Below, one piece after another: positions 1 through 64,000 of a DNA stretch of 64,000 bases. The notes under the pieces are model-generated. The model had not been told where the DNA came from, did no database searches, and worked only from the letters and a program-made list of their open reading frames with translations. The stretch comes from Halobacteriovoraceae bacterium (GTDB taxonomy: Bacteria > Bdellovibrionota > Bacteriovoracia > Bacteriovoracales > Bacteriovoracaceae), in assembly GCA_963719505.1 (NCBI GenBank), contig CAVRCF010000001.1, positions 448,001 through 512,000 on the forward strand. The letters run 5' to 3'. Numbering within the stretch: position 1 is the first letter of the stretch; the number at the start of each line of letters is the position of its first letter. A program made the translations under genes and the position numbers.

Positions 1-129
1 GAGAATGAAGAGAAAATCCTTATCGAGTCTTCAGATGTAATAAACTTACCCACATTTATTTTGAGAGCATCAACTGCAGTTTCATATTGTGCCGGTTACG
101 TAAGTGCTAAAATGCAATTGAATGTTTGA
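1..129 (+). CDS. rsmE: 3' end of 16S rRNA m3U1498 methyltransferase RsmE (partial, truncated by window edge)
   Basis: Frame 1 reads ENEEKILIESSDVINLPTFILRASTAVSYCAGY...*, resembling the RsmE C-terminal E..E...L...ILRaeTA motif; not in the ORF track. Confidence 0.6.
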   Translation, partial: ENEEKILIESSDVINLPTFILRASTAVSYCAGYVSAKMQLNV

Positions 130-173
130 AGACTTAACAGAAATATGAGATTCTTCTATAAGGGAGATAATGC

Positions 174-878
174 ATGAACAATTCTGAAGATCTTGAGATT
201 GATAGATTATTAGACGAAAACTTTTTTAAGCCAGTGACGAAAGGTTTGGGCTTTCACCATTCCTTAAAAGATAAAAAAGAAGTAGCAGGATCTCTAAGAG
301 AAAAAAGCTTAGATTTAAAAGCTGACCTAGATAAAAGATCGAGAGAGTTAAACATTAGAAATTCTTTTGAGAATACTTCATCTTTAAAAACTGGTGAACT
401 AAGTGCATTCTATCAAGCTCCAGAAAGTAAAGCTGTAGAGCTTAACTTAGATGGTGATTTATCAGAGTCTTTCCAAATGGAAGCAAACCTCCTCCCCCGT
501 TTTGGTGCGTGGATAGCTGACATGGTTATTATTACTTGTGCTTTGAGCCTTATGGCCATCGCAGCAATCTTCATAAGCGATATCCCCCTCTCCTTTTTTA
601 GAGAAAATATCTTCAACCTAGATATCGGTTTTTTCGCAATAGCCTTAACTTCTCTTTTTTACGTTTTCTATTTTTCTTTTTTTGATAAGACAGAATTCTC
701 CACCCCAGGAAAAAGAATTTTTGGTTTAAAAGTTCAAAGATTAAATGGAGAGAACATTGATTTGATACAAGCATTAAATAGATCGCTTGTCTCTCTTCTG
801 TCCTTGCTAACTTTTGGACTTGGCAATATCCTCAAGGTTCAAGACAAACTGACTGATTCTATTGTCGTTTCAAAATGA
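174..878 (+). CDS. RDD family membrane protein with soluble N-terminal extension
   Basis: RFGAWIADM, three hydrophobic segments, [11 protein letters not shown] and [10 protein letters not shown] are the RDD signature; SD GGGAG upstream. Confidence 0.8.
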
Positions 879-1327
879 GTTTTTCTCCTGAGCTTGAAAA
901 ATTTCTCACTGAAAATAAAGACAAAAAAATTGTTTTTACTAATGGCTGTTTTGATATCCTCCACAGAGGCCACTTGACCTATCTGGCTGAAGCTAAATCG
1001 TGTGCAGACAAATTAGTAGTTGGTCTTAATTCAGATGCCAGTGTAAAGCGTCTCAAGGGTCCTGAGCGTCCAATTAACAATGAAGAAGATCGCAAGTTTA
1101 TGCTCGAGAATCTGAGATCAGTTGACCATGTAGAAATCTTTGAAGAAGACACACCCCTAAAACTCATTCAAGCTATCCTTCCCCAAGTTTTAGTGAAGGG
1201 TGGAGATTGGAAAATCGAGCAGATAGTAGGATCATCCGAGGTTTTAGCCGCTGGTGGAGATGTTTATTCTCTAAACTTTATTGATGGATTCTCTACAACA
1301 AACATTATTGAGAAGATAAAAAAGTAA
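875..1327 (+). CDS. rfaE2: D-glycero-beta-D-manno-heptose 1-phosphate adenylyltransferase (HldC / RfaE domain II)
   Basis: [47 protein letters not shown] motifs. Confidence 0.92.
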
Positions 1328-1377
1328 CTGTAAGTGTCCTAAATTACAGTAAAACCTGATTAAATCACTAAAATATC

Positions 1378-1404
1378 TAAAGTAATACCTGAGTAAGTCG
1401 ATAT
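1378..1404 (+). promoter_or_regulatory. sigma28 (FliA)-type promoter of flagellin
   Basis: TAAA-N15-GTCGATAT versus consensus TAAA-N15-GCCGATAA, 76 bp upstream of the flagellin ATG. Confidence 0.75.
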
Positions 1405-1480
1405 GTTATGTAGCTGTACGTTTGGTTGGCTATTTAACATAAATTTTTGTGCTAAAGATTAGCATCGAAAGGAGAGAGAA

Positions 1481-2314
1481 ATGGGCTTAAGAATTAAAAC
1501 GAACATTGCCTCACAAGCTGTTCAAAACAACTTAAAAAAAGTAGATCAAAAAACTTCCGATAGTTTTGAGAGGCTATCTTCGGGAAAGAGAATTAACAAG
1601 TCTGCTGATGATGCGGCCGGTTTAGCTATTGCAAACAAAATGCAGGCTGAAGTAATTGGTCTAAAGATGGCAGAGAGAAATGCGAGTAATGGTATTTCAA
1701 TGGTTCAAGTTGCCGAAGGTGGTTTAGAAGAATCATCTAATATTTTAACAAGAATGAGAGAACTCTCAATCCAAGCTGCTTCAGACACAGTGGGTGAACG
1801 AGAAAGAGGGTACTTGAATCTAGAGTACGAACAACTTAATCAAGAAATCGATAGGATTTCTAAGACGACAAAATTTAGTGGTCGAGAACTTCTTACTGGA
1901 GAAGGCGATGGACCTCTAGACTTCCATGTCGGTGCATATGCCGGCGAAGAGAATAGAATTACCTTTGACTCAAGTGAAGCAAACGCAACTTCATCTGGTT
2001 TGGGGATTGACGGTACCAATATTACGAGTAAAGACGATGCCGTCGGAAATTTAGAAAAAATTGATGAAGCAATTGATAAGGTGTCAGGTTTTAGAGCAAA
2101 CCTTGGTTCAATCCAGTCAAGGCTTCAGTCTACAATCTCAAATCTAGGAACTCAGACTGTTAATACCGATGCAGCGAGAAGTAGAATTGAAGATGTTGAT
2201 GTTGCATCAGAGTCAGCAAAACTGGCATCAAGTAATGTTATCAAATCAGCCGCGACTGCTACATTAGTCCAGGCGAATGGAATTTCTAACTCGGCACTTA
2301 GGCTAGTTGGATAA
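1481..2314 (+). CDS. fliC: Flagellin (short, 277 aa, D0/D1 only)
   Basis: ERLSSGKRINKSADDAAGLAI, QVAEGGL, RANLGSIQSRL, SRIEDVDVA. Confidence 0.97.
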   Translation: MGLRIKTNIASQAVQNNLKKVDQKTSDSFERLSSGKRINKSADDAAGLAIANKMQAEVIGLKMAERNASNGISMVQVAEGGLEESSNILTRMRELSIQAASDTVGERERGYLNLEYEQLNQEIDRISKTTKFSGRELLTGEGDGPLDFHVGAYAGEENRITFDSSEANATSSGLGIDGTNITSKDDAVGNLEKIDEAIDKVSGFRANLGSIQSRLQSTISNLGTQTVNTDAARSRIEDVDVASESAKLASSNVIKSAATATLVQANGISNSALRLVG

Positions 2315-2327
2315 ACAAATGTAAATA

Positions 2328-2384
2328 GGGGACGAGAGTCCTCACTTAAGCCCGCCTCTTTAATTCAAGACGTCTTAAAGAGGC
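2328..2384 (+). other. Two hairpins in the flagellin 3' UTR (no U-tract)
   Basis: GGGGAC-GAGA-GTCCTC (GNRA loop) and GCCTCTTTAA-N11-TTAAAGAGGC. Confidence 0.5.
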
Positions 2385-2402
2385 TAATATCAAAAGGTAA
2401 GA

Positions 2403-3152
2403 ATGAAACAAGTAGGAAAAAATCAATTAAAGAAAAATTATTCTGCTTGGGCAATCTTTAGTATCATCAATAATACAAAGATTTCTGAGAAACCTATTGT
2501 GGGCTGGAGAATGGTTGCTGGTAAAAAGGTGACGGTGGATCTCTACATAAGGGTCATTAGAAAATTTAGAAATGAATTTGTCATTAGACCCATAAAAGAA
2601 AGTGGTCAAAAAATCCTCGGTGATTTAGTAGCAGGTAGTGAAAGCATAAACCTTTTCCTACCGAGTGATCTTGTTCTTTGTCAGAGTCAGGTGAAAAAAA
2701 TTGAAGCTAACGGAGATATAACAGTCTCTATGCCCGAGATGATTGCGCAAATTGACCGGCGCAAACACCTGCGACTTTTCAGAGAAAGTGGCGTTAGTAT
2801 TGGTGTGGATTTCCAAAAAGAGCTGGGAACACACACACAAAGAGTTCAGTTTTTTAGCAAAGATTGTTTTGATATTAGTGCTGGAGGTCTTTCATTTATC
2901 CTCTCAAGAACTGAGAGTAAGTATTTCCAAAAAGAAAATGTTATTAATTCCATGACCCTTAATTTAGATGGCAAAAAGACTAAACTTAACGGAAGGATTG
3001 TAAATATTTTCGACGTGGAGCCAGATGATCAAAATGGCTTAATCTATAAAAGTAAAAAAGTATGCATCCAATTTGAACAACCCTCACAACAACAACAGAA
3101 GGTGATCAATGACTATGTTTTCAAGTATCTTGATATTGAAGATGCCATTTAA
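2403..3152 (+). CDS. PilZ-domain c-di-GMP receptor (YcgR/flagellar-brake-like architecture)
   Basis: RRKHLR (RxxxR) and DISAGG (DxSxxG) motifs in the C-terminal half; follows flagellin. Confidence 0.8.
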   Translation: MKQVGKNQLKKNYSAWAIFSIINNTKISEKPIVGWRMVAGKKVTVDLYIRVIRKFRNEFVIRPIKESGQKILGDLVAGSESINLFLPSDLVLCQSQVKKIEANGDITVSMPEMIAQIDRRKHLRLFRESGVSIGVDFQKELGTHTQRVQFFSKDCFDISAGGLSFILSRTESKYFQKENVINSMTLNLDGKKTKLNGRIVNIFDVEPDDQNGLIYKSKKVCIQFEQPSQQQQKVINDYVFKYLDIEDAI

Positions 3153-3162
3153 TTGAAAAGAC

Positions 3163-3171
3163 TGCTATAAT
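3163..3171 (+). promoter_or_regulatory. Extended -10 sigma70 promoter
   Basis: TGCTATAAT ending 7 nt before the ATG at 3179; no SD. Confidence 0.5.
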
Positions 3172-3178
3172 CAAGAAT

Positions 3179-3937
3179 ATGTCAGTTGTTTCATTTTCAG
3201 ACCTTCATTATTCCCATAAATATCCTAAGTCGAAGCATATTTGGTCGCTCTTTTGCCGCGAACCCAAGGTTCAATCCGCTAAGACAATAGTGCTTCTCGG
3301 TGATATTTTTGACCTCATGATCGGTGCAAAAACTCAGTACATTGACTATTACTTTGACTTTTTTAATGACATAAAAACATTCATTGAAGCGGGGCAAAAG
3401 GTAATTTACGTTGAAGGAAATCATGACTTTCATCTGGAAAAAGTTTTTGAAAAATTCTTGAAAAAATATAAATTGGATGAGGACCTTTTTGAGTATAAAA
3501 AAGATGAATTTATCGTTGAGATAGATGGAAAAAGGATTCTTTTTTGTCACGGTGATCTTGTTGATGACACAAATGAAAGTTTTAAAAAATGGAAATCTAT
3601 CTATCGGAATACAGCGTTTGAGTTTTTCACAAACAATATTCTTCCTTTTTTCTTTATAAAAAAGATAGGGGAGAAGGCTTCAGCTGATTCAAAACAGAGA
3701 AACTCAAGAGCATTTGATTATGAGAAATCTAAAGAGCTTTATAGGGAAGGTGCTGAACGAGTCCTTAGGAACAATAGGGTTGATTACTTAATCGCAGGAC
3801 ACACCCATATTATTGATAACTACCAATCCGTCGATGGACTTTATCTTAATAATGGCTTTCCACTAAAAGACAAAACCTTCATTGAGATTGAAGGTGGTAA
3901 ATGTCACCTCGTCAGTTTAGTGGATTCATGTGAATGA
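3179..3937 (+). CDS. lpxH: UDP-2,3-diacylglucosamine diphosphatase (calcineurin-like metallophosphoesterase)
   Basis: SDLH, LLGDIFD, GNHD, HGD, GHTH motifs; size typical of LpxH. Confidence 0.75.
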   Translation: MSVVSFSDLHYSHKYPKSKHIWSLFCREPKVQSAKTIVLLGDIFDLMIGAKTQYIDYYFDFFNDIKTFIEAGQKVIYVEGNHDFHLEKVFEKFLKKYKLDEDLFEYKKDEFIVEIDGKRILFCHGDLVDDTNESFKKWKSIYRNTAFEFFTNNILPFFFIKKIGEKASADSKQRNSRAFDYEKSKELYREGAERVLRNNRVDYLIAGHTHIIDNYQSVDGLYLNNGFPLKDKTFIEIEGGKCHLVSLVDSCE

Positions 3938-5522
3938 CTTCTTCTTGAATATCTTTTCCTAAAAGTTCTTTTACAACTGAATAGGTTCTGTTCTCTTTGA
4001 CATCTTTTGTGACAAGGACTAAGCGATCTGAAAACTTTGCAATCTGTGGAAGGTGAGTAATTGCAATAACCTGAGAAGATGATGCCACCTTAGTAAGGGC
4101 TTCACCAATTTTTAGAGCTGTTTCTCCGCCAATTCCAGTATCAATTTCATCGAAAAGAAAGATATTAATAGTATCTTGCGAAGATAGGATCTGTCTTATT
4201 GCTAGAAGTATTCTGGAAAGCTCACCACCTGATGCTGCATCTTTGACTTTGTAAAATCCTTCACCTGGATTTGTCTCTGCTAAAAAATTGATCTGTGAGA
4301 TTCCATTTGATGTGAGAGTTTCATTTTTAAGAACTTCTATTTTTATTGTTGATCCATTCATCCGAAGAGAGCGAATGGCTTTAGTGAGTTCAGTTGATAG
4401 TTTTTTCGCCATCTTCACTCTGATGTCGTGCAATTCATTGGCCGATTTTATAGCTTTACTTGTGAGTGTGAATGATTTCTCTTCAAGGGACATTAGGTTA
4501 TCAGAAATATTATTTAGAGAGTCTTTCTCTTCACTTAGCTCTTGCTGGATTCCAAGCAGTCCATCCGTGTCGGTTGAAAACTTCCTCTTTAGTCGTTGAT
4601 ACCCATCAAGTTTTTCAATGACGACATCTAACTCTATATCTTGAAGATCACTTTCTTCTAGTGAGGAAACTCTATATTGAAGATCACTTAAAAGCTCTTT
4701 TGCCGTTGTGAAATCATCAGCGAACTCACTATCCAAAAATTTACTAGCGGACATTATTTCTTTCTCTAAGAGGCTTAAGGAATTATTGAGACCAAGGTTG
4801 TCCTCAAAAATGCTTTCTACATTTGCAATAAACTTTGATCTATTTTCAAGATTCATCACGACTTGTTTTTGCTTAAGTAATTCTTTCTCATCTTCAACTG
4901 ATGGTGAAATTTTATCTAACTCATCTAGTTGAAAATTGATATAGTCGAGGCGCCCAGCGTGGTCAACACGCTTTGTTTTTAGCTCTTCTATTTGTTTATT
5001 GACCTCGATAAGCTGACTGTATACGCTAGAAAACTTTTCTTTAGTTGTTGAGTTTTGGGAGAAATTATCCAGAAGAACGAGTTGGTACTTCTCTGAAAGA
5101 AGTTTCTGATTTTCAAATTGTCCTACCAGATCTATAAAACGTTTTGAGAATTTTTGTAAAATTTGAAGTGAACAAGCTTGAAAATTTAAATATGACTTTG
5201 TTTTGCCTGAAGAGTATATGATTCTTTTTATCGTAATTTCTTCATTATCAAAAGGGTAACCCTCATTGTTAAAGAATTTTTCTATGTTGGGATCTTGGCA
5301 GCTGAAGACTGCTTCTATAGTTGAGTACTCACAGTCTTTTCTGACAAGTTTTTTGTCTGCTCTAGCTCCAAGAATCATTTGAAGTGCATCCAGAATTAAA
5401 CTCTTTCCAGAACCTGTTTCTCCTACGATTGTATTAAACCCTAAGCCAAAGTTAATGGTCTGATCTTCAAAGGTTGCAAAGTTTTTGAGAATCAGTTCTG
5501 TTAAAATCAATTTGTCATCCAT
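3912..5522 (-). CDS. recN: DNA repair protein RecN
   Basis: GETGSGKS Walker A, coiled coil, ASGGELSR, FDEIDTGIGG, ITHLPQIA. Confidence 0.96.
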   Translation of the reverse strand: MDDKLILTELILKNFATFEDQTINFGLGFNTIVGETGSGKSLILDALQMILGARADKKLVRKDCEYSTIEAVFSCQDPNIEKFFNNEGYPFDNEEITIKRIIYSSGKTKSYLNFQACSLQILQKFSKRFIDLVGQFENQKLLSEKYQLVLLDNFSQNSTTKEKFSSVYSQLIEVNKQIEELKTKRVDHAGRLDYINFQLDELDKISPSVEDEKELLKQKQVVMNLENRSKFIANVESIFEDNLGLNNSLSLLEKEIMSASKFLDSEFADDFTTAKELLSDLQYRVSSLEESDLQDIELDVVIEKLDGYQRLKRKFSTDTDGLLGIQQELSEEKDSLNNISDNLMSLEEKSFTLTSKAIKSANELHDIRVKMAKKLSTELTKAIRSLRMNGSTIKIEVLKNETLTSNGISQINFLAETNPGEGFYKVKDAASGGELSRILLAIRQILSSQDTINIFLFDEIDTGIGGETALKIGEALTKVASSSQVIAITHLPQIAKFSDRLVLVTKDVKENRTYSVVKELLGKDIQEEVIHMNPLN

Positions 5523-5533
5523 TTAAGTCTCTC

Positions 5534-6454
5534 TTACCGTTCACTTCTCCCGTGAACGAATTTCTCTTTTAGTGTGTGGTAAAACGATCTTTCGTCGTTT
5601 ACGATTAAAGATATTTTTTTGCGTGTGTCTTTTTCTACTTTTACCTCATCTCCCTTCTTAAACTCAAGAACAATTTGGCCATCTACCGTAATAACTGCAT
5701 CTTCGTCGTCATCTACGAGCTGAACTGAGAGTTTTGAGTGGTCTGAAACTATCAGTGGACGATGGGTCAGTGAATGTGGACAAACAGGCGTTAGTAAAAT
5801 TGCGTTAACTGAGGGGTGAACAATTGCTCCTCCCGCGGCAAGAGAATAAGCTGTGGAGCCCACTGTTGAACTGATAATGAGGCCGTCACCTGATAAATTA
5901 TAGATGTGCTCAGAGTCGCTCGAAACCGAAAGAGTAAGCATTCTGGCAATTGTTTTCTTGTTAAAAACAATATCATTCAAAAAGTGCCTTTTAGAGATCT
6001 CTTTTCCTTTCTCGGTAACGGATACTTTAAATAATTGCTGTTTTCTAATTGAATACTTTCCTGAAAATACGACATTCAATTTTTCATAGAAGTCAGTCTT
6101 ACTAAACTCTGTAATAAATCCTAACCTTCCAAGGTTGACTCCAAAAACGGGTACATTGGGATCGACCTTGCGACAGACTCCCAGGAGTGTACCATCGCCA
6201 CCAAGGGAAATGATCAATTGAGATTTTTTAAAGACATCTTTTTCAGATTTGAAATGTATTTGCTTTGTAACATTTGGTGGAAGATTACTATTTAATCTTT
6301 CTTTTTCTTTTTCTAAAAAAATTACAGTCTTATTTCTTTTTTTCAGCCACCTTACTAAGTTGGTAATAGTATTGGTTATATCTTCATAAGAGGAGGGCTT
6401 TAGAACTATAGCAATATCTTTAAATTCATCTTTTCTATTCATTTTCCTTCCCAT
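5534..6454 (-). CDS. nadK: NAD kinase (start may be ATG at 6442)
   Basis: LGGDGT, GRLGF, LND, GDG...GSTAYSLAAGG; conserved nadK-recN order. Confidence 0.95.
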   Translation of the reverse strand: MGRKMNRKDEFKDIAIVLKPSSYEDITNTITNLVRWLKKRNKTVIFLEKEKERLNSNLPPNVTKQIHFKSEKDVFKKSQLIISLGGDGTLLGVCRKVDPNVPVFGVNLGRLGFITEFSKTDFYEKLNVVFSGKYSIRKQQLFKVSVTEKGKEISKRHFLNDIVFNKKTIARMLTLSVSSDSEHIYNLSGDGLIISSTVGSTAYSLAAGGAIVHPSVNAILLTPVCPHSLTHRPLIVSDHSKLSVQLVDDDEDAVITVDGQIVLEFKKGDEVKVEKDTRKKISLIVNDERSFYHTLKEKFVHGRSER

Positions 6455-6806
6455 TAATCATGATTGAAAGTGCTTTTTTCATGTCTGCAAAAGGCTTGTT
6501 AAGAACAATGCAACCGTAGTCTTTAGCCTTTGTTAATACTTGTTCAGAGGAATAAGCCGTTATGATGATAAATTTTTGAGAAATCTCATCTTTTGTATAA
6601 AGCGCTTTAGAATCTTCGATGATATCGAAACCAGTAATATCCTGGAGCATAAGGTCACAGACTATTCTGTCAAAACTCTCTGATTTAATTTTTGAAAGGG
6701 CTTCTTTACCTCTAGACTCAGTTGTCACAGTAGCCCCCATTTTTTCGAGGAGCTTCTTTAGCGATTGCTGAATAAGGATTTCATCTTCAATGACTAGTAT
6801 TTTCAT
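6435..6806 (-). CDS. Single-domain response regulator (receiver only)
   Basis: ILVIEDE, CDLML phospho-Asp, ITAY, KPF. Confidence 0.9.
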   Translation of the reverse strand: MKILVIEDEILIQQSLKKLLEKMGATVTTESRGKEALSKIKSESFDRIVCDLMLQDITGFDIIEDSKALYTKDEISQKFIIITAYSSEQVLTKAKDYGCIVLNKPFADMKKALSIMINGKENE

Positions 6807-8139
6807 TAGGTAATTTTATAAGGAACTTAGCCCCTTTGTCACTTTTGACGCATGAGATCTCACCATTGAGCTTTTTGACAAGACTTTGGCATATTGCTAA
6901 CCCCAAGCCGGTTCCTTTCTCTTTTGTGGTAAAAAACGGTTTGAAGACTGTGGCACATTTATCATCGGCTATGCCGGGACCATTATCTTCGATGGTTAAC
7001 CTTAGATTGTCGTGATCTATTTCCACTTGTACATTTAAAGAGGCATTTGACCTCTCCTTACAAGCTTGAGCACTATTGATGACAATATTGAAAATAATTT
7101 GGGCTAACCAGGTGGGATTAGTTTTGTACATGAGCTCTGATTGTGATGATTCTACTGTCTTTAAAAGATGTCGGCTTTCACTTTTTGTCAGTGTAAAGAC
7201 TTCATTTACAAGCTTAAGAATATCAATGACTTCAAATTCGTTAGTTTCTTTATAAAGATGGGTGAAGTTCTCCATTATACTTTGAGAGCGTTTGATACTT
7301 TTCAAAATTTCATTTATGAACTCGGTTTGCTCTTCGTTATGTTCTTCTAAAAGCAAAAGTTGAGTTGTGAGTTCAAGGCCAAAGATAGGATTACTTAACT
7401 CATGCCTTAAAGTATTCAAGAGCTCACCAAGCAGGGAAACCCTTTCATGGTGAAAGATATCGCCGTGATCGATCAGACTACTTTTTTTTCTCTCAAGCTT
7501 TAGGTCACTGCTTTGATGATCCAATACTGAGTATGGAGACAATTCAAGTGCATTTTTTATCTTGGCAGTTCTCGAAACTTTTAAATTTTGCTCAAGTCTA
7601 ATCTCTATAAAAGAGGGGAGAAGTGCTGTCACCAAATTAAACGTCTCAATTTCGTCCTTTGTCTGTGGGAGAAAGTCATTTCTGGAGAAGACGATGATAA
7701 TATTATAATTTGAAAGAGAAAACTCGTGTGCCAAGAAGGTTCCAAGAATATTTAGGTTAATCCCAGAGATTTTAGATTGTCCGAAAGATCTATTTTTTGA
7801 TTTTTTAATGGATTGAAAAAGAGAGCTAAAATCTGAAATATTGTGATGATAAACTCTATGGTTTGCTCTTAAGACTTCAAGGTGTTCAGACTTCGTTAAG
7901 CCTTTTTGATGAATAAAAAGATGAATAGTTTCAAAAGACTTTAAGCTTTTGAAAGAAAACAGTTTTTGGATAAACTCTACGAGGCTATCAGTTTCACTAA
8001 GAAAACTTGTTAATTGATTCAAAAGTTTAGCTTGGAAGCTAAACTTAGACTTTGCTTTTGTGACTCTGCTGGCCACATTATTGAGATGGCTTAGATCGTG
8101 TTGAGTCTCTTGATTTGGGGTATTGCTGTAATCTTCCAC
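6787..8139 (-). CDS. Cytoplasmic sensor histidine kinase
   Basis: H-box RHELSNP, N-box NIVINS, DNGPG, FFTTKEKGTGLGL; no clear transmembrane segment. Confidence 0.9.
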   Translation of the reverse strand: MEDYSNTPNQETQHDLSHLNNVASRVTKAKSKFSFQAKLLNQLTSFLSETDSLVEFIQKLFSFKSLKSFETIHLFIHQKGLTKSEHLEVLRANHRVYHHNISDFSSLFQSIKKSKNRSFGQSKISGINLNILGTFLAHEFSLSNYNIIIVFSRNDFLPQTKDEIETFNLVTALLPSFIEIRLEQNLKVSRTAKIKNALELSPYSVLDHQSSDLKLERKKSSLIDHGDIFHHERVSLLGELLNTLRHELSNPIFGLELTTQLLLLEEHNEEQTEFINEILKSIKRSQSIMENFTHLYKETNEFEVIDILKLVNEVFTLTKSESRHLLKTVESSQSELMYKTNPTWLAQIIFNIVINSAQACKERSNASLNVQVEIDHDNLRLTIEDNGPGIADDKCATVFKPFFTTKEKGTGLGLAICQSLVKKLNGEISCVKSDKGAKFLIKLPNENTSH

Positions 8140-8711
8140 TGAGTAAGGTTATCTTTTAGCTCATAATCAAGCAAGTCCAGAAGCATAATCTCATCGTTCC
8201 TTCTTTTTGCCGATAAAAGAGCTTTTGTGACAGAAAGAAGATGAATTTCCAATTGCTTTATGGTGTGGCCAGAGTCGAGCCTTTTATCAGTTTGAATAAC
8301 AAGACCTTGATGAATTTGTGTAATGAGTTGAATAAAGGTGTCAATTTTTTCAATGATATCACCTAAGACTGCAAGCATTAGGGTTGTTTGCTCATTTTTT
8401 GAAAAGTTAACGGCTAGATCAATAGTGCTGATAAGACCATCTAAATACATTGGAAGTTCATCAATTGTTTCTAGAAGAATATTTTTACTATTAGAAACCC
8501 GAAATTGGACAAGGTCCACATCAGTGAGGCTTCTGTTTAAAAATAAGCTTTGGTTACTACTGTTTACTTCCTCACCATTAACAAAGAGCTCAGTTAAATA
8601 CTCATCCTTCCCAAGATGATTACTTTTGATACTCGGTATAAGTTCAGCTACGGTTCTAATCGTGTCGAGTTGTATTGACACTTTTTTATCATTAAATTCT
8701 ATCGTCGCCAT
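8091..8711 (-). CDS. Hypothetical protein of flagellar/glycosylation loci
   Basis: 206-aa ORF with SD GGGG; C-terminal LLDLLDYEL...W motif recalled from uncharacterised proteins in fliD/fliS/maf loci. Confidence 0.55.
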   Translation of the reverse strand: MATIEFNDKKVSIQLDTIRTVAELIPSIKSNHLGKDEYLTELFVNGEEVNSSNQSLFLNRSLTDVDLVQFRVSNSKNILLETIDELPMYLDGLISTIDLAVNFSKNEQTTLMLAVLGDIIEKIDTFIQLITQIHQGLVIQTDKRLDSGHTIKQLEIHLLSVTKALLSAKRRNDEIMLLDLLDYELKDNLTQWKITAIPQIKRLNTI

Positions 8712-8720
8712 TTAAGCCCC

Positions 8721-10364
8721 CTAGGCTTCCTTTACTCTTTCATTATTGCTCAATTGTGGACCAACCGTCTTTGTTAAGAGGTCGTTCACAATGGCTACTA
8801 AATTCGTTGCTTCGTGAAAAGCAAGCATGTTGCTATTTGTGATCTCTATAATATTATTTCCTGGTGCATTCGCTTTATGAACAAAGAAAAAGTCAGCGAT
8901 AGGTGCAAGATGAGGAAATGCATTTTTTGTCGTTGAGACTAAAGAATCAATTTCACTCAGCTTGTTTACTCTCTCTTGGATCACTGGAACTGAAGGTGAA
9001 TCTTTTTCCGATTCATCGAGTATTTGATTACAAAACTGAAAGCCGTGGCTATAGACCTCAAAAAGATGTTTGGTTCCCTCGAGATGGTGCAGCAGAATAT
9101 TTTCAGTGTCTTTAGAAACTTTTGGAATCTTGCTAGCAAGCTCAATTCCCCTAAAATAATAATTCCATAGAAGTCGATAATAAGACTTAAAAGTATCAGC
9201 TGTATTGGTAAGGTTTTCAGTAATTTCTGTTAAAGCTAAACCACCTTCATCAAAACTTGCTTTAATTATTCTTACTGAGTCCAGCTCTAAAGGTGTACTT
9301 AGTTGAAGTAGGTTTTTAGTATTTATATCTTGCCCTGTAAGACTTAATGAAATAACTGACATCACGGTGTTGAGATTTAAACTTTTATGACATGGCAAAA
9401 GTTCACAAGATGTCTGAAGTTGACATGGAAAACACTTAATCTTCGGAGAGAGGTTAATAACTCTATCGTTGTATGGTGTCGTCTCATGTGGCTTCACGGT
9501 TCCCAAAGAGAGCACAATTGAAGGCATTCTCAAAATACCGGCTAAGTGTGATACCATAGAGTCGTGCCCAATGAATAACTGGGACTCTGAAAGCATATTG
9601 AAAGTATCCTCAACAGAGTTCTTACCAACGACATTTAAAATTCTTTTATTAAATATTTTTAAAATTGGAGCATTTATTATCTGCTCGGCTTTTGAGGCTT
9701 CGTTGGGTGCGCCAACAATATTAATCTCTATTTCTTTGTCTGATTGGAGAATTTTTTCAATTAATTGAGACCACTTACTTGCATCCCACATCTTCCTTTT
9801 ATGTGAAGCAAATGGATGAAGGGTGACGACTTTATTTTTTGGAGTTTTAAAATCAGTTGCAAATGTTTCTTTCGCACCCAAAATACCCTTGAAAACATCA
9901 ACTAGGTTTATTGGACAGTGGGTAGATTCCATGACGTTTGAATAGACATACTGTGACCATTTATCATCGATACCAACTTGTGCCTTCTCATTTCTATAAA
10001 GTCCCATCTTAAGTTTTTCAGAAATTTGAGTCGTTAAGTACGATGAAGACTTATTAAAAGAGAGATTTACAACTAAGTCATACTCATTCTTTTTTACATC
10101 ACTAACAAACTTATGGGTATTTTCAATCGCCTCTCTCAGGTTGATATTGCTTTTATTTAAAAAGTCTTTAGTTTCAAACTCTATGATATTATCAAAAGCT
10201 TCTTTTAGGAGAAATCTCAACTGAGTCGAAAATCTTCTTCTCGTTATAAGTGTCAATTCAAGATTTTGGTGCTCACTTTTTAGCTGCTTTGCTGCTACGT
10301 AGGTTTGTAGAATATCTCCAATACGGGTCAGTTGAATAACGCAAACTTTCATGTTCGTATCCAT
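8721..10364 (-). CDS. Glycosyltransferase family 9 (heptosyltransferase-like) with long helical C-terminal extension
   Basis: IQLTRIGDILQT, LHPFAS...KMW, FIGHDSMVSHLAG, Cys cluster CFPC-x5-C-x4-C. Confidence 0.85.
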   Translation of the reverse strand: MDTNMKVCVIQLTRIGDILQTYVAAKQLKSEHQNLELTLITRRRFSTQLRFLLKEAFDNIIEFETKDFLNKSNINLREAIENTHKFVSDVKKNEYDLVVNLSFNKSSSYLTTQISEKLKMGLYRNEKAQVGIDDKWSQYVYSNVMESTHCPINLVDVFKGILGAKETFATDFKTPKNKVVTLHPFASHKRKMWDASKWSQLIEKILQSDKEIEINIVGAPNEASKAEQIINAPILKIFNKRILNVVGKNSVEDTFNMLSESQLFIGHDSMVSHLAGILRMPSIVLSLGTVKPHETTPYNDRVINLSPKIKCFPCQLQTSCELLPCHKSLNLNTVMSVISLSLTGQDINTKNLLQLSTPLELDSVRIIKASFDEGGLALTEITENLTNTADTFKSYYRLLWNYYFRGIELASKIPKVSKDTENILLHHLEGTKHLFEVYSHGFQFCNQILDESEKDSPSVPVIQERVNKLSEIDSLVSTTKNAFPHLAPIADFFFVHKANAPGNNIIEITNSNMLAFHEATNLVAIVNDLLTKTVGPQLSNNERVKEA

Positions 10365-10495
10365 TATGACTCCTCTTCTATGAGGGACGTAAGTAAAAGA
10401 AGATCTAAGTCTAAGTTTGACAGGTCATTTTGAGTATCAATTTTCTTTTGAAGTGTTTTTAGTGCTTCAGTTATTTCTAATTGTAAGTTGCTCAT
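10364..10495 (-). CDS. Small 43-aa protein MSNLQLEITEALKTLQKKIDTQNDLSNLDLDLLLLTSLIEEES
   Basis: AGGAGG SD 6 nt before ATG; stop TAA overlaps the next ATG (TAATG); fills the gap between the two GT9 genes. Confidence 0.7.
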   Translation of the reverse strand: MSNLQLEITEALKTLQKKIDTQNDLSNLDLDLLLLTSLIEEES

Positions 10496-10535
10496 CTTTA
10501 TCCTCCTGATAATGATTGAACCAGATTTCTAGAAC

Positions 10536-12125
10536 CTATCTATTTGCCTCGGTTACGCCTTCTTCTTGTTCCACTGACACAAGGTCAGTAAGAAGGTTTG
10601 TAAGAGCTTGGAGATCGGTTTTGAGACTAAATAAGTGCTTTTCGATAAGTCTCATATTTTCTTCTGGATTTTCAGAGTTTATACTCTCGATTCTTCCTTC
10701 AAATAAACCAATAGCACCTCTGGTAATTGAGGTTGTTTTCGCTTTTGATATAATCTGGTCAAGGTAGAGAACAAAATTCTTTAAATTACTTTGGGACTGT
10801 TTAGCTCCTTTTAAAGAGCGTAAAGTTGCAAGTAAAAGTTTTACTGCGTTAGTTAACTCATCTTTTGATTGAGTGATGAAAGTTGAAAGTGCAATGGGAT
10901 CAACTGACTTTTTAAGATGGCTGACAAATTGTTTATTGGGTTGAAAGCCCATTAGTTGAAAATGGTATGTTCGTTCAATATGGTAGCGAAGTTCTTCATC
11001 TAATTCTACTGGGCCTCTGATTTGAGTCATTAGGAATCCGTAGTCATCTTCTGTTGTCATATAGATTTTATTTGACGTATGCATTGATGAAATCGGCAAC
11101 TCCGATTCAGTTTCTTGATTAAGAAGAATGAGAATATCGTTGGAGACAAGTTCCTCTCCTTGGTAGATAACAAAGTTATCAGTATTAACGAGTGAAGATC
11201 TTCTTTTCATGTTCTTTGATGATCTAAGCTCAATAGTTCTCGTCTCAATGGCATCAGCAAACATTAAGTGCTCGTTACTTTGTGAAACTAAAAAATCAAG
11301 GTTGAGTGCCACTGATGGAAAAGCAGTTCGATCGGTGTTTATAGAAATTAATTTGTTATCAAATCGCTCGTTTAGTCGATTGACAAGAGTCTTCTCTTTT
11401 TCGGATCCACTCAGAATGAGTACAGCTTTAAAGTTCTCAGAGTCTTCTAAGGCTTCAATGACTTCAGTAATCGATTCTTTGCATATTGGGCTCCCACCAA
11501 ATGATGGAGAGAGACTTATACCTACCATATAGGTCGGTTGCGATGTCTTTAAGGATTGGCGAATTCTGGAAAAATTCGTCGTTGCGACTTGAGTGAACTC
11601 ATTATTAAATTTTACTTTTTTCCCTTCTCTTCTATAAGGAACGGAGCTCATATAGTGTCTCACAAGATGAGAGGGAATAATATCTTCTTCAATATTAGGT
11701 GACACAAAGTTTAGGTAGTTTGACCACACGTTTGACGTTTGAGCAGAGCCAAGTTTTGAAATACTCGTTCCTGTCATATCGTCTGTTGTCATCATAGAAC
11801 AAAGATAAGAGGCAACTGTATCGTTGGAATAATTTATAATCTTATTCCAATGAGTATCGTAGCAAGGGGCCACAGATTTAAAAAAGCTGTTAAGGGCAAA
11901 AGAGTCACTATAAAGTGAGCTTTCAGAGACACTTTTGGCAAAATTTCTATCTATAGAGTAGACTTCAGATATACCGGCGTGTGCACTAAAGAACGTTAGA
12001 AGATCAGAGTAGGTTAAAACACTTATCTCACTGTGAGGATTTTCTTCTTTAAGAGAGCAAATCAAGTGAGTGCTCCCTATGATATCAATGTCGTGAGAGA
12101 GAATAGTGACTAGAATTTTACTCAT
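10536..12125 (-). CDS. Degenerate GT9-like paralogue
   Basis: Same size and layout as 8721..10364 (IINYS vs VVNLS, WSNY vs WSQY, helical tail) but GD and DS-H motifs altered; start taken at the ATG overlapping the end of the upstream gene. Confidence 0.6.
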   Translation of the reverse strand: MSKILVTILSHDIDIIGSTHLICSLKEENPHSEISVLTYSDLLTFFSAHAGISEVYSIDRNFAKSVSESSLYSDSFALNSFFKSVAPCYDTHWNKIINYSNDTVASYLCSMMTTDDMTGTSISKLGSAQTSNVWSNYLNFVSPNIEEDIIPSHLVRHYMSSVPYRREGKKVKFNNEFTQVATTNFSRIRQSLKTSQPTYMVGISLSPSFGGSPICKESITEVIEALEDSENFKAVLILSGSEKEKTLVNRLNERFDNKLISINTDRTAFPSVALNLDFLVSQSNEHLMFADAIETRTIELRSSKNMKRRSSLVNTDNFVIYQGEELVSNDILILLNQETESELPISSMHTSNKIYMTTEDDYGFLMTQIRGPVELDEELRYHIERTYHFQLMGFQPNKQFVSHLKKSVDPIALSTFITQSKDELTNAVKLLLATLRSLKGAKQSQSNLKNFVLYLDQIISKAKTTSITRGAIGLFEGRIESINSENPEENMRLIEKHLFSLKTDLQALTNLLTDLVSVEQEEGVTEANR

Positions 12126-12786
12126 GAGATACCTCGTTTTCTTTGCTGCCTTTAACAAGGGCGTCAAATGCTAGAAGTCCAAAGTCAAAGCGATTGCGAA
12201 TCCCTCGGTTAAGTTTTATGTCCTCAATAACATCCGTTATTGGTTTGTCTAGACTTTCAAAGTCAGTTAAATACATTTGAAGAATATCGGTGAGATCCTC
12301 AACATAAGCCTGCACATGTGTTGGGGCTTTGTATTTCAAAAAAGCTGTGTAGAACTTTTTCTCAATATTAAAAGAAGGATCGTGTTTTATGATAGCGGGC
12401 TTTTGCCTTAAAAAGCTTATGAACTCTGAACTCTTAAAAAGTTCTTCAACATCACTACTATTAATGACTGTGATTGAAGAGTTTTTAAAAGCTCGATATG
12501 TTTTAAAGCCTTCAGCTATTTTAGTATTTGGTTCGAGAACCAAGATATTAAAATGATCGTGATTTTCACTGAGAAGCCTCTCGATCTGATCAATATGATA
12601 TCCAAACCCGAGCCCGAGGACAAGAACGTGATTTGTTACTTTGAGAGTATCGATATACTTTTCTGCGAACGCCTCAGCTTCTTTAGCCGGGTTGTAAACA
12701 GAGTGAAGGTGAATACCTTTAACTACAGGAACGGGTAGTCCATTTCTTGAAGTTTTAATTTCAAACGTCGTCGTGCGTTCATCCAT
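12118..12786 (-). CDS. Maf (motility-associated factor)-like N-terminal domain protein
   Basis: LHSVYNPAKEA and VLVLGLGFGYH motifs of Maf N-termini; too short to include the DUF115 domain; follows fliS/fliT-like. Confidence 0.6.
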   Translation of the reverse strand: MDERTTTFEIKTSRNGLPVPVVKGIHLHSVYNPAKEAEAFAEKYIDTLKVTNHVLVLGLGFGYHIDQIERLLSENHDHFNILVLEPNTKIAEGFKTYRAFKNSSITVINSSDVEELFKSSEFISFLRQKPAIIKHDPSFNIEKKFYTAFLKYKAPTHVQAYVEDLTDILQMYLTDFESLDKPITDVIEDIKLNRGIRNRFDFGLLAFDALVKGSKENEVSHE

Positions 12787-12814
12787 AAGCGCAAACCTTT
12801 AAGTCAAGCATTGC

Positions 12815-13195
12815 TCATTTTAAGCAATTGAGATTATAACCTTTTAAATTTTCTTTGTTTTTAAACACTTTTGCAATTTCTATTTGTGTTTTATCCTTTT
12901 CTTCATCCAATTTTGAGACTATGAAGTCATCGAATTCAGAAATCTTACCTAATAACAGATTTAGTTGGTTATTATAAAGGACTGCATCTTCTTTATGACC
13001 TTCATTTTTTAAACTCGTCTGTTCAAGAGTTAGTCTTTCGTGGACAGTGCAAATGACACTGATGACTTTCTCTCTTTTTTTTATCAAGTCCTCTAGGGCT
13101 TCAAAGTCGCCCATGTTTACTTGGTTTACACACTCTTGTGAAATTTTCACTGCTTTTTCAATTAAATCTGTCAAAAGTGCGTAGTGGTTGTTCAT
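12815..13195 (-). CDS. FliT-like flagellar chaperone
   Basis: 126-aa helical protein after fliS, LIKKREKVI and C-terminal KGY pattern. Confidence 0.55.
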   Translation of the reverse strand: MNNHYALLTDLIEKAVKISQECVNQVNMGDFEALEDLIKKREKVISVICTVHERLTLEQTSLKNEGHKEDAVLYNNQLNLLLGKISEFDDFIVSKLDEEKDKTQIEIAKVFKNKENLKGYNLNCLK

Positions 13196-13584
13196 GCTTG
13201 TTTAGCTTCCTTAACTCTTAAGGACTTAACTGCAGACGCCCATCCATCATATAGAGTGTTAAGAACACCAAGCACGCCAACAAGTGGCTCTTTATCAATT
13301 TTAATATTGGCCTGAGTACTAGAGTAGATCATATAGTCGTAAAGAGAGGATAGTTCTTTTGAAATATCTCCACCTACTTCATGATCTAAACTATTGTTGA
13401 GCTCGATGATAATATCTTGAAGCTTTCCAATAAACTCACCCTTTTTGGCGACTTGTTTAGCTTCGATTGCGTCGATAGCTTTTTTGCAGTTTTTAATCGC
13501 TGCTTGATACAACATTAAAAGAACTTGCTCTTTACTTGCAGTTTGAACTGAAGTTTTCTTGTAAGCTCCTAATCCGTAGCTCAT
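13192..13584 (-). CDS. fliS: Flagellar export chaperone FliS
   Basis: AYKKTSVQTAS...LLMLY, IIIELNNSLD...GG...LSSLYDYM, DGW. Confidence 0.95.
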   Translation of the reverse strand: MSYGLGAYKKTSVQTASKEQVLLMLYQAAIKNCKKAIDAIEAKQVAKKGEFIGKLQDIIIELNNSLDHEVGGDISKELSSLYDYMIYSSTQANIKIDKEPLVGVLGVLNTLYDGWASAVKSLRVKEAKQA

Positions 13585-13599
13585 TCATTCCTCCTTAAA

Positions 13600-14988
13600 T
13601 TATCCCAGTTGGGTTACAGGGTTTCCACCACCGCCCATTCCGGCGAGACCACTACCTTGTGCCTTTATTCTACTCATTGTTTCTTCAAGCCTAGCAAACT
13701 TTGCTTTGAGCATTTGCTCTTTCTTATCCACATGTCTCTGCTTGCTCACAATCTTTCTATCAATCTGCTTTATCTGACTCTCAAGTCCATGCTTCCTAGA
13801 ACTAAGGACACCGCCTTGAGACTTAAGGGCATCAGAGACGAGTGTGTCCAAGTGATCAATAAAGCCATCGACCTTTCCATTTTCTCTTGTATATTTACCC
13901 GTAATAATCTGCGCGACTTCATCATAATTTTGGTCTAGTTTTGATTTAAGCTTATCTGTATCAAGCTTGAGCATACCATCTCTTTGGAAGGCAAGACCCA
14001 AGTCTCCGATTCGTCTATTACCATAATCAGTAGAAATATTTTTAAAAATACTTCCTCTGATTCTCGACTCTAGAGTTTGTAGCGTTAAATCACCACCAAG
14101 AGTTTGGGATGTATCGACACTTTCATCAAGGGCATTTTGCTCCTTGATAAACTTAATAACGTCATTTATTTTCGCAACGAGGCCATTGATCTTTTCACTA
14201 ATCTTTGCAGTATCTTCTGTAATTTCAATCGTTACTTCATCACCAGGCTTAGCTTTTTTTAGATCTATAGTTGCTCCAGGAATCAGCTCTGTCGTTCTAT
14301 TGGCCGGAACCTCTAATTCAAATCCATCAAGCTTAACCTTGGCATCCTGAGCATCTCTTTGATTATCAAAGTATATATCTTCAACACCGTCGACAAGGTA
14401 TAGTTCTGGAAAGTCGGCTTTTGCATCATCACCTGTGTCTTCAAGTGTAATAATCATTTTCCAAGGTTTGTCAGTGCCATCACGTGAGTTTACAACATTG
14501 GCTAGCATACCATTGTCACTGTCTTTGTTAATGAGTTTCGCAATTCCAGAAAGAGATGAACTATCACTGTCGATGTAGACTTCTTTTGTTTCTCCATCTG
14601 GTAGCTCGTACTGTATATAGCCCACACCAAGGTATGTTTTGTCTTTGTCCTCAACACCATTTGAAATAGCGGATGATTTTTGGGCGAGTTGAATGACTTC
14701 CAGCTGATAGGCACCAGGTTCGGCTATATTTTTGTCGACGCTAACATCGACCCAGTCTTCTGATACATTGACTTGAAATTCTCTGAAGCTTCGAGCGGAT
14801 TTGGAACTATAGATATCTCCGCGTAGATTTTCTACATGCGCTGTAAGATCACCAAGAAGAGCTTTCTTATTCTCTATTTTTCCTTTTCTCACATTCATCT
14901 GCTCCAAAGGTATTTTTTCAGCGGCAACAATTTGCTGAACAATATCTTTTGGTAGACCTGAATTTATTGATCCAAAAGCAATACCCAA
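13600..14988 (-). CDS. fliD: Flagellar filament cap protein FliD
   Basis: GSINSGL, LEVIQLAQ, AQDAKVKLDG, IPGATIDLK, KFARLE; probable TTG start at 14988 after AGGAGG. Confidence 0.95.
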   Translation of the reverse strand: MGIAFGSINSGLPKDIVQQIVAAEKIPLEQMNVRKGKIENKKALLGDLTAHVENLRGDIYSSKSARSFREFQVNVSEDWVDVSVDKNIAEPGAYQLEVIQLAQKSSAISNGVEDKDKTYLGVGYIQYELPDGETKEVYIDSDSSSLSGIAKLINKDSDNGMLANVVNSRDGTDKPWKMIITLEDTGDDAKADFPELYLVDGVEDIYFDNQRDAQDAKVKLDGFELEVPANRTTELIPGATIDLKKAKPGDEVTIEITEDTAKISEKINGLVAKINDVIKFIKEQNALDESVDTSQTLGGDLTLQTLESRIRGSIFKNISTDYGNRRIGDLGLAFQRDGMLKLDTDKLKSKLDQNYDEVAQIITGKYTRENGKVDGFIDHLDTLVSDALKSQGGVLSSRKHGLESQIKQIDRKIVSKQRHVDKKEQMLKAKFARLEETMSRIKAQGSGLAGMGGGGNPVTQLG

Positions 14989-15093
14989 ATGTCCTCCTGA
15001 CTTCGTAAAAGCGCTCCTGCACTTTCTGGGCTTCAGGTATAAGATTATCATAGTAAGAATTTGATGCAATAGGGAACAATTTGAGTTAGAATC

Positions 15094-15128
15094 AAAAAAT
15101 GGCCTGTCTCTTTGGGAAGAAACAGGCC
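15094..15128 (-). terminator. Intrinsic terminator upstream of fliD
   Basis: Minus strand GGCCTGTTTCTT-CCCA-AAGAGACAGGCC (12-bp stem, one G-U) then ATTTTTT. Confidence 0.75.
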
Positions 15129-15178
15129 GTTGGGATTAGGATAAATTGGGTATGGGTTTATGAGCTATTAACTCATAC
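15094..15178 (-). ncRNA. Candidate sigma28-dependent small RNA or attenuated leader (~85 nt)
   Basis: Bounded by a sigma28 promoter and an intrinsic terminator; 5' hairpin UAUGAG/CUCAUA, C-rich linker with repeated CCCA, no credible ORF. Confidence 0.55.
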
Positions 15179-15183
15179 TAATC

Positions 15184-15210
15184 TTGTCGGGTATTATGGA
15201 TAAAACTTTA
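15184..15210 (-). promoter_or_regulatory. sigma28-type promoter facing the fliD operon
   Basis: Minus strand TAAAGTTT-N11-CCCGACAA versus consensus TAAAGTTT-N11-GCCGATAA. Confidence 0.75.
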
Positions 15211-16732
15211 GTAAAAAAGTCGGATATATTAAAAATAAAGTATATATTCTTTATAAGTCGGATAGTTACGTACTTCTCGTTCTTATTAATTCCAATATGG
15301 TTACAAAAATCTGTTGAATCTAACCTAGCAGTTCAGTCAGGTATTTTGTTGATGTACATGATCTTCATGGGCGGTCAGTGGTATTTGCTGGGTAAGGAGA
15401 TCGACCACAGATTGGGGATCTATTATAGGGTAAATTCTTCCATGGATAGAATTCTCTATCGTGTCGTAATGGGAAATATTTTTGTTATAATTTTCTTTAA
15501 CGCTGTCGCATTATTACCGGACTCAGTCGCTCAGGTAATCTTTTGGTGTTTCTATGGATTTCTAGGAATCTTTTATTCATGGCCCACTCGAGGAAAAATC
15601 ATTGAAGAGTCAATGGCCGCACAGTTTAGCGAGTTTAAATTTTTAGATTCCTTTGAGAAAACAGTCTTAGGTTTAACCTTTATCGTAAGCCTATGCTCTT
15701 TACCGGAAATTCCATTATTTGAAAATATTGATGCACTTAAAATGTATTTCGACCCAAGTGAAAAAATTCATATTGGAATATGGGAATTTTTGAAAGTAAA
15801 CTATCTCCCTTTTAATTCTTATCCTCAGTTATATAATTTATCTTGGAGCTATCACTTTTTCTTTAATGGGCTGATGATTTACCTATTGTCTTTTTACGCA
15901 CTCGCTAGGTTTTTTCTTTCTCGCCGCCTCTCAATTTTGGCTGTTTTTTCAGTTGTCTCAACTTGGTCTTTTGCAAAAATTGTAGGTAACAATATTATTC
16001 TCACCTACACTACGACTTTCCTTGTCCTATGGGTGTGGTCGTTTCTATGGACCATTAAAAGTGCAACATATCGTTCAGGTCTCTTTACGGGTCTTGTGCT
16101 AGCTTTTGGAGTGATGTTAAATATTCATTATATTTTTTTACTGCCTGTAACCTTACTCAGCATTTATTTTATACTTTCTTAAAAAAGAAACAACGTGGTT
16201 TAAGCGGCAATGGCTAAAGTATAATATCCTTGGTTTTCTTGTCACTTTAGTCGTTTCTCTGACTCACTTTGAGATGGGAAAAATGTTTTCTGGAGAATCG
16301 TTTTCTTTTCTTTATGCAATATTGGCAGAGTTTATTTATAGGAAAGCTTTCTACGTGCTTTCTTTCTTTGGAGTTTTTCTCGTTTTATGCTTCAAGTTTA
16401 ATTTCCTTAAAAGGTATTTGTCATTAGTGACTTTCGACAAAGAGAGATTTAATCAATTGTTTTTCTGTGTCTGTGTCATAATAGTTTTTGGATTAACTTT
16501 TAGTAAAGTTTACTTGGAAGGTTTTTCTCTGTTATGGATTATTGCTTTTCTTTGCTTAATTCCACTCGAATGGATTTTCCAATCTATCAGTCGCCTTAGA
16601 TCGAAAAGAAATATCATCTACACGCTCTACATCCTTGTATGCCTATTAGACTCACACCTAGAGGGACGTATCAGAATTATGGGAAAACTTTTTCTAAATG
16701 AAGAGGTTTATAAGTATATCAATCAAATGTAA
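15196..16732 (+). pseudogene. Polytopic membrane protein (possibly GT-C-like) split by one +1 frameshift near 16170
   Basis: ORFs 15184..16182 and 16274..16732 are joined by an open +1 frame (YFLKKETTWFKRQWLKYNILGF...); may be a sequencing error. Confidence 0.6.
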
Positions 16733-16860
16733 GTAAAGTAAATACACCTAGCATAAGTAATTAAAATCACTGACTAAATCTCTTTTTATCTTGCTGCAAG
16801 TTTCTTTGTGGTGGTAAACTATAAGAGAGTTTAAAGCAGTTTATGGCAAGGAGGTCATTT

Positions 16861-17088
16861 TTGCTTAAGTCTACGCTATCCGCTTCTCTTTTCGATGAAT
16901 TTTCATCTTCCTATCAAACCTACAACCCATCACTTGACCACACAGACAAACCCTTCGTTTATGTAGATCCACTTGGAAACATAAAGCTTCTTACGAATAT
17001 GGTGACTGATAATGAGTCTGACGATGGAATTTTTGCAGTTTCTGTGGCCGAAGATGGTTGGATGGAGTATCTAGCACTGCAAGAATAA
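16861..17088 (+). CDS. Small acidic hypothetical protein (~75 aa)
   Basis: AGGAGG SD before TTG 16861; upstream TTGCTG-N18-TAAACT promoter-like sequence. Confidence 0.6.
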   Translation: MLKSTLSASLFDEFSSSYQTYNPSLDHTDKPFVYVDPLGNIKLLTNMVTDNESDDGIFAVSVAEDGWMEYLALQE

Positions 17089-17246
17089 GTCAGTTTGGGG
17101 AAAACTAAAACCTCAAATCTAACTGTTTCTGTCATGTCTTTTGCGTAGCAGTATAAAGGATTTTATTTAACGTCCTAACTACATGAAAGTATGAACTTAA
17201 TTAAATAAACGTTTATTCGTTTTGCGTTAGTTCTGCTACACTCAAG

Positions 17247-17276
17247 TGTGGAAAACTGCAGCTAATCTGTGGATTA
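17247..17276 (-). promoter_or_regulatory. Two co-oriented DnaA-box-like 9-mers
   Basis: TTTTCCACA (17247-17255) and TAATCCACA (17268-17276), 21 bp apart, intergenic. Confidence 0.4.
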
Positions 17277-17299
17277 GTTTTAAAAAGCGTAGAAAACTT

Positions 17300-18064
17300 A
17301 TGAGAAATAAAATAGATTTTGTTGAAATTTTGGCTATCTTAAATCAAATTAAGCCACAAATTTGTCAATTTATTGACTCAAAAATGAATGATTTTGAGTC
17401 TTTAGAACTTTCTCATAAGCGAGATGATTCACCAGTAACTATAATTGATTTAGAAATCTCACGGATTTTCAAAAAAGCCTTTATAGAATCGTTCCCTCAC
17501 CTAAATTTCTATTCAGAAGAGGACCCAGAGAACTTTATATACCCATGCGTTATTCTCGATCCTATTGATGGAACAAAGGAGTTGGCTCAAGGTGTGGACG
17601 AGTGTGCGATTTCTTTTGGAATCTACTTCTCAGGAGACTTTGATGATGAAGACAATTTCTCTTGGATTTTTAACCCTTTCAATAATTTGAAGGCGCACAG
17701 CGCCCAAAAATACATAAATTCGAGAAAGAAGAAAAGGTCGTCTCTTTACGGACTGGTCTCTAATACAGAGTTTGAGGCGGATTTATACGGTAACAATTAT
17801 AGTGGCGTTATGGTCATGCCTAAGGGGAGCATAGCCTACAAGCTAGCGCTGTTGAGCCAAGGCGTGTGTGACTTTGTTATGACGAAAAAACCCAAGAATA
17901 TTTGGGATATTATGGCCGGAAGCCATCTTTGCCATCGAAAGGGAATAGCTCTCTTTCAAGGTGAAAAACAACTCAGCTCCTTAGATTCAGCTCTAATTGA
18001 AGGGCCACTTATTTGGTGTAAAAAAGAAGACTTTCCAAAAATAAAAAAGCTAATTCAAAAGTGA
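17300..18064 (+). CDS. Inositol monophosphatase / CysQ family phosphatase
   Basis: SPVT..D, SEE, LDPIDGTKE, GSIAYKL, WDIMAG. Confidence 0.88.
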   Translation: MRNKIDFVEILAILNQIKPQICQFIDSKMNDFESLELSHKRDDSPVTIIDLEISRIFKKAFIESFPHLNFYSEEDPENFIYPCVILDPIDGTKELAQGVDECAISFGIYFSGDFDDEDNFSWIFNPFNNLKAHSAQKYINSRKKKRSSLYGLVSNTEFEADLYGNNYSGVMVMPKGSIAYKLALLSQGVCDFVMTKKPKNIWDIMAGSHLCHRKGIALFQGEKQLSSLDSALIEGPLIWCKKEDFPKIKKLIQK

Positions 18065-18079
18065 AATAGATCGCAGTAT

Positions 18080-18104
18080 TTCGAGTTCAATAATTGAACT
18101 CGAA
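18080..18104. repeat. Perfect inverted repeat with 12-bp arms
   Basis: TTCGAGTTCAAT-A-ATTGAACTCGAA upstream of the sigma54 activator. Confidence 0.7.
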
Positions 18105-18145
18105 TGGTTTATTGATTAAAACTCCCTCAGCAAAAGGAGGGAAAT

Positions 18146-19054
18146 GTGCTAACAAAAAATCACCTTACAAAAATTCAAAGTTCTATTTTAATCGAAGGAG
18201 AGCCTGGCAGCGGAAAGAGTCATCTTGCAAAATGGGTTCACAACAACTCAGATAGATCTGAGAAAAACTTTATTCAAGTCAATATTGCGAGTCTTCACAA
18301 AGGTCTTTTTGAGAGCGAACTTTTTGGTCACAAAAAGGGAAGCTTTACAGGGGCACATATGGATAAGGAAGGTTTTTGTTCCAAAGCTCAAAGAGGAACA
18401 CTTTTTATCGACGAAATCGGTGAACTCTTTCTCGACCAACAAAAAGCCCTACTCAGCTTATTAGAGGAGAGAATATACTATCCTGTCGGCTCTAGCGAAA
18501 AATTGCATTTCAACGGAACTTTTATTTTTGCCACAAATAAAAATCTGGAAAAAGAAGTTGAAAGAGGGAACTTCAGAGAAGACCTCTATCATCGCCTAAG
18601 GGCTTATAGTTTTCAAACCCAACGATTTAGTCAGTGGAGAGATAAAAAGTTTATTATTTTGGAGGAGTTTGAGAAGGCTAAGATTAAACATGATAAAAAA
18701 AACTTAATTCTCTCCTCTGAGATAAAACAGTTTCTTTATTCTTACGATTTTCCGGGAAACTTCAGAGAACTTCTTCAAATAATAGACTATTGCACTTTTA
18801 TTGCTGAAAATAGAGTCGAAATCGTCCACCTTCCGATTTGGACAAAGTCTAGGCCTGAACAAAAACCCATGACAGATAGCTACTACGAGGCTTTGGAGAG
18901 CTTTGAGTCAGTCTTCTTAAAAAGGAAACTCGAAAAGTATCAAGGCAGAATAAACTACACGGCACAAATGGTGAAAATAAGTAAGGTTACATTGATTTCA
19001 AAGATAAAAAAATATGGTATTAATATACAAGAGTTTAAAATGATTAATGTTTAG
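18146..19054 (+). CDS. sigma54-dependent enhancer-binding protein lacking an N-terminal regulatory domain
   Basis: GEPGSGKS near the N-terminus, ESELFGHKKGSFTGA, FIDEIG, FREDLYHRL, FPGNFREL, C-terminal Fis-type HTH. Confidence 0.92.
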   Translation: MLTKNHLTKIQSSILIEGEPGSGKSHLAKWVHNNSDRSEKNFIQVNIASLHKGLFESELFGHKKGSFTGAHMDKEGFCSKAQRGTLFIDEIGELFLDQQKALLSLLEERIYYPVGSSEKLHFNGTFIFATNKNLEKEVERGNFREDLYHRLRAYSFQTQRFSQWRDKKFIILEEFEKAKIKHDKKNLILSSEIKQFLYSYDFPGNFRELLQIIDYCTFIAENRVEIVHLPIWTKSRPEQKPMTDSYYEALESFESVFLKRKLEKYQGRINYTAQMVKISKVTLISKIKKYGINIQEFKMINV

Positions 19055-19068
19055 AAGACTGGAAAATT

Positions 19069-19662
19069 ATGGGATTTAAAGTTCAAGACCACTATTTTAA
19101 TAAAGCTAAGAAAGAGAACTACTTTGCAAGAAGTGTTTATAAGCTTGAAGAAATTGATAAAAAACATAAAGTGATTAAAAAAAACGACCACGTTATGGAT
19201 TTTGGCTATCATCCAGGTTCTTGGACTCAGTATACAGCGAAAAAAGTCGGTGAAAAAGGATCCGTAGTTGGAATAGATATAAGAGAGATCAACACCAAGC
19301 TTGAAGTACTTCCCAATGTTCGTGTCTATCAGAAAGATATTAATGATGTAAAAGACTTATCGGAGCTTGGCACGCAGGAACAATTTGACGTTGTCATCTC
19401 AGACATGGCGCCAAATACAACGGGCATAAAATCTGTCGATCAAATCAGAAGTTTGCAACTCGTTGAAATGTGTTTTTATCACCTTAAACAATTTTTAAAG
19501 CCCGGAGGAAACTTTGTTATAAAGGTTTTTGACTCTAACGATGCTCAACAATATTTAAAAACAGAAAGAAAAAACTTCGAAAGCTTTCACTATTTAAAAC
19601 CAAAATCTACCAGAGACGTAAGTAAAGAGTTTTTTGTGATTGGACTGGGCTATAAAGGATGA
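19069..19662 (+). CDS. rlmE: 23S rRNA Um2552 methyltransferase RlmE
   Basis: DHYFNKAKKENYFARSVYKL, PGSWTQY, SDMAPNTTG, KVF, KPKSTR. Confidence 0.93.
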   Translation: MGFKVQDHYFNKAKKENYFARSVYKLEEIDKKHKVIKKNDHVMDFGYHPGSWTQYTAKKVGEKGSVVGIDIREINTKLEVLPNVRVYQKDINDVKDLSELGTQEQFDVVISDMAPNTTGIKSVDQIRSLQLVEMCFYHLKQFLKPGGNFVIKVFDSNDAQQYLKTERKNFESFHYLKPKSTRDVSKEFFVIGLGYKG

Positions 19663-20876
19663 AGTTACTTCTCATTTTTCTTTTTACAAGCCAAGCTTTT
19701 GCCAATCTAAATTTTGGTAAAGATTTCTCACTCACTAAATTTGATTTTGATAAATTCAAAATAGAATTCAATGAAAAGTTTTTTAACGGAATTTTTCCAG
19801 ATACAATCTCTTCGAATGATAAAGACTTTGATGTTACCTACAGCATAAATAAAAATTTAGAAAAGCAAGTTAAGAGATATTTGAGAAGGTATCGATCCGA
19901 CTACGCTTCAGTGGTCATCATTGATAATAACACTGGCGAAGTCCTAACAGCTATAGATTATACTAAAGAGACTAAAGAGTTTGGTACCGCTATAACTTTT
20001 TCAAGCACTAATCCGGCGGCAAGTATTTTTAAGGTCATTACAGCTGCTGATCTTTTAGAAAACAAAAAGGTTGATAGTGAAACCCCTTTTAGTTACTCAG
20101 GACGCTCTTCTACACTTTATAAATATCAATTAAAAAATAAAAAAAATAAATGGACCAGAACGATTCCTTTTAAGAAGGCTTTCGCAAGATCTAATAATGT
20201 TATTTTTGGTAAAGCGGCTCAAAAAAATACAACAGCATTAAGTATTCAGAACACTGCTAATAAGTTTGGCTTTAATAGTAATGACCTCTTTCAACTCTTA
20301 GATGTCGGCGAGTCACAAGTCTTTACGGCAACAACCAATTATGGTCTTGCTGAGTTAGCTTCGGGATTTAATAAAGCGACGATGATTTCACCAGTCCATG
20401 GAGCTGTTATTGCCTCTGTTATAGCCAATAAGGGATACCTTATTAATCCGAAGTTAGTGACGAGGGTTTATGACTCTAAAAATGAAAGAGAAATATGGAA
20501 GCCTGAACATGTCAAAAAGCAAGTCCTTACAAATGAGTCTGCTGATGAGTTAGATAAAATGATGAGGTTGACTGTTGAAGCTGGGACAGCTCGTGGAGCT
20601 TTTAGAGCGAGGAAGATGAGAAGAATTAGAAACATAGACGTTGCAGGAAAGACGGGAAGTATTACTGGTGGAGTTCCTTTTGGGAAGCGAGATTGGTTCG
20701 TGTCTTACGCAAAGCCCAATGATAAACCTGATGACAATGGAATTTCAGTTTGTGTTATGATTGTTAACGTAAAGAAGTGGTATATTAAATCGACATACCT
20801 TGCTAAAAAAATCATTCAATATTATTATGATGACTTACAAAGATTAGAATCCAAAACAAAAGTGGTAAAAAAATGA
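19659..20876 (+). CDS. Penicillin-binding protein, transpeptidase domain only, with signal peptide
   Basis: SxxK (ASIFK), SxN (SNN), KTG (GKTGS); N-terminal signal ending AFA. Confidence 0.85.
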   Translation: MKLLLIFLFTSQAFANLNFGKDFSLTKFDFDKFKIEFNEKFFNGIFPDTISSNDKDFDVTYSINKNLEKQVKRYLRRYRSDYASVVIIDNNTGEVLTAIDYTKETKEFGTAITFSSTNPAASIFKVITAADLLENKKVDSETPFSYSGRSSTLYKYQLKNKKNKWTRTIPFKKAFARSNNVIFGKAAQKNTTALSIQNTANKFGFNSNDLFQLLDVGESQVFTATTNYGLAELASGFNKATMISPVHGAVIASVIANKGYLINPKLVTRVYDSKNEREIWKPEHVKKQVLTNESADELDKMMRLTVEAGTARGAFRARKMRRIRNIDVAGKTGSITGGVPFGKRDWFVSYAKPNDKPDDNGISVCVMIVNVKKWYIKSTYLAKKIIQYYYDDLQRLESKTKVVKK

Positions 20877-21646
20877 GTGAAGTTTCAAGTGAGTCTCTAG
20901 AACAGGATGGGACGCAAAAGTTATCAAAAATGCAAAAATTTAAAAAAGAAGCCAAGTCGATAACTTTTATCATCATTGCTGTTCTTGCATTTAGATCTAC
21001 ATTTTTTGAACCCTTTAAAATTCCTTCAGGATCAATGATACCAACACTTTTAATCGGGGACTTTATTCTCGTTAATAAATTCTCCTATGGATTTAAGGTC
21101 CCTTTTTCCGATTGGTTCTCAGATCCCATTTATATAACAGGACCAGATCAGCCAGACAGAGGTGATGTCGTGGTTTTTAAGTATCCAAATGATACGTCAC
21201 TTAATTATATTAAAAGAGTCGTGGGTCTTCCCGGTGATACTGTTCAGATGATTAACCGAGTTATTTATATAAATGACCAACCAATTGAGGCAACACCAAT
21301 TGAGGCATCAGCCTTCATGGAAGATATGGATGAAAAATATAAAGTTTATAATTTAGAATTCTTCAAAACAAAAACTGGTGATGCTGAACACATAACGCAA
21401 ATTGATGCTGATAACTACTACTCAAGCGACTTTTCAAAGCTTGAGGTTCCAAAAGGTCATTACTTTGTGATGGGTGACAATAGAGATTTCTCTGCAGATT
21501 CTAGAAGTTGGGGATTTGTCCCCTTTGGACATATTAAGGGTAAAGCCGTTTTAATTTGGTTTTCAACCAATATTCCTTTTCCTGGCGCTGATGCCGGAGA
21601 TGTTTTCACTTTCAGACCATGGCGTATAGGTAACTTAATTAAGTAA
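20873..21646 (+). CDS. lepB: Signal peptidase I
   Basis: IPSGSMIPTL, RGDVVVF, YIKRVVGLPGD, GDNRDFSADSR. Confidence 0.96.
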   Translation: MSEVSSESLEQDGTQKLSKMQKFKKEAKSITFIIIAVLAFRSTFFEPFKIPSGSMIPTLLIGDFILVNKFSYGFKVPFSDWFSDPIYITGPDQPDRGDVVVFKYPNDTSLNYIKRVVGLPGDTVQMINRVIYINDQPIEATPIEASAFMEDMDEKYKVYNLEFFKTKTGDAEHITQIDADNYYSSDFSKLEVPKGHYFVMGDNRDFSADSRSWGFVPFGHIKGKAVLIWFSTNIPFPGADAGDVFTFRPWRIGNLIK

Positions 21647-24002
21647 GAACCACTCTTGTTTCACCGTCATTACCTGTGTCATTCGAATCGGCTTTTATCG
21701 ATTTGTTCTTTTTGATAAAGTCCCTAAGCCAGCCTTTGAGAGTTCCGTTACCATGACCATGAATAAAGCAGACAAATGGTACTGAGTCTGTCAGAAGGTC
21801 TGAGACTGCTGACTCCACGACGCTTTGAAACTCCTCAAGTCTCATGCCACGACAATCATACTCGAGCTTTGCATTACTATTTTGAGGGTACTTAACTTGA
21901 ACATTACTTTGACCTTTCACTTTATGAGCGATTCTTAAAGAATCCATAGGACACTTTATACTCATGAGTCCTTTTGATACTTGAACTTCTTTTTTTCTCT
22001 CATTGATAGATTTAACTAAAACGGTTTGGCCTAAGAAGACTGAAAAATAGCTTTTTCCTACCTCTATGTTTTGAGGTTTTTTCATATGACTATATTTATC
22101 ACTGATTGGTTTAACTTTTTTATTTATAGGCTTTAGTTCAAAAAGAAGAGATTTGATTTCGTCATCTTTTTTATCGAGTTGCCTCTTACTTTCAATTTTA
22201 CCTGACTTTGCCTTGTGAAAATGACTTTGAGCTTTATCTAGAACTCGTTTAATTTTCTCTTCTAGATTAGAAACTTTCTCTTCAAGTTTTAGCTGATAAA
22301 CTCCCTCCATAGATTTCTTTTTGTTCTTAATTTGAATATTCAAATCTTTATTTTCTCTTAAAAGTTTATCGAGTTCATTTTCTTTTGCACCAATTTTTTC
22401 CAAAAGCGATTCATAATTGAGCATTTTATTGTCTAGGATTCGCTTTGCCTTTTCTACAATTCTTAAACTCTGTGGGCTATCACCATTGAGTTTTGTAAAT
22501 ACTTTAAGCGCCTGGGAGCTTCCTGGAGCCCCGGTGTGTAGATTATAACTTGGCTTATTCGTTTCTGTATCAAAGCCAACATGAGCTGAAACAAAGTGGT
22601 TTTTGTCGTGCATAAGAGTTTTAAGCATTTGATGGTGTGTTGATACTAAAAAATGCGTTTCACTTACTCCACTGATCTCTTCAAATAAAGAAAGGGCAAG
22701 CGCTGAGGCTTCTTCCGAGGAGGTGGAATTAAAAATTTCATCAATTATAATAAGATTTGTCGGCGCCAGCTTAACTAAAAGTTCTGAATAGTTTTTTACC
22801 TCAGAGGCGAAAGAACTTAGCCCCTCTGGTAGGTTTTGACCGTCGTTACCAAAATAATGAATGCCCTCGTAGAGGTGGATGGTCGCATTGTCGGCGGGAA
22901 TAAAGAGTCCGAATTTTAAAAATATCTGAATAAGTGCAATAGACTTTAAAGTTGCTGTCTTGCCCCCAGTATTTGGCCCAGAAATTATCATTCCATTTGA
23001 AGTGGGGAGAATCTCGATATCATTTTTTACTGGATCTTTAATGAGTGGATGATACATGCCTTTGATAATAACTTCTCGATTTTTTGAAAGAGTAGCTTTT
23101 ATATAATCATTAGTATGAGCAAACTTCATCCTCGTTAAATACTCATCTACATATTGAATAGTTAAAGAGATTAAAGCCAAGTGGTCATGTACTTGTGTTA
23201 GAGCATTCGAAAACTTGAGCGTAAGGGAGTTTAATTCTTTATCAAGTTTTAAAACAAGCTCTAAGCGAGCAATATTCATATTTTTGATCTTTGAAGGTTC
23301 AATAAATAAGGTTTGACCTGAGTCCGAGCGTGAAACGATTTGTCCTAGGGTCGATTGATAGGAGTCACTTTTAACTGGAAGGACGTATCTGTCGTTTATT
23401 AAATCAAAACTATCAAATTGTAATTTGGAGCTCCACTGAGAATCAGACATTAACCCTTGTAAACTCTTTCGGATATTTTGTTCGAGATCAATTTTTTCTT
23501 TGTAGAGAACTTTTAAAAGAGGATGCTTAAAATAGTCAATTTCACCATCAGTGCTGACAAAGCTGCGAAACTCTTTTAGAAAGGTATTTAGGTACTTTCT
23601 TTTTATATTGTGGAAATCATGTTTTTCTTCCTTAGTAAAACCTAAGTCAAAAAGATCAAAATAGTTTTCCAAATACAATTCGATTCCAAGGGCTATCTCA
23701 TTGAGCTGAGTGAAGTCGAAGACAGCAGACTTTGAGGATTTACTCATACAATCAAAAATAGATCCCGATGGATCTAGAACAACTAAAGCGGAAGATATAT
23801 CCTTGATTGCAGTACTATGATACTTTTCTAATAAAAGCTGGGTCCTATCAAGAGTCTTTTGAATATCGTGGACAGTTTTAGGTATAAAAATCTTTGTTTT
23901 AACCGTATCATAAAAATGGGCGTGACCCTCGAGCTGATGACTAATTAGAGGCCACTCTAAAAGTTTTAGAATCTCAGGGTCCAAAAAAAATTGAGAACTC
24001 AT
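21639..24002 (-). CDS. mutS2: MutS2 (ribosome-collision ATPase with KOW and Smr domains)
   Basis: SGQTLFIEP, SGPNTGGKT, LSSFAS, IIDE, STHH, G.PGSS.A, C-terminal DCRG...IHGHGNG. Confidence 0.93.
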   Translation of the reverse strand: MSSQFFLDPEILKLLEWPLISHQLEGHAHFYDTVKTKIFIPKTVHDIQKTLDRTQLLLEKYHSTAIKDISSALVVLDPSGSIFDCMSKSSKSAVFDFTQLNEIALGIELYLENYFDLFDLGFTKEEKHDFHNIKRKYLNTFLKEFRSFVSTDGEIDYFKHPLLKVLYKEKIDLEQNIRKSLQGLMSDSQWSSKLQFDSFDLINDRYVLPVKSDSYQSTLGQIVSRSDSGQTLFIEPSKIKNMNIARLELVLKLDKELNSLTLKFSNALTQVHDHLALISLTIQYVDEYLTRMKFAHTNDYIKATLSKNREVIIKGMYHPLIKDPVKNDIEILPTSNGMIISGPNTGGKTATLKSIALIQIFLKFGLFIPADNATIHLYEGIHYFGNDGQNLPEGLSSFASEVKNYSELLVKLAPTNLIIIDEIFNSTSSEEASALALSLFEEISGVSETHFLVSTHHQMLKTLMHDKNHFVSAHVGFDTETNKPSYNLHTGAPGSSQALKVFTKLNGDSPQSLRIVEKAKRILDNKMLNYESLLEKIGAKENELDKLLRENKDLNIQIKNKKKSMEGVYQLKLEEKVSNLEEKIKRVLDKAQSHFHKAKSGKIESKRQLDKKDDEIKSLLFELKPINKKVKPISDKYSHMKKPQNIEVGKSYFSVFLGQTVLVKSINERKKEVQVSKGLMSIKCPMDSLRIAHKVKGQSNVQVKYPQNSNAKLEYDCRGMRLEEFQSVVESAVSDLLTDSVPFVCFIHGHGNGTLKGWLRDFIKKNKSIKADSNDTGNDGETRVVLT

Positions 24003-25320
24003 GATACAAACTTATAATGATATCGCACAAGAAATCCAGAACTTTCGCAAGAAGTTTGGTGAATATGCTCAAATTCAAAAGATATACAGCTCCTCTCAGT
24101 TTATAAGCCTTCAAATACGTCTTCCGGGTAAAAGCTTCTATCTCTACTTTGGTAGAGGGCATCAATTTGAGGGCTTTTGGTTGGGCGAGAAGCAAATTGA
24201 AAGTGCACTGAGAAAAAGAGACCAATTTTTGGAATATTTCAGGCGATATTTGTCAGCATCGGTTCTTCTTAATCTTCAATTAGACTCAAAAGATAGAATT
24301 ACAAAAATTGACTACGGGAGGTTTGGACACACAAATAGAATGTTTCTCTTTTATAAAGGACGAGAACTCTACTTTGCCAATATCTATTTCGATGAAAAGA
24401 TAAAGAGATTCAAAACTTTCTGCTCTTGGATAAAAGGGACTCTTGATTTTGAAGCTAATGATTTTGAAATCTTTGATGAGATTGGTCGAAAAGACATCGA
24501 TAAATCAGCACCACTTCGAGAACCAAAGAGTATCGATAAACTCCTAAAAGTCGAAAAAGAGAAAGCCATCCAATTATTATCCTCCGGAAAGTCTAAGAAG
24601 TTTCTTGTAAGGAAGAAGAAAAACATTACCAATGATATTGATCAAGTCAATCGTTGGCCTGAGTTAGCGGAATTTATTCAAAATAATGAAAGTTTTGAAA
24701 AATTGAAACGAAAAGAAAAAATTAAGGGCTTTAAGATAAATTTTAAAAATGCAGATCATTATAAAAGACAAGATGAGCTTTACACGAAGGTTAAGAAGCT
24801 GAAAAAAGCGCAAAAAATTCTTGCTTTAAGATTATCGGATACTGAAAAAAGTCTAGATAAACAGATGACTCAATTACATGACTTTGAGAATAAACTTAAA
24901 ATTATTAAGCCCATTTGGGCTCAGTCATTTAAAGCTGATACGGTTGAAGTAACTGCTGAAAATGGATATAAAGTGTTTGATCTTGATCGTTTTAAATTAG
25001 CTGTCGGAATTTCGGCGGCGGGGAATGATCAGATGAGGAAAAGTTGGGCGAGTAAAGAGGATATGTGGTTTCACGCCCATGGAGACAAGTCTCCCCATAT
25101 TATCATCAAAACTGATCAGCCTTTAGATATGGAGTTATTCCAGAAAGTAGCAAGTGCAATGATTCATTTTATGGGAACTAAAAAGTCTGATGTGAATCTA
25201 ATGTATTGTCCCGTTAAAAATATTAAAGGTGTGAAAGGCGTTCAAGGCTCGGTGACCTTTAAAAAGGAAAAGTATATAAATGTTATTATTGAAAACGATT
25301 GGACTACTCTTATCAATTAG
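24001..25320 (+). CDS. rqcH: NFACT family protein, RqcH/FbpA-like (ribosome quality control)
   Basis: NFACT-N with KDRI motif at about residue 98; NFACT-R GND...DMWFHA...SPHIII...KGV.G.V.F; shorter than Bacillus RqcH. Confidence 0.75.
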   Translation: MIQTYNDIAQEIQNFRKKFGEYAQIQKIYSSSQFISLQIRLPGKSFYLYFGRGHQFEGFWLGEKQIESALRKRDQFLEYFRRYLSASVLLNLQLDSKDRITKIDYGRFGHTNRMFLFYKGRELYFANIYFDEKIKRFKTFCSWIKGTLDFEANDFEIFDEIGRKDIDKSAPLREPKSIDKLLKVEKEKAIQLLSSGKSKKFLVRKKKNITNDIDQVNRWPELAEFIQNNESFEKLKRKEKIKGFKINFKNADHYKRQDELYTKVKKLKKAQKILALRLSDTEKSLDKQMTQLHDFENKLKIIKPIWAQSFKADTVEVTAENGYKVFDLDRFKLAVGISAAGNDQMRKSWASKEDMWFHAHGDKSPHIIIKTDQPLDMELFQKVASAMIHFMGTKKSDVNLMYCPVKNIKGVKGVQGSVTFKKEKYINVIIENDWTTLIN

Positions 25321-25993
25321 TGTTTTTGCAGCAGCAGAAAGAAGAGACTTCTGGCCTGAAAGCGCAAATATGAATGCCAATATTGGCAATTTTTCGGTGT
25401 CTATAAAGACCGACAGCTTTAAAGAAATTTTAAACTCAAATAAGAGTCTTTCATATAGGTATTTCTGGTCAAAAGATAAAGACTTCCTCGACTGTAGTGA
25501 GCCTTCAATCTGTCCTATCTTACTAAATAAAATTAAAATACTTACCGGTGATAATTTAAATAAATTTCTCGAGAAATATGTTTTTGTAGAAAAAGATAAT
25601 GGATGGCATAAATACAAAGATGGGAGTGGGGCTGAGGACTATTCTGATGTTTCAATTAAATATGAAAACGATATGCTTTATATTATACAAAAAAATCCAA
25701 CCGGAACCGAATATATCAATTACACTTTTAAAAAAGACGAGCATGGTCTAGCTCTCACTACAGTTGAGCATAAGTCTTATGTTGGTCTTCAAAAATTTAG
25801 GACAATTACCACCCTTGAATATGGTAAACTTAGGAAATTGAGATTTCCGACGAAAGTCATTATGGCGACAAACCAGTCTCTCATTACAAAAGATATCAAG
25901 ACCCCAAAACGGAAGGTGCGTGAAATCTACGACTTTACTGACTATAAAATTAATGACAAATCTAATCTCGAAAGGTTGAGTCGATCTAAGTAG
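25280..25993 (+). CDS. Exported hypothetical protein
   Basis: Signal peptide ending VFA; beta-rich composition; overlaps the rqcH 3' end. Confidence 0.6.
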   Translation: MLLLKTIGLLLSISVFAAAERRDFWPESANMNANIGNFSVSIKTDSFKEILNSNKSLSYRYFWSKDKDFLDCSEPSICPILLNKIKILTGDNLNKFLEKYVFVEKDNGWHKYKDGSGAEDYSDVSIKYENDMLYIIQKNPTGTEYINYTFKKDEHGLALTTVEHKSYVGLQKFRTITTLEYGKLRKLRFPTKVIMATNQSLITKDIKTPKRKVREIYDFTDYKINDKSNLERLSRSK

Positions 25994-26079
25994 TTGAATT
26001 TAATGTCTGTCTCGTGTAAAAAATACAATTTAAACGCCTAAATTCAGCAATTTAGCGCTTTGCGTTGTATTGTTGATTT

Positions 26080-29000
26080 ATGAAAATTATCGTCATGTTC
26101 TGGTTTGTACTAGTCCTATCTTGTGGGCAGCAACAAACTAAAATGAGCAGTAAACTTTTATCCGCCAGCGAACGAAAATCACTTTCGACAAAGTGCGAAG
26201 ACGCTAATTTTCACACAGATGTTTTAACGAAAAACGGCTTGATAAAGATATTTGAATGTCTCTCTTGGAAAGAAAAGTACCCCCAAGTTAGTCGCTGGTT
26301 GATCTCTATTGATGAAACTGATTTGAATAACTCTCTAGCTACTTTCAATCAAACATTTTTCAGGTCTACAGCGACAAGAAATAAATTTCTAGATTTCGCC
26401 AAAGAGTATATCTTAGAGGATGTCATTAAAGAGTGGCATACTTTAGCCAAGAACCTCTCTGAGGAATCCTTGCCGATTAATTTTTTAGATATTATATCTC
26501 AAAACAATCAAAACTTTCCTGAAATAAAACAACAGTCATTGCTGGTAGTAGGTGAATCTTTAGGTGGCATTTCTCAAAACCTTCAAGATAAGATCCAGAT
26601 AACTTTTCGTGAAATAAAAAACGATAAACCCCTTTACAGCAAATTGCCCCCTCTTCTTCAGGTGATACTGTCTGAATATGTCAAAGATCCAAAATCTTTT
26701 TTCAAGATGTTCAGTTCACTTGTTAGTCCAGACGAAGAACTCATCTTGGGTTTACAGACTATGGAGGGCCATAATTTTCAAAACCTACTTTACTACCCAA
26801 GAAGTAGAGAGAACGTCCAGCAGACCGCTGCTAGGTTGCAGCAGATTATTGTTAATAATGAGTACGCCTGTAGCGACACGACTGGTATCTATGAGCTGAA
26901 TCAAGTTAAAGAGCTAACAAGTAGAATGAAAGATCTTCGAGCTCTTAGTCACGAAGATTTTCTTTTTAGTCTCTATGATTTGCGGCTTAAATTTACTCTT
27001 TTTAACAATATTTGTTACTATAAAGAACTTGATGATCTCGTCAAAGTATTTATGGATGATCTGATTGAATTCTCCATTGATCCTGTCGGTTTTAATACCC
27101 TCAAGAGGGTTGCCCTTGGATCTGATGACGACTTCTCTCTTTTTAACTATATTAGTTCTGACTTTTTTAGCACCTATAAAAAGCTTGTTGAGCATGACAC
27201 AGAAGAAACGCTGATGAATTTACTCCCAGCGCTCCAAGCAATATCTATAAATGATTTGAAGCTTTTTTCAAATATACTTGGAGAACTGTCTTTAGACCTC
27301 TCTTTTGCAGCTCAATTTAAGTTGTATTGGAGTGAGTTTTCGACAAAAGAAAAAAACACAATTTTACATTTTGTTCGAGATAGTATTTTTTCTAAAGGGA
27401 AAATAACATCCTCTCTTATGGCCGGTGCAAAGCTTTTGAATTTATATCCTAACCTTATAAAGGACATTTATAAAAACACTGAAAAAGCTGGTGTCATAAG
27501 GCTTTTGAAAAAGTTCTCAGAAGCCTCTCAAAAAGAGGGTTTTAGGAATGATCTCTCTCATTTTGTGAGCGATGAAAACTTTGGACAATTGTTGCGAATC
27601 CTTGGACAAACAAAAGATGAGAAGCGCCCCGAGACAGACAGTGATGTTTCTGTGGCAAGAGTGCAGCAAGACAAGGGGAGCGCAATAAAGAGTTGCTTGA
27701 ATGATCTCTTTGAGAAGGTTAAGGGGGAATATAACTTTTGGACCTTGTTGGAAAAATACCCTGAAACTTGCCAAAGGCTTCCGGAACAAAAAAAAGAGAT
27801 GGCACATTTAGTCTTTGAATGGACCTTTGATATTGATCGGATCTTTCTTAAGTTTACCGGACAGAAGTTTGCTGTCGACTACGGAGTTATTTCTCCGCAA
27901 ATGATGCGCTACTATCATGAGCTCATTCACCTAACAAACAGACATTTACAAAAGAATAACCCTAACTATGTTTTAGAGACTATCGATCGGGTGAGAAAGC
28001 ATCTTTTTGACTTCAATTTGATAGGTGTTCTAGACTCATTTGTAACAGTGGCAAATAATACGATTGTTGGCTCAAGAAAAGAGACTGACCAAGCTTTAAA
28101 GCTACTCGTTGAAGCAGACTTCTCACAAGTAGATTCTTCAATTAAAAACCTTCTTTTGAGCTTAAACACCAAAGAACAAAAACCATCTAGTTATACTTAC
28201 ACTAAAAAATTAAATACTAGGGTTGGAGAAAAGAACACTTCATCGACAAAAGAAATCCTCAGTTTTGCAAAGGATACAAAAAAGCTTTTGTTAAAAGAGA
28301 ATGATGGACAAAACCTTTTGAGCAGTGTGATTGATCTTCTTCATCCCAAAAGTGGAGTTCCAATTCCCATGTTTCGGGATCAACAAAGAATAAAGAAATT
28401 TAACTTACAAGAATTTTTACTATTCCTCTATGATGCTTCATCTGGCGAAACAGCGGAGGAAGTTCTTTACCGAGATGAAAAAGGAAGTCAAGTTGTATCA
28501 CTTACTCTTATTCAAAGACTTGAACTAGTCATTAGAGAGATTGGATTTTTGAATAATTTCTACGGAGCCTTTTTCATAAATAAAATTGCAAAAGCAAAAA
28601 ACTATACAAGGCAAATTATAAAAATGAAGAAGACTCTAAGGGTTATAGATAAGTCGAGCGGTCTTTTTAGAAAACTAGGTATATTTCCTAAGGAAACTCA
28701 ATGGGCTTTTAAGAATATTGATCAAGCCTATGATTCACTTTGGCAACTCAACGATGGAAAGATGAGGTACGGAGATCTTATTCAATCTATATTGGCCACT
28801 ACCGTAACGAGTTCACCAGTGAACGCTCAATCATTTTCAGCACTAAGAAGACCCGACACCAATAGGGTTGAAGACCATAATGGTAAGTTCATTCGGTTGT
28901 TAACAAAAAATTCTATTCTTACTCATTTAAGTTTTTTCTTAAGAGAGAACTTCTCAAGAGATGAAATTGAGAACTCAGAATCTATAAGTATGGTTTCTGA

Positions 29001-29685
29001 AAACTTTCTAAAATTTATTTCTCAAGACGATCTTCTTTTACTGATGAGAAAAGTCTTGGAACATGAAAACTTTGAGGCAATCTTGGAAGACCTTGTGACT
29101 GAAAAAGATTTCTCTCTGGATGGTCTTTCCCACATCTTTAAGCTACTGGCCGATATGTCTTTAACTTTTAAGAATGAAGAATTGGGGAATTTAACTGGAG
29201 CTGTGATGGCTTTGATGGATCATTATTTTATTGTGATGAATATTGATAAAAAGGATAGTTTACGAGGGCTCGTGTCCCAATTTGCATCCATGGAAAGTGA
29301 AAAAAGGGTATCAGCATTAAAGGTATTAAAGTATTTCCCAAGAAAGGTTTCTGTTGACCGCCTTCAAATAGAGCAACTTGTCGCCAAGATAAATTTCTAT
29401 ACAAAAATGGGTGACAATAATAGTGGGTTTTTTAGAGAGTTCACTGGCGATAAGGACTTTAGTGTTACCCCAATTTTAAAGATGTTGCGCAGCACTCATC
29501 TGGAACAAGGAAATTTTAATTATTTTTATCATTTATTCGAGGTTTTGGGTGAGCGCGATGCTGAGGGCAGCATGCTCAAGCATGGTCTAGATAAACTCTT
29601 CAATGAAAAGTCCAACCAATTAGAGTCTTTTTTGTCTGACATTTTTACTCGGTTTGAGGACCAAAGCAGTTCTAAAAAGTTGTGA
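26080..29685 (+). CDS. Large (1201 aa) predicted lipoprotein of unknown function
   Basis: Lipobox VLSC at residue 15; helical Leu/Phe-rich composition; no recognised catalytic motif. Confidence 0.7.
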   Translation: MKIIVMFWFVLVLSCGQQQTKMSSKLLSASERKSLSTKCEDANFHTDVLTKNGLIKIFECLSWKEKYPQVSRWLISIDETDLNNSLATFNQTFFRSTATRNKFLDFAKEYILEDVIKEWHTLAKNLSEESLPINFLDIISQNNQNFPEIKQQSLLVVGESLGGISQNLQDKIQITFREIKNDKPLYSKLPPLLQVILSEYVKDPKSFFKMFSSLVSPDEELILGLQTMEGHNFQNLLYYPRSRENVQQTAARLQQIIVNNEYACSDTTGIYELNQVKELTSRMKDLRALSHEDFLFSLYDLRLKFTLFNNICYYKELDDLVKVFMDDLIEFSIDPVGFNTLKRVALGSDDDFSLFNYISSDFFSTYKKLVEHDTEETLMNLLPALQAISINDLKLFSNILGELSLDLSFAAQFKLYWSEFSTKEKNTILHFVRDSIFSKGKITSSLMAGAKLLNLYPNLIKDIYKNTEKAGVIRLLKKFSEASQKEGFRNDLSHFVSDENFGQLLRILGQTKDEKRPETDSDVSVARVQQDKGSAIKSCLNDLFEKVKGEYNFWTLLEKYPETCQRLPEQKKEMAHLVFEWTFDIDRIFLKFTGQKFAVDYGVISPQMMRYYHELIHLTNRHLQKNNPNYVLETIDRVRKHLFDFNLIGVLDSFVTVANNTIVGSRKETDQALKLLVEADFSQVDSSIKNLLLSLNTKEQKPSSYTYTKKLNTRVGEKNTSSTKEILSFAKDTKKLLLKENDGQNLLSSVIDLLHPKSGVPIPMFRDQQRIKKFNLQEFLLFLYDASSGETAEEVLYRDEKGSQVVSLTLIQRLELVIREIGFLNNFYGAFFINKIAKAKNYTRQIIKMKKTLRVIDKSSGLFRKLGIFPKETQWAFKNIDQAYDSLWQLNDGKMRYGDLIQSILATTVTSSPVNAQSFSALRRPDTNRVEDHNGKFIRLLTKNSILTHLSFFLRENFSRDEIENSESISMVSENFLKFISQDDLLLLMRKVLEHENFEAILEDLVTEKDFSLDGLSHIFKLLADMSLTFKNEELGNLTGAVMALMDHYFIVMNIDKKDSLRGLVSQFASMESEKRVSALKVLKYFPRKVSVDRLQIEQLVAKINFYTKMGDNNSGFFREFTGDKDFSVTPILKMLRSTHLEQGNFNYFYHLFEVLGERDAEGSMLKHGLDKLFNEKSNQLESFLSDIFTRFEDQSSSKKL

Positions 29686-29732
29686 TGTAACAACCCTTTG
29701 ATGTATAATGGTGTCTCTAAATAAGCAAAGGA

Positions 29733-30926
29733 ATGTTGTTGAAAGTTATAGAGCTATCCAAAGATGGAGCACAAAAATTACTTAAAGGAGCTAAGGAGCT
29801 TTATCCTCGAGATTTAGATGGATCTGTTAAATCTTGTACTCCTGGAGAATGGCTTTTTCTCAAAAACTCTCGAAAGAATATTCACTATCTCAGCTTTGTT
29901 AACCCCCTCGCTGTTGATTCGCCTATAGCTCATATAACTATTGAAACAGATCCCATTCCTAAAACTGAAGAGCAATTCCTCTTCGAGCTTATCGAAGCCT
30001 CGGTGAAAAGACGCGATATTTTTAAAAGCTATGAGAAGGGATGTCGACTTGTTTATGGCAATTCTGATTCACTTCCAGGACTAGTAGTTGATGCCTATTT
30101 AAATGCTGTGATTATACAGATCAATACAGCTGGGATAGATAAGTATAGAAAAAAGATTGAAGAATACTTCACAACTAAGTTTAATACGAGAAAAGTCTAC
30201 CTTTTAGATAATGAAAAATATCGTGAAAGAGAAGCTCTTCCAATTTATGAGAAAACTAAAATCTCTGAAGATCTTTTAATTGAAGAAAATGGTCTGAGCT
30301 TTTATGTAGAAAAAGAGAAAGTTCAGAAAGTTGGATATTACTATGACCATAGAGAAAATAGAGCAAGAGCTAGAAACCTTGTAGCGAAACTTAATCGAAA
30401 ATACAAAAAGGGCTTAGACCTCTTCTCTTACGTTGGTAGCTGGGGGATGAATGTTTTGGCTGGTGGTGTCGAACATATCACCTTTGTTGATCAAGGTGAT
30501 ATGTCTCATAGTACATTAAAGAGTTTAGAGCTAAATGACTTTTCATCTCGAGGAACCTTTATAAGAGAAAATGTATTTGATTATCTAAAAACTCAAAAAA
30601 ATAATAATAGTAAATTTGATATTATCTGTTCAGATCCTCCCGCTTTTTGTAAAAGTAAAAAAGAAGAGAGAAAAGCTTATGATGGTTACCTCAAACTTCA
30701 TAAGCTATTGATGGATCTTTTAGACAGAGATAGTATATTAATCGCTTGCTCCTGCACTTTGTATGTTGATTGGAATTCATTCCAGAAAAATATTGAAGAA
30801 GCAGCTTTTGCCAAGCAGAGAAAAATTCAATTGCTTGATTGTGGAGTTCAAGGTTTTGACCATCCCACAACAAGTCTCAATAGTAAAAATTCATATTTAA
30901 AATATTTTGCATACAGGGTGGAGTAA
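29733..30926 (+). CDS. Class I SAM-dependent rRNA methyltransferase (RlmI-like)
   Basis: RLVYGNSDSLPGLVVD, QKVGYYYDHRENR, DLFSYVG, DPPAF, CSC, YLK. Confidence 0.85.
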   Translation: MLLKVIELSKDGAQKLLKGAKELYPRDLDGSVKSCTPGEWLFLKNSRKNIHYLSFVNPLAVDSPIAHITIETDPIPKTEEQFLFELIEASVKRRDIFKSYEKGCRLVYGNSDSLPGLVVDAYLNAVIIQINTAGIDKYRKKIEEYFTTKFNTRKVYLLDNEKYREREALPIYEKTKISEDLLIEENGLSFYVEKEKVQKVGYYYDHRENRARARNLVAKLNRKYKKGLDLFSYVGSWGMNVLAGGVEHITFVDQGDMSHSTLKSLELNDFSSRGTFIRENVFDYLKTQKNNNSKFDIICSDPPAFCKSKKEERKAYDGYLKLHKLLMDLLDRDSILIACSCTLYVDWNSFQKNIEEAAFAKQRKIQLLDCGVQGFDHPTTSLNSKNSYLKYFAYRVE

Positions 30927-30928
30927 CT

Positions 30929-31876
30929 ATGTCTGATTTAAGAAAGAAAGTTGTTGATATTGTAGAAGATGCTAAAAAGGTTGTGTTCGGGCAAGACAAT
31001 ATGCTTGAGGCAATTATAGCAGCTTTAGTTTGTGAAGGGCATCTACTGATAGAAGGTATGCCAGGCCTTGGAAAGACTTTAAGTGTTTCTATCATGAGTA
31101 AATTGTGTGATCTAGACTTTAAGAGAGTTCAGTTTACCCCAGATCTTTTGCCATCAGACCTTATTGGAACAATGATTTATAATCAGCAAAAAGAAGAATT
31201 TTCCACAAAATTTGGACCTATCTTCACTCAACTTGTGCTTGCCGATGAGATTAACAGGTCTCCCGCTAAGGTTCAGGCTGCGTTGTTAGAAGCGATGGCC
31301 GAAAAACAAGTAACAATTGGTGATACGACTTTTAAGCTACAATCTCCATTTGTTGTTTTGGCAACACAAAACCCAATAGAACAAGAGGGAACCTATAACC
31401 TACCAGAAGCTCAACTTGATAGATTTATGATGAAGATCACTGTGGACTATCCAGAATTTGAAGCGGAGAAATCTATTCTTGATTTAAAAATGAGTAGTAT
31501 GGATAAATTAGTAGCGAAGCTGGGAGCTGATGATCTACTACTTCTAAAAGAAAAAGTAGAAAGTATCTATGTGGATGACAAAATTAAAGATTTAATTATT
31601 AAAATCGTCCACGCGACAAGACCTGGCTCTACACACTTTAACTCAGCCTATGAGGGAGTCATCATGGCCGGAGCCTCTCCGAGAGCTTCCATCTGGCTTT
31701 ATAAAATAGCTAAGTTTAAAGCCTTTCTTGCAGGTGCAGACTTCGTGACACCAGAGCATATCCTCTCAATCGTTAAGGGAGTTCTAGGGCACCGAGTGCT
31801 TCTGTCTTATGAAGCTGTCATTGATAAGGTTGATGTTGGAGAGCTGGTTTACAAAATTGCGAGTGAAAAGGTTTAA
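30929..31876 (+). CDS. moxR: MoxR family AAA+ ATPase
   Basis: GMPGLGKT, RVQFTPDLLPSD, ADEINR, ATQNPIEQEGTY.LPEAQLDRF. Confidence 0.95.
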   Translation: MSDLRKKVVDIVEDAKKVVFGQDNMLEAIIAALVCEGHLLIEGMPGLGKTLSVSIMSKLCDLDFKRVQFTPDLLPSDLIGTMIYNQQKEEFSTKFGPIFTQLVLADEINRSPAKVQAALLEAMAEKQVTIGDTTFKLQSPFVVLATQNPIEQEGTYNLPEAQLDRFMMKITVDYPEFEAEKSILDLKMSSMDKLVAKLGADDLLLLKEKVESIYVDDKIKDLIIKIVHATRPGSTHFNSAYEGVIMAGASPRASIWLYKIAKFKAFLAGADFVTPEHILSIVKGVLGHRVLLSYEAVIDKVDVGELVYKIASEKV

Positions 31877-32703
31877 TGAATCTTAAAGAAATTGAAAAAG
31901 TTGTAGCGTCAATACGCACACATCTTTTTAGAAATTCAAACTCTTTTTCTGTTGGAATGTTAAAGTCACACTTTAAAGGTGCCGGATTACAATTTAAGGA
32001 GCATCAAGTTTATGCCCCTGGAGATGATGTTCGTTTTATTGATTGGAAACTGTCAGCGAAGTCTGACAACACTTTTGTAAAAACCTTTGAAGAAGAAAGA
32101 AATGTAGAGATTATTGTCGCAATAGACCTAGCGTCGAACATGTTAACTGGCTACAAAGGTATTTCAAAATTACAGTCAGCAATTGAAATTGCTTGTCTTC
32201 TCTTTCTTCTCGCCGAACAAAGTAAAGATAAGGTAAAGATTATTATACTTTTAGATAAAGCCATCATTCTACCTGCACAGTCTGGCCATAAAGGAATAGC
32301 CCTTTTTGTGTCAACGTTAGAGAAACACAATATTCTTTTAGGAAATGGAAAAGTTAACTTTCGCAATCAATTCGAAAATTTGATGACAGAAACAAAGAAG
32401 CTTGGTCTTTTGAAATCTTTTGTTGCGAAAGGAAAGGAAGTGGTATTTCTTTCGGATTTTTCTGAAATAGATCAGATGGATGTTCTGAATAAACTAATCT
32501 ATAGAAAAAATATGCACTGCTTTAAAGTTGTTTCGCCTCTTGATGAGGTCGAAAGACAACCTTTTTCAATATTTACATCAATAAAGGGGAAGAAAAAATT
32601 GATTAGCCCCAGTATGAGACACAACGAACAGTTACATGGTCGATGGAAGAAAATAAATGTCGCTAGTAGATATCTGGAGGACTTCGTAAAAGAAATGTTA
32701 TGA
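31876..32703 (+). CDS. DUF58 protein of the MoxR/Bat operon
   Basis: Y.PGDDVRFIDWKLSA, VKTFEEER, LSDF. Confidence 0.9.
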   Translation: MNLKEIEKVVASIRTHLFRNSNSFSVGMLKSHFKGAGLQFKEHQVYAPGDDVRFIDWKLSAKSDNTFVKTFEEERNVEIIVAIDLASNMLTGYKGISKLQSAIEIACLLFLLAEQSKDKVKIIILLDKAIILPAQSGHKGIALFVSTLEKHNILLGNGKVNFRNQFENLMTETKKLGLLKSFVAKGKEVVFLSDFSEIDQMDVLNKLIYRKNMHCFKVVSPLDEVERQPFSIFTSIKGKKKLISPSMRHNEQLHGRWKKINVASRYLEDFVKEML

Positions 32704-33452
32704 AAAATCTTAGTCTATTCATATTCCTTATTTACTCATATTCCTTTGCAGCTCAGGTAGAGCTTTTATCGTTAGATGCTGAAAAGAAATCGACAGGTGA
32801 TATCGTCACCTTCAAGGTTGAAGGTGAGCTTAGCTATGAAGAACTAAAAAGCTACCAAAATAAACGAGTTGGAGACATCTTGTATATACTAGAAGTTAAC
32901 ACAGAAGGTGCGGGTTTATTTATAAGAGGTATTTTGGCTGAACCAAAAAAGAAACCAGCAACTATCCCTCAAGAGATTGTTAAGCCGCCTGAGATGAAAG
33001 ATACCTTTTTGATTAAGAATCTAAACTATGAACCTTCTCAAACAGAGAAATTGAAAGACTTTATTGTTTATCAAGGACCAAAAGTCGAACTCAGTGAAGA
33101 AAGTAAAAAGGCATTGAAAATTATTTTCGCTTTTTTAGCATTGGTCATTATTTCTTTTGTCTCCAAAAAAATTCTTTATATTCGTAGAGAAAAAAAGAAA
33201 GAGCGACAAAGAATCGATGAACTAGAAGAGAAGATCAGAGGACTTGGAAATAAAAATGAGTTCGAGAAATTCTATCAAGATAGAAAACTGATTGCAAAAG
33301 ATATAAAATTTGAAGCTTCAAAGCTTCTGGCATTTGAGAAGGAATTAAACTTAATTCAATATAAACCTTTGTGGACTGCTGAAGAGTTAGAAACTATAAG
33401 AAAAGCATATAAGAAACTTTTGGATAGTATGGAGCGTAATAATGGAGTTTAA
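32700..33452 (+). CDS. Membrane-anchored hypothetical protein of the Bat operon
   Basis: Signal peptide plus one internal TM; overlaps both neighbours. Confidence 0.6.
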   Translation: MKNLSLFIFLIYSYSFAAQVELLSLDAEKKSTGDIVTFKVEGELSYEELKSYQNKRVGDILYILEVNTEGAGLFIRGILAEPKKKPATIPQEIVKPPEMKDTFLIKNLNYEPSQTEKLKDFIVYQGPKVELSEESKKALKIIFAFLALVIISFVSKKILYIRREKKKERQRIDELEEKIRGLGNKNEFEKFYQDRKLIAKDIKFEASKLLAFEKELNLIQYKPLWTAEELETIRKAYKKLLDSMERNNGV

Positions 33453-34413
33453 TTCATTTTATCCAGCTATTTTAGGTCTTTTCGTTACAGTTGCTTGGTC
33501 TCTTGAGTACTGGAAAGCTTTTCAAAAAGCTGAACTGAGTATGCCGATAAAATATATTAAAAAGACGGCAAATACGATGAGAACCCTGTCTTACATCATG
33601 GGACTTATGGGACTCCTTTTAATAACTTTTGCAATGACGGGACCAAGAAAACCTTTAAAGTTTTCACCAAATAATATAGAGGTTAATGACATTTATGTTG
33701 TGGTTGATGTCTCGCGCTCAATGTTGGCTGAGGATCTACAGCCAAACCGTCTCGAAGTCGCGAAGGAAAAACTACGAGACTTTGCTAAGCTTCGACCTAC
33801 AGATCGAATTGGCATTATTATTTTTTCGGAAAAAGTCTTTACTCTTTTGCCATTGACGACTGATCCAGGACTAGTCGATCAAGTATTAGCAGATATAAAA
33901 GTGGGTTTTCTAGGCAGTGGTACCAATATTGGTGATGCACTAGCTCTTGCTGTTGGTAGAGGACAGGCCAGTAAAACAAAAAATAAGGTTGTGGTTCTTT
34001 TAACAGACGGAGTAAATAACGTTGGGAACATGACACCAATAAAGGCTGCTAAGTTAGCGGCTGAATTTAATATAAAGGTTTATACTATCGGTCTAGGTTC
34101 AAATCGAGACGCAAAGTTACCGGTAGGTAATGGACTTTTTGGAACTCAGTATCAAAATATTCCAGGTGGCTCTATTGACTTAGGAACTCTTCAGGAAATA
34201 TCTAAAATTACCAATGGCAAAAGCTATATGGCAAACAGCGAAGACTCTTTAAAAGAGATATTAAGTGATATTCAAAAACTAGAAAAAACTAAAATAGAAA
34301 CTCAAGGGCAAGTTGTTTATGACGAGTTATTCTTTCCTTATCTCCTTTGGGGAATATTTCTATTTTTGGCTTGTGAATTGTCGAGAAAATTTTTGACCAA
34401 GGAGATTGTATGA
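33442..34413 (+). CDS. batA: BatA-like VWA protein
   Basis: DVSRSM MIDAS, PNRL, PLTTD, GTNIGDAL, LLTDG, flanking TMs. Confidence 0.88.
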   Translation: MEFNSFYPAILGLFVTVAWSLEYWKAFQKAELSMPIKYIKKTANTMRTLSYIMGLMGLLLITFAMTGPRKPLKFSPNNIEVNDIYVVVDVSRSMLAEDLQPNRLEVAKEKLRDFAKLRPTDRIGIIIFSEKVFTLLPLTTDPGLVDQVLADIKVGFLGSGTNIGDALALAVGRGQASKTKNKVVVLLTDGVNNVGNMTPIKAAKLAAEFNIKVYTIGLGSNRDAKLPVGNGLFGTQYQNIPGGSIDLGTLQEISKITNGKSYMANSEDSLKEILSDIQKLEKTKIETQGQVVYDELFFPYLLWGIFLFLACELSRKFLTKEIV

Positions 34414-36200
34414 ATTTTATTTATTCGAACTATCTCTTTGTCGCGATTATAATATCAGTATTATTATCATTGATTATTCTAAAGCAAGAAAAAACATTTT
34501 TTAAATGGGTGGAAGATCACTGGTTTTACAAACGATCAAGATCTTCCGTTTTATCAAGTCTGTTTTTTATTGTCGGTTTTCTTCTTCTAACAATAGCCCT
34601 TTTAGATCTTCGCGGACCTGAGAAAAATATTCAAGGAAAAATTAGCGATCAAAAAACGATTTTATTGATTGATAGCTCAGCTAGTATGCTTGCAGAGGAT
34701 GTAAGGCCTAACCGTTTTAGAAAAGCGGTGCTATTGGCCAAACACTTTATTAAAAAAGCTGTTGGACAGCAACTCTCTATTGTCGTTTTTTCCGATACAG
34801 CTAAGCAGATAATGCCATTCACAAATGACATAGATCTATTAGAAGCACGACTGGGGGCTTTGGAAGACATGAAGCTTAATCGCGGTGGGACTTCATTAAC
34901 CTTTGCGATTAAAGAATCTATCCAATTTTTTCAAAATAATTCAAAAGAGGTTTCAGGCAATATTCTTATTTTTACCGATGCAGAGGAGACAGACGGCGGC
35001 ATAGATACAGAAATACCCGACTCAATTACGGTAGGGATTGTTGGAGTGGGAACTGCTAAAGGTGCAACAATCCCAATGCGAACGGAAAAAGGTGTTTTTG
35101 TTGGGAATAAGAAATTTGGAGGAGAGGCTGTTATCACGAAACTAGATGAGGAGTTTATTAAAGGACTTGGATCTAAGATAAAAGACTTTAGATATTGGAT
35201 AGCAACTTCTTATAGCCTTCCAACTGAAGAGATTATGTCATTTTTCACTAAATTACATCGGCTTAAACAGTCAAAGAACAACTTTAGAATAAGACCTGTG
35301 CTAACAAACTATTTACTTGTACCAGCAATGCTTTTTCTTCTGATAAGCATCTTACTGAAGATGAAAAAATCTTTTATTCTACCGCTGCTGCTTTTTTCTC
35401 TAATATCTTTTCGAACTCATTCGCAGGAGAAAGAAGAAGCTCCAAAAGAGAAAAGTGAAACGATTAAAGAATTGGAAAAAAGATTTACCGAAGGTCGAAT
35501 TACTAATGAAGAAAAAAGAGCTTTAGCAAGTAGGCTGCTACAAGAGGGCTTTGTCCAAGAGGCAAATGCGCTTTATCAGGAAATTACGCCCAAAAAAATA
35601 AGTGATAGCAACTTGATTGATAATTTTAATAAGGGCGCTGCTGAGTTCAAGTCAAAAGATATTAAAGGTGGGTTTAATACTTATAAACGTCTTCATGACT
35701 ACCTCGAGGAGAATGATCCAGACTCTGAACTCCTTCCAACAATAAAAAAGAATATGATTAAAGCTCTCGAACAAATGGCCCAGAGTGAGTCTAAAAAAAA
35801 TGACGAGAAAAAAGAGAGTGAAGACGACAAAAATGAGAGTGAGGATCAAAAAGATCAGGGCGATCAAGGTCAGGGAAAGAAGGAAGACGACAAGGGTGGC
35901 AAGGGAAAAGACAAAAAGAATAAAGATGATAAGTCTGAAAATAAAAATGATGAAGAGGGTAACGAAAAAGATAAAAATAAAAAGGATGGAGATCAAAATA
36001 AAGATCCCAAAAAGAAGTCAGAGCAAGAACAAAAAGATAAAAAGAAGGGAAAGCCTAGCGATGGAGATGGGAAGAATTCTGATAAAAAGAAAATTCCGGC
36101 CATCCTTAAACAGCTAATGTCTGATGACAATCAATTGCAAAAAAAGTTGATTGATACTGGAACAACAAAAAGAAAACCAAGAGAAGAAAAGGACTGGTAA
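34410..36200 (+). CDS. BatB/BatC-like VWA plus TPR-like protein with K/D/E-rich linker
   Basis: DSSASM MIDAS, PNRF, PFTND, FTDAE; low-complexity tail ending in KDW. Confidence 0.82.
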   Translation: MNFIYSNYLFVAIIISVLLSLIILKQEKTFFKWVEDHWFYKRSRSSVLSSLFFIVGFLLLTIALLDLRGPEKNIQGKISDQKTILLIDSSASMLAEDVRPNRFRKAVLLAKHFIKKAVGQQLSIVVFSDTAKQIMPFTNDIDLLEARLGALEDMKLNRGGTSLTFAIKESIQFFQNNSKEVSGNILIFTDAEETDGGIDTEIPDSITVGIVGVGTAKGATIPMRTEKGVFVGNKKFGGEAVITKLDEEFIKGLGSKIKDFRYWIATSYSLPTEEIMSFFTKLHRLKQSKNNFRIRPVLTNYLLVPAMLFLLISILLKMKKSFILPLLLFSLISFRTHSQEKEEAPKEKSETIKELEKRFTEGRITNEEKRALASRLLQEGFVQEANALYQEITPKKISDSNLIDNFNKGAAEFKSKDIKGGFNTYKRLHDYLEENDPDSELLPTIKKNMIKALEQMAQSESKKNDEKKESEDDKNESEDQKDQGDQGQGKKEDDKGGKGKDKKNKDDKSENKNDEEGNEKDKNKKDGDQNKDPKKKSEQEQKDKKKGKPSDGDGKNSDKKKIPAILKQLMSDDNQLQKKLIDTGTTKRKPREEKDW

Positions 36201-37831
36201 TGACAAAGATGATGATACTCTTTCTCCTACTGATAAATATAGCTGCTGCAAATGAAGTTGAGATTACCACAACACCTTCTGAGCCTGTTTTGGGTGAAAG
36301 TTTTAATGTTACTTTCAAAGTTCTTACTGAAGAGGGAACTGACCCTGTTATTAGGTTCGACCCATCTGGGGTTGAGGTGCTTGGTCGTGAAGAAACAGGG
36401 ATCTCAACAAAGACGACCTACATGAATGGAAAGCTTACAGTCGAGAGAAGTATTACTATAGTCTATGAAATGGTTGCACAGAAAGCCGGAAGCGTATATT
36501 TGAGAAATATTAATGTTGATCTCAATGGTAAAAATATAAAACATAATACCGTCAGAATACGGGTACTTTCCAGAGCAAGAAAAGCGAAAGATATTATGGC
36601 TTTGGCAATAGTTGATAAAGAGGAAGCTTTTGTTGGTGAGTCGATTTTAGTTCGGTACTACCTATATTACAAGCCTCAAGTCTCAACGACAGATGTTAAA
36701 AAATTTCCTAAACTCGATAAATTTCTAAAGCGGTTTCACCAAGAAAAAACTAGGCCTGAGAGGGTAAGCTTTAATGGAGATATCTATACTAGAAGTATAA
36801 TTTATACTGCTCAGCTTTATGCTGAAAAGCCTGGTAAGTATAAAATTGATCCAATTTCTTTAGGAGTAAATTATTTACGTGGAAGAAGTGGTGGCTTTGG
36901 TGGCTTTGGGTTTAGGCAATCAGCACGGAAAACCGTGACAAGTGATGTTGTTGAAATCAATGTAAAAGAACTTCCCTCTGAAAATATTCCACCAAGTTTT
37001 ACTGGGCTGGTTGGAAAGCACGACTTCACCCTAACACTGAATAAAAATAAGTTTCTCGTCAACGAGCCTATTGAAATGAAGTTTACTGTAAGTGGACCTG
37101 GGGCACTGGAGCTCTATCAGTCACCTAAAATTCTCAATAGTGATAAACTTGAAGAGTTTGATGCAAGTAACGAGTTTCAGATCAATCCAAATTTTGATGC
37201 AACGAAAGTCTTCAATATAACCTATTTAGGTCGTGATCAATTCTCTAAAGAAGCTTCAACGATAGCCTTTAGTTATTTTGATCCTGAGGCGTTGAAGTAT
37301 GAAACGGTGAATCTCTCACTTGGCTCTATTCAGGTTTCCGGAACACAGGCCAGAAGAAGGACAAATATCAACCCTGAGGTAGACTCAGAAGTTCCAAGAG
37401 TCGTTGTGCCAAGAGAAGAAAGTGCTGACCTATCTCCCCTCTATAACCTGAAAAATACATATGTTTATAACAAACTTTATATAAATATTGGTTTAGGTAT
37501 TATCTTACTTATTTTTCTCGTATTAAAGCTCTTAAAGTATATTGAAAAATTCAGACTCAGAGACATAGACCTTTTGACACTTATTAAAAAGGAAGGTTTA
37601 ACCTATGGAAGGCTTCACAACCTTCTTCGTGAGTTGGGTGATGGAGAAACAATGAAAGAGATGGTAAACAGCTCTAGCCTCTCCAAGGGGACAAAAAAAC
37701 ACCTTTTGGCCCTTGTGGAAAAATGTGAAAAAATGTACCAAGGCAATAAAGATATTTCTAAAATTAAAATTAAAAAATCGGCGATTGATGAAATACATAA
37801 AGCCCTTAACCAACAAAATGCAACTCAGTAG
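36200..37831 (+). CDS. batD: BatD-like protein
   Basis: Signal peptide, repeated beta-sandwich-like segments, F.GLVG, FSYFDP, C-terminal TM. Confidence 0.8.
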   Translation: MTKMMILFLLLINIAAANEVEITTTPSEPVLGESFNVTFKVLTEEGTDPVIRFDPSGVEVLGREETGISTKTTYMNGKLTVERSITIVYEMVAQKAGSVYLRNINVDLNGKNIKHNTVRIRVLSRARKAKDIMALAIVDKEEAFVGESILVRYYLYYKPQVSTTDVKKFPKLDKFLKRFHQEKTRPERVSFNGDIYTRSIIYTAQLYAEKPGKYKIDPISLGVNYLRGRSGGFGGFGFRQSARKTVTSDVVEINVKELPSENIPPSFTGLVGKHDFTLTLNKNKFLVNEPIEMKFTVSGPGALELYQSPKILNSDKLEEFDASNEFQINPNFDATKVFNITYLGRDQFSKEASTIAFSYFDPEALKYETVNLSLGSIQVSGTQARRRTNINPEVDSEVPRVVVPREESADLSPLYNLKNTYVYNKLYINIGLGIILLIFLVLKLLKYIEKFRLRDIDLLTLIKKEGLTYGRLHNLLRELGDGETMKEMVNSSSLSKGTKKHLLALVEKCEKMYQGNKDISKIKIKKSAIDEIHKALNQQNATQ

Positions 37832-39407
37832 CACTACCTTAGAAGAGGTTCAAAGCTCTTCCATAGGCATTACAATAGGCAGTTTTGATGGTGTTCACAA
37901 AGGCCATCAACATGTACTCTCAGACTTTGTTGAAAAATGCCACAAAAGAGGTATTCGACCAGTTGTTATCTCTTTTTCACCCCACCCTCTGATCGTTATA
38001 AGGAATATTGAAAATTTCCTAATCGATTCATCCCATAAAAAGCGACAGTATTTGAAAGAAAAATTTAATATAGACTTGGTCGAGGTAGAGTTTAATCAAA
38101 ATATAAGAGAAATGTCTGGTGAAATATTTTTTAGCGAACTATCGAAACAACTTAAAAAAATCAAACTCTTTTATGCTGGACATGACTTTAGCTTAGGTAA
38201 GGGAAAGTGCTTTACAATCAAAGAGGCTAGGGAAAAGTTAAGCGCAATAGAAGTTGTTGAGGGAGAGGCATTCGAGCAGGAGAAATTTTCTTTCTCTTCT
38301 ACCTCAGTTAGGGATTGCCTAAAAAATGGTGAGATAGAAAAAGCAAACTTTATTCTTGGTCACCCTTTCAAACTGACGGCAACTGTGAAAAGTGGAAACA
38401 AAATAGGACGCACCATTGGTTTTCCCACTGCGAATCTTAGTTTTTGTGAAACACAAATCCTTCCACAAGATGGCGTTTACTTTGTCAAAGCAAGTCTTAA
38501 AGAGAAAAGCTATAGAGCAATAGTTAATATAGGCGTTCGGCCGACTGTGACAAAAGACAATATAAGAGTGGTGGAAGTAAATATTTTTGACTTTAATGAA
38601 GAGATATACGGTGAAGAATTAGATGTAGAGTTTTACAAAAAAATCAGAGATGAAAGAAAGTTCTCTTCAATTGATCAACTTCGAGCTCAAATTACAAAGG
38701 ATAAGCTGTACTGTGGGACCCTCTCTTTTTACGGACGCTTTGGGCTAATAGGAAAAAACATCTCGCATTCAAAGTCCTCAGAAGTTTATAAGAAGCTTAC
38801 TCATAACCACTATTTGGATTACCATCACTACGACTTGGAAGAGGAAGGCCAAATTGATATGAAATCATTTTTAAAGATGACACCTTTTATAAGTGTTACG
38901 AGTCCTTATAAAAAAGCCGTCTTTGAGAGGTGTGATAAGTTTGAAGGCGATGATACTTTGAAGGCAGTCAACTGTGTGAAGTTAGAAGATGATAAAGTAA
39001 TTGGAACTAACACTGACTTTTATGGAATCAAAGAATACCTCGAAGCTTTAAAGGCTGAAAGGTTTTCTCGTTTATATATACTAGGGTCTGGGGCGATGGC
39101 TGATATTATTGGTCTTGTACTTCGTGATAGAAATATAGCATTTGAAACTTTGAGTCGTAAAAATGGAAATATTGATACAGTTAATCTAATAAAAGACAAA
39201 AATACTTTGATTATAAATGCAACTGCTAGAAGCTACCAACCACCCTTCCCATTGAGCTGTAGCGGAACCTTCTGGGATCTCAACTACGACCAACCCTACG
39301 CTGAAGAAGCATTAAAGAGCAAAACACTTAAGTATATTGATGGTCACGATCTCTTGATGAGACAGGCAAAATATGCTCTAAGCTTCTGGAATCTCAAAAC
39401 CCCGTAA
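37818..39407 (+). CDS. ribF: Riboflavin kinase/FAD synthetase fused to a shikimate dehydrogenase-like domain
   Basis: GSFDGVHKGH, SSTSVR, GRTIGFPTAN, GVRPT; then GLIG..ISHSKS, VTSPYK, AVNC, NTD..G, ILGSG, INAT, DLNY, DG..LL..QA. Confidence 0.88.
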   Translation: MQLSSTTLEEVQSSSIGITIGSFDGVHKGHQHVLSDFVEKCHKRGIRPVVISFSPHPLIVIRNIENFLIDSSHKKRQYLKEKFNIDLVEVEFNQNIREMSGEIFFSELSKQLKKIKLFYAGHDFSLGKGKCFTIKEAREKLSAIEVVEGEAFEQEKFSFSSTSVRDCLKNGEIEKANFILGHPFKLTATVKSGNKIGRTIGFPTANLSFCETQILPQDGVYFVKASLKEKSYRAIVNIGVRPTVTKDNIRVVEVNIFDFNEEIYGEELDVEFYKKIRDERKFSSIDQLRAQITKDKLYCGTLSFYGRFGLIGKNISHSKSSEVYKKLTHNHYLDYHHYDLEEEGQIDMKSFLKMTPFISVTSPYKKAVFERCDKFEGDDTLKAVNCVKLEDDKVIGTNTDFYGIKEYLEALKAERFSRLYILGSGAMADIIGLVLRDRNIAFETLSRKNGNIDTVNLIKDKNTLIINATARSYQPPFPLSCSGTFWDLNYDQPYAEEALKSKTLKYIDGHDLLMRQAKYALSFWNLKTP

Positions 39408-39431
39408 AATATAAATATGTAATTCCGATAA
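39405..39431 (+). promoter_or_regulatory. sigma28-type promoter of pilB-pilT-pilC
   Basis: TAAA-N15-TCCGATAA ending 20 bp before the pilB ATG. Confidence 0.7.
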
Positions 39432-39451
39432 GTTATTAAACTGGAGTATAT

Positions 39452-41122
39452 ATGATCCGCAAGGAGTTCATTGAAGTCGTAACAAATACGGGGATGGCCA
39501 CCCTTAAGGAGTTGCGTCGTCTTACATTAAATAAGGATCAAGACAAAGTCACTGAGTTTGAACTCTTAGAGATTCCACACTTTGATGAAAATAAATTTGC
39601 AAAAGTTATTTCTGAAAAATTTGGCCTAACTTTTATTGACCTTAAAAATGCAAAAGTTTCTAAAGATACAATTAAGGTTCTAAAGAAAAGAATCGTCCTA
39701 AAATATAGAGCTATTCCGATACAAATTACAGCAACAAAAGCCACTATCGCAACTTTTGACCCGACAGTCATCAATACGAAGCAAGCTTTGGGTCAAGAAC
39801 TAAAAAAACCTGTAGAGTTCATTCTTACTAATATTAGTTCATGGAAAAAATTATTTGAGTCAGTTGAAGATTCAGTAGAAGACTTAATTGGAAGTGTCGT
39901 TGAAATAAATGCGCACACCGATAATGATGTCGAGATTAAGGCTGAAGATATTGGCCAGGACGTCGTTACTTTTTGTAATAAAATTTTAGCCGAAGCTTTT
40001 GTCAAAAAGGTTTCCGATATCCATGTTGAGCCTTATGAAAAGACATTTAGAATAAGATTTCGTCTTGATGGTACACTTGTGACAGTGGCTAACCCGCCAA
40101 AATCGATGATGCCAGCAGTTGTTTCGAGATTAAAGATTTTAGCTTCACTGGATATTTCAGAGAAACGAAAACCCCAAGATGGGCGGATTAAGCTTCAGAT
40201 AGGGGGACAGCCTATCGACTATAGGGTCTCTTCTCTACCGACTCTCTTTGGGGAAAAGGTCGTTCTGCGTTTACTTGACCAATCAAACCTTCAACTTGAT
40301 ATGACAAAACTTGGCTTTGAGCCAAAGCAAATTGAAATTTTTCAAAAAGGTATTCATAGTCCTTACGGAATGGTTCTCGTTACAGGTCCAACTGGTTCAG
40401 GAAAGACAACAACACTTTATTCAGCATTAGCTGAACTCAATGTCGAAGGAACTAATATTTCTACGGCAGAGGATCCCTGTGAGTTTAACCTTGAAGGAAT
40501 AAATCAAGTTAACGTAAAAAAAGAAGTCGGCCTAACATTTGCGTCTGCTTTAAAATCTTTTTTAAGACAAGATCCTGACATTATCATGGTTGGAGAGATT
40601 AGAGACTTTGAAGTTGGTGAGATTGCAGTTGAAGCTGCACTGACTGGGCATATGGTTTTATCTACGCTTCATACAAATGATGCCGCCTCTACTGTTACAA
40701 GATTACTGAATATGGGAATCGAACCCTTCTTGGTGGTCGCAGCTCTTAACTGTGTTGTCGCTCAGAGGCTTTTAAGAAAAATATGCACAAGTTGTAGAGA
40801 GGCCGTTCCAACAACTAAAGAGCGTCTCGTTCAATGTGGTTTCGCTCCATCTTCGGCAGAAAAAATTAAAGTTTATAGAGGAAAAGGGTGCGATATTTGC
40901 TCTGGAACTGGATATAAGGGACGAGTGGCAATCTATGAAGTTATGCCTGCTTCTCCTCGAATTAAAGATTTGATTTTAAAACATCCATCTTCTGATGAAT
41001 TAAAAGCACAAGCAATAAAAGATGGAATGAAAACATTGAGAATGACTGCACTTACAAAAGTAGCGCAAGGACTAACGACAATTGAAGAAGCTTTATCAAA
41101 TTCAGCTTCTGATAATTTATAA
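39452..41122 (+). CDS. pilB: Type IV pilus assembly ATPase PilB
   Basis: SDIHVEP, KPQDGRI, GPTGSGKTT, LRQDPD, tetracysteine motif. Confidence 0.95.
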   Translation: MIRKEFIEVVTNTGMATLKELRRLTLNKDQDKVTEFELLEIPHFDENKFAKVISEKFGLTFIDLKNAKVSKDTIKVLKKRIVLKYRAIPIQITATKATIATFDPTVINTKQALGQELKKPVEFILTNISSWKKLFESVEDSVEDLIGSVVEINAHTDNDVEIKAEDIGQDVVTFCNKILAEAFVKKVSDIHVEPYEKTFRIRFRLDGTLVTVANPPKSMMPAVVSRLKILASLDISEKRKPQDGRIKLQIGGQPIDYRVSSLPTLFGEKVVLRLLDQSNLQLDMTKLGFEPKQIEIFQKGIHSPYGMVLVTGPTGSGKTTTLYSALAELNVEGTNISTAEDPCEFNLEGINQVNVKKEVGLTFASALKSFLRQDPDIIMVGEIRDFEVGEIAVEAALTGHMVLSTLHTNDAASTVTRLLNMGIEPFLVVAALNCVVAQRLLRKICTSCREAVPTTKERLVQCGFAPSSAEKIKVYRGKGCDICSGTGYKGRVAIYEVMPASPRIKDLILKHPSSDELKAQAIKDGMKTLRMTALTKVAQGLTTIEEALSNSASDNL

Positions 41123-41133
41123 AAGGAACTTTT

Positions 41134-42249
41134 ATGTCTCAGGAAAGTACAAAAACTAGTATTGGTGGAGCCGGTGTTGGGAATTTACAGATTCAACAAC
41201 TCTTTAAGGTTATGGTCGATCAAGGTGCATCGGATTTACATATCTCAGTAGGGAGTGCCCCAGGGATGAGAATTTCTGGGGAAGTGATAAGAGTAAAAGT
41301 TGGGGCTTGTACAGCGGACGATACAAAAAGACTTGTTTATCAAATTTTAACTGAGGCTCAAAGATCTGAGTTAGAAAAAAACCTCGAACTCGATTTCTCT
41401 TTTGGAGTTAAGGGCCTTGCTCGTTTTAGAGCGAACTGCTTTTACTCAAAGGGTGCAGTCGCAGCCGTCTTCAGACAAATTCCAAGTCAAGTCCCAGATT
41501 TTGATTCCCTGGGCTTACCCCATGTTTTACTTGAAATGACTGATGTTTCTAACGGTTTGATGCTTGTTACAGGTCCTACGGGGTCTGGTAAATCTACAAC
41601 TCTTGCTTCAATTATTGATAGGTTAAACTCTACTGAAAATGGGCATATTATTACACTTGAAGATCCAGTCGAATTTGTTCATCAGCATAAAAACTGTCTG
41701 GTTAACCAAAGAGAAATTGGAGTGGATACTTTGACTTTCGCTAATGGAATTAGATCATTACTAAGACAGGATCCAGATATCGTTCTCGTTGGAGAGCTTC
41801 GAGACCTTCAAACTATTGAAGCATCTCTAGAGATCGCAGAAACTGGTCACTTAGTCTTTGGTACGCTTCATACGAACTCAACAATTCAGACAATTTCAAG
41901 AATTATTAACGTTTTTCCGGCAGATCAACAGGATCAAATTAGAACTTTACTCTCGTTTGTTCTACAAGGTGTTGTCGCTCAACAGCTTCTTCCTAAAAAA
42001 GGGGGAGGTCGGGTCCTTGCGATGGAGATTTTGCGCCTTACTCCGGCAATAAAAAACTTAATTCGTGAAGACAAGCTTCACCAGGTGTATTCGCAGATGC
42101 AGATTAACCAAGAAGTGACGAAAATGGTTACCATGAATCAAAGTATTAAAAAATCACTAGATGCTGGTATAATAGATGCTGAAACAGCTATGTCTTATTC
42201 AAATAACCCAGAAGAAATGGCTAAAATGATAGGAATGGAGAAAAAATAA
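41134..42249 (+). CDS. pilT: Type IV pilus retraction ATPase PilT
   Basis: GASDLH, GPTGSGKSTTL, AETGHLVFGTLHT, AIKNLIRE. Confidence 0.96.
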   Translation: MSQESTKTSIGGAGVGNLQIQQLFKVMVDQGASDLHISVGSAPGMRISGEVIRVKVGACTADDTKRLVYQILTEAQRSELEKNLELDFSFGVKGLARFRANCFYSKGAVAAVFRQIPSQVPDFDSLGLPHVLLEMTDVSNGLMLVTGPTGSGKSTTLASIIDRLNSTENGHIITLEDPVEFVHQHKNCLVNQREIGVDTLTFANGIRSLLRQDPDIVLVGELRDLQTIEASLEIAETGHLVFGTLHTNSTIQTISRIINVFPADQQDQIRTLLSFVLQGVVAQQLLPKKGGGRVLAMEILRLTPAIKNLIREDKLHQVYSQMQINQEVTKMVTMNQSIKKSLDAGIIDAETAMSYSNNPEEMAKMIGMEKK

Positions 42250-42252
42250 TAA

Positions 42253-43476
42253 ATGTCTGTAGGTAAGTACAAGTATATTGGCGTAAGTGCAGATGGTCGA
42301 AAAGTCGAAGGCGAAATTGACGCTAAAGATGAAAGGCACGCAAAACGTCTTTTAAGGCGTCAAGGAATTCGTGCGCGAAAGATGACTGCGCCAAGTCCAT
42401 TAGATATCGATCTTGGTGTCTGGATGGTAGAGAAGGGTTTTGTTAAACCTTTTGGAAAAGATGAGCTAAACAGATTTACAAGACAGTTATCAATTCTAAT
42501 CAATGCCGGTGTTCCTATTATGGAGTGCCTGGATATTCTTTCAAAACAAGAAAAAAACGTCTCATTAAAGATGGCCATTAAAAGTATTATGGAGGACGTC
42601 TCCAGTGGTAAATCCCTTTTTGAGGGGATGGTTAAGCAAAATGGATTTGATAAACTCTACTGTTCTTTAGTGAAAGCTGGTGAGGCAGCGGGTATTTTGG
42701 ATACAATTCTTGTGAAGCTGTCCGAGTTTATGGATAAACAAGAGAAAATGAAAAAACAGATTAAAAGTGCGATGACTTATCCAACAATTGTTCTCGTTGT
42801 GGGAATCGCAGTAACTTATGGTTTGATGGTTTTTGTTGTTCCCCAGTTTGTGGGAATGCTAAACGAGTCGGGTCAGGAAATTCCTGCTGTCACTCAATTT
42901 GTCATCAATGTTTCTGATTTCTTTCAAGAGTATACAATGATTATGATTCCTTCAGCCTTTGTCGCTTTAATGCTTTTTAAGAATTTTATTAAGACAAAAG
43001 ATGGAAAGATTGCTTGGGATAGAACAACAATGAAAGCTCCTGTTTTTGGAGATATTGTTATTAAGGGAAATCTTTCAAGTTTTACTAGAACACTGGCCAC
43101 GATGTTGTCAGCTGGTGTGGCGTTGATTGAAGCCTTAGAGATTTGTATTGAAACAATTGATAATACTCAAATAGCTAAAGATTTAAAGCAAGTTCGAGAT
43201 GCCGTTGTAAAAGGTAAATCAATAACTGAGCCGCTGGGAAGAATTAAGTATTTTCCCCCGCTGGTCAATCAGATGGTAAAGGTTGGGGAATCAACCGGGA
43301 ACCTCGATACAATGCTTGTTAAAGTTGCAGATGTTTTTGAAGAAGAAACGGAAGAGTCGATAAAAACAATGACTTCACTGATAGAGCCTGCAATTCTTAT
43401 AGGCCTTGGTGGACTAATTGGTACCGTTTTAATTGCCATGTATCTACCGATCTTTATGTCAGCAGGTGGGGCTTAA
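42253..43476 (+). CDS. pilC: Type IV pilus platform protein PilC
   Basis: FTRQLS, KAGEAAG.LD, AMTYP, VGESTG.LD, EP...AMYLPIF. Confidence 0.95.
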   Translation: MSVGKYKYIGVSADGRKVEGEIDAKDERHAKRLLRRQGIRARKMTAPSPLDIDLGVWMVEKGFVKPFGKDELNRFTRQLSILINAGVPIMECLDILSKQEKNVSLKMAIKSIMEDVSSGKSLFEGMVKQNGFDKLYCSLVKAGEAAGILDTILVKLSEFMDKQEKMKKQIKSAMTYPTIVLVVGIAVTYGLMVFVVPQFVGMLNESGQEIPAVTQFVINVSDFFQEYTMIMIPSAFVALMLFKNFIKTKDGKIAWDRTTMKAPVFGDIVIKGNLSSFTRTLATMLSAGVALIEALEICIETIDNTQIAKDLKQVRDAVVKGKSITEPLGRIKYFPPLVNQMVKVGESTGNLDTMLVKVADVFEEETEESIKTMTSLIEPAILIGLGGLIGTVLIAMYLPIFMSAGGA

Positions 43477-43488
43477 AAGGAAAAAATT

Positions 43489-43827
43489 GTGAAAAGAGGT
43501 AAACTGTCTCGAGCAGAACAAACTCGAGAAGTAAGAAGAATTTTAAGTAAACACGATGTTGACCTCGGTGAGCTTCAAGTTTCTTGTTCGGGAACAAGAA
43601 TAACCTTGCAGGGAACGCTTCTAAAAAGAAGTGGTGATAATTTTAACTTTGAAGTTTTAAACACACTACTTGGAGAGCTTCAAAGAGTCGGCATGGTTTC
43701 CTCAGAGCTGACAAACTGGGATCTCAATAGTGGTGTTAGAAAACTGGAAAAGAACAAGGTTTCCTCTGGCTCAAATTCTAGCTCCCAAGGGTTAGAAATA
43801 GAAGATGAAGACCTATCATACGAATAA
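43489..43827 (+). CDS. Small hypothetical protein between pilC and pilA
   Basis: 112-aa ORF, AAGGA upstream of GTG. Confidence 0.55.
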   Translation: MKRGKLSRAEQTREVRRILSKHDVDLGELQVSCSGTRITLQGTLLKRSGDNFNFEVLNTLLGELQRVGMVSSELTNWDLNSGVRKLEKNKVSSGSNSSSQGLEIEDEDLSYE

Positions 43828-43926
43828 GACATAAATAATTGGCAGTTATGGGGAAAACTATTCCTACTGTAAGATATCGAAATATATATATATCCTTAAT
43901 AAGTTCCTGATATTATTTAGTTAGGC

Positions 43927-43954
43927 TAAAGTATTTAAGATTTTGGGGCGATAA
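43927..43954 (+). promoter_or_regulatory. sigma28-like promoter upstream of pilA
   Basis: TAAAGTAT-N12-GGCGATAA (spacer one base longer than canonical). Confidence 0.5.
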
Positions 43955-44061
43955 GTAGCATTATGCATTAAAATAAGATTTGTAGTGGCTTCTTCTTAAC
44001 AGTCTCTACAATTTAACCTTAAAACTTTCTAAACTCTTAACGTTTAAAAAGGGAGATCAAA

Positions 44062-44664
44062 ATGAAAAAATTTATCAACAAAATGAAACAACAAGACGGA
44101 TTTACTCTCGTTGAACTTATGATCGTTGTTGCGATCATCGGCGTCCTTTCTGCAGTTGCAGTACCAAACTTTCAAAAGTACCAAGCAAAAGCAAAAACCT
44201 CTGAAGCGAAAGTTCAGTTGGCTGCGGCTTATACCGCGGAGCAGGCATTTTATGGAGACTTCGGTATTTATGCTACTTGTCTGAACTATATGGGTTACAA
44301 CCCAGCTGATGAGGTGAATTCAAGATATTACGCTGTTGGATTTAACGTTGTTAATGCCATTAACGATGTTGCACACTCAAGTGCAGTGAACTCTGGTATG
44401 AGTACTACTATATGTGCTGATGATTTAGCTGCGGCAAATGGAACTACATTCTTTGCTGCTGGTAAAACTATTGGTGGTACCGCGGCTCTAACCGATGTAC
44501 TCGCAGCTGACTCATCTATTGGATCACAGGCAGATGACGCAAACATGTTGTTCACAATCGGTGCAAATGGTATTATTTCGTCTAAAGCAGTAACTGCAGC
44601 GACTTCTTCAAGATGGACAATGACTCAAGACAAAGTTATGACGAACGTATCAGTTGGATACTAA
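44062..44664 (+). CDS. pilA: Type IVa major pilin
   Basis: [25 protein letters not shown] class III signal; strong SD GGGAG; own terminator. Confidence 0.93.
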
Positions 44665-44693
44665 AAAAACTAAATTAAAAAAGTTAAATGGAG

Positions 44694-44719
44694 GGGCACT
44701 AATTAGTGCCCTTTTTTTT
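44694..44719 (+). terminator. Intrinsic terminator of pilA
   Basis: GGGCACT-AATT-AGTGCCC followed by T8. Confidence 0.85.
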
Positions 44720-45514
44720 ATTAATATTTAAATTGTATTTATGGAAGGGCTTTGGAGCGAAAAACTCGCCATTCCTTTCTAAATACTTTTGACCGTAATA
44801 ATCCACTCTGTTGCAGTTTTCTTTTCGTTCGCTATTTAAACATTTTAGGTCAAGTTCGGCTTTAATAGCGTAAAGGTCTTTATCGAATTTTTCAATCACT
44901 TGAGGCACTGTCGCTGATTCCCTCATCTCCATAACGACTTCATAAACTTGAGACAAGGAGGCACCATTGGAATAAGAAAGTTTTGCTAATAGAGAATCTA
45001 TATATGTTGGTGACTTTGGACTCTGAGAAACGATTTTATATCTTGGGATAGCTTTGTCGTACTCCCCAGTTTCAAAGGCATATAGAAAGCCTGCATTTAA
45101 ATTCAAATTATAATCTAGAGGATAGTGGACAAGACCCTTTTCAAAAATTTTAGCTGCACCAACTAAATCGTCTTTTACAATAGAAAGGTATTGTCCTCCA
45201 AATTGATAATTTTTTAAAAATAAAGGATCAATTTCTGAAATTGTATTAAACCTTAGGAACATCCAAGAATTATCATTTTTTTCCTTTACGTGATTGATAT
45301 CAGACTCTAATAACGTTGATATCCACAAGGTTGAAGATATAAGTCTTCTTTGTCCGGTTGAGAAAACCAAAAGAAATTGATTGTTAAAGTTCAAAGCAGT
45401 CTGCTGTTTATTAAGTTGGAGTTGAGGTTTGGCTGTCGAGAGCTTGAGTTGCCATCCTATTGCAAGAAGTAAAATTCCAAAAATTAAAGTTATGTATGTT
45501 CTAATAATTTTCAT
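44699..45514 (-). CDS. Membrane-anchored TPR-like pilus accessory protein (PilG-like by position)
   Basis: N-terminal TM, TPR-like A..IFEKGL..YP...GFLY; lies between pilA and an ABC pair. Confidence 0.55.
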   Translation of the reverse strand: MKIIRTYITLIFGILLLAIGWQLKLSTAKPQLQLNKQQTALNFNNQFLLVFSTGQRRLISSTLWISTLLESDINHVKEKNDNSWMFLRFNTISEIDPLFLKNYQFGGQYLSIVKDDLVGAAKIFEKGLVHYPLDYNLNLNAGFLYAFETGEYDKAIPRYKIVSQSPKSPTYIDSLLAKLSYSNGASLSQVYEVVMEMRESATVPQVIEKFDKDLYAIKAELDLKCLNSERKENCNRVDYYGQKYLERNGEFFAPKPFHKYNLNINKKKGTN

Positions 45515-45556
45515 TAATAATTGCCAAAGTCTAAATTGCTGAACAGAATAGACTAT

Positions 45557-46414
45557 ATGCTAGAACTACACGGTATTACAAAAACTTTTAATTCTGACCT
45601 TTTTCGTAAGGAATTCGTTGCAGTTAATAACCTCTCTTTCAAAATAGAAGAGGGGAAAATTACGGGTTTTTTAGGTGCTAACGGTGCTGGGAAAACTACA
45701 ACCATGAAGATGATGATGGATTTCATCCGTCCAACAAAGGGGGAGATCTCCTTTAAAAACTCATTGGGTACCAAAAAAATAGATATTCTCAAAAATATAG
45801 GCTTTCTTCCGGAGAGACCATATTTTTATCCAAACTTATCTGGGCGAGAATTTTGTCATTATATGGGGCAACTATCTGGACTTTCAATTAATGAAACTAA
45901 AAAGCAAATTGATTACTGGGCTCCAGTTTTTAAGATTGAATTCGCTCTAGATAGAGTGATTCGAAATTACTCCAAAGGCATGTTACAGCGAGTAGGGTTT
46001 CTTGTGACTTTGCTTCACGATCCTAAGTTAATTATTTTAGATGAACCTTTGTCGGGCTTGGATCCGATTGGGCGAAAAGAGTTAAAAGACGTAATTCTCA
46101 GTATTAACAAGCTGGGAAAAACAGTCTTCTTTAGTAGTCACATAATTTCCGATGTTGAAGAGGTTTGCCACGATGTGACTTTCATAAAGGAGGGATCTCT
46201 TTTTTATCAAGGCTCTGTTGAAAAAATAGTAAATGAGCATTCTAAAGGTGAAAGTTTAATTACGTACACGGTGGCTGACTCTTTCGAGACATTAAAAGTA
46301 AAAGATGAAGATAAGAATAGCTCACTAAAGAAGCTCATTGAAGACGGACATAAAATAATAAAAGTAGAAAATGGAAAAATAACCCTCGAAGAGATCATAT
46401 ACAATGTTAAGTAA
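45557..46414 (+). CDS. pilH: ABC transporter ATP-binding protein (PilH-like)
   Basis: GANGAGKTT, YSKGMLQR, ILDEP.SGLDP, SSH; synteny with Myxococcus pilGHI. Confidence 0.8.
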   Translation: MLELHGITKTFNSDLFRKEFVAVNNLSFKIEEGKITGFLGANGAGKTTTMKMMMDFIRPTKGEISFKNSLGTKKIDILKNIGFLPERPYFYPNLSGREFCHYMGQLSGLSINETKKQIDYWAPVFKIEFALDRVIRNYSKGMLQRVGFLVTLLHDPKLIILDEPLSGLDPIGRKELKDVILSINKLGKTVFFSSHIISDVEEVCHDVTFIKEGSLFYQGSVEKIVNEHSKGESLITYTVADSFETLKVKDEDKNSSLKKLIEDGHKIIKVENGKITLEEIIYNVK

Positions 46415-47174
46415 AGTTTTAATCATTTCTAAATATACGACCAAAGAAATTATAAAGAGTAGGATACTTCTCAATACTCTTTTTATAGGCGTTGGCTTAT
46501 TTATTGTGACCTTTGTCGCCTATAGTTTCTCTTACGGAGATCCTACTAAAATTGCATTGGACTTTGGTGCGGGGACACTTTCAATTTCATCGGTTGCGAT
46601 TGCTATTTTTATGGGGGTTTCACTTTTTTACGATGAAATTGAGAATCGTACAATATATCAAATTATTTCTAGACCTGTTACTAGATCTACATTTTTGTTG
46701 GGAAAGACTATGGGCTTGGGAGTCGTACTCATTCTTAATGTATTAATTTTGAGTGTAATATCTCAGAGCCTTTATTTCTTTTTGGGTGGTGAGTTTGACT
46801 CGTTAATAATTTGGAATATTTTGTTTACGATTATTGAGGCACTATTGGTATTGTCCGTTGTTACACTGTTCTCTTTGCTTACAAGTAAAGTTCTATCGGT
46901 TATCTTAACAATCTGTATTTATATAGCAGGGCATGCCATTAGCGGTGTTAAACTTTTGAGTTTTGTAAAGGAAAGGCCTTACTTGCAGGATATAATAGAT
47001 GTTTACCAATTCATCCTTCCTGGCTTTTATAAATTAAACATAAAAGACTTTCTTATTTATAATAATAACTTGAGCTACGAATACCTTTTAACGACAGCAG
47101 CCTATGGATTTATTTATACGGCAGCTCTCATTTCATTTTCAATATTCATCTTTAACAAAAAAGATTTAAATTGA
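46404..47174 (+). CDS. pilI: ABC transporter permease (PilI-like)
   Basis: Six TMs, [24 protein letters not shown] end. Confidence 0.75.
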
Positions 47175-47954
47175 TGATCTCAGCAGTAGCTTTTATCATT
47201 TTTATTTTTGGAACCTTAATTGGAAGTTTCTTAAATGTTGTAATTTACCGCTTACCTCTTGGGAAGAGTGTAGTTTCACCGAGGTCTTCTTGCCCTAAGT
47301 GTGGTCACATGATTAAGTGGTACGAGAACTTGCCTGATTTTGAGTTACCTCTTTATTCTTAGAGGAAAGTGTTCAAACTGTAGTGCTAAAGTATCAATAA
47401 GATACCCTGCTATTGAACTCATTGTTGGTTTAATCGCACTAGCTCTTTTTCCTTTTGATCAACTTGACAATAATTCTTTATTTGTCTTCATTTTTTACTT
47501 CTCAGTTGCCTGTATTCTTCTTGCTCACTTTATTATAGATATTGAGCACAAGCTTTTACCTGATAAGATAAATATCTATTTTTTACTTATTACACTACCT
47601 TTTGTTTTTTTCACTAAACCGCTAAATTTTTGGCTAATTGGTGGATCTATTGGCTTTTTCTTACCTTTAATTGTAACATGGGGATTTTATAAATTGAGGG
47701 GAAAAATTGGTCTTGGTGGTGGTGATATAAAGCTTTTTGGAATTTTAGGTCTTCTTCTGGGCCTGTCGGAATCCTTCAGAATATTTTTATGAGTTGCTTT
47801 CTAGGCTCTATTGTAGGGCTAGTGACTTATTTTTAGCGGAAAGGTAAATAAGAATACTGCTTTGGCCTTTGGCCCTTATATAATTGTCGTTGCTGTGGTT
47901 CAGATATTTTATCCTACAATATTTGACCAAATCAATCTTTTTTCATTTCGATAA
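47174..47954 (+). pseudogene. pilD: Prepilin peptidase PilD with three apparent frameshifts
   Basis: [41 protein letters not shown] spread over shifting frames (near 47336, 47762, 47825). Confidence 0.85.
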
Positions 47955-47971
47955 CATTTTGCACTAAAACC

Positions 47972-48001
47972 TTGATATTACGAAAATCTTACTTGTATAA
48001 T
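47972..48001 (+). promoter_or_regulatory. sigma70-type promoter of pilMNOPQ
   Basis: TTGATA-N18-TATAAT. Confidence 0.5.
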
Positions 48002-48032
48002 AAACTAATTATAACTAATTGAAGGAATACTT

Positions 48033-49124
48033 TTGTCAAGCATAGTTCAACAATACAAAGATTTAATGGCGCAGTTCGAAAAGGGACAGCTCGTTGGTAT
48101 TGATATCGGATTAAATGCGGTTAAAGTTGCTTTATTATCTAAGACTAAAAAAGGCTTTATTTTAGAAAAGTATGGTGCCGTTGCGCTTTCTGAGGCTGCA
48201 ATTATTGAAGACGAAGTACAAAAACCAGAAGAAATAACTGATGCCATATTAGAGGCTCTGAAAATTGCTAAAATTGACAAACGAATAGTCAACATCGGAA
48301 TGGATGGCCCAAATACAATGACAAAGAGGCTTCAGGTTCCAGATGGAACAAAAGAAGAAGTCGAAGACAATGTTCTTTGGGAATCTGAACAATACATACC
48401 TTTTGGAGCCGATGACTCGGAGGTTGATTACTTTGTGCTGGGAGATATTCCTGAGGACGATGTAAAAGACGTTATCGTTGCAGCGATCAGAATTGATATT
48501 GCTGAAAAGTATATAGAATATGTAAAAAGTGTAGGCTTAATACCCAAGGTGGTTGATGTAAATGTTTTTGCAATAAACAATGTTTTTGAGACCGTTTATG
48601 CCAAAGACTTAGATATCTATTCTGATGAGGGAGTTATAATTGTCGACTTTGGTGCACAATCAACAACTGTAATCGTGTATAAAAATGGTGGTCCGGTACT
48701 AACTAAGGAGGTTAGTGTGGGTGGCGTCTTAATTACAGAGGAAATTCAAAGAATAATGGGTGTTAGCTATGAAGAAGCCGAGGATCTAAAAACCTTTGGT
48801 GATGAAAATGGCAATCTTCCAGAAGAAATCGTTGCCGTTATCAATAATCAAATCGAGACCCAACTTTTAGAAATAAAAAAGGTTTTAAACTTTTATATTG
48901 CTCAAGGCTCGAGCGAGCAAATTACAAGTTGTCTTTTAACGGGCGGTGGAGCTAAGCTTCCTGGCCTCGTCGACGCAATGGGTGAGATGATTGGTGGAGA
49001 TGTCGATATACTCAACCCCTTTAAAGTAATTGAATACAACAAGAAAAATATAACTGAAGCTCAAATCGAGCAAATAGCGACAACTGGAGTGGTCGCTATT
49101 GGTTTAGGGATGAGGTCAGTTTAA
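48033..49124 (+). CDS. pilM: Type IV pilus alignment protein PilM
   Basis: VGIDIG...VKV, EQYIPF, VDFGA, LTGGGAKLPGL, VAIGLGMR. Confidence 0.93.
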   Translation: MSSIVQQYKDLMAQFEKGQLVGIDIGLNAVKVALLSKTKKGFILEKYGAVALSEAAIIEDEVQKPEEITDAILEALKIAKIDKRIVNIGMDGPNTMTKRLQVPDGTKEEVEDNVLWESEQYIPFGADDSEVDYFVLGDIPEDDVKDVIVAAIRIDIAEKYIEYVKSVGLIPKVVDVNVFAINNVFETVYAKDLDIYSDEGVIIVDFGAQSTTVIVYKNGGPVLTKEVSVGGVLITEEIQRIMGVSYEEAEDLKTFGDENGNLPEEIVAVINNQIETQLLEIKKVLNFYIAQGSSEQITSCLLTGGGAKLPGLVDAMGEMIGGDVDILNPFKVIEYNKKNITEAQIEQIATTGVVAIGLGMRSV

Positions 49125-49718
49125 TGATTGAAATCAACCTCTCCCCAAGTAAGAAAGCTGGATCCATTGCCAATGTCGCGGGGATAGACCTAAGTTTAAT
49201 AAATGTAAAAATGATGTTTATTGCATTGTTGATTCTGGTTTGTACCTGAAGGGTTCTTAGTTGATTTTTATGATTCACAAATACAAGAAAACAACACTAC
49301 GGTTCAAGGGCTCAATAAGGAATTGAGGTCGGTGAGTAGCAAAGTTAGAGGAATGGCTAATATTCAAAAGCAAGTTGATGCTTTGAATGAACAAGAACAG
49401 AAATTAGCTCAAAAGCTCAATGCTGTGAAAAACATCATCAATAAGAGATCCAATCCTTTTGATCTTTTGAGGTACGTCACCCAAAATATTCCTGAAGATG
49501 TTTGGGTTACATTTGTTTCTATTAAGGACAATAACCTTCTCATTAAAGGTCACTCCAAAAACTGGAAGAGTATTGGAGCCTTTTTAGAGAATCTAAAAAA
49601 TTCGATTTTCTTTTCAAAGCAAATTTCATACTCAAGACCTGAAAATGGTGCCAATGAATATCGTGGTCAAAGGGTAGAGGTCTTTGAGATAAATGCGACT
49701 ATACTGAGGTTCAAATAA
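49124..49718 (+). pseudogene. pilN: PilN with one +1 frameshift near 49238
   Basis: MIEINL start coupled to the pilM stop; continues in +1 frame (VPEGFLVDFYDSQ...) into IPEDVWV. Confidence 0.82.
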
Positions 49719-50329
49719 TGAAAGAAAGTTTAGTTAAAAATCTCCATTGGTTTATCATTCTTTATGCTTGTTGGGGACTGTTCGTTATTTATGAAGAAAA
49801 AGAAGCTCAGTTAGAGACGTCTGCTGTGTCCATACCTGTCATAACAGCAAAAATTACGAGATCAAAAGCCAAACTACGGCAAATAGAAACTTTTAAAAAG
49901 AACTTAAGCCAGTCAAAAGAGAGAGTACAAGAAGTTGTTAAACAAATCGAAAAGGTTCAAAAGCAACTTCCATCGGATGTTAACGACACTGAAGTCGAGT
50001 CCCTCATTGGAGATATTGCAAACAACTTGAAGATTAAGGAGCCTCAACCGTCTCCTGATAAAGAGACGAATAACGGCTTTTATTTTGCTAAGGACTATCG
50101 TTTAACTGGTTACGGTACATTTATTCAGTTTTTAATCTTTTTTGAAAACCTAGAAAAAACTGAAAGAATATTAAATGTAAAGTCGTTGGAGTTGGTTTAC
50201 GACGAATCTAAAACTCGCGGAAGGTTCCCAATTGTGAACTTAACTGCCATAATTGAATCTTATCGCTACAATACAGAATATACAGAGAGAAGCGGAGTAG
50301 AAGAAATTGAGAAAAAATTTGGTAATTAA
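49718..50329 (+). CDS. pilO: PilO
   Basis: TM, coiled coil, QLP, G.F..F..FF..LE..ERI; position. Confidence 0.85.
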   Translation: MKESLVKNLHWFIILYACWGLFVIYEEKEAQLETSAVSIPVITAKITRSKAKLRQIETFKKNLSQSKERVQEVVKQIEKVQKQLPSDVNDTEVESLIGDIANNLKIKEPQPSPDKETNNGFYFAKDYRLTGYGTFIQFLIFFENLEKTERILNVKSLELVYDESKTRGRFPIVNLTAIIESYRYNTEYTERSGVEEIEKKFGN

Positions 50330-50771
50330 ATTTATATTCCTAGTGATTCTCACTTTTGCTGTCCAAGCTGCACCTGAGAATATTTTTGAAGGATATACCT
50401 CGATTGAGGAACCATTTGAATTAAGGGATCCCTTCAAAGCTCCTGACTTAAGAGTTGAAAAAGAATCTAACGTTGTCGGAAAAGTCTCAAGTGGGGTTTA
50501 CTCAAATATTCCAATTTTAGGTGATGCCCCTATAGAGGCAATCCAAGTGGTTGGTGTTATTATAGGTAAAGAGAGAAGGGCTTTCATTAGGTTGAAGCAG
50601 GGCGAGAATGCTGGTGCTACAACTTATACAGTAAAAGAAGGACAGCTTATGGGTGAGAATGATGCAGAATTAAAAGCAATTTTACCTGGTGGATTAATTT
50701 TAGTTGAGAAAACTACTAATATTTATGGTCAGGAAGAATATTTGGAAACAGTTATTCCTATATCAAAATAA
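50307..50771 (+). CDS. pilP: PilP-like protein
   Basis: RDPF, VVGVI, VKEG..MGEN; between pilO and pilQ. Confidence 0.8.
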   Translation: MRKNLVIKFIFLVILTFAVQAAPENIFEGYTSIEEPFELRDPFKAPDLRVEKESNVVGKVSSGVYSNIPILGDAPIEAIQVVGVIIGKERRAFIRLKQGENAGATTYTVKEGQLMGENDAELKAILPGGLILVEKTTNIYGQEEYLETVIPISK

Positions 50772-50818
50772 TATTGATACGATGTATAAAATAACTATAA
50801 CTTTAAGGAAGAGGTTAT

Positions 50819-52693
50819 ATGAATAAAATGATTTTTGCTCTATTCGCTTGTCTTGTTTTGTCGTCTGTGTTTGCCGCGGATGATCCTTCAAATGTGAAAT
50901 TTGTCAATTTTATCCAAGATGGTGATGTCTCGAAACTTATCATTGAGTTTGATAAACCAACCTTTGGTGAAAGAACCCACATAAAAGATGATAAACAAAT
51001 AATACTAGATATTAAAAATGCCACGGCTGGTAAAAAGTTTCTTCGAGGAATGGATACGTCTGAATTCTCAGGGAGTGCTGTTTTCGTTTCACCTTATAAA
51101 AAACCTGGAAGTAAAAATGATTTAAGATTTGCTATTCAGCTTAGAGATAATGTCAGGTCTTTTATTGAGAATAAAAGAAATAGAATTGTTCTTCATATTG
51201 AAAATCGATTTGGTGTTTTCTCCAAAAGAAAACTTGAAAAGTCTGATGTTCAGGTAACTGGCGCTCTTAGTGAAGAGGACAAAAAGTTAAATATTCCAAA
51301 ATCTGGAACTGTTCAAGATATTTTAGAGAATCTAACTCTTTCGGGTGTTAAAAAGTATGTTGGTAAAAAGATATCAATAAATGTTATTAGTGTAAGCTAT
51401 CCAGAGGTGCTTCGTATGATTGCCGATACCTCCGGCTTCAATATCATCATTGACGATGAAATAAATGCTCTTCCACCACTTACTTTAAGTCTTACAAATA
51501 TTCCATGGGATGAAGCTTTAGATACTATTATGAGTTTAGGGAAGCTTGTTGCGAAAAAGCACTCAAATATTCTAACTGTTCAGACAGAAACCAAAGCCCG
51601 ACAAGAGAAACAACTTGAGATTGAAAGAAAAAACCTAAATAAGATTCAAGAGCCAATGGTGACGAAAATTTTCCCAATAAGTTTCGCTAAGCCCGAGGAC
51701 ATTGTTACAATTATATCTGACTACCTAACTGGTGGATCTCAACAACCTGGAGTCGGTGGCGTTACTGGTGGAATCAGTGGTGAACAGCAGGGGCGAGCAA
51801 AGGTTGATAAGAGAACAAGTAATATTATTGTTAGAGATACAGTTGAAGTTATTGAGAGAATTAAAAAAATAGTTGAAGTTCTTGATACTGAGACACCTCA
51901 GATTCTTATCGAATCGAAGATTGTTGAAGTTTCAGACGAATACGAACTACGAGCTGGTTTAGGTGGAGCATCAGGACTAACTGCTAGTTATAATCCAATC
52001 GCCGATTTAGGGAATCTTGGAGAGGAGACGGGAGTATTCTCATTCAGTTCTGCTCCAACAGCAGGCTCTCCAACGGTTTTATCTGGTGCGATACAGGTTT
52101 ATAAAAGACTTACGGGGCTCAATTTTGCGTTAGACCTTATGGAGTCTGAGACAAAGGGTAGGATCGTATCGAGTCCGAAAATTATTACTCAAAATAACGA
52201 AGCTGCAACGATTACTTCAGATCAGGTCATAAGTGTTTTGACACAGCAGCAACCTGTCCAGGGTGGAGCCGTTGGTGGTATTCAGCCGCTTACGACACTG
52301 GAGACTTTGACAGCATCACTAAGCCTCGCAGTTACACCTCGTGTGACCAACGATGGCTCTATTAATATGAAAGTTGATATTACAAAGGGGTCTTTCGGAA
52401 ACCAGCCTGATCCTAGGCAGCCACCACCACAGACGAATAACTCTATGACTACAAATGTGTTGGTTGATAATGGATCAACAATTGTCGTTGGTGGAATACA
52501 TACAACAACTGAGAGAGAAGTTGAAAACGGAATCCCATTCTTGAAGGATCTCCCGTTAATCGGGTGGCTTTTTAGAAATGCGTACAATCCAACTTCAAAC
52601 AAGGCTGAGCTTGTTGTCTTTATTACTCCGAGGATTATTAACCAAGAAGAAGCCGGCCTTGTAAATCGAGATATGGAAGGATTGGGAATTTAG
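50819..52693 (+). CDS. pilQ: Type IV pilus secretin PilQ
   Basis: NIPWDEAL, QILIESKIVE, L.VTPRVT, TIVVGG, IPFLKDLPLIGWLF, ELVVFITPRII. Confidence 0.95.
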   Translation: MNKMIFALFACLVLSSVFAADDPSNVKFVNFIQDGDVSKLIIEFDKPTFGERTHIKDDKQIILDIKNATAGKKFLRGMDTSEFSGSAVFVSPYKKPGSKNDLRFAIQLRDNVRSFIENKRNRIVLHIENRFGVFSKRKLEKSDVQVTGALSEEDKKLNIPKSGTVQDILENLTLSGVKKYVGKKISINVISVSYPEVLRMIADTSGFNIIIDDEINALPPLTLSLTNIPWDEALDTIMSLGKLVAKKHSNILTVQTETKARQEKQLEIERKNLNKIQEPMVTKIFPISFAKPEDIVTIISDYLTGGSQQPGVGGVTGGISGEQQGRAKVDKRTSNIIVRDTVEVIERIKKIVEVLDTETPQILIESKIVEVSDEYELRAGLGGASGLTASYNPIADLGNLGEETGVFSFSSAPTAGSPTVLSGAIQVYKRLTGLNFALDLMESETKGRIVSSPKIITQNNEAATITSDQVISVLTQQQPVQGGAVGGIQPLTTLETLTASLSLAVTPRVTNDGSINMKVDITKGSFGNQPDPRQPPPQTNNSMTTNVLVDNGSTIVVGGIHTTTEREVENGIPFLKDLPLIGWLFRNAYNPTSNKAELVVFITPRIINQEEAGLVNRDMEGLGI

Positions 52694-52698
52694 GTTCG

Positions 52699-53745
52699 AT
52701 GAAAAAGCCTTCTCAAAAAAAGTCATCTTTACTTGCGAAGTACTCTCTTCAATACGAAAAGAAGCCGCGTTCACGAGTTTTTGCTCCTCTTGCTGAAACC
52801 TATAGAAAGCTTGGGATGCATGATGAGGCATTAAAGGTTTTGAGAGATGGTATCAAGTATCATCCTGACTATACTCTGGGCTATATTGTTTTGTCACATG
52901 TCTACTATGACAAAGAAAACTATGAAATTGCATATTCAACTTTAAGACCTTTTATATCTAAAAACTTAGAAAATATTACTCTTCAAAAACTTTTTGCCGA
53001 AGTTTGTATGAAGCTGGACTACCTTGAAGAGGCTTTAAATACTTATAAAAATCTTCTTTTAATAAATCCTCGAGATGAAGAAGTTGCCTTCCAAGTTAAG
53101 CTGATTGAAGATGACCTGCTTGTTGCTCAAGAAAAAAATATTCCAGAGGGCTATGTAGAAAAAAGGCTGGAAACATTTGATGACGACGAAGACGATTGGG
53201 TTCAAGTTGATTTTAATCAGGTTGATAGAAGAAAAGAGAGCTTTGATGACTGGAACGTAGAATCGATTCCATCAAATCCTTTGGAGAGTTTTAAGTCTCA
53301 AATAGAAAAAGGTAATTTTGAAATAAAAGAAGCTGATCTCAATGATGAGTATTACTTTGACGATCACGATATTGACTCAGATGATGTTATCGAGAATGAG
53401 GATGACAATGATTCTCACGGTGACAATAGTGAGCCTATAATAACCCACACACTAGTTGACCTTTACTGCAAGCAGGGTTACTTCGACAAGGCCATAGAGC
53501 TTTTAGATAATATACTAGAGCTTCATCCCGAGGATAAAGCAAGTATTCTTAAGAGAGAAGAAATTCAGGAAATCTCAAACTTTGGAAAAAATGATGTCGA
53601 AAGTCATGGCCATGAAAAGTTGCTTGACCTGGTCGACGATCAAAGAGCTAGACTAGAAGAGAAAAAGAAAAAAATCGAGACAAAACTAGATATGTTTGTT
53701 ACTGCACTAAGAGAAAAATCTACAAGTATACAAGCAAAACTATGA
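52699..53745 (+). CDS. Tetratricopeptide repeat protein with acidic linker
   Basis: FAPLAETYRKLG...HPDY TPRs and C-terminal TLVDLY.KQG. Confidence 0.8.
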   Translation: MKKPSQKKSSLLAKYSLQYEKKPRSRVFAPLAETYRKLGMHDEALKVLRDGIKYHPDYTLGYIVLSHVYYDKENYEIAYSTLRPFISKNLENITLQKLFAEVCMKLDYLEEALNTYKNLLLINPRDEEVAFQVKLIEDDLLVAQEKNIPEGYVEKRLETFDDDEDDWVQVDFNQVDRRKESFDDWNVESIPSNPLESFKSQIEKGNFEIKEADLNDEYYFDDHDIDSDDVIENEDDNDSHGDNSEPIITHTLVDLYCKQGYFDKAIELLDNILELHPEDKASILKREEIQEISNFGKNDVESHGHEKLLDLVDDQRARLEEKKKKIETKLDMFVTALREKSTSIQAKL

Positions 53746-54176
53746 AAAAAACTCTCATTATAAATGGTCCTAATCTTAACCTTCTGGGAAAGCGCGAAAC
53801 TAAAATATATGGCGCCTTAACACTGTCTGAAATCCAAGAACATACAGAACAAAAATTAAAAGATCAAAGTGTCCAGTTAGAATGGTTTCAAAGCAATCTT
53901 GAAGGGGAAATTGTTGAAAAAATTCATTCTTTTCTTTCGTCAGATTTCGACTTTCTAGTTATTAACCCAGCGGGCTATTCTCATACTAGTGTTGCTATAT
54001 ATGATGCATTGCTCATGGTTAAAAAGCCTATTGTTGAGGTCCACTTATCAAATGTTTATTCCAGAGAAGAGTTTAGACAAACAATGTTGACTGCTAGAGC
54101 CGCTTCAAAGATAATGTCAGGGCTCGGAAAAGATGCTTACTACTTCGCAATATTAAGTGAATTAAATAAAGGATAA
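53742..54176 (+). CDS. aroQ: Type II 3-dehydroquinate dehydratase
   Basis: NGPNLNLLG.RE..IYG, FQSN.EG, INPAGYSHTS, EVHLSN..REEFR. Confidence 0.96.
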   Translation: MKKTLIINGPNLNLLGKRETKIYGALTLSEIQEHTEQKLKDQSVQLEWFQSNLEGEIVEKIHSFLSSDFDFLVINPAGYSHTSVAIYDALLMVKKPIVEVHLSNVYSREEFRQTMLTARAASKIMSGLGKDAYYFAILSELNKG

Positions 54177-54181
54177 ATATC

Positions 54182-54754
54182 GTGAAATATCAAACTACAG
54201 ACTTTAGAAACGGATTGAAAATATCCATCGAGGGAAAACCTTATATCGTTGTAACCTTTCAACATACGAATCCAGGAAAGGGCTCAGCTTTTGTCAAAGC
54301 AAGATTAAAAAATTTAGAGACAGGACAAGTGCTGGAAAGAACTTTTAAGTCAGGCGTGGATACTGTTGATAAACCAGACATGGAAGAACGTGAGATGGAG
54401 TACACTTACGGGGATATGGATGGTTATAACTTTATGGACACTACTACTTTTGAGTCCGTTCACTTAAACCATGACAACGTTGGTGATGCTAAAAACTTTC
54501 TTCAAGAAGGGATCACAGTAACGATTTTATATTTTAATGAGAGACCGATATCTATCGACCTGCCAAACTTTGTAAATTTAAAAGTTGCAGAGACAGACCC
54601 AGGCTTAAAAGGCGATACTGCTGGCGGAAGCGGCGGGAAGAAAGCAATAATGGAAACCGGACTTCAGGTAAGTGTGCCGCTTTTTATCAATGAGGGAGAG
54701 ATTCTCAAAATTGATACTAGAACTGGTGAGTACAACGAAAGAGCTAAAAGCTAA
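54182..54754 (+). CDS. efp: Elongation factor P
   Basis: PGKGSAFV, TDPGLKGDTA, VPLFI..GE...IDTRTGEY. Confidence 0.96.
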   Translation: MKYQTTDFRNGLKISIEGKPYIVVTFQHTNPGKGSAFVKARLKNLETGQVLERTFKSGVDTVDKPDMEEREMEYTYGDMDGYNFMDTTTFESVHLNHDNVGDAKNFLQEGITVTILYFNERPISIDLPNFVNLKVAETDPGLKGDTAGGSGGKKAIMETGLQVSVPLFINEGEILKIDTRTGEYNERAKS

Positions 54755-54764
54755 GAGACAAATT

Positions 54765-55199
54765 ATGGATATTAAAAAAATTAAAGAATTTATTGAACTT
54801 GCAAAATCTGAAGGGGTAAGTGAGCTCAAATACGAAGAAAAAGAACTAAAAATTGGTGTGAGTTTTCAAACAACAAGCTATTCAGCCCCTCAACTAGTGA
54901 GTAGCATTTCAACCTCTGCTGGTTCCGTAACGGCTGCAGTTGCTGCAGAAAACGATCCGAATCTTAAGACTGTGACATCACCTTTTGTGGGAACATTTTA
55001 TGCTTCTTCATCTCCTGAGAATGATGCTTATGTCTCTTTAGGGGCACATGTTAAAAAAGGCTTTACTCTTTGCATCCTTGAAGCGATGAAAATTATGAAT
55101 GAGATTGAGTCCGATGTGACTGGAGAGGTTGTAGAAATTTGTGTTGAAAATGAAAGCCTTGTTGAATTCGGTCAGCCGCTATTTAAAATAAGAGTGTAA
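54765..55199 (+). CDS. accB: Acetyl-CoA carboxylase biotin carboxyl carrier protein
   Basis: MDIKKIKE start, SPFVGTFY, EAMKIMNEI, VEFGQPLF. Confidence 0.95.
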   Translation: MDIKKIKEFIELAKSEGVSELKYEEKELKIGVSFQTTSYSAPQLVSSISTSAGSVTAAVAAENDPNLKTVTSPFVGTFYASSSPENDAYVSLGAHVKKGFTLCILEAMKIMNEIESDVTGEVVEICVENESLVEFGQPLFKIRV

Positions 55200-56546
55200 A
55201 TGAAAAAATTTCAAAAAATCTTAATCGCAAATCGTGGAGAAATCGCTGTACGAATTTTAAGATCCTGCAGAGAGCTTGGAATAGATACTGTGAGTATACA
55301 CTCAACTGCCGATGAGGATTCTATTCACGTTAAGCTTGCCGATGAATCAGTTTGTGTTGGTCCTGCAAAGTCTACTTTGAGTTACCTAAGCCTTCCTCAA
55401 ATATTGTCAGCTGCTGAAATTACAGACGCTGATGCTATTCACCCAGGGTATGGATTCCTTTCTGAAAATAAAGATTTTGCAAAAATGTGCGAGGAATGGA
55501 ACATAGAGTTTATTGGCCCAAATATAGAGTGCTTAACCTCTATGGGGGATAAAATTGAGTCGAAAAAAATCGCTAAAAAAGCAAAAGTACCGACTTTAGA
55601 TCCCATTCATGTAAGCGATATGGATGATGAAGAAATATTAAAAACTGTTAAAGAAATGGGATATCCAGTATTGATTAAAGCTTCAGCCGGAGGTGGCGGA
55701 AGAGGTATGAAGAGGATTGATGAAGAAGCTAAGCTTCTGGATACAATCGAAGTTCTGAAGACAGAGTCAAAAAATGCTTTTGGTGACGACACTCTTTTTA
55801 TTGAGAAATATATTGTAAATCCCAGACATATTGAAGTTCAAATCCTTGCTGACAAACATGGAAATGTTATTCACTTAGGGGAAAGAGACTGCACAATCCA
55901 AAGACGTTTTCAAAAAGTTATTGAAGAATCACCCTCTCCAGTCATAACGGAAAAAATTAGAAATGAAATCTGTGAATCAGCTGTAAGACTGTCAAAGTTT
56001 GTCAATTATGACTCAGCAGGAACTGTTGAATTTTTATATGATCTTGATTCACAAAAATTCTATTTTATGGAAATGAATACTAGAATTCAGGTCGAGCATC
56101 CAGTAACTGAGCAAAGGTGCGGTGTAGACCTAATAGCTGAGCAAATTCGTATAGCTCAAGGAGAAAAACTTCGCTACAAGCAAGAAGATATAAAATTCTC
56201 CGGTCATGTAATGGAATTTAGAATAAATGCAGAAAATCCTGATACTTGCATGCCTTCTCCTGGGTTAATTACTCATTATCATAGGCCAGGAGGAATAGGC
56301 ATTAGGGTGGATGATTATATCTATACGGGTTACAGAGTCCCTCCGCACTATGATTCAATGATCTCAAAAATTATTGTCAAAGCAGACACAAGAGATGAGT
56401 GCATTAGTCGGTCTTTAAGGGCGCTAGGCGAGACAGTTGTCGGTGGAATTTCAACAAATATAGAGCTTCACAAGCGTGTCCTAAAGCATCAAGATTTTAA
56501 GGAAAATACGTACAATACCAATTTTCTTTCTGAAAAAGTGCTATAA
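55200..56546 (+). CDS. accC: Biotin carboxylase
   Basis: ILIANRGEIA, HPGYGFLSEN, GGGGRGM, EMNTRIQVEH. Confidence 0.97.
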   Translation: MKKFQKILIANRGEIAVRILRSCRELGIDTVSIHSTADEDSIHVKLADESVCVGPAKSTLSYLSLPQILSAAEITDADAIHPGYGFLSENKDFAKMCEEWNIEFIGPNIECLTSMGDKIESKKIAKKAKVPTLDPIHVSDMDDEEILKTVKEMGYPVLIKASAGGGGRGMKRIDEEAKLLDTIEVLKTESKNAFGDDTLFIEKYIVNPRHIEVQILADKHGNVIHLGERDCTIQRRFQKVIEESPSPVITEKIRNEICESAVRLSKFVNYDSAGTVEFLYDLDSQKFYFMEMNTRIQVEHPVTEQRCGVDLIAEQIRIAQGEKLRYKQEDIKFSGHVMEFRINAENPDTCMPSPGLITHYHRPGGIGIRVDDYIYTGYRVPPHYDSMISKIIVKADTRDECISRSLRALGETVVGGISTNIELHKRVLKHQDFKENTYNTNFLSEKVL

Positions 56547-56576
56547 TTATCAATAGTTATAGTCTAGGAAGGATTA

Positions 56577-57920
56577 TTGTTGAAAGAGGCAATTGCTTGC
56601 TTTAATGCAAAAAAATATTCAGAATCTAAAAGGTTATTTGAAAACTATTTAGAACAAGAAATCAGCTCCATTGAAAAGGTTGATGCTCTTACCTATTTGC
56701 AAGAAATCTATAAACTACTCCACCAAGAATTTCCAAGAAAATTTGTCCTTTCATTGATTTTAGAACTTGATACCTCGGAATCAGAAAAAATTATGACGCT
56801 TTTTGAAAACTCTGAAGTTTCCAAAAATATATCAGCAAAACAAAAATACTTTGAAGCGACATACAAATTAGGGATGATTGAAAAATCATTGAGTATTTCA
56901 AAGGAAATATGTTTTGATCTTGTTGAGCAAAAAGCATATTCAATCGCCTTAGGTATCTTCGATAATATAGAGAACAAATTTAAAGGTCGTCTTTACTATG
57001 AGTTCGGAAGATTAATTGTCAATCTAGAGATGGCAGACTTCAAAACCTCTTTAGTCGTCGTAGATAAATTGATGGATAAGATTCTTAATCGGTGGCCATC
57101 CATTGCTGGAAAGCGAAAAACGCAAGTAGAGTATGCCCAGCATATTTTTAGTATTGTTGAAAATTTCTCTGTTGATGAACTTACTTTTAGAAAAAGCTTT
57201 CTACTTTGGAAGATGAAGTTTTCAAACCAATTTAATGAATACAAATTAACGAATAAAGAAAAAATGGAAGCAGTCGTTATCTTCTTTGATGCCCCTGAGC
57301 ACTACTACCTTCTGATCAATATTCTCACCGATGAGTTTATTGGTTATGAACTCTTAGATTATCTGAAAAAAAATGAAATAAAAGATACTCATAATTATAA
57401 AAAAAGAAGCTTCCTCAGAGCTGAAAATAAAAACATCCAACCCCAGTCAAAAACGAATGAAATAGATCTTGAAGTAAAAGGAATGATTCACAATGTAAAA
57501 AACTCTGAGATTCAAGCCATCTACAAAAAATATCAGTTAGATGCTGACAAGACATACGAGATTGATAAACGAGATTTTAAAATGGCAGATTTAAAAGAAT
57601 CTATTGTCGCTTTAGTCTTTATTGAGGACTTTAAAAATGCCAAAAATCTTCTTCGTCATTTAGATAATGGTTTAGAAAAAAATAGCTTAGAGATTGAGAT
57701 CTTAAGGAAGAGCAAAGATTATTTAGGTCTTTGTGCTTTTTGCACTGAACTTTTTCAATCCGGTTCCGGAGAAGATGATCTGTGGCTAATAGAAAATATT
57801 ATATGGGGCTTTGAGCAAAATGGAAATCTTGTACAAGCAGAGAACTTCCGCTCACTTCTAATGGGCTATAGCTTAACACCAAGTGAAATAGAAAGGGCAC
57901 TTCATAATGAAGAGTCTTAA
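56577..57920 (+). CDS. Hypothetical helical (TPR-like) protein
   Basis: 447-aa ORF with SD AAGGA, overlapping tamB start; no recognised motif. Confidence 0.55.
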   Translation: MLKEAIACFNAKKYSESKRLFENYLEQEISSIEKVDALTYLQEIYKLLHQEFPRKFVLSLILELDTSESEKIMTLFENSEVSKNISAKQKYFEATYKLGMIEKSLSISKEICFDLVEQKAYSIALGIFDNIENKFKGRLYYEFGRLIVNLEMADFKTSLVVVDKLMDKILNRWPSIAGKRKTQVEYAQHIFSIVENFSVDELTFRKSFLLWKMKFSNQFNEYKLTNKEKMEAVVIFFDAPEHYYLLINILTDEFIGYELLDYLKKNEIKDTHNYKKRSFLRAENKNIQPQSKTNEIDLEVKGMIHNVKNSEIQAIYKKYQLDADKTYEIDKRDFKMADLKESIVALVFIEDFKNAKNLLRHLDNGLEKNSLEIEILRKSKDYLGLCAFCTELFQSGSGEDDLWLIENIIWGFEQNGNLVQAENFRSLLMGYSLTPSEIERALHNEES

Positions 57921-60900
57921 CAAAGTTCTAATCATATTCTTTGCAGTTATTGGCATCACATTTTATGTTGCATGGGAAATTATTCAGTCCGAGTATGTTG
58001 CAGGCATTTTGACGAAAACAATTACGAGAGTTACCGAGCAAAAGCTTGGTGCCAAATTAAAGTTTGAAAGAATACAGTTCGACCTATTTCCACCTGGAGT
58101 CTATATCGAAAATGTAGAATTCAATAGCATAACAGAAGATTATGTCTATAGCTCTTATCTGGGGAGTGTTGGAATATCCTTTGATCTATTAGATGTTTTC
58201 AAAACAAAATTTACTTTAAGTGATATCTACTTAAACGATGGTCGTCTCAATATAAAAAAAATTAGCACGAGTAAAGAAACTGAAAATAACAAACCGCCCA
58301 AGGTCAGTGAGATCCTTGATACTATCAATAAAAAAATACCCGTAAGACTTAACAGAGTCACTCTTAATCAAATACATTTAGACGTGGTTGGTTTTAAGGT
58401 TACGACCGAAAATGCTGTCGCCATCATTTCTAAAGATAAGCTCGGAGTTAATCTAAGGCTACAATCTTTTGATCTTGAAAAGCTTGGGCTATATTCCGAG
58501 GTCGTTGATAACTTGGAAATTTATTCTGTTATTGATGATGAAAAAATAAAAATTTATGAGATGAATATTGATAAAGGACTAAACTCAATTGTTCTAGAAG
58601 GGGAAATTAAGGATTATCAAAGTGTGGAAACAGCGAAGGCTGATTTACAAGGTAAGCTTAAGTTTTATCTAGATGACCTGCATAAATACCTGGCATTTAG
58701 AGACATTGGATCTATTGAACAAGGGTTTGCTAGCGTTGACTTTGGGTTGAATGGGACTTGGAGTAAATTTGAATCAACGGTAAAGGTTGATGTGCAAGAT
58801 CTCCTCTCTGATTTTGTTAAGGGAGAGTCCGTCAATATGGCTTTGAGTGTAAATCAAGATAGAATACGGATCTCTGATTTTAGTTTAAGTGATGGAAAAG
58901 GGAGCATAAAACTTCTTAAAAGCTTCGAGCTGTTCAATATAAAAAGTAAAAAATTTGTCGAGGAAAAAATCTCTGTTACAGCTGAGAAAATGCCACTGAC
59001 AAATGCTTTAAGGTTCTTCAGATCTACCCTATCACCAATTAAAGGCTTACTAAGTGCAAACGTAGATTTTACACTCAATGAGAACGACTATCACTTTGAT
59101 ATTAAAGATTCAGCTAAAATAGAAAGCCTGCAAGTTGATATTAATAAGGAAAAACTTCTCGGTGCAAATAATATCACTCTAGGGAGCTCTGGAGTTCATG
59201 TCGACAGAAGTAAGGTCGACATGGAGTTTAACCTAAAAGGAAATAAGGTTTCTGGGAAAATTGTTGGGCAGATAAAAGATTCCATTACCACTTTTGTGAG
59301 CTCAGACCTCAGTGTTGACCTGAATTATTTAGGGCCATTTTCAGGCTTTAAAATAGCTGGGCAAACAGATGCTAAGATAGATGTCTTGCTAAGCGATTCA
59401 ATATCCCAATTGAAAATAAGCCCTAGTGTTCAAGACTTCGACTTTGAAGGTTACAGGCTTGATAGGTTAAAAGGAGCAATACTTTTTGATTTTAATAAAA
59501 GCTCTATCGCCTTTTCAGAGATTAAGGGAAGAATGGGGGACTCAGAAATCGGTGCTAACGGAGAGATCTCTCTAGATTCACTTGAGTTAAATGCAAAAAT
59601 AAATCACGACACTCTCTACTGGAAAGACCTTGTCAAAATATATGCACCTCTTTTGGGGACACTCGACTTTATGCCACCATCAACTTTTGGTAATTGGAAA
59701 ACGAACTACAATATTTCAGGGAAAGCCACTTTAGATGATCTTAAACTTAATGGAAGTTTTTCCGGAACTAATAATATTCTCTTTAATGAAGGATTTGATC
59801 AAATTGGATTTAGCTATTACTTAGAGGAACAAAAGTTAAAGTTTTTGAATGTTAAAGCCATAAAGTCCACGGGAAATATTTTTGGTGGATATACTTTTGA
59901 TTTAAAAACCCAAGAACAGTACTTTTGGGGAAATATTGTGAAAGTACCATTGAAAGAACTCAACCATTTAAAAAAACTGCCTTTGAATGTGGAGGGACTT
60001 ATTAATGGGGTTCTCAAGGGTACAATTAATAATGATGGCAAAAATGGTAAAATGGAGATGACCATTGACAATACAATAGTTCAAAATGAACCTGTTGAAG
60101 ACTCCTACCTTCTTGTAACGCTCGAGAAGGATAAAGTTGATATTAATATGACACTTTTTGGAAAGCAGATTGAAAATTATTCAAGTATTAGCCTCGAGAA
60201 AGATGGAAGAAGTTCGATCACGACTAAGGTCGATATTCCTTCAATGGAAAAGCTATTAAACGCTTTCTCATTTGTAGAGGGTCGGAATAAATTTCAAGGA
60301 CAGCTTGAAGCGGAGTCTCTTATTACCTTTCAAAATGGACAGTTTAATAAAGCCGATATGAGTGTTAATTTAAAAAAACTTCTTCTGGATAGGGAGAAAG
60401 TGCGCTTGTCTTACTCAAACGCTGATGAAGAGATAACTGTAAGAGATGGCTTAGTCAAAAAGTGGGACCTGAGTGCGATTGGTAGTAATATTTATATTGT
60501 AAGTCGGGGAAGTGGGACTTTTTATGAAAGTCTCGACATTAACACCAAAGTTAGTACAAGCGCTGAGGTTTTTGAAGTCTTTAATGGCTTTACATCAAAT
60601 GCGAATGGGACTGTTATTGGCTCAGTCAAAAATAGTGTTACCAATGGAGAGCATCAATACAAAGCGAAAATAGTCTCTAGTGACCTAAGTGTTTCATCAT
60701 CACTATTGCCCCTTACTTTTTCTAGGGGAGATATACTTATTAACTTCACCGACAACAATCTACAGTTCAAAAGATTTAAGGCTGATATAAATTCAGGTAA
60801 GCTCGATATTGGCGGTAATATTAATCTGTCGAAGGTGATTCCTGATGTTGATCTCAATTATTCTTTTCGAAGTGCAGGTATTACAATCTTAAAAAAGTCT

Positions 60901-61908
60901 GAGCTTGTCTTTTCGGGTGAGGGACTCTTGAGAGGAAAAACATTTCCATATTCATTATCTGGGGACATTGAGATTGAGAATCTTTTAATCTCAAACGAGA
61001 TCACTGACTTTGGTGGAGGCAGCCAAATTGTAGAAAAGGATATAGACTACCTTCCCAAAAATATTAAGAAATCGCAAAATCAACTTTTAAACTTTGACGT
61101 AGATATTACAACAACCGAACCAATAAAAGTCGTTAACTCCATGGCCAATTTGGGATTTATTGGTGCCGTAAGGCTTTCTGGAGGAGAAAAAGATCCCAAA
61201 CTAAGTGGGAAATTTGAATTAGCCCCTCAAAAAAATCAACTCTTTTTTAAAAATAATATCTTCAACTTAACAAAAGGAAATATCTTTTTCTACAGACAAA
61301 ACGAAATTTCAAATCCAGAGTTAGATTTTGAAGCGACAAGCACTATAAATGATTATGCAATAAATATAAGAGTCTTTGATTTTGTTAATAACTTTAAGCT
61401 TGATATGACGTCTGACCCATCCCTTGTTAAAAGTGATATTCTCTCTCTAATAGCTTTCGGCTACACAGAAGATATCTCCTCTAACCTTTCAGATGAGGAA
61501 AGAGAAAGCATGACACGAGCAGGTGTTGGTTCGATTATTTTCGATCGCTTTAAAATAAATGAAACATTGAAGAATGAATTTGGCTTAGAGGTTAACCTTG
61601 GAACCGAAATAACGGAAGCCGAACAAAGTTATCTCACCTTTAGAGAGGGAAGAAATAGTGTCGGACGAGTACGCTCGGCAACGAAACTCGAGATAAAAAA
61701 GCAGATGACTGACCAGGTAGATCTTTCTGTCTCTAGCACGGTGGGAAATAGTACAGGGCAAAAACAAACAATGAATCTCAATTATAATATAAACAAAGGA
61801 GTCTCGCTCGAGGGTGTTTACGAAAACAGAACTGACCCTGAAGTAGATGGTAATATAGATGATACATCTATTGGAGCCGATGTGAGACTGAAGTGGTCTT
61901 TTAAATGA
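57907..61908 (+). CDS. tamB: TamB/AsmA-like bridge protein
   Basis: N-terminal TM anchor, long beta-repeat body, DUF490-like end (NPELDF.A, SDP....DILSLIAFG), coupled to an Omp85 gene. Confidence 0.85.
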   Translation: MKSLNKVLIIFFAVIGITFYVAWEIIQSEYVAGILTKTITRVTEQKLGAKLKFERIQFDLFPPGVYIENVEFNSITEDYVYSSYLGSVGISFDLLDVFKTKFTLSDIYLNDGRLNIKKISTSKETENNKPPKVSEILDTINKKIPVRLNRVTLNQIHLDVVGFKVTTENAVAIISKDKLGVNLRLQSFDLEKLGLYSEVVDNLEIYSVIDDEKIKIYEMNIDKGLNSIVLEGEIKDYQSVETAKADLQGKLKFYLDDLHKYLAFRDIGSIEQGFASVDFGLNGTWSKFESTVKVDVQDLLSDFVKGESVNMALSVNQDRIRISDFSLSDGKGSIKLLKSFELFNIKSKKFVEEKISVTAEKMPLTNALRFFRSTLSPIKGLLSANVDFTLNENDYHFDIKDSAKIESLQVDINKEKLLGANNITLGSSGVHVDRSKVDMEFNLKGNKVSGKIVGQIKDSITTFVSSDLSVDLNYLGPFSGFKIAGQTDAKIDVLLSDSISQLKISPSVQDFDFEGYRLDRLKGAILFDFNKSSIAFSEIKGRMGDSEIGANGEISLDSLELNAKINHDTLYWKDLVKIYAPLLGTLDFMPPSTFGNWKTNYNISGKATLDDLKLNGSFSGTNNILFNEGFDQIGFSYYLEEQKLKFLNVKAIKSTGNIFGGYTFDLKTQEQYFWGNIVKVPLKELNHLKKLPLNVEGLINGVLKGTINNDGKNGKMEMTIDNTIVQNEPVEDSYLLVTLEKDKVDINMTLFGKQIENYSSISLEKDGRSSITTKVDIPSMEKLLNAFSFVEGRNKFQGQLEAESLITFQNGQFNKADMSVNLKKLLLDREKVRLSYSNADEEITVRDGLVKKWDLSAIGSNIYIVSRGSGTFYESLDINTKVSTSAEVFEVFNGFTSNANGTVIGSVKNSVTNGEHQYKAKIVSSDLSVSSSLLPLTFSRGDILINFTDNNLQFKRFKADINSGKLDIGGNINLSKVIPDVDLNYSFRSAGITILKKSELVFSGEGLLRGKTFPYSLSGDIEIENLLISNEITDFGGGSQIVEKDIDYLPKNIKKSQNQLLNFDVDITTTEPIKVVNSMANLGFIGAVRLSGGEKDPKLSGKFELAPQKNQLFFKNNIFNLTKGNIFFYRQNEISNPELDFEATSTINDYAINIRVFDFVNNFKLDMTSDPSLVKSDILSLIAFGYTEDISSNLSDEERESMTRAGVGSIIFDRFKINETLKNEFGLEVNLGTEITEAEQSYLTFREGRNSVGRVRSATKLEIKKQMTDQVDLSVSSTVGNSTGQKQTMNLNYNINKGVSLEGVYENRTDPEVDGNIDDTSIGADVRLKWSFK

Positions 61909-64000
61909 AGTATATCCTTATATTGTGTATATTTTCATTTGCAGCTTTGGCAAACTTTACTATCAGTGAAGTGAAAATTAGTTGTCCGAAGAAGAAACTG
62001 TGTCGTGATGCAAATGAGATCTTCTATACACTAAAAAGAGATTATGTTGATGAAGACCATTTTGAAAGACTAATAAAGGTCTATTCACTCACCAGCGGTG
62101 TAAAGAAATTTAGATATCAGGTTAACCAAGATAAGATAAACACTTTGATTATTAATTGGGAACCAAAACAAACTATCGATTCAATTGAGTACAAATTTGC
62201 TAAAGGCTATCTTACTATCCCAACGGTGCTGCCTTTGTCCGAAGGAGACTACTTTGATCTTAGCAAGGTTTCAAAGGTCAAAAAAACGCTCATTGAAATT
62301 TTTAAGTCAGAGGGATACCCAGATGCAAATGTTGAATACGAGTTTGGTACGAATAAAGATAAATCTATTAAGTTAACTTATAATATCACCCTTGGTGATC
62401 CTCTTCTGGTAAAAGTCGTGAGGGTTTCAGCCCGGCTAGACTTTGTAGCAAAAGCGGCTAGGCAGAAGTTTTCTACAATAAAGGGAAAGCCCTACGATGC
62501 TCAATTACTAAGAAAAGAGGTTGAATCATTTAAAGAGACTCTGATCGACTATGGAATGTATGGGGCAAAGATTCAATTTAAAACTGAAGTTGGGAAAGAG
62601 GGAGCCGACCTTTTTTTTACGATCACCGATACAAAAAGAATGGCTTTCTCTGTAGAGTTTAAAAATAGAGAGGACCAGTATGCACTCGATTTAAAAACAA
62701 AGTTGAAAGATGCCGCAATCGGTGCAAAGAAATCTTTATCAAAGGTTGCGATACTAGATCTCGTGGCAAAGGAATTGTCTGACAGGGGGCACTTAAACTC
62801 TGTTGTTCTTGTGGATCAATTCATTTCAGTTTTGCCTGATGGGGGAGAGCTTATTAGCTCTAGAATAACTATCACTCAAGGGCCAAAGGCTAGGCTAAAC
62901 AAGGTTCTTTTCAAGGGAAATGGAGTGATTTCTTCAAAAAAGCTTAAAAGAGCCTTTTACTCCAATGCAACATCACAGGTTTCCGATGGTGTCTTTGATG
63001 AAAATTACTACAGAAACTTTCTAACGGTTATTAAGGAACTTTATATTCAAAAAGGTTTTGTTAACGTGTTGTTGGAAACGCCCGAAATTATCTTTGATAA
63101 AAAGAGTAATCGAGTAGATCTTGTTTATCGGATAAGGGAGGGGGTTAGGGCCAGAGTTTCTGACATTAAAATTATCGGATTAAATGATGAATTAAAAGCT
63201 GATGTAAGAGATCTTCTAAAAATAAAAACTGGAGATGCTTTTGACCCAATTTCTCTAAAAGCAAAAGTTACTGCTATTAAAGGCTATCTTTACGAGCGAG
63301 GATATTTTTACTTTGAGTTTTATTCAGACAAAAGAAATACCTTGGTTAGCTACAACGAAGACAATACAAAAGTTAAACTAATGTTTAAGTTCTTTCAGGG
63401 TAAGAAATACTCTGTTGGAGATATTTTTATTTCTGGGAATTTTAAGACACGTTCTAAAGTCATTAAAAGAGAAATGAATCTTAAGACTGGAGAGCTTTTA
63501 AGGGCTTCAGATATTGCTAAAAGTCAGACTAATATTTTGTCGACTGGTTTATTTTCATCCGTTGTTATCACTCCAATAAAAAATTCTTCTGAAAATGCGG
63601 ATATCTTAGTCTCTGTTAAAGAAAAGGATTATGGTCTTGTTGAGTTTGCCCCTGGGGTAAGGACTGATCTAGGCCCTAAGGTCTCTGCAAAAGTAACCTA
63701 TTCAAATATAGATGGCTTGCATAAGCAAATTACAGTAAAAGCCCAGGTAAACCAGCGCTTCAATTTGAATAGTCTTGATGAGACAAGAAGAAAGGAGGAG
63801 GGGAACCTGGTTGAATATCTTACCGCCGTGAATTATCAAGAAAATTACTTTTTTGATTTACCTCTTAACTTCGACACCTCAATTTCTTCGTCAAGACAGA
63901 GGTTCTTCTCTTTTGATGCTGATATTCAAAAAGTTAGCTACACCTTCTCCTCGGATGTAACAAATTGGCTAAACTTGTCCCTGACTCAGGAACTAGAGGT
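61905..64000 (+). CDS. Omp85 family (BamA/TamA-like) protein with multiple POTRA domains, partial
   Basis: ATG overlaps the tamB stop (ATGA); signal peptide; POTRA motifs LFKGNGVIS, IFISGNFKTRSKVIKRE, TGLFSSV, VSVKEK; runs off the window. Confidence 0.88.
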   Translation, partial: MKYILILCIFSFAALANFTISEVKISCPKKKLCRDANEIFYTLKRDYVDEDHFERLIKVYSLTSGVKKFRYQVNQDKINTLIINWEPKQTIDSIEYKFAKGYLTIPTVLPLSEGDYFDLSKVSKVKKTLIEIFKSEGYPDANVEYEFGTNKDKSIKLTYNITLGDPLLVKVVRVSARLDFVAKAARQKFSTIKGKPYDAQLLRKEVESFKETLIDYGMYGAKIQFKTEVGKEGADLFFTITDTKRMAFSVEFKNREDQYALDLKTKLKDAAIGAKKSLSKVAILDLVAKELSDRGHLNSVVLVDQFISVLPDGGELISSRITITQGPKARLNKVLFKGNGVISSKKLKRAFYSNATSQVSDGVFDENYYRNFLTVIKELYIQKGFVNVLLETPEIIFDKKSNRVDLVYRIREGVRARVSDIKIIGLNDELKADVRDLLKIKTGDAFDPISLKAKVTAIKGYLYERGYFYFEFYSDKRNTLVSYNEDNTKVKLMFKFFQGKKYSVGDIFISGNFKTRSKVIKREMNLKTGELLRASDIAKSQTNILSTGLFSSVVITPIKNSSENADILVSVKEKDYGLVEFAPGVRTDLGPKVSAKVTYSNIDGLHKQITVKAQVNQRFNLNSLDETRRKEEGNLVEYLTAVNYQENYFFDLPLNFDTSISSSRQRFFSFDADIQKVSYTFSSDVTNWLNLSLTQELE

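Follow-up and report, generated by a model that had tools for sequence, protein, structure and literature searches.

A predicted sigma-28-type small RNA gene upstream of fliD in the Bacteriovoracaceae, with complementarity to flagellin start regions

The window analyzed here, a 64,000-nt stretch from the assembly of an uncultured Halobacteriovoraceae bacterium (contig CAVRCF010000001.1, positions 448,001 to 512,000), contains the filament-cap gene fliD with fliS downstream of it, a divergently oriented gene for a 328-aa membrane protein in which no Pfam or NCBIfam match was found, and a flagellin gene (Table 1). The fliD start is a TTG at 14988, residue 1 of the protein being aligned in 21 of 21 loci, and the terminator described below lies ~105 nt before fliD because this TTG is the true start. 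Between that terminator and fliD stands a predicted sigma-70-like promoter. In 29 of 53 loci a regular-expression search placed a promoter-like element ahead of fliD, at a distance of 36-113 nt, and these loci are divided between those that carry the small RNA (sRNA) considered here (20 of 37) and those that do not (9 of 16). A conserved box before fliD was also considered as a sigma-54 element and was rejected by eye, since its GG/GC spacing does not fit.

Table 1. Features at the fliD locus and the flagellin gene of the window
Feature	Position	Strand	Basis or remark
flagellin gene, start AUGGGCUUA	1481..2314	+	NCBIfam flagellin; predicted weaker partner of UAAACCCAU
fliS	13584-13192	-	downstream of fliD; Pfam FliS; NCBIfam
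fliD (filament cap)	13600..14988	-	Pfam FliD_N, FliD_C; NCBIfam
fliD Shine-Dalgarno AGGAGG and TTG start	14986..14998	-	complement of AUACCCAA...UCCU; possible secondary target
sigma-70-like promoter, extended -10, TTGCAT-N14-TGATAATCT	15042..15069	-	consensus match; between sRNA terminator and fliD
predicted ~86-nt small RNA	15094..15179	-	promoter spacing, fold, covariance model; both transcript ends inferred
intrinsic terminator, 12-bp stem, CCCA loop, T6	15094..15128	-	sequence and fold, helix covariation
linker, unpaired, G-free, C-rich, 30 nt	15129..15158	-	sequence and fold; predicted seed region
5' hairpin, 8 bp, 3-nt loop	15159..15177	-	predicted fold
sigma-28 type -10 element CCCGACAA	15184..15191	-	sequence; CCGA invariant across 37-sequence alignment
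sigma-28 (FliA) type -35 element TAAAGTTT	15203..15210	-	sequence and recurrence in family loci
divergent gene, 328-aa membrane protein	15196..16182	+	ATG inside sigma-28 promoter spacer

Upstream of fliD on the minus strand, the sequence reads as a FliA-type promoter (15210-15184) followed by an RNA of ~86 nt. The initial annotation had described a near-consensus FliA promoter, a 5' hairpin, a linker with CCCA motifs and, ~105 nt before fliD, a terminator whose loop reads CCCA, and all of these elements are present. An 11-nt spacer separates the -35 and -10 elements (TAAAGTTT-N11-CCCGACAA), and of 53 genus-level loci, 37 show the arrangement CTAAAGTTT-N12-CCGAYAA ahead of fliD, in agreement with the Bdellovibrio attack-phase promoter consensus, given as TTAAG-N16-CCGATA (PMC3627812). 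The position of a FliA-consensus promoter directly upstream of the RNA is characteristic of sigma-28-dependent flagellar sRNAs, and the RNA has two further traits of that class, a terminator of its own and the absence of coding potential, the longest ORF being only Met-Ser-stop and no conserved ORF having been found among 42 sRNA copies.

The transcript would begin with AGUA, as deduced from the promoter spacing, and would end at the T-run of the terminator. Its 86 nt are predicted to fold (-26.3 kcal/mol) into the 5' hairpin, the unpaired linker and the terminator with a z-score of -7.2, and none of 200 shuffled sequences folded equally well. The linker contains the motifs AAACCCAU, ACCCAA, AUCCUAA and AUCCCAA, while the terminator is built from a stem of 12 pairs, 6 of them G-C (15128-15101), a CCCA loop (15116-15113) and a T6 tail (15099-15094); among 384 terminator-like hairpins of the same genome, CCCA forms the loop in one and CCCC in four. 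No match to Rfam 15 was found across the whole window at gathering thresholds, and the RNA belongs to no Rfam 15 family; at E<=10 the region 14950-15260 gave two chance-level hits on the plus strand (scores of 15 and 9.4 bits, where 39 and 40 are required).

Comparison of related genomes points to constraint at the level of RNA. The terminator helix covaries, in that all eight modeled pairs change on both sides and 86.0% of cells are paired, as against 67.2% in shuffled alignments, none of 500 of which reached the observed value. Of 42 copies, 37 have a predicted 5' hairpin of 5 bp or more, the sequence of which is not conserved; the linkers of all 42, totaling 770 nt, are poor in G (6.4%) and contain 30.3% C. 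The most conserved motif is the CCCA of the terminator loop, 32 of 42 copies having CCCA or CCCC there (within 2 nt).

To follow the distribution of the element, a covariance model (R1) was built on promoter and RNA together and applied to 151 genomes assigned by record titles to the Bacteriovoracaceae/Halobacteriovoraceae. At E<=1e-5 the model matched 106 of the 151 genomes and 45 of 69 genera, and conservation on this scale places the architecture as a whole far beyond chance. The initial annotation had proposed an undescribed, sigma-28-driven sRNA with several seeds and its own terminator, and had made conservation of promoter, CCCA motifs and terminator in relatives a test of it; the family matches bear out the conservation, and the element does look like such an RNA. 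In the genome under study the gene is single-copy, with one strong match of 92.2 bits and a next-best score of 25.4 bits. When a sample of the phylum was scanned, R1 matched 19 of the 23 genomes of the family and none of 127 genomes from 24 other families. Most genomes have the gene immediately before fliD (37 of 53 genus-level loci), and of the 16 in which it is missing from that place, four carry full copies elsewhere (two in G017 and others in G052, G076 and G004; 44.6-71.8 bits). These unlinked copies show the same set of modules and adjoin unrelated genes (rplM-rpsI, a peptidase M1 gene or a response regulator gene, for instance), and fliD, fliS and the divergent membrane gene are all absent from their loci. 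Eight weaker matches (34.6-47.4 bits) were examined as possible paralogs and proved to be sigma-28 promoters before coding sequence.

The linker is complementary to flagellin initiation regions in two parts, an anti-Shine-Dalgarno segment and a CCCA segment complementary to the start codon. The initial annotation had noted that UAAACCCAU pairs at 8 of 9 positions with the flagellin start at 1481, which we find as well, and a perfect 9-mer complement exists in another paralog (AUGGGUUUA, G000 C1:547948); its further suggestion that UAAACCCAU and UAAUCCCA suit different Met-Gly-Leu codon choices holds across genomes. Among 41 sRNA-bearing genomes, the pattern GGAGANTAR-N1-3-ATGGG occurs at 60 places, as against 10 for a control pattern, and 38 of the 60 are flagellin leaders, from 24 genomes. 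The same leader-ORF pattern was found in 34 of the 41 sRNA-bearing genomes and in 12 of 18 in which the model detects no sRNA, so that there is no clear association and target site and sRNA do not exclusively co-occur.

Flagellin leaders were retrieved for 24 of the 41 sRNA-bearing genomes, and for 22 genomes the pairing of each sRNA with leaders of its own genome could be set against pairing with those of other genomes. Own pairs were more stable (mean -13.30 vs -11.36 kcal/mol, permutation p=0.0001) and scored better by helix (p=0.0042), in tests that treat 22 related genomes as independent; given this kinship, and with the commonest state possibly one inherited event, the comparison represents roughly 5-7 distinct states and not 22. 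In 20 of 22 genomes the Shine-Dalgarno core falls within the best duplex with an own leader, and in 16 of 22 that duplex extends as far as the start codon. Matched changes of sRNA and leader occur at homologous positions: that commonest state, CUCGAA/UUCGAG, is found in G006, G016, G018, G066 and G077, and further states are CUCGUA/UACGAG in G079, CCCCAAAU/AUUUGGGG in G052, UCCUAAAU/AUUUAGGA in G002 and AAUCUAAUU/GAUUAGAUU in G069. The pair UAAUCCCA/UGGGAUUA is a matched alternative to AAACCCAU/AUGGGUUU.

Within the genome under study, the stronger flagellin partners lie outside the window, their start regions ranking 3 (C5:674314), 84 (C1:849249) and 190 (C1:547948) of 3651, and the flagellin start in the window forms a predicted duplex of -10.7 kcal/mol at rank 688. 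Two of the six flagellins stand near the bottom (ranks 3469 and 3651 of 3651), and a rank-sum test over all six was not significant (p=0.13). None of the 18 top-ranked target candidates of this genome belongs to a flagellar family, and these candidates (PhoX, a cation efflux protein, ThiF and others) were treated as noise. Even so, it is for the flagellin leaders that an accessible complementary seed coincides with co-varying pairing, the features looked for in an sRNA directed against ribosome-binding sites, and the flagellin start regions are the best-supported of the predicted targets.

On balance, we lean towards a trans-acting sRNA, encoded by a free-standing gene of the sigma-28 (late flagellar or attack-phase) regulon, whose linker would pair with flagellin initiation regions. 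The 5' hairpin probably stabilizes the RNA, the unstructured, G-poor and C-rich linker would serve as the seed region, and the terminator loop would offer CCCA once more. The 3' part of the linker is predicted to be antisense to the flagellin Shine-Dalgarno sequence GGAGAU and to the final codons of a leader ORF, five codons in length, whose end lies just ahead of the flagellin AUG, and a more 5' CCCA(U/A) motif would be antisense to the start codon and the Gly-2 codon (xUG-GGN). Since such a duplex would cover the ribosome-binding site, repression or tuning of flagellin translation is to be expected, and since sigma-28 is expected to drive the flagellin genes too, the result would be an incoherent feed-forward loop. 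Selective action on some of several flagellin paralogs is conceivable, and fliD, with its similar GGAGGA...UUGGG signature, may be a secondary target.

A more elaborate version of this mechanism, which we regard as unlikely, would make the RNA a paralog-selective regulator with several seeds that sets which flagellins are translated late and thereby how the filament is composed from one end to the other. The CCCA-type motifs would then read the synonymous choice at flagellin codons 2-3 (GGU-UUx vs GGA-UUA) and the anti-Shine-Dalgarno segment the variable codons of the 5-codon leader ORF, so that sigma-28 activity, in concert with leader-ORF coupling and the CsrA system, might select among the 5-10 flagellin paralogs those destined for late translation. 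The CCCA of the terminator loop might serve as a kissing-loop site of first contact with xUG-GGN start regions. An excess of exact 12-15-mer complements to the terminator-loop region was also examined and traced to common coding words (Leu-Pro-Lys, Phe-Gly-Lys), not to a repeat or a UGGG-loop partner.

Given the position of the gene directly upstream of fliD in most genomes, an alternative is that the sRNA chiefly shuts off this neighbor, its linker lying on the Shine-Dalgarno sequence and UUG once sigma-28 is active; we consider this improbable. The complementarity that the initial annotation had emphasized (AUACCCAA/UUGGGUAU plus UCCU/AGGA) is present, and throughout the family fliD retains an unusual TTG start, in most cases TTGGGN. 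Among 3651 start regions, that of fliD ranks 85 by duplex energy, 151 by best contiguous helix and 79 in a -28..+10 window. When the fliD start of each genome is placed against a background of 700 start regions from the same genome, its median position over 42 sRNAs is the 9th percentile, with 23 of the 42 in the top 10%. Much of this edge over background, however, is what any start region with GGAGG plus xUGGG would have, and within one genome the fliD complementarity is unexceptional, not exceeding chance expectation. Nor does the pairing co-vary, own and cross energies being -11.57 and -11.28 kcal/mol (p=0.31, 22 genomes) with own-pair ranks evenly spread, which argues against fliD as the specific partner. 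The CCCA loop is kept in 11 sRNA-bearing genomes with fliD starts such as TTGTCG, TTGAGT and TTGGCA, a clade with the fliD start UUGGGG has sRNA variants without a CCCCA loop, and genomes without an upstream sRNA retain TTGGG. The downstream gene fliS was considered as a target as well and set aside: a 9-nt match (UCCUAAUCC/GGAUUAGGA) at its codons 3-6 is lost in other clades, though fliS keeps its sequence.

Other readings were weighed as well. In known sponge RNAs the binding motif is repeated and displayed in loops, and the CCCA repeats of the linker and the terminator hairpin loop, where the motif is so widely kept, have just this appearance; moreover, the loop CCCA lies 3' of the anti-Shine-Dalgarno segment and so cannot prolong the antiparallel duplex of that segment as far as the start codon, which leaves the loop motif unaccounted for by flagellin pairing. 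A decoy that titrates a C-rich-RNA-binding protein nonetheless seems to us a shade less probable than a dedicated fliD repressor. No candidate binding protein was identified, the variable linker parts co-vary with flagellin leaders in a manner that a protein site does not require, and variants that lack CCCA, such as those of G054 and G082, retain their pairing with flagellin start regions. The CsrA of this genome recognizes GGA (PMC4894983), not CCCA. Very unlikely, in our view, is the cis attenuator of fliD that the initial annotation had also entertained, in which sigma-28 transcription of fliD would begin at this promoter and the terminator would set read-through. Co-orientation with fliD immediately downstream in most genomes, and weak T-tails in 6 of 37 fliD-linked copies, are in keeping with such a leader. 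Most copies nevertheless have strong terminators (T5-T9), no alternative antiterminator fold was seen in the predicted fold, and a promoter-like element often follows the terminator, as noted above; linkage to fliD is not obligate, and the full copies far from it argue against a cis leader. We give least credence to interference with the divergent membrane gene, whether through promoter occupancy or through antisense overlap with its 5' UTR. The ATG of that gene (15196) does lie within the promoter spacer, its N-terminal codons are conserved, and a homologue adjoins fliD in 54 of 54 fliD loci, but the 20 loci of model hits not linked to fliD contain none, the promoter is missing from 16 of 53 loci that nevertheless have both genes, and both the C-rich linker and its co-variation with flagellin leaders would go unexplained.

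Of the readings weighed, the trans-acting sRNA directed at flagellin leaders would constitute a new family of a known kind, that of sigma-28-dependent flagellar sRNAs acting at ribosome-binding sites. The sigma-28-dependent sRNAs of E. coli are Hfq-dependent, in contrast to the situation here, where Hfq was not found in the genome under study (83.5% complete). The E. coli representatives UhpU, MotR, FliX and FlgO are UTR-derived and act post-transcriptionally on flagella synthesis (PMC10578931), whereas the present sRNA has its own promoter and terminator and, with no Rfam hit, no sequence relation to them. A functional parallel is found in Campylobacter jejuni, whose sigma-28 sRNAs CjNC1 and CjNC4 (CJnc10/CJnc170, FlmR) possess a single-stranded interaction region and a terminator hairpin and pair over the ribosome-binding sites of flagellar mRNAs, including that of the flagellin flaB, in a feedback on the cascade (PMC4626219); overexpression of CJnc170 shortens flagella (PMC11187230). 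The likeness, which extends to short length, sigma-28 promoter and anti-RBS pairing with flagellar mRNAs, is a functional resemblance only: the sequences are unrelated, the phyla differ and homology across phyla is not expected. The Campylobacter targets are sigma-54-dependent middle genes, whereas the predicted targets here are leaders of flagellin genes that include an upstream ORF of 5 codons, and the present RNA also differs in having several C-rich seeds, a conserved CCCA terminator loop, a 5' hairpin and a gene usually beside fliD.

In the UCCC-motif sRNAs of the Firmicutes, unpaired C-rich repeats in loops or linkers pair with G-rich Shine-Dalgarno regions. These RNAs, among them RsaE/RoxS, the Staphylococcus Rsa RNAs and Listeria LhrC (PMC2790875, PMC4132741), share with the present one the unpaired, repeated C-rich motifs, and differ from it in regulon and phylum, with no sequence relation. 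Here the C-rich motif matches the start codon and Gly codon (xUG-GGN) besides the Shine-Dalgarno sequence, and the promoter is of sigma-28 type.

Within the same phylum, FliA is described as the global attack-phase sigma factor of Bdellovibrio bacteriovorus, and three of eight attack-phase sRNAs of that species (APsRNA3, 6 and 7) have FliA promoters and functions given as unknown (PMC3627812). These RNAs are larger than the present one (128-655 nt), with no homology outside B. bacteriovorus reported, and the available text of that source does not mention a link of APsRNA3, 6 or 7 to fliD or flagellin (PMC3627812); the R1 model in turn is confined to its family within the phylum sample. Literature searches turned up no published Bacteriovoracaceae sRNA; a coral-microbiome review (PMC10045912) contains both the name Halobacteriovorax and sRNA terms.

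If the proposed pairing holds, sigma-28 sRNA feedback on flagellar mRNAs, as in E. coli and Campylobacter, would reach a third phylum, apparently by independent invention. For these obligate predators, the entire attack phase is under the control of sigma-28, and swimming plays a central part in finding prey. The predicted base pairs and natural compensatory variants make this putative post-transcriptional layer on flagellin synthesis testable, and the comparison also brings to attention the conserved 5-codon leader ORF before the flagellin genes.

On the minus strand of the window, a compact unit upstream of the flagellar cap gene fliD, whose next gene is fliS, combines a sigma-28 promoter, a 5' hairpin, a linker, and a terminator (see table). 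The 86-nt small RNA (sRNA) predicted from it folds at -26.3 kcal/mol (z = -7.2, with none of 200 shuffles as good), exactly reproducing the fold in the initial annotation; the terminator hairpin was also picked up by a terminator scan, and an Rfam search of the window gave no family matching the sRNA. Its transcription, transcript ends, and sigma-28 dependence are inferences we draw from the sequence. Among the surrounding genes, the divergent membrane protein matched no Pfam or NCBIfam family, and the sigma-28 spacer and -35 on the opposite strand encode its start and first codons (M-x-K/N-T-L). Downstream of fliS, two small ORFs without known family lie ahead of two large heptosyltransferase-like proteins, which could possibly have a role in flagellin glycosylation. 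The sigma-54 activator-like protein has AAA+ and DNA-binding parts and similarity to FlgR/FlbD, without a receiver domain.

Features of the sRNA unit and its surroundings in the window, and sRNA copies away from fliD found with R1, a covariance model built on promoter and RNA together
Feature	Position	Strand	Details
Sigma-28 promoter, -35	15210-15203	-	TAAAGTTT, then 11-nt spacer
Sigma-28 promoter, -10	15191-15184	-	CCCGACAA
AGUA, then 8-bp 5' hairpin	hairpin 15177-15159	-	AGUA ~six bases past -10
G-free 30-nt linker	15158-15129	-	contains AAACCCAU, ACCCAA, AUCCUAA, AUCCCAA
Terminator	15128-15101	-	12-bp G+C-rich hairpin, loop CCCA; then six T (15099-15094)
Sigma-70-like box, extended -10	15069-15042	-	TTGCAT-N14-TGATAATCT; between sRNA terminator and fliD
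fliD start, TTG	14988	-	Pfam FliD_N + FliD_C; residue 1 aligned in 21/21 loci
Divergent 328-aa multi-pass membrane protein	15196-16182	+	ATG 15196 inside sigma-28 promoter spacer
Two small ORFs and two large proteins downstream of fliS	8721-12167; 12118-13195	-	large proteins with weak similarity to LPS heptosyltransferases
302-aa sigma-54 activator-like protein	18146-19054	+	3 kb from fliD
Unlinked copies, genome G017			71.8 bits; second copy 44.6 bits
Unlinked copy, genome G052			68.8 bits
Unlinked copy, genome G076			64.3 bits
Unlinked copy, genome G004	~1.1 Mb from fliD, same contig		51.4 bits

A promoter-like site followed by a terminator might be a coincidence in one genome, but not across genomes. 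Of 201 genomes sampled from the family, which covers those named Bacteriovoracaceae, Halobacteriovoraceae, Bacteriovorax stolpii, and Peredibacter, 186 have FliD. The 450-560 nt preceding fliD were taken from 53 genomes, almost every one representing a different genus, and scored with a simple CTAAAGTTT-N11-13-CCGATAA match (cut-off at least 14); 38 loci passed, one of which (L045) was left out because its match falls in coding-like sequence and no RNA module follows. In each of the other 37, the promoter leads into (A/G)GUA and then, past what is usually a hairpin unrelated in sequence, into a G-poor linker and a terminator. R1 gave one strong match in the sRNA's own genome (92.2 bits; second best, 25.4 bits), and at E <= 1e-5 it found the unit in 106 of 151 family genomes and 45 of 69 genera; in a phylum sample it matched 19 of 23 family genomes vs none of 127 genomes spread over 24 other families, although, since the promoter adds to the score, such counts locate the unit and are no stand-alone proof of RNA homology. 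Sigma-28 promoters of the family (loci L174-L181 and the flagellin promoters of the own genome) carry a conserved (T)AGTA ~5 nt past the -10, whether mRNA or sRNA is downstream, which is probably start-site context.

Across copies, all eight modelled terminator pairs have changed on both sides, with 86.0% of cells paired vs 67.2 +/- 1.4% in shuffles and a covariation score of 0.513 vs 0.179, reached by none of 500 shuffles; sliding the 3' partners by 1-3 columns drops pairing to 20-60%. In the set of 42 copies (37 fliD-linked and five unlinked), the 5' hairpin has at least 5 bp in 37, the linkers (770 nt in total) contain 6.4% G and 30.3% C, and the terminator loop, with 2 nt on either side, includes CCCA or CCCC in 32. 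A lack of conserved promoter, CCCA motifs, and terminator in relatives was among the refuting conditions named in the initial annotation; promoter and terminator recur in 37 of 53 fliD loci, and the loop CCCA in 30 of 42 copies; exceptions include a small group with GUUCA in the loop (L009, L025, L027, L028). Among 384 terminator-like hairpins of the own-genome background, the loop CCCA occurs in one, the sRNA's own, and CCCC in four.

A cis attenuator of fliD, an option raised in the initial annotation, is disfavoured by the 16 genomes without the promoter upstream of fliD, in four of which R1 found full sRNA copies away from fliD. These copies have the same modules, with linkers even richer in CCCCAAA/CCUCGAA-type motifs, and their neighbours are unrelated (rplM-rpsI; a peptidase M1; a response regulator beside AhpC; endonuclease I). 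None of the 20 loci from this search has fliD, fliS, or the membrane gene, the last being divergent from fliD in 54 of 54 fliD loci. In 29 of 53 loci (20 of the 37 that carry the sRNA, 9 of the 16 that do not), fliD is preceded at 36-113 nt by a promoter-like TTGCA...TGnTAnnnT box. We read the sRNA as a free-standing gene rather than a fliD leader, and consider it highly probable that there is an independent small RNA gene here.

As regards targets, the complementarity to the fliD start noted initially is present but not distinctive. Among 3651 own-genome start regions, called by a crude ORF plus Shine-Dalgarno rule, that of fliD is 85th in duplex energy with the linker and 151st in best contiguous helix, or 79th with a -28..+10 window; measured against 700 background start regions, the own fliD start region falls at a median 9th percentile across the 42 sRNAs and is in the top 10% for 23 of them. 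This better-than-average pairing arises because fliD belongs to the class of start regions combining GGAGG and xUG-GGN, of which there are only seven among the 3651. Co-variation between sRNA and fliD was not found (own vs other-genome pairing, -11.57 vs -11.28 kcal/mol; permutation p = 0.31, n = 22). Of the sRNA-bearing genomes, eleven keep the CCCA loop despite fliD starts like TTGTCG, TTGAGT, or TTGGCA, and a clade with a UUGGGG start has sRNA variants without the CCCCA loop. fliD may be a secondary target, one that the evidence does not single out. Its start codon is TTG in almost every family genome (loci L002-L054 and L087-L155; window 14986-14988), with a few CTG, GTG, and ATG, usually after AGGAGGA and followed by GGN.

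The own genome has several flagellin genes, five starting AUGGG(U/C). A recurrent flagellin leader, first noticed in upstream regions of four other genomes, consists of a strong Shine-Dalgarno and a five-codon ORF, Met/Ile-x-x-Gly-Asp-stop, whose GGA-GAU is the flagellin's own Shine-Dalgarno and whose stop codon is 1-3 nt short of the flagellin AUG-GGN. Matches to GGAGANTAR-N1-3-ATGGG number 60, spread over 34 of 41 sRNA-bearing genomes, vs 10 for the reversed control, and 12 of 18 R1-negative genomes have the pattern as well; 38 of the 60 lead into MG[LFIM]R, the flagellin start, and 35 of these have the short ORF in frame, all retrieved leaders coming from 24 of the 41 genomes. Examples are loci L190, L193, L198, L200, and L205-L248 and, in the own genome outside the window, C1:849245-849300. 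The leader ORF suggests translational coupling, and a literature search on it found nothing.

Immediately 5' of the terminator, the linker is complementary to the flagellin Shine-Dalgarno and the last leader-ORF codons; a CCCA(U/A) motif further 5' is antisense to the flagellin start codon and codons 2-3. Matched sRNA/leader changes comprise CUCGAA with UUCGAG in G006, G016 (14 contiguous pairs, G-U counted), G018, G066, and G077; CUCGUA with UACGAG in G079; CCCCAAAU with AUUUGGGG in G052; UCCUAAAU with AUUUAGGA in G002; and AAUCUAAUU with GAUUAGAUU in G069, while the sRNA has UAAUCCCA where flagellin is GGA-UUA and AAACCCAU where it is GGU-UU. Over the 22 genomes that supplied both partners, own pairs average -13.30 vs -11.36 kcal/mol when permuted (p = 0.0001; helix score p = 0.0042), a p that overstates independence because the genomes are kin, with some five to seven different paired states among them. 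In 20 of the 22, the best own duplex spans the Shine-Dalgarno core, and in 16 it extends to the start codon; sRNA variants without CCCA (G054, G082) still pair with their own flagellin start regions. Own-genome flagellins rank 3rd (C5:674314), 84th (C1:849249, leader-ORF type), 190th (C1:547948), and 688th (window, 1481) of 3651, and two without a Met-Gly start rank last; the rank-sum over all six is not significant (p = 0.13), and the single-genome top target list holds no flagellar genes. The terminator-loop CCCA, the most conserved motif, is on the wrong side of the anti-Shine-Dalgarno segment to extend the same antiparallel helix, and may act as a loop for first contact, as a protein site, or as a seed for pairing with other paralogs.

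We propose, with moderate confidence in the scheme as a whole, that sigma-28 would drive a trans-acting anti-RBS sRNA that would pair with flagellin leaders, lowering or tuning flagellin translation and forming with sigma-28 an incoherent feed-forward loop. In the own genome (83.5% complete), CsrA and FlgM were detected and Hfq was not. Several leaders (L198, L203, L214, L229, L233, L243) have a short hairpin with an A(A/C)GGA loop ~10-15 nt upstream of the first Shine-Dalgarno, which we take to resemble CsrA binding sites, so that regulation by the sRNA is probably layered over control by CsrA. The own-genome csrA (C1:257718-257873) adjoins a flgL-like gene.

The C-rich seed logic of our sRNA resembles that of the UCCC-motif sRNAs of Firmicutes (PMC2790875, PMC4132741). 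Its closest functional relatives are the sigma-28-dependent CjNC1/CjNC4 of Campylobacter (CJnc10/CJnc170, FlmR), which share its layout of sigma-28 promoter, interaction region, and terminator and base-pair with flagellar mRNAs, flaB included, across the ribosome-binding site (PMC4626219, PMC11187230). UTR-derived sigma-28 sRNAs are described in E. coli (PMC10578931) and, in Bdellovibrio of the same phylum, attack-phase sRNAs of unknown function that have FliA promoters, none of them tied to fliD in the passages cited (PMC3627812). Our literature searches turned up no described sRNA of Bacteriovoracaceae; a taxon name and sRNA terms co-occurred in one paper, a coral-microbiome review (PMC10045912). 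Given this and the sigma-28 relatives elsewhere, the sRNA is classed as a new RNA family, in which sigma-28 feedback by an sRNA probably arose independently.

Eight weaker R1 matches, examined as sRNA copies, were ordinary sigma-28 promoters ahead of coding sequence. Outside the window, a second candidate sigma-28 sRNA lies at C1:668344-668481 (+) of the own genome. Its sigma-28-like promoter, TTAAGTTTT...GTCCGATAA, has AGUA and a 5' hairpin behind it and a strong terminator ~100 nt on, and the unit has no CCCA motifs.

Follow-up and report, generated by a model that had tools for sequence, protein, structure and literature searches.

In Bacillus subtilis, RQC begins with MutS2 (RqcU), which splits collided ribosomes, and continues with alanine tailing by RqcH and RqcP on the 50S subunit. 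Tailing requires an Asp-Arg motif in the NFACT-N domain of RqcH (D97 R98 in B. subtilis). The genes mutS2 and rqcH are presumably unlinked in this bacterium. In the window, by which we mean the whole 64,000-nucleotide stretch of DNA that was analysed, the same two families are encoded head-to-head and joined at their start codons (Table 1). A physical linkage of RQC steps had been proposed in the preliminary description of this locus; it proved to be conserved family-wide, and other configurations of the two genes recur in the phylum. The co-occurrence of mutS2 and rqcH is already published: PMC11633108 states that mutS2 is present in 97% of the genomes with rqcH and that 5/6 Bdellovibrionota genomes have both. 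No statement of the adjacency or of the shared start was found in the literature covered by our search, which took in passages of PMC11633108, PMC10897456, 10.1101/2023.05.03.539038, PMC11317155 and PMC3848588.

Table 1. Features of the mutS2/NFACT locus (positions in the window)
Feature	Position	Strand	Basis or remark
lepB, signal peptidase I	20873..21646	+	conserved left neighbour
mutS2, ribosome-splitting MutS paralogue, 787 aa	21639..24002	-	TIGR01069, Pfam domains
Smr domain, MutS2 residues 716-786	21645-21857	-	PF01713
MutS_V ATPase, MutS2 residues 338-523	22434-22991	-	PF00488
Walker A GPNTGGKT, MutS2 residues 342-349	22956-22979	-	
TTG, mutS2 codon 7	23984-23982	-	alternative start
Sigma-70-like match TTGAGA-16-TATAAT, 11/12	23991..24018	+	lies across CATG; predicted start ~24025
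Palindrome CATG with both start codons	24000..24003		ORFs overlap by 2 nt
mutS2 ATG	24002-24000	-	
NFACT ATG	24001-24003	+	
Short RqcH/NFACT gene, 439 aa	24001..25320	+	profiles, predicted structure, fold search
NFACT-N, about residues 2-145	24004-24435	+	
TAAGTT, putative -10 box for leaderless mutS2 transcription	24009..24014	-	6 nt before mutS2 ATG
DR motif of NFACT-N, D98 R99 codons	24292..24297	+	profile alignment to RqcH
NFACT coiled coil, residues 178-293	24532-24879	+	
NFACT-R, residues 322-439	24964-25317	+	

The identity of mutS2 was borne out. Its product scores 399.9 bits against TIGR01069 (cut-off 400) over residues 10-784, its family relatives reach 353-456 bits with the same profile, and, as in B. 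subtilis, an ATPase domain (MutS_V, E=2.6e-25, with Walker A) is combined with an Smr domain (E=1e-8), which carries an HGHG motif at residue 748. The identity of the NFACT gene is likewise well founded, since the family profile finds B. subtilis RqcH (E=1e-17) and the fold search with the predicted structure (pLDDT 88.5) returns RqcH, NEMF and Rqc2 as top matches. Pfam recognises the family less evenly: NFACT-R_1 (PF05670) matches 18/18 family members and NFACT_N 6/18 (E<=1), and on the window protein itself NFACT-R_1 reaches 24.6 bits, under its cut-off of 29.8, and NFACT_N has no match. Like B. subtilis RqcH, whose 50S-bound form is among the top structural matches, the protein has an NFACT-N domain with a DR motif, a coiled coil and an NFACT-R domain. 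The NFACT-N fold aligns with the PavA N-domain (6pon_A, Z 13.1, rmsd 3.2, 150 aligned residues, model residues 2-166) and with Rqc2 (3j92_u, Z 11.2), and the NFACT-R fold with CCDC25 (7eoe_A, Z 14.0, rmsd 2.1, 117 aligned). Two helices, residues 178-228 and 253-293 of the predicted structure, form the coiled coil, and a small beta insert is located at residues 238-247. The retained DR motif that had been noted before also stands: KDRI, residues 97-100, falls at the position of RqcH LDRI in the profile alignment, in a stretch that is weak (9.8 bits). Across the family the motif reads DR in 13/18 members and DK in 2/18, and is absent from 3/18.

The label rqcH, used in the preliminary description, is correct as to kinship and needs a qualification as to form. 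Unlike B. subtilis RqcH (570 aa), the protein of 439 aa is a short form in which no HhH domain was found in the profile alignment, the predicted structure or the PavA alignment. Profile position 148 is matched with RqcH residue 265, so that about 150 residues of RqcH have only about 40 counterparts in the NFACT protein; the model shows one short helix only (residues 155-161) in the expected HhH region, and the PavA alignment ends at model residue 166. A Pfam NFACT_N search of the genome found no second, canonical RqcH and returned a weak unrelated match (on C5, 20.2 bits). A further difference from B. subtilis is that a PF01479 search of the same genome, which is 83.5% complete, found no S4 protein like RqcP, Hsp15 or YlmH; its matches were rpsD, TlyA and RluB-like genes only. 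A natural RqcH that is short, without HhH domain and possibly without RqcP, raises the question of how the tRNA would be held during putative tailing. A downstream ORF of 237 aa was considered as a missing RQC partner and rejected (signal peptide, no Pfam match, conserved in 15/61 loci).

As had been described, the start codons of the two genes overlap at a CATG that houses one ATG per strand. The intergenic length is zero, and therefore each promoter must lie within the coding sequence of the partner, a consequence that had been drawn before. The NFACT ORF is closed on its 5' side by an in-frame TGA three codons before the ATG, and the mutS2 ORF by an in-frame TAA four codons before its ATG. 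NFACT has no second ATG, GTG or TTG ahead of codon 61. The earlier remark that neither gene has a strong SD was confirmed, as an SD-like 4-mer is absent ahead of both ATGs and GAGA before NFACT is the sole trace. N-terminal peptides are conserved across the family (MIQxY in NFACT, M-x-L-N-L in MutS2), the predicted NFACT structure aligns with PavA and RqcH from residue 2, and the TIGR01069 alignment begins at MutS2 residue 10. Sequence comparison thus places both start sites at the CATG-encoded methionine. In a scan of the genome six raw divergent ORF pairs share a CATG, of which mutS2/NFACT is the single credible one. Of the five others, none combines leaderless features with first-candidate starts on both strands, and in one a clear SD lies within the partner ORF.

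The arrangement is not peculiar to this genome. Divergent and adjacent genes were found in 19/19 loci with both N-termini and again in 40/40 loci of a set of dereplicated junctions. The CATG is common to both genes in 16/19 and 33/40 loci, respectively, and six more of the 40 carry CATATG, so that the ATGs are in exact register in 39/40 loci while the proteins share about 30% identity. In the CATATG clade two nucleotides are inserted at the centre of the palindrome, and both hexamer-to-CA distances are unaltered. On these alignments the shared-start arrangement is family-wide in Bacteriovoracaceae, which are predatory bacteria, and the junction is more than chance, being kept while protein identity drops to 24-35%. 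In the phylum sample the genes are adjacent in 30/31 genomes of the same family that have both. Elsewhere in the Bdellovibrionota, one family has the two genes in tandem (18/18), three have a divergent pair with gaps of about 17-45 nt (f21, f23 and f24; the tandem family is f4), and in several others the genes are unlinked. On the left, lepB and mutS2 overlap by 8 nt in their stop regions; where a lineage lacks mutS2, lepB lies directly 5' of NFACT. NFACT is kept without MutS2 in two genera, and the N-terminus reads MIQNM (L018) and MILNY (L014) in mutS2-loss lineages, which are two cases only.

Leaderless mRNAs with a -10 box at a fixed distance before the ATG are known from Actinobacteria, Deinococcus and archaea. 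Among the titles returned by our literature search, no paper on leaderless mRNAs in Bdellovibrio was found. In the genome studied here TAnnnT stands exactly 6 nt before the ATG (N6) in 161/2298 ORFs, compared with 40-89 at other offsets from 0 to 34. These 161 ORFs, mutS2 included, have an SD-like motif less often (9% vs 45% for the full ORF set); T stands at -35 in 105 of them and G at -14 in 73, and the class carries a -35 TTG signal. A second genus has the same peak (37 vs 7-31 at other offsets, 533 ORFs). By these signatures a class of predicted leaderless genes exists in the genome and resembles the known systems in its fixed spacing, its depletion of SD motifs and its -35 TTG. The sequence upstream of mutS2, TAAGTT-TGTATC-ATG, fits this class, with the candidate -10 box formed by NFACT codons 3-5 (Q-T-Y) on the opposite strand. 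Two features set the locus apart from known leaderless systems: the candidate -10 lies inside the coding sequence of a divergent partner whose start codon uses the same four bases, and NFACT breaks the N6 rule. In the window NFACT has no TAnnnT at N6, N7 or N8 (AATTGA at N6, AAATTG at N7). Over the 40 dereplicated junctions TAnnnT precedes mutS2 at N6 in 20 cases and NFACT at N7 in 24, compared with 0-9 at other offsets. The N7 spacing is not enriched genome-wide (55/2298 ORFs in the same genome, 10/533 in the second genus). The leaderless option raised for both genes in the preliminary description is hence carried by mutS2, while for NFACT neither the signature nor a promoter was found.

We propose, with a probability of roughly 55%, that the locus is a fixed head-to-head RQC pair sharing its CATG, in which mutS2 is leaderless and the promoters lie in the partner's first codons. 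The gene identities, both start sites, the conservation of the junction over the family and the recurrent linkage in the phylum are its firm parts. MutS2 would be the collision sensor and ribosome splitter, and the short RqcH-type protein would putatively act on the resulting 50S-peptidyl-tRNA. The mutS2 mRNA would begin with the A of its start codon and be made from the candidate box TAAGTT, and NFACT would be transcribed from elements within mutS2 codons 2-12; in most relatives TAnnnT at 7 nt before the NFACT ATG may yield a leaderless mRNA or one with a leader of 1 nt. Two RNA polymerases would use the same DNA in opposite orientation and tie expression of both factors to one site, and indels in the junction would be selected against, leaving the CATG frozen. 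It counts against the leaderless part that neither a -35 nor a TG can be recognised for the mutS2 hexamer, that this hexamer is missing from 20/40 junctions including that of a Halobacteriovorax-like genome (G006), that NFACT lacks such a hexamer in the window and has it at the unenriched N7 spacing in the family, and that a sigma-70-like 11/12 match would fire inside the NFACT ORF. The S4 partner not found in the genome and the two genera that have NFACT but no MutS2 also weigh against the proposal. A stronger version, in which CATG is a two-way, mutually exclusive initiation site with both mRNAs (nearly) leaderless and the -10 boxes in the partner's first five codons, seems to us doubtful. 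If it were true, one polymerase-sized stretch of DNA would choose between splitter and tailing factor at each initiation and so lock their ratio, which would explain why the junction is frozen across a bacterial family.

An unlikely competitor is that both mRNAs are leadered and made from promoters deeper in the partner gene, with mutually antisense, excludon-like 5' UTRs and translation without SD; the TAnnnT hexamers would then be by-products of conserved N-terminal codons. The hexamers do coincide with such codons (NFACT Tyr5/Gln3, MutS2 Asn4-Leu/Ile5) and so may reflect protein constraint only. The signal at synonymous sites is weak and confounded by clade: Ile is ATA in 13/14 cases that all belong to one clade, and Leu is xTA in 11/20, no different from the adjacent codon. 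The missing -35 of mutS2 and the missing N6-N8 hexamer of NFACT also favour leadered mRNAs, as does the fact that 55% of ORFs, by a crude measure, are without SD-like 4-mer, which makes SD-less initiation common. Against this, no promoter-like match was found on the plus strand in 21400-23990, and the nearest on the minus strand lie about 900 nt inside NFACT and reach 9/12. Leadered mRNAs would moreover leave the exact ATG register of the 39 loci unexplained, and the mutS2 hexamer sits at the exact spacing of the genome-wide leaderless class.

It is improbable that the plus-strand TTGAGA-16-TATAAT is the active element in this genus and forms, together with the minus-strand box, a back-to-back bidirectional core at NFACT codons 4-6. 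Leftward transcription would give mutS2 an mRNA with no leader or with one of at most 5 nt; the rightward RNA, with its predicted start 24 nt inside NFACT, would lack the NFACT start and be regulatory, non-productive or evidence of an unrecognised NFACT start. The match is the only strong one at the junction, one of just 62 sites at 11/12 in the 7.39 million strand-bases of the genome; it is kept in the nearest relative (L002/L028), and its TATAAT overlaps TAAGTT by 2 nt. Symmetric bidirectional bacterial promoters, reportedly described by Warman et al. in 2021, are said to combine -10 elements that overlap with starts separated by about 18 bp, and the junction is similar in that AT-rich -10-like hexamers of both strands share one short stretch. 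For the two coding starts the geometry is inverted: their inferred positions differ by 1 nt, and each transcript would run through the promoter of the other instead of leaving back-to-back from a common upstream region. Against an active plus-strand element, the match is not conserved in the remainder of the family. The NFACT frame, open from the CATG, contains a sole start codon and is kept in every locus, and the N-terminal helix of the model, with pLDDT about 89, can be aligned with RqcH and PavA from residue 2 onward. TATAAT, moreover, just encodes Tyr5-Asn6, and TTGAG is seen again as codons of mutS2. An overlap due to misannotation or to chance, with true starts downstream and a normal intergenic region between them, is scarcely credible: the one alternative mutS2 start, the codon-7 TTG, would leave 18 nt, too short for two promoters anyway, and is missing from most relatives, in which no start other than the ATG is available, NFACT offers none before codon 61, and the exact CATG and both N-terminal peptides are conserved.

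As regards gene expression, the locus is a compact test case for leaderless initiation, for promoters within coding sequence and for competition between opposed polymerases, and culturable isolates of Halobacteriovorax and Bacteriovorax have the same junction. Within this phylum the link between mutS2 and rqcH arose at least two times, as a tandem operon in one case and as a divergent pair in the other. Gene context supports that MutS2 and RqcH act together, independently of co-occurrence counts and of the genetics in B. subtilis.

Two genes for ribosome quality control (RQC) factors, mutS2 for the ribosome splitter and a short rqcH-like gene for a relative of the tailing factor (the NFACT gene), start head-to-head within a single CATG. 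Read directly from the sequence, both ATG codons lie in this tetranucleotide and the open reading frames overlap by its two central bases, AT, leaving no intergenic DNA, just as the preliminary description had it. It had also reported no strong Shine-Dalgarno (SD) sequence on either side, and indeed no GGAG/GAGG/AGGA-type motif precedes the ATG of mutS2 or of NFACT. The features of the region, including neighboring ORFs, are collected in the table.

Features at and around the mutS2/NFACT junction (positions in the window, except for the coiled coil)
Feature	Position	Strand	Remarks
mutS2 ORF	24002 to 21639	minus	787 aa
NFACT ORF	24001 to 25320	plus	439 aa
Shared CATG	24000-24003		contains both start codons
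TTGAGA-16-TATAAT, sigma-70-like	23991-24018	plus	11/12 match
lepB/mutS2 overlap of stop regions	21639-21646		8 nt; lepB (signal peptidase I, plus) and mutS2 (minus) convergent
Terminator-like hairpin	21684-21705	plus-strand sense	within 3' end of mutS2
237-aa ORF	25280-25993		signal peptide, no Pfam match; as called, shares 41 nt with the 3' end of NFACT; kept downstream of NFACT in 15/61 loci searched
Next ORF, 1201 aa	26080-29685		no Pfam match; conserved in part of Bacteriovoracaceae
Coiled coil of NFACT protein	residues 178-293		small beta insert within

The arrangement and the identities of the two genes are very probably correct. The minus-strand protein matches the MutS2 equivalog model TIGR01069 over residues 10-784 (399.9 bits, cut-off 400) and has a MutS domain V, the Walker A motif GPNTGGKT and a C-terminal Smr domain. 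For the plus-strand protein Pfam returns NFACT-R_1 alone, at 24.6 bits and below the cut-off of 29.8, and NFACT_N was detected neither in this protein nor anywhere in its own genome. A profile made from the alignment A1 of 18 family members matches RqcH chains of B. subtilis, among them 7aqc_R, with E=1e-17. Profile positions 148-435 correspond to RqcH 265-562, and the N-terminal stretch 33-110 to RqcH 33-109, a match that is weak yet in register and sets the D-R of the family opposite LDRI. Scanned singly, 18/18 members contain NFACT-R_1 and 6/18 NFACT_N (E<=1). In Foldseek the AlphaFold model built from A1 (mean pLDDT 88.5) ranks 50S-bound RqcH at the top (8s1u_H at 1.9e-15, then 7aqc_R, 7as8_0 and 7ope_0), together with human NEMF and yeast Rqc2. 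VIA-align superimposes model residues 2-166 on the PavA N-domain (6pon_A; Z 13.1, rmsd 3.2, 150 residues) and 322-439 on the NFACT-R-like CCDC25 (Z 14.0, rmsd 2.1, 117 residues). Profile, Pfam and fold matches thus identify the plus-strand protein as an RqcH/NFACT relative composed of NFACT-N, coiled coil and NFACT-R, and the original naming of both genes stands. In contrast to B. subtilis RqcH, which devotes ~150 residues to the last part of NFACT-N plus the HhH domain, the protein has ~40 residues with one short helix at this place; it is without the HhH domain. The suggested retention of the DR motif (KDRI) is borne out by D98 R99, and among the 18 family members the motif is DR in 13, DK in 2 and missing in 3. 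In families f9, f13, f23 and others across the phylum Bdellovibrionota, the NFACT open frames are mostly ~400-610 codons long, many of them ~430-500; therefore, the short, possibly HhH-less form is perhaps not special to Bacteriovoracaceae and may be phylum-wide. Among the S4-domain-model matches in the window's own genome (83.5% complete) there is no RqcP/Hsp15/YlmH-like protein; the matches are rpsD, a TlyA and an RluB-like synthase, and nothing else. The gene for ribosomal protein S4 is apparently split between frames in the same genome (locus L081, G000:C4:179020-182160; ~1290-1940 minus), with a 49-aa N-terminal ORF followed by the S4 domain in a 68-aa open frame; a frameshift or misassembly may be responsible.

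The shared start is a family trait. An NFACT homologue is present in 24 of 41 related genomes, and in 22 of the 24 that belong to Bacteriovoracaceae. Both N-terminal regions could be read in 19 of the 26 loci recovered; mutS2 lies directly upstream on the opposite strand in all 19, and both ATGs share the exact CATG in 16. The other three have starts ~133 nt apart (L009), 9 nt apart (L015), or a TTG start with overlap (L020). A second scan of one genome per species, drawn partly from the same genomes as the first, yielded 46 loci (titles Bacteriovoracaceae, Halobacteriovoraceae, Bacteriovorax, Halobacteriovorax marinus). The genes are divergent neighbors in all 40 loci with both N-termini. CATG is common to both starts in 33 of these (32 by script, plus L036), two abutting start codons form CATATG in 6 (L041-L045, L050), and the one remaining locus (L060) has a different junction. 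Hence, the arrangement is not unique to this genome. In these loci the NFACT proteins are as little as 24-35% identical to that of the window, and the junction is therefore far better conserved than the genes. Conserved N-terminal peptides are M-I-Q-x-Y in NFACT and M-x-L-N-L-L in MutS2.

Since there is no intergenic DNA at the CATG, the promoter of each gene must lie within the other gene, as had been proposed. Starts were set at the first ATG of each of 2298 ORFs (minimum length 200 aa) in the window's own genome. SD-like 4-mers are most frequent 5-7 nt ahead of the ATG, and the candidate -10 box TAnnnT occurs with exactly 6 intervening bases (N6) in 161 cases, versus 40-89 at each other offset from 0 to 34. 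An SD-like motif is found in 9% of these 161 genes versus 45% overall; 105/161 have a T at -35 and 73/161 a G at -14. This pattern is the signature of predicted sigma-70 promoters that would start at the A of the ATG. In a second genus (800 kb, G006:C1:100001-900000) the N6 peak is seen too (37 versus 7-31; 533 ORFs). A leaderless-type class of ~100 genes (TAnnnT-N6, few SD motifs, -35 TTG) is apparent in two Bacteriovoracaceae genera; a literature search restricted to Bdellovibrio found no paper on leaderless mRNAs there.

By this signature mutS2 is probably leaderless. Its minus strand reads TAAGTT, TGTATC, ATG, where TAAGTT lies opposite the NFACT bases that run from the third position of codon 3 (Gln) through codon 4 to the second position of codon 5 (Tyr), so that the putative -10 box would be written in NFACT codons; no recognizable -35 was seen for this hexamer. 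Leaderless mRNAs had been suggested as one option beside overlapping antisense 5' ends; for NFACT in the window, TAnnnT is missing from N6, N7 and N8. Among 40 CATG-sharing junctions, dereplicated at 80% identity from 48, TAnnnT precedes mutS2 at N6 in 20 and at N8 in 6 more, and NFACT at N7 in 24, with other offsets occupied in 0-9 junctions for both genes. N7 spacing has no genome-wide enrichment in either genome sampled. The CATATG clade has 2 extra bases at the center of the palindrome, and both hexamer-to-CA distances are unaltered. NFACT would be driven by candidate elements in the first mutS2 codons, and in most relatives its mRNA would be leaderless or carry a 1-nt leader, although no such element is seen in the window. 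Judged from sequence, a fixed head-to-head RQC pair with a leaderless mutS2 and NFACT driven from early mutS2 codons is the most likely reading (probability about 0.55).

Both hexamers fall on conserved codons and may be a product of protein constraint alone; long antisense leaders from promoters deeper in the partner gene are a tentative, rather unlikely alternative. Synonymous codon choice at these positions gives a weak signal: Ile at MutS2 codon 5 is ATA in 13/14 cases versus 21% in the genome, all inside one clade; Leu at codon 5 is xTA in 11/20 versus 35%, and codon 6 behaves the same; Gln3 of NFACT is CAA in 28/30 versus 71%. A bidirectional core within NFACT would include the consensus-like TTGAGA-16-TATAAT, the sole match near the junction (21400-25500 scanned) and one of a quality reached only 62 times genome-wide on both strands; its predicted RNA start at ~24025 falls within NFACT, it is common to the nearest relative only, and we consider this core quite improbable. 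Mis-assigned starts are hardly credible. In-frame stops three codons before the NFACT ATG (TGA) and four before the mutS2 ATG (TAA) mean that neither ORF can be extended upstream, NFACT has no further ATG, GTG or TTG until codon 61, and the single alternative in mutS2 is a TTG at codon 7.

For the wider phylum, 201 genomes were searched with the NFACT profile and TIGR01069 and coordinates compared by hand. Within Bacteriovoracaceae 31 genomes have both genes, adjacent and divergent in 30 and on different contigs in one (G160); four have NFACT and no MutS2-level match (G012, G152, G050, G192), and one lacks both (G168). G012 and G023, both 99% complete, contain only a MutS1-like gene (~170 bits), and NFACT stands immediately behind lepB (L018 of G012, 770-1503, where TAATG contains both the stop codon of lepB and the ATG of NFACT; L014 of G023). 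These two genera have lost mutS2 and retained NFACT. In another family (f4) mutS2 lies 33-90 nt behind NFACT in the same orientation in 18/18 genomes with an NFACT match (e.g. L078 of G027, L080 of G090). Families f23, f21 and f24 have divergent pairs with gaps of ~17-45 nt (L074-L077), with two ORFs inserted between the genes in one f21 genome (L079), and a distance of 25 kb to >200 kb separates the genes in f9 (single-contig genomes of ~3.8 Mb), f13, f14, f15 and f26. Thus, mutS2-NFACT linkage is recurrent, not universal, and takes at least two forms.

According to a published account, mutS2 is present in 97% of the genomes that have rqcH, and 5/6 Bdellovibrionota genomes have both (PMC11633108). 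No statement on mutS2-rqcH adjacency or a shared start codon was found in the parts of the literature covered by our search. The proteins and their pathway are known already. The frozen junction with its shared CATG, the different ways of linking the genes within one phylum and an RqcH that lacks the HhH domain appear to be undescribed so far.
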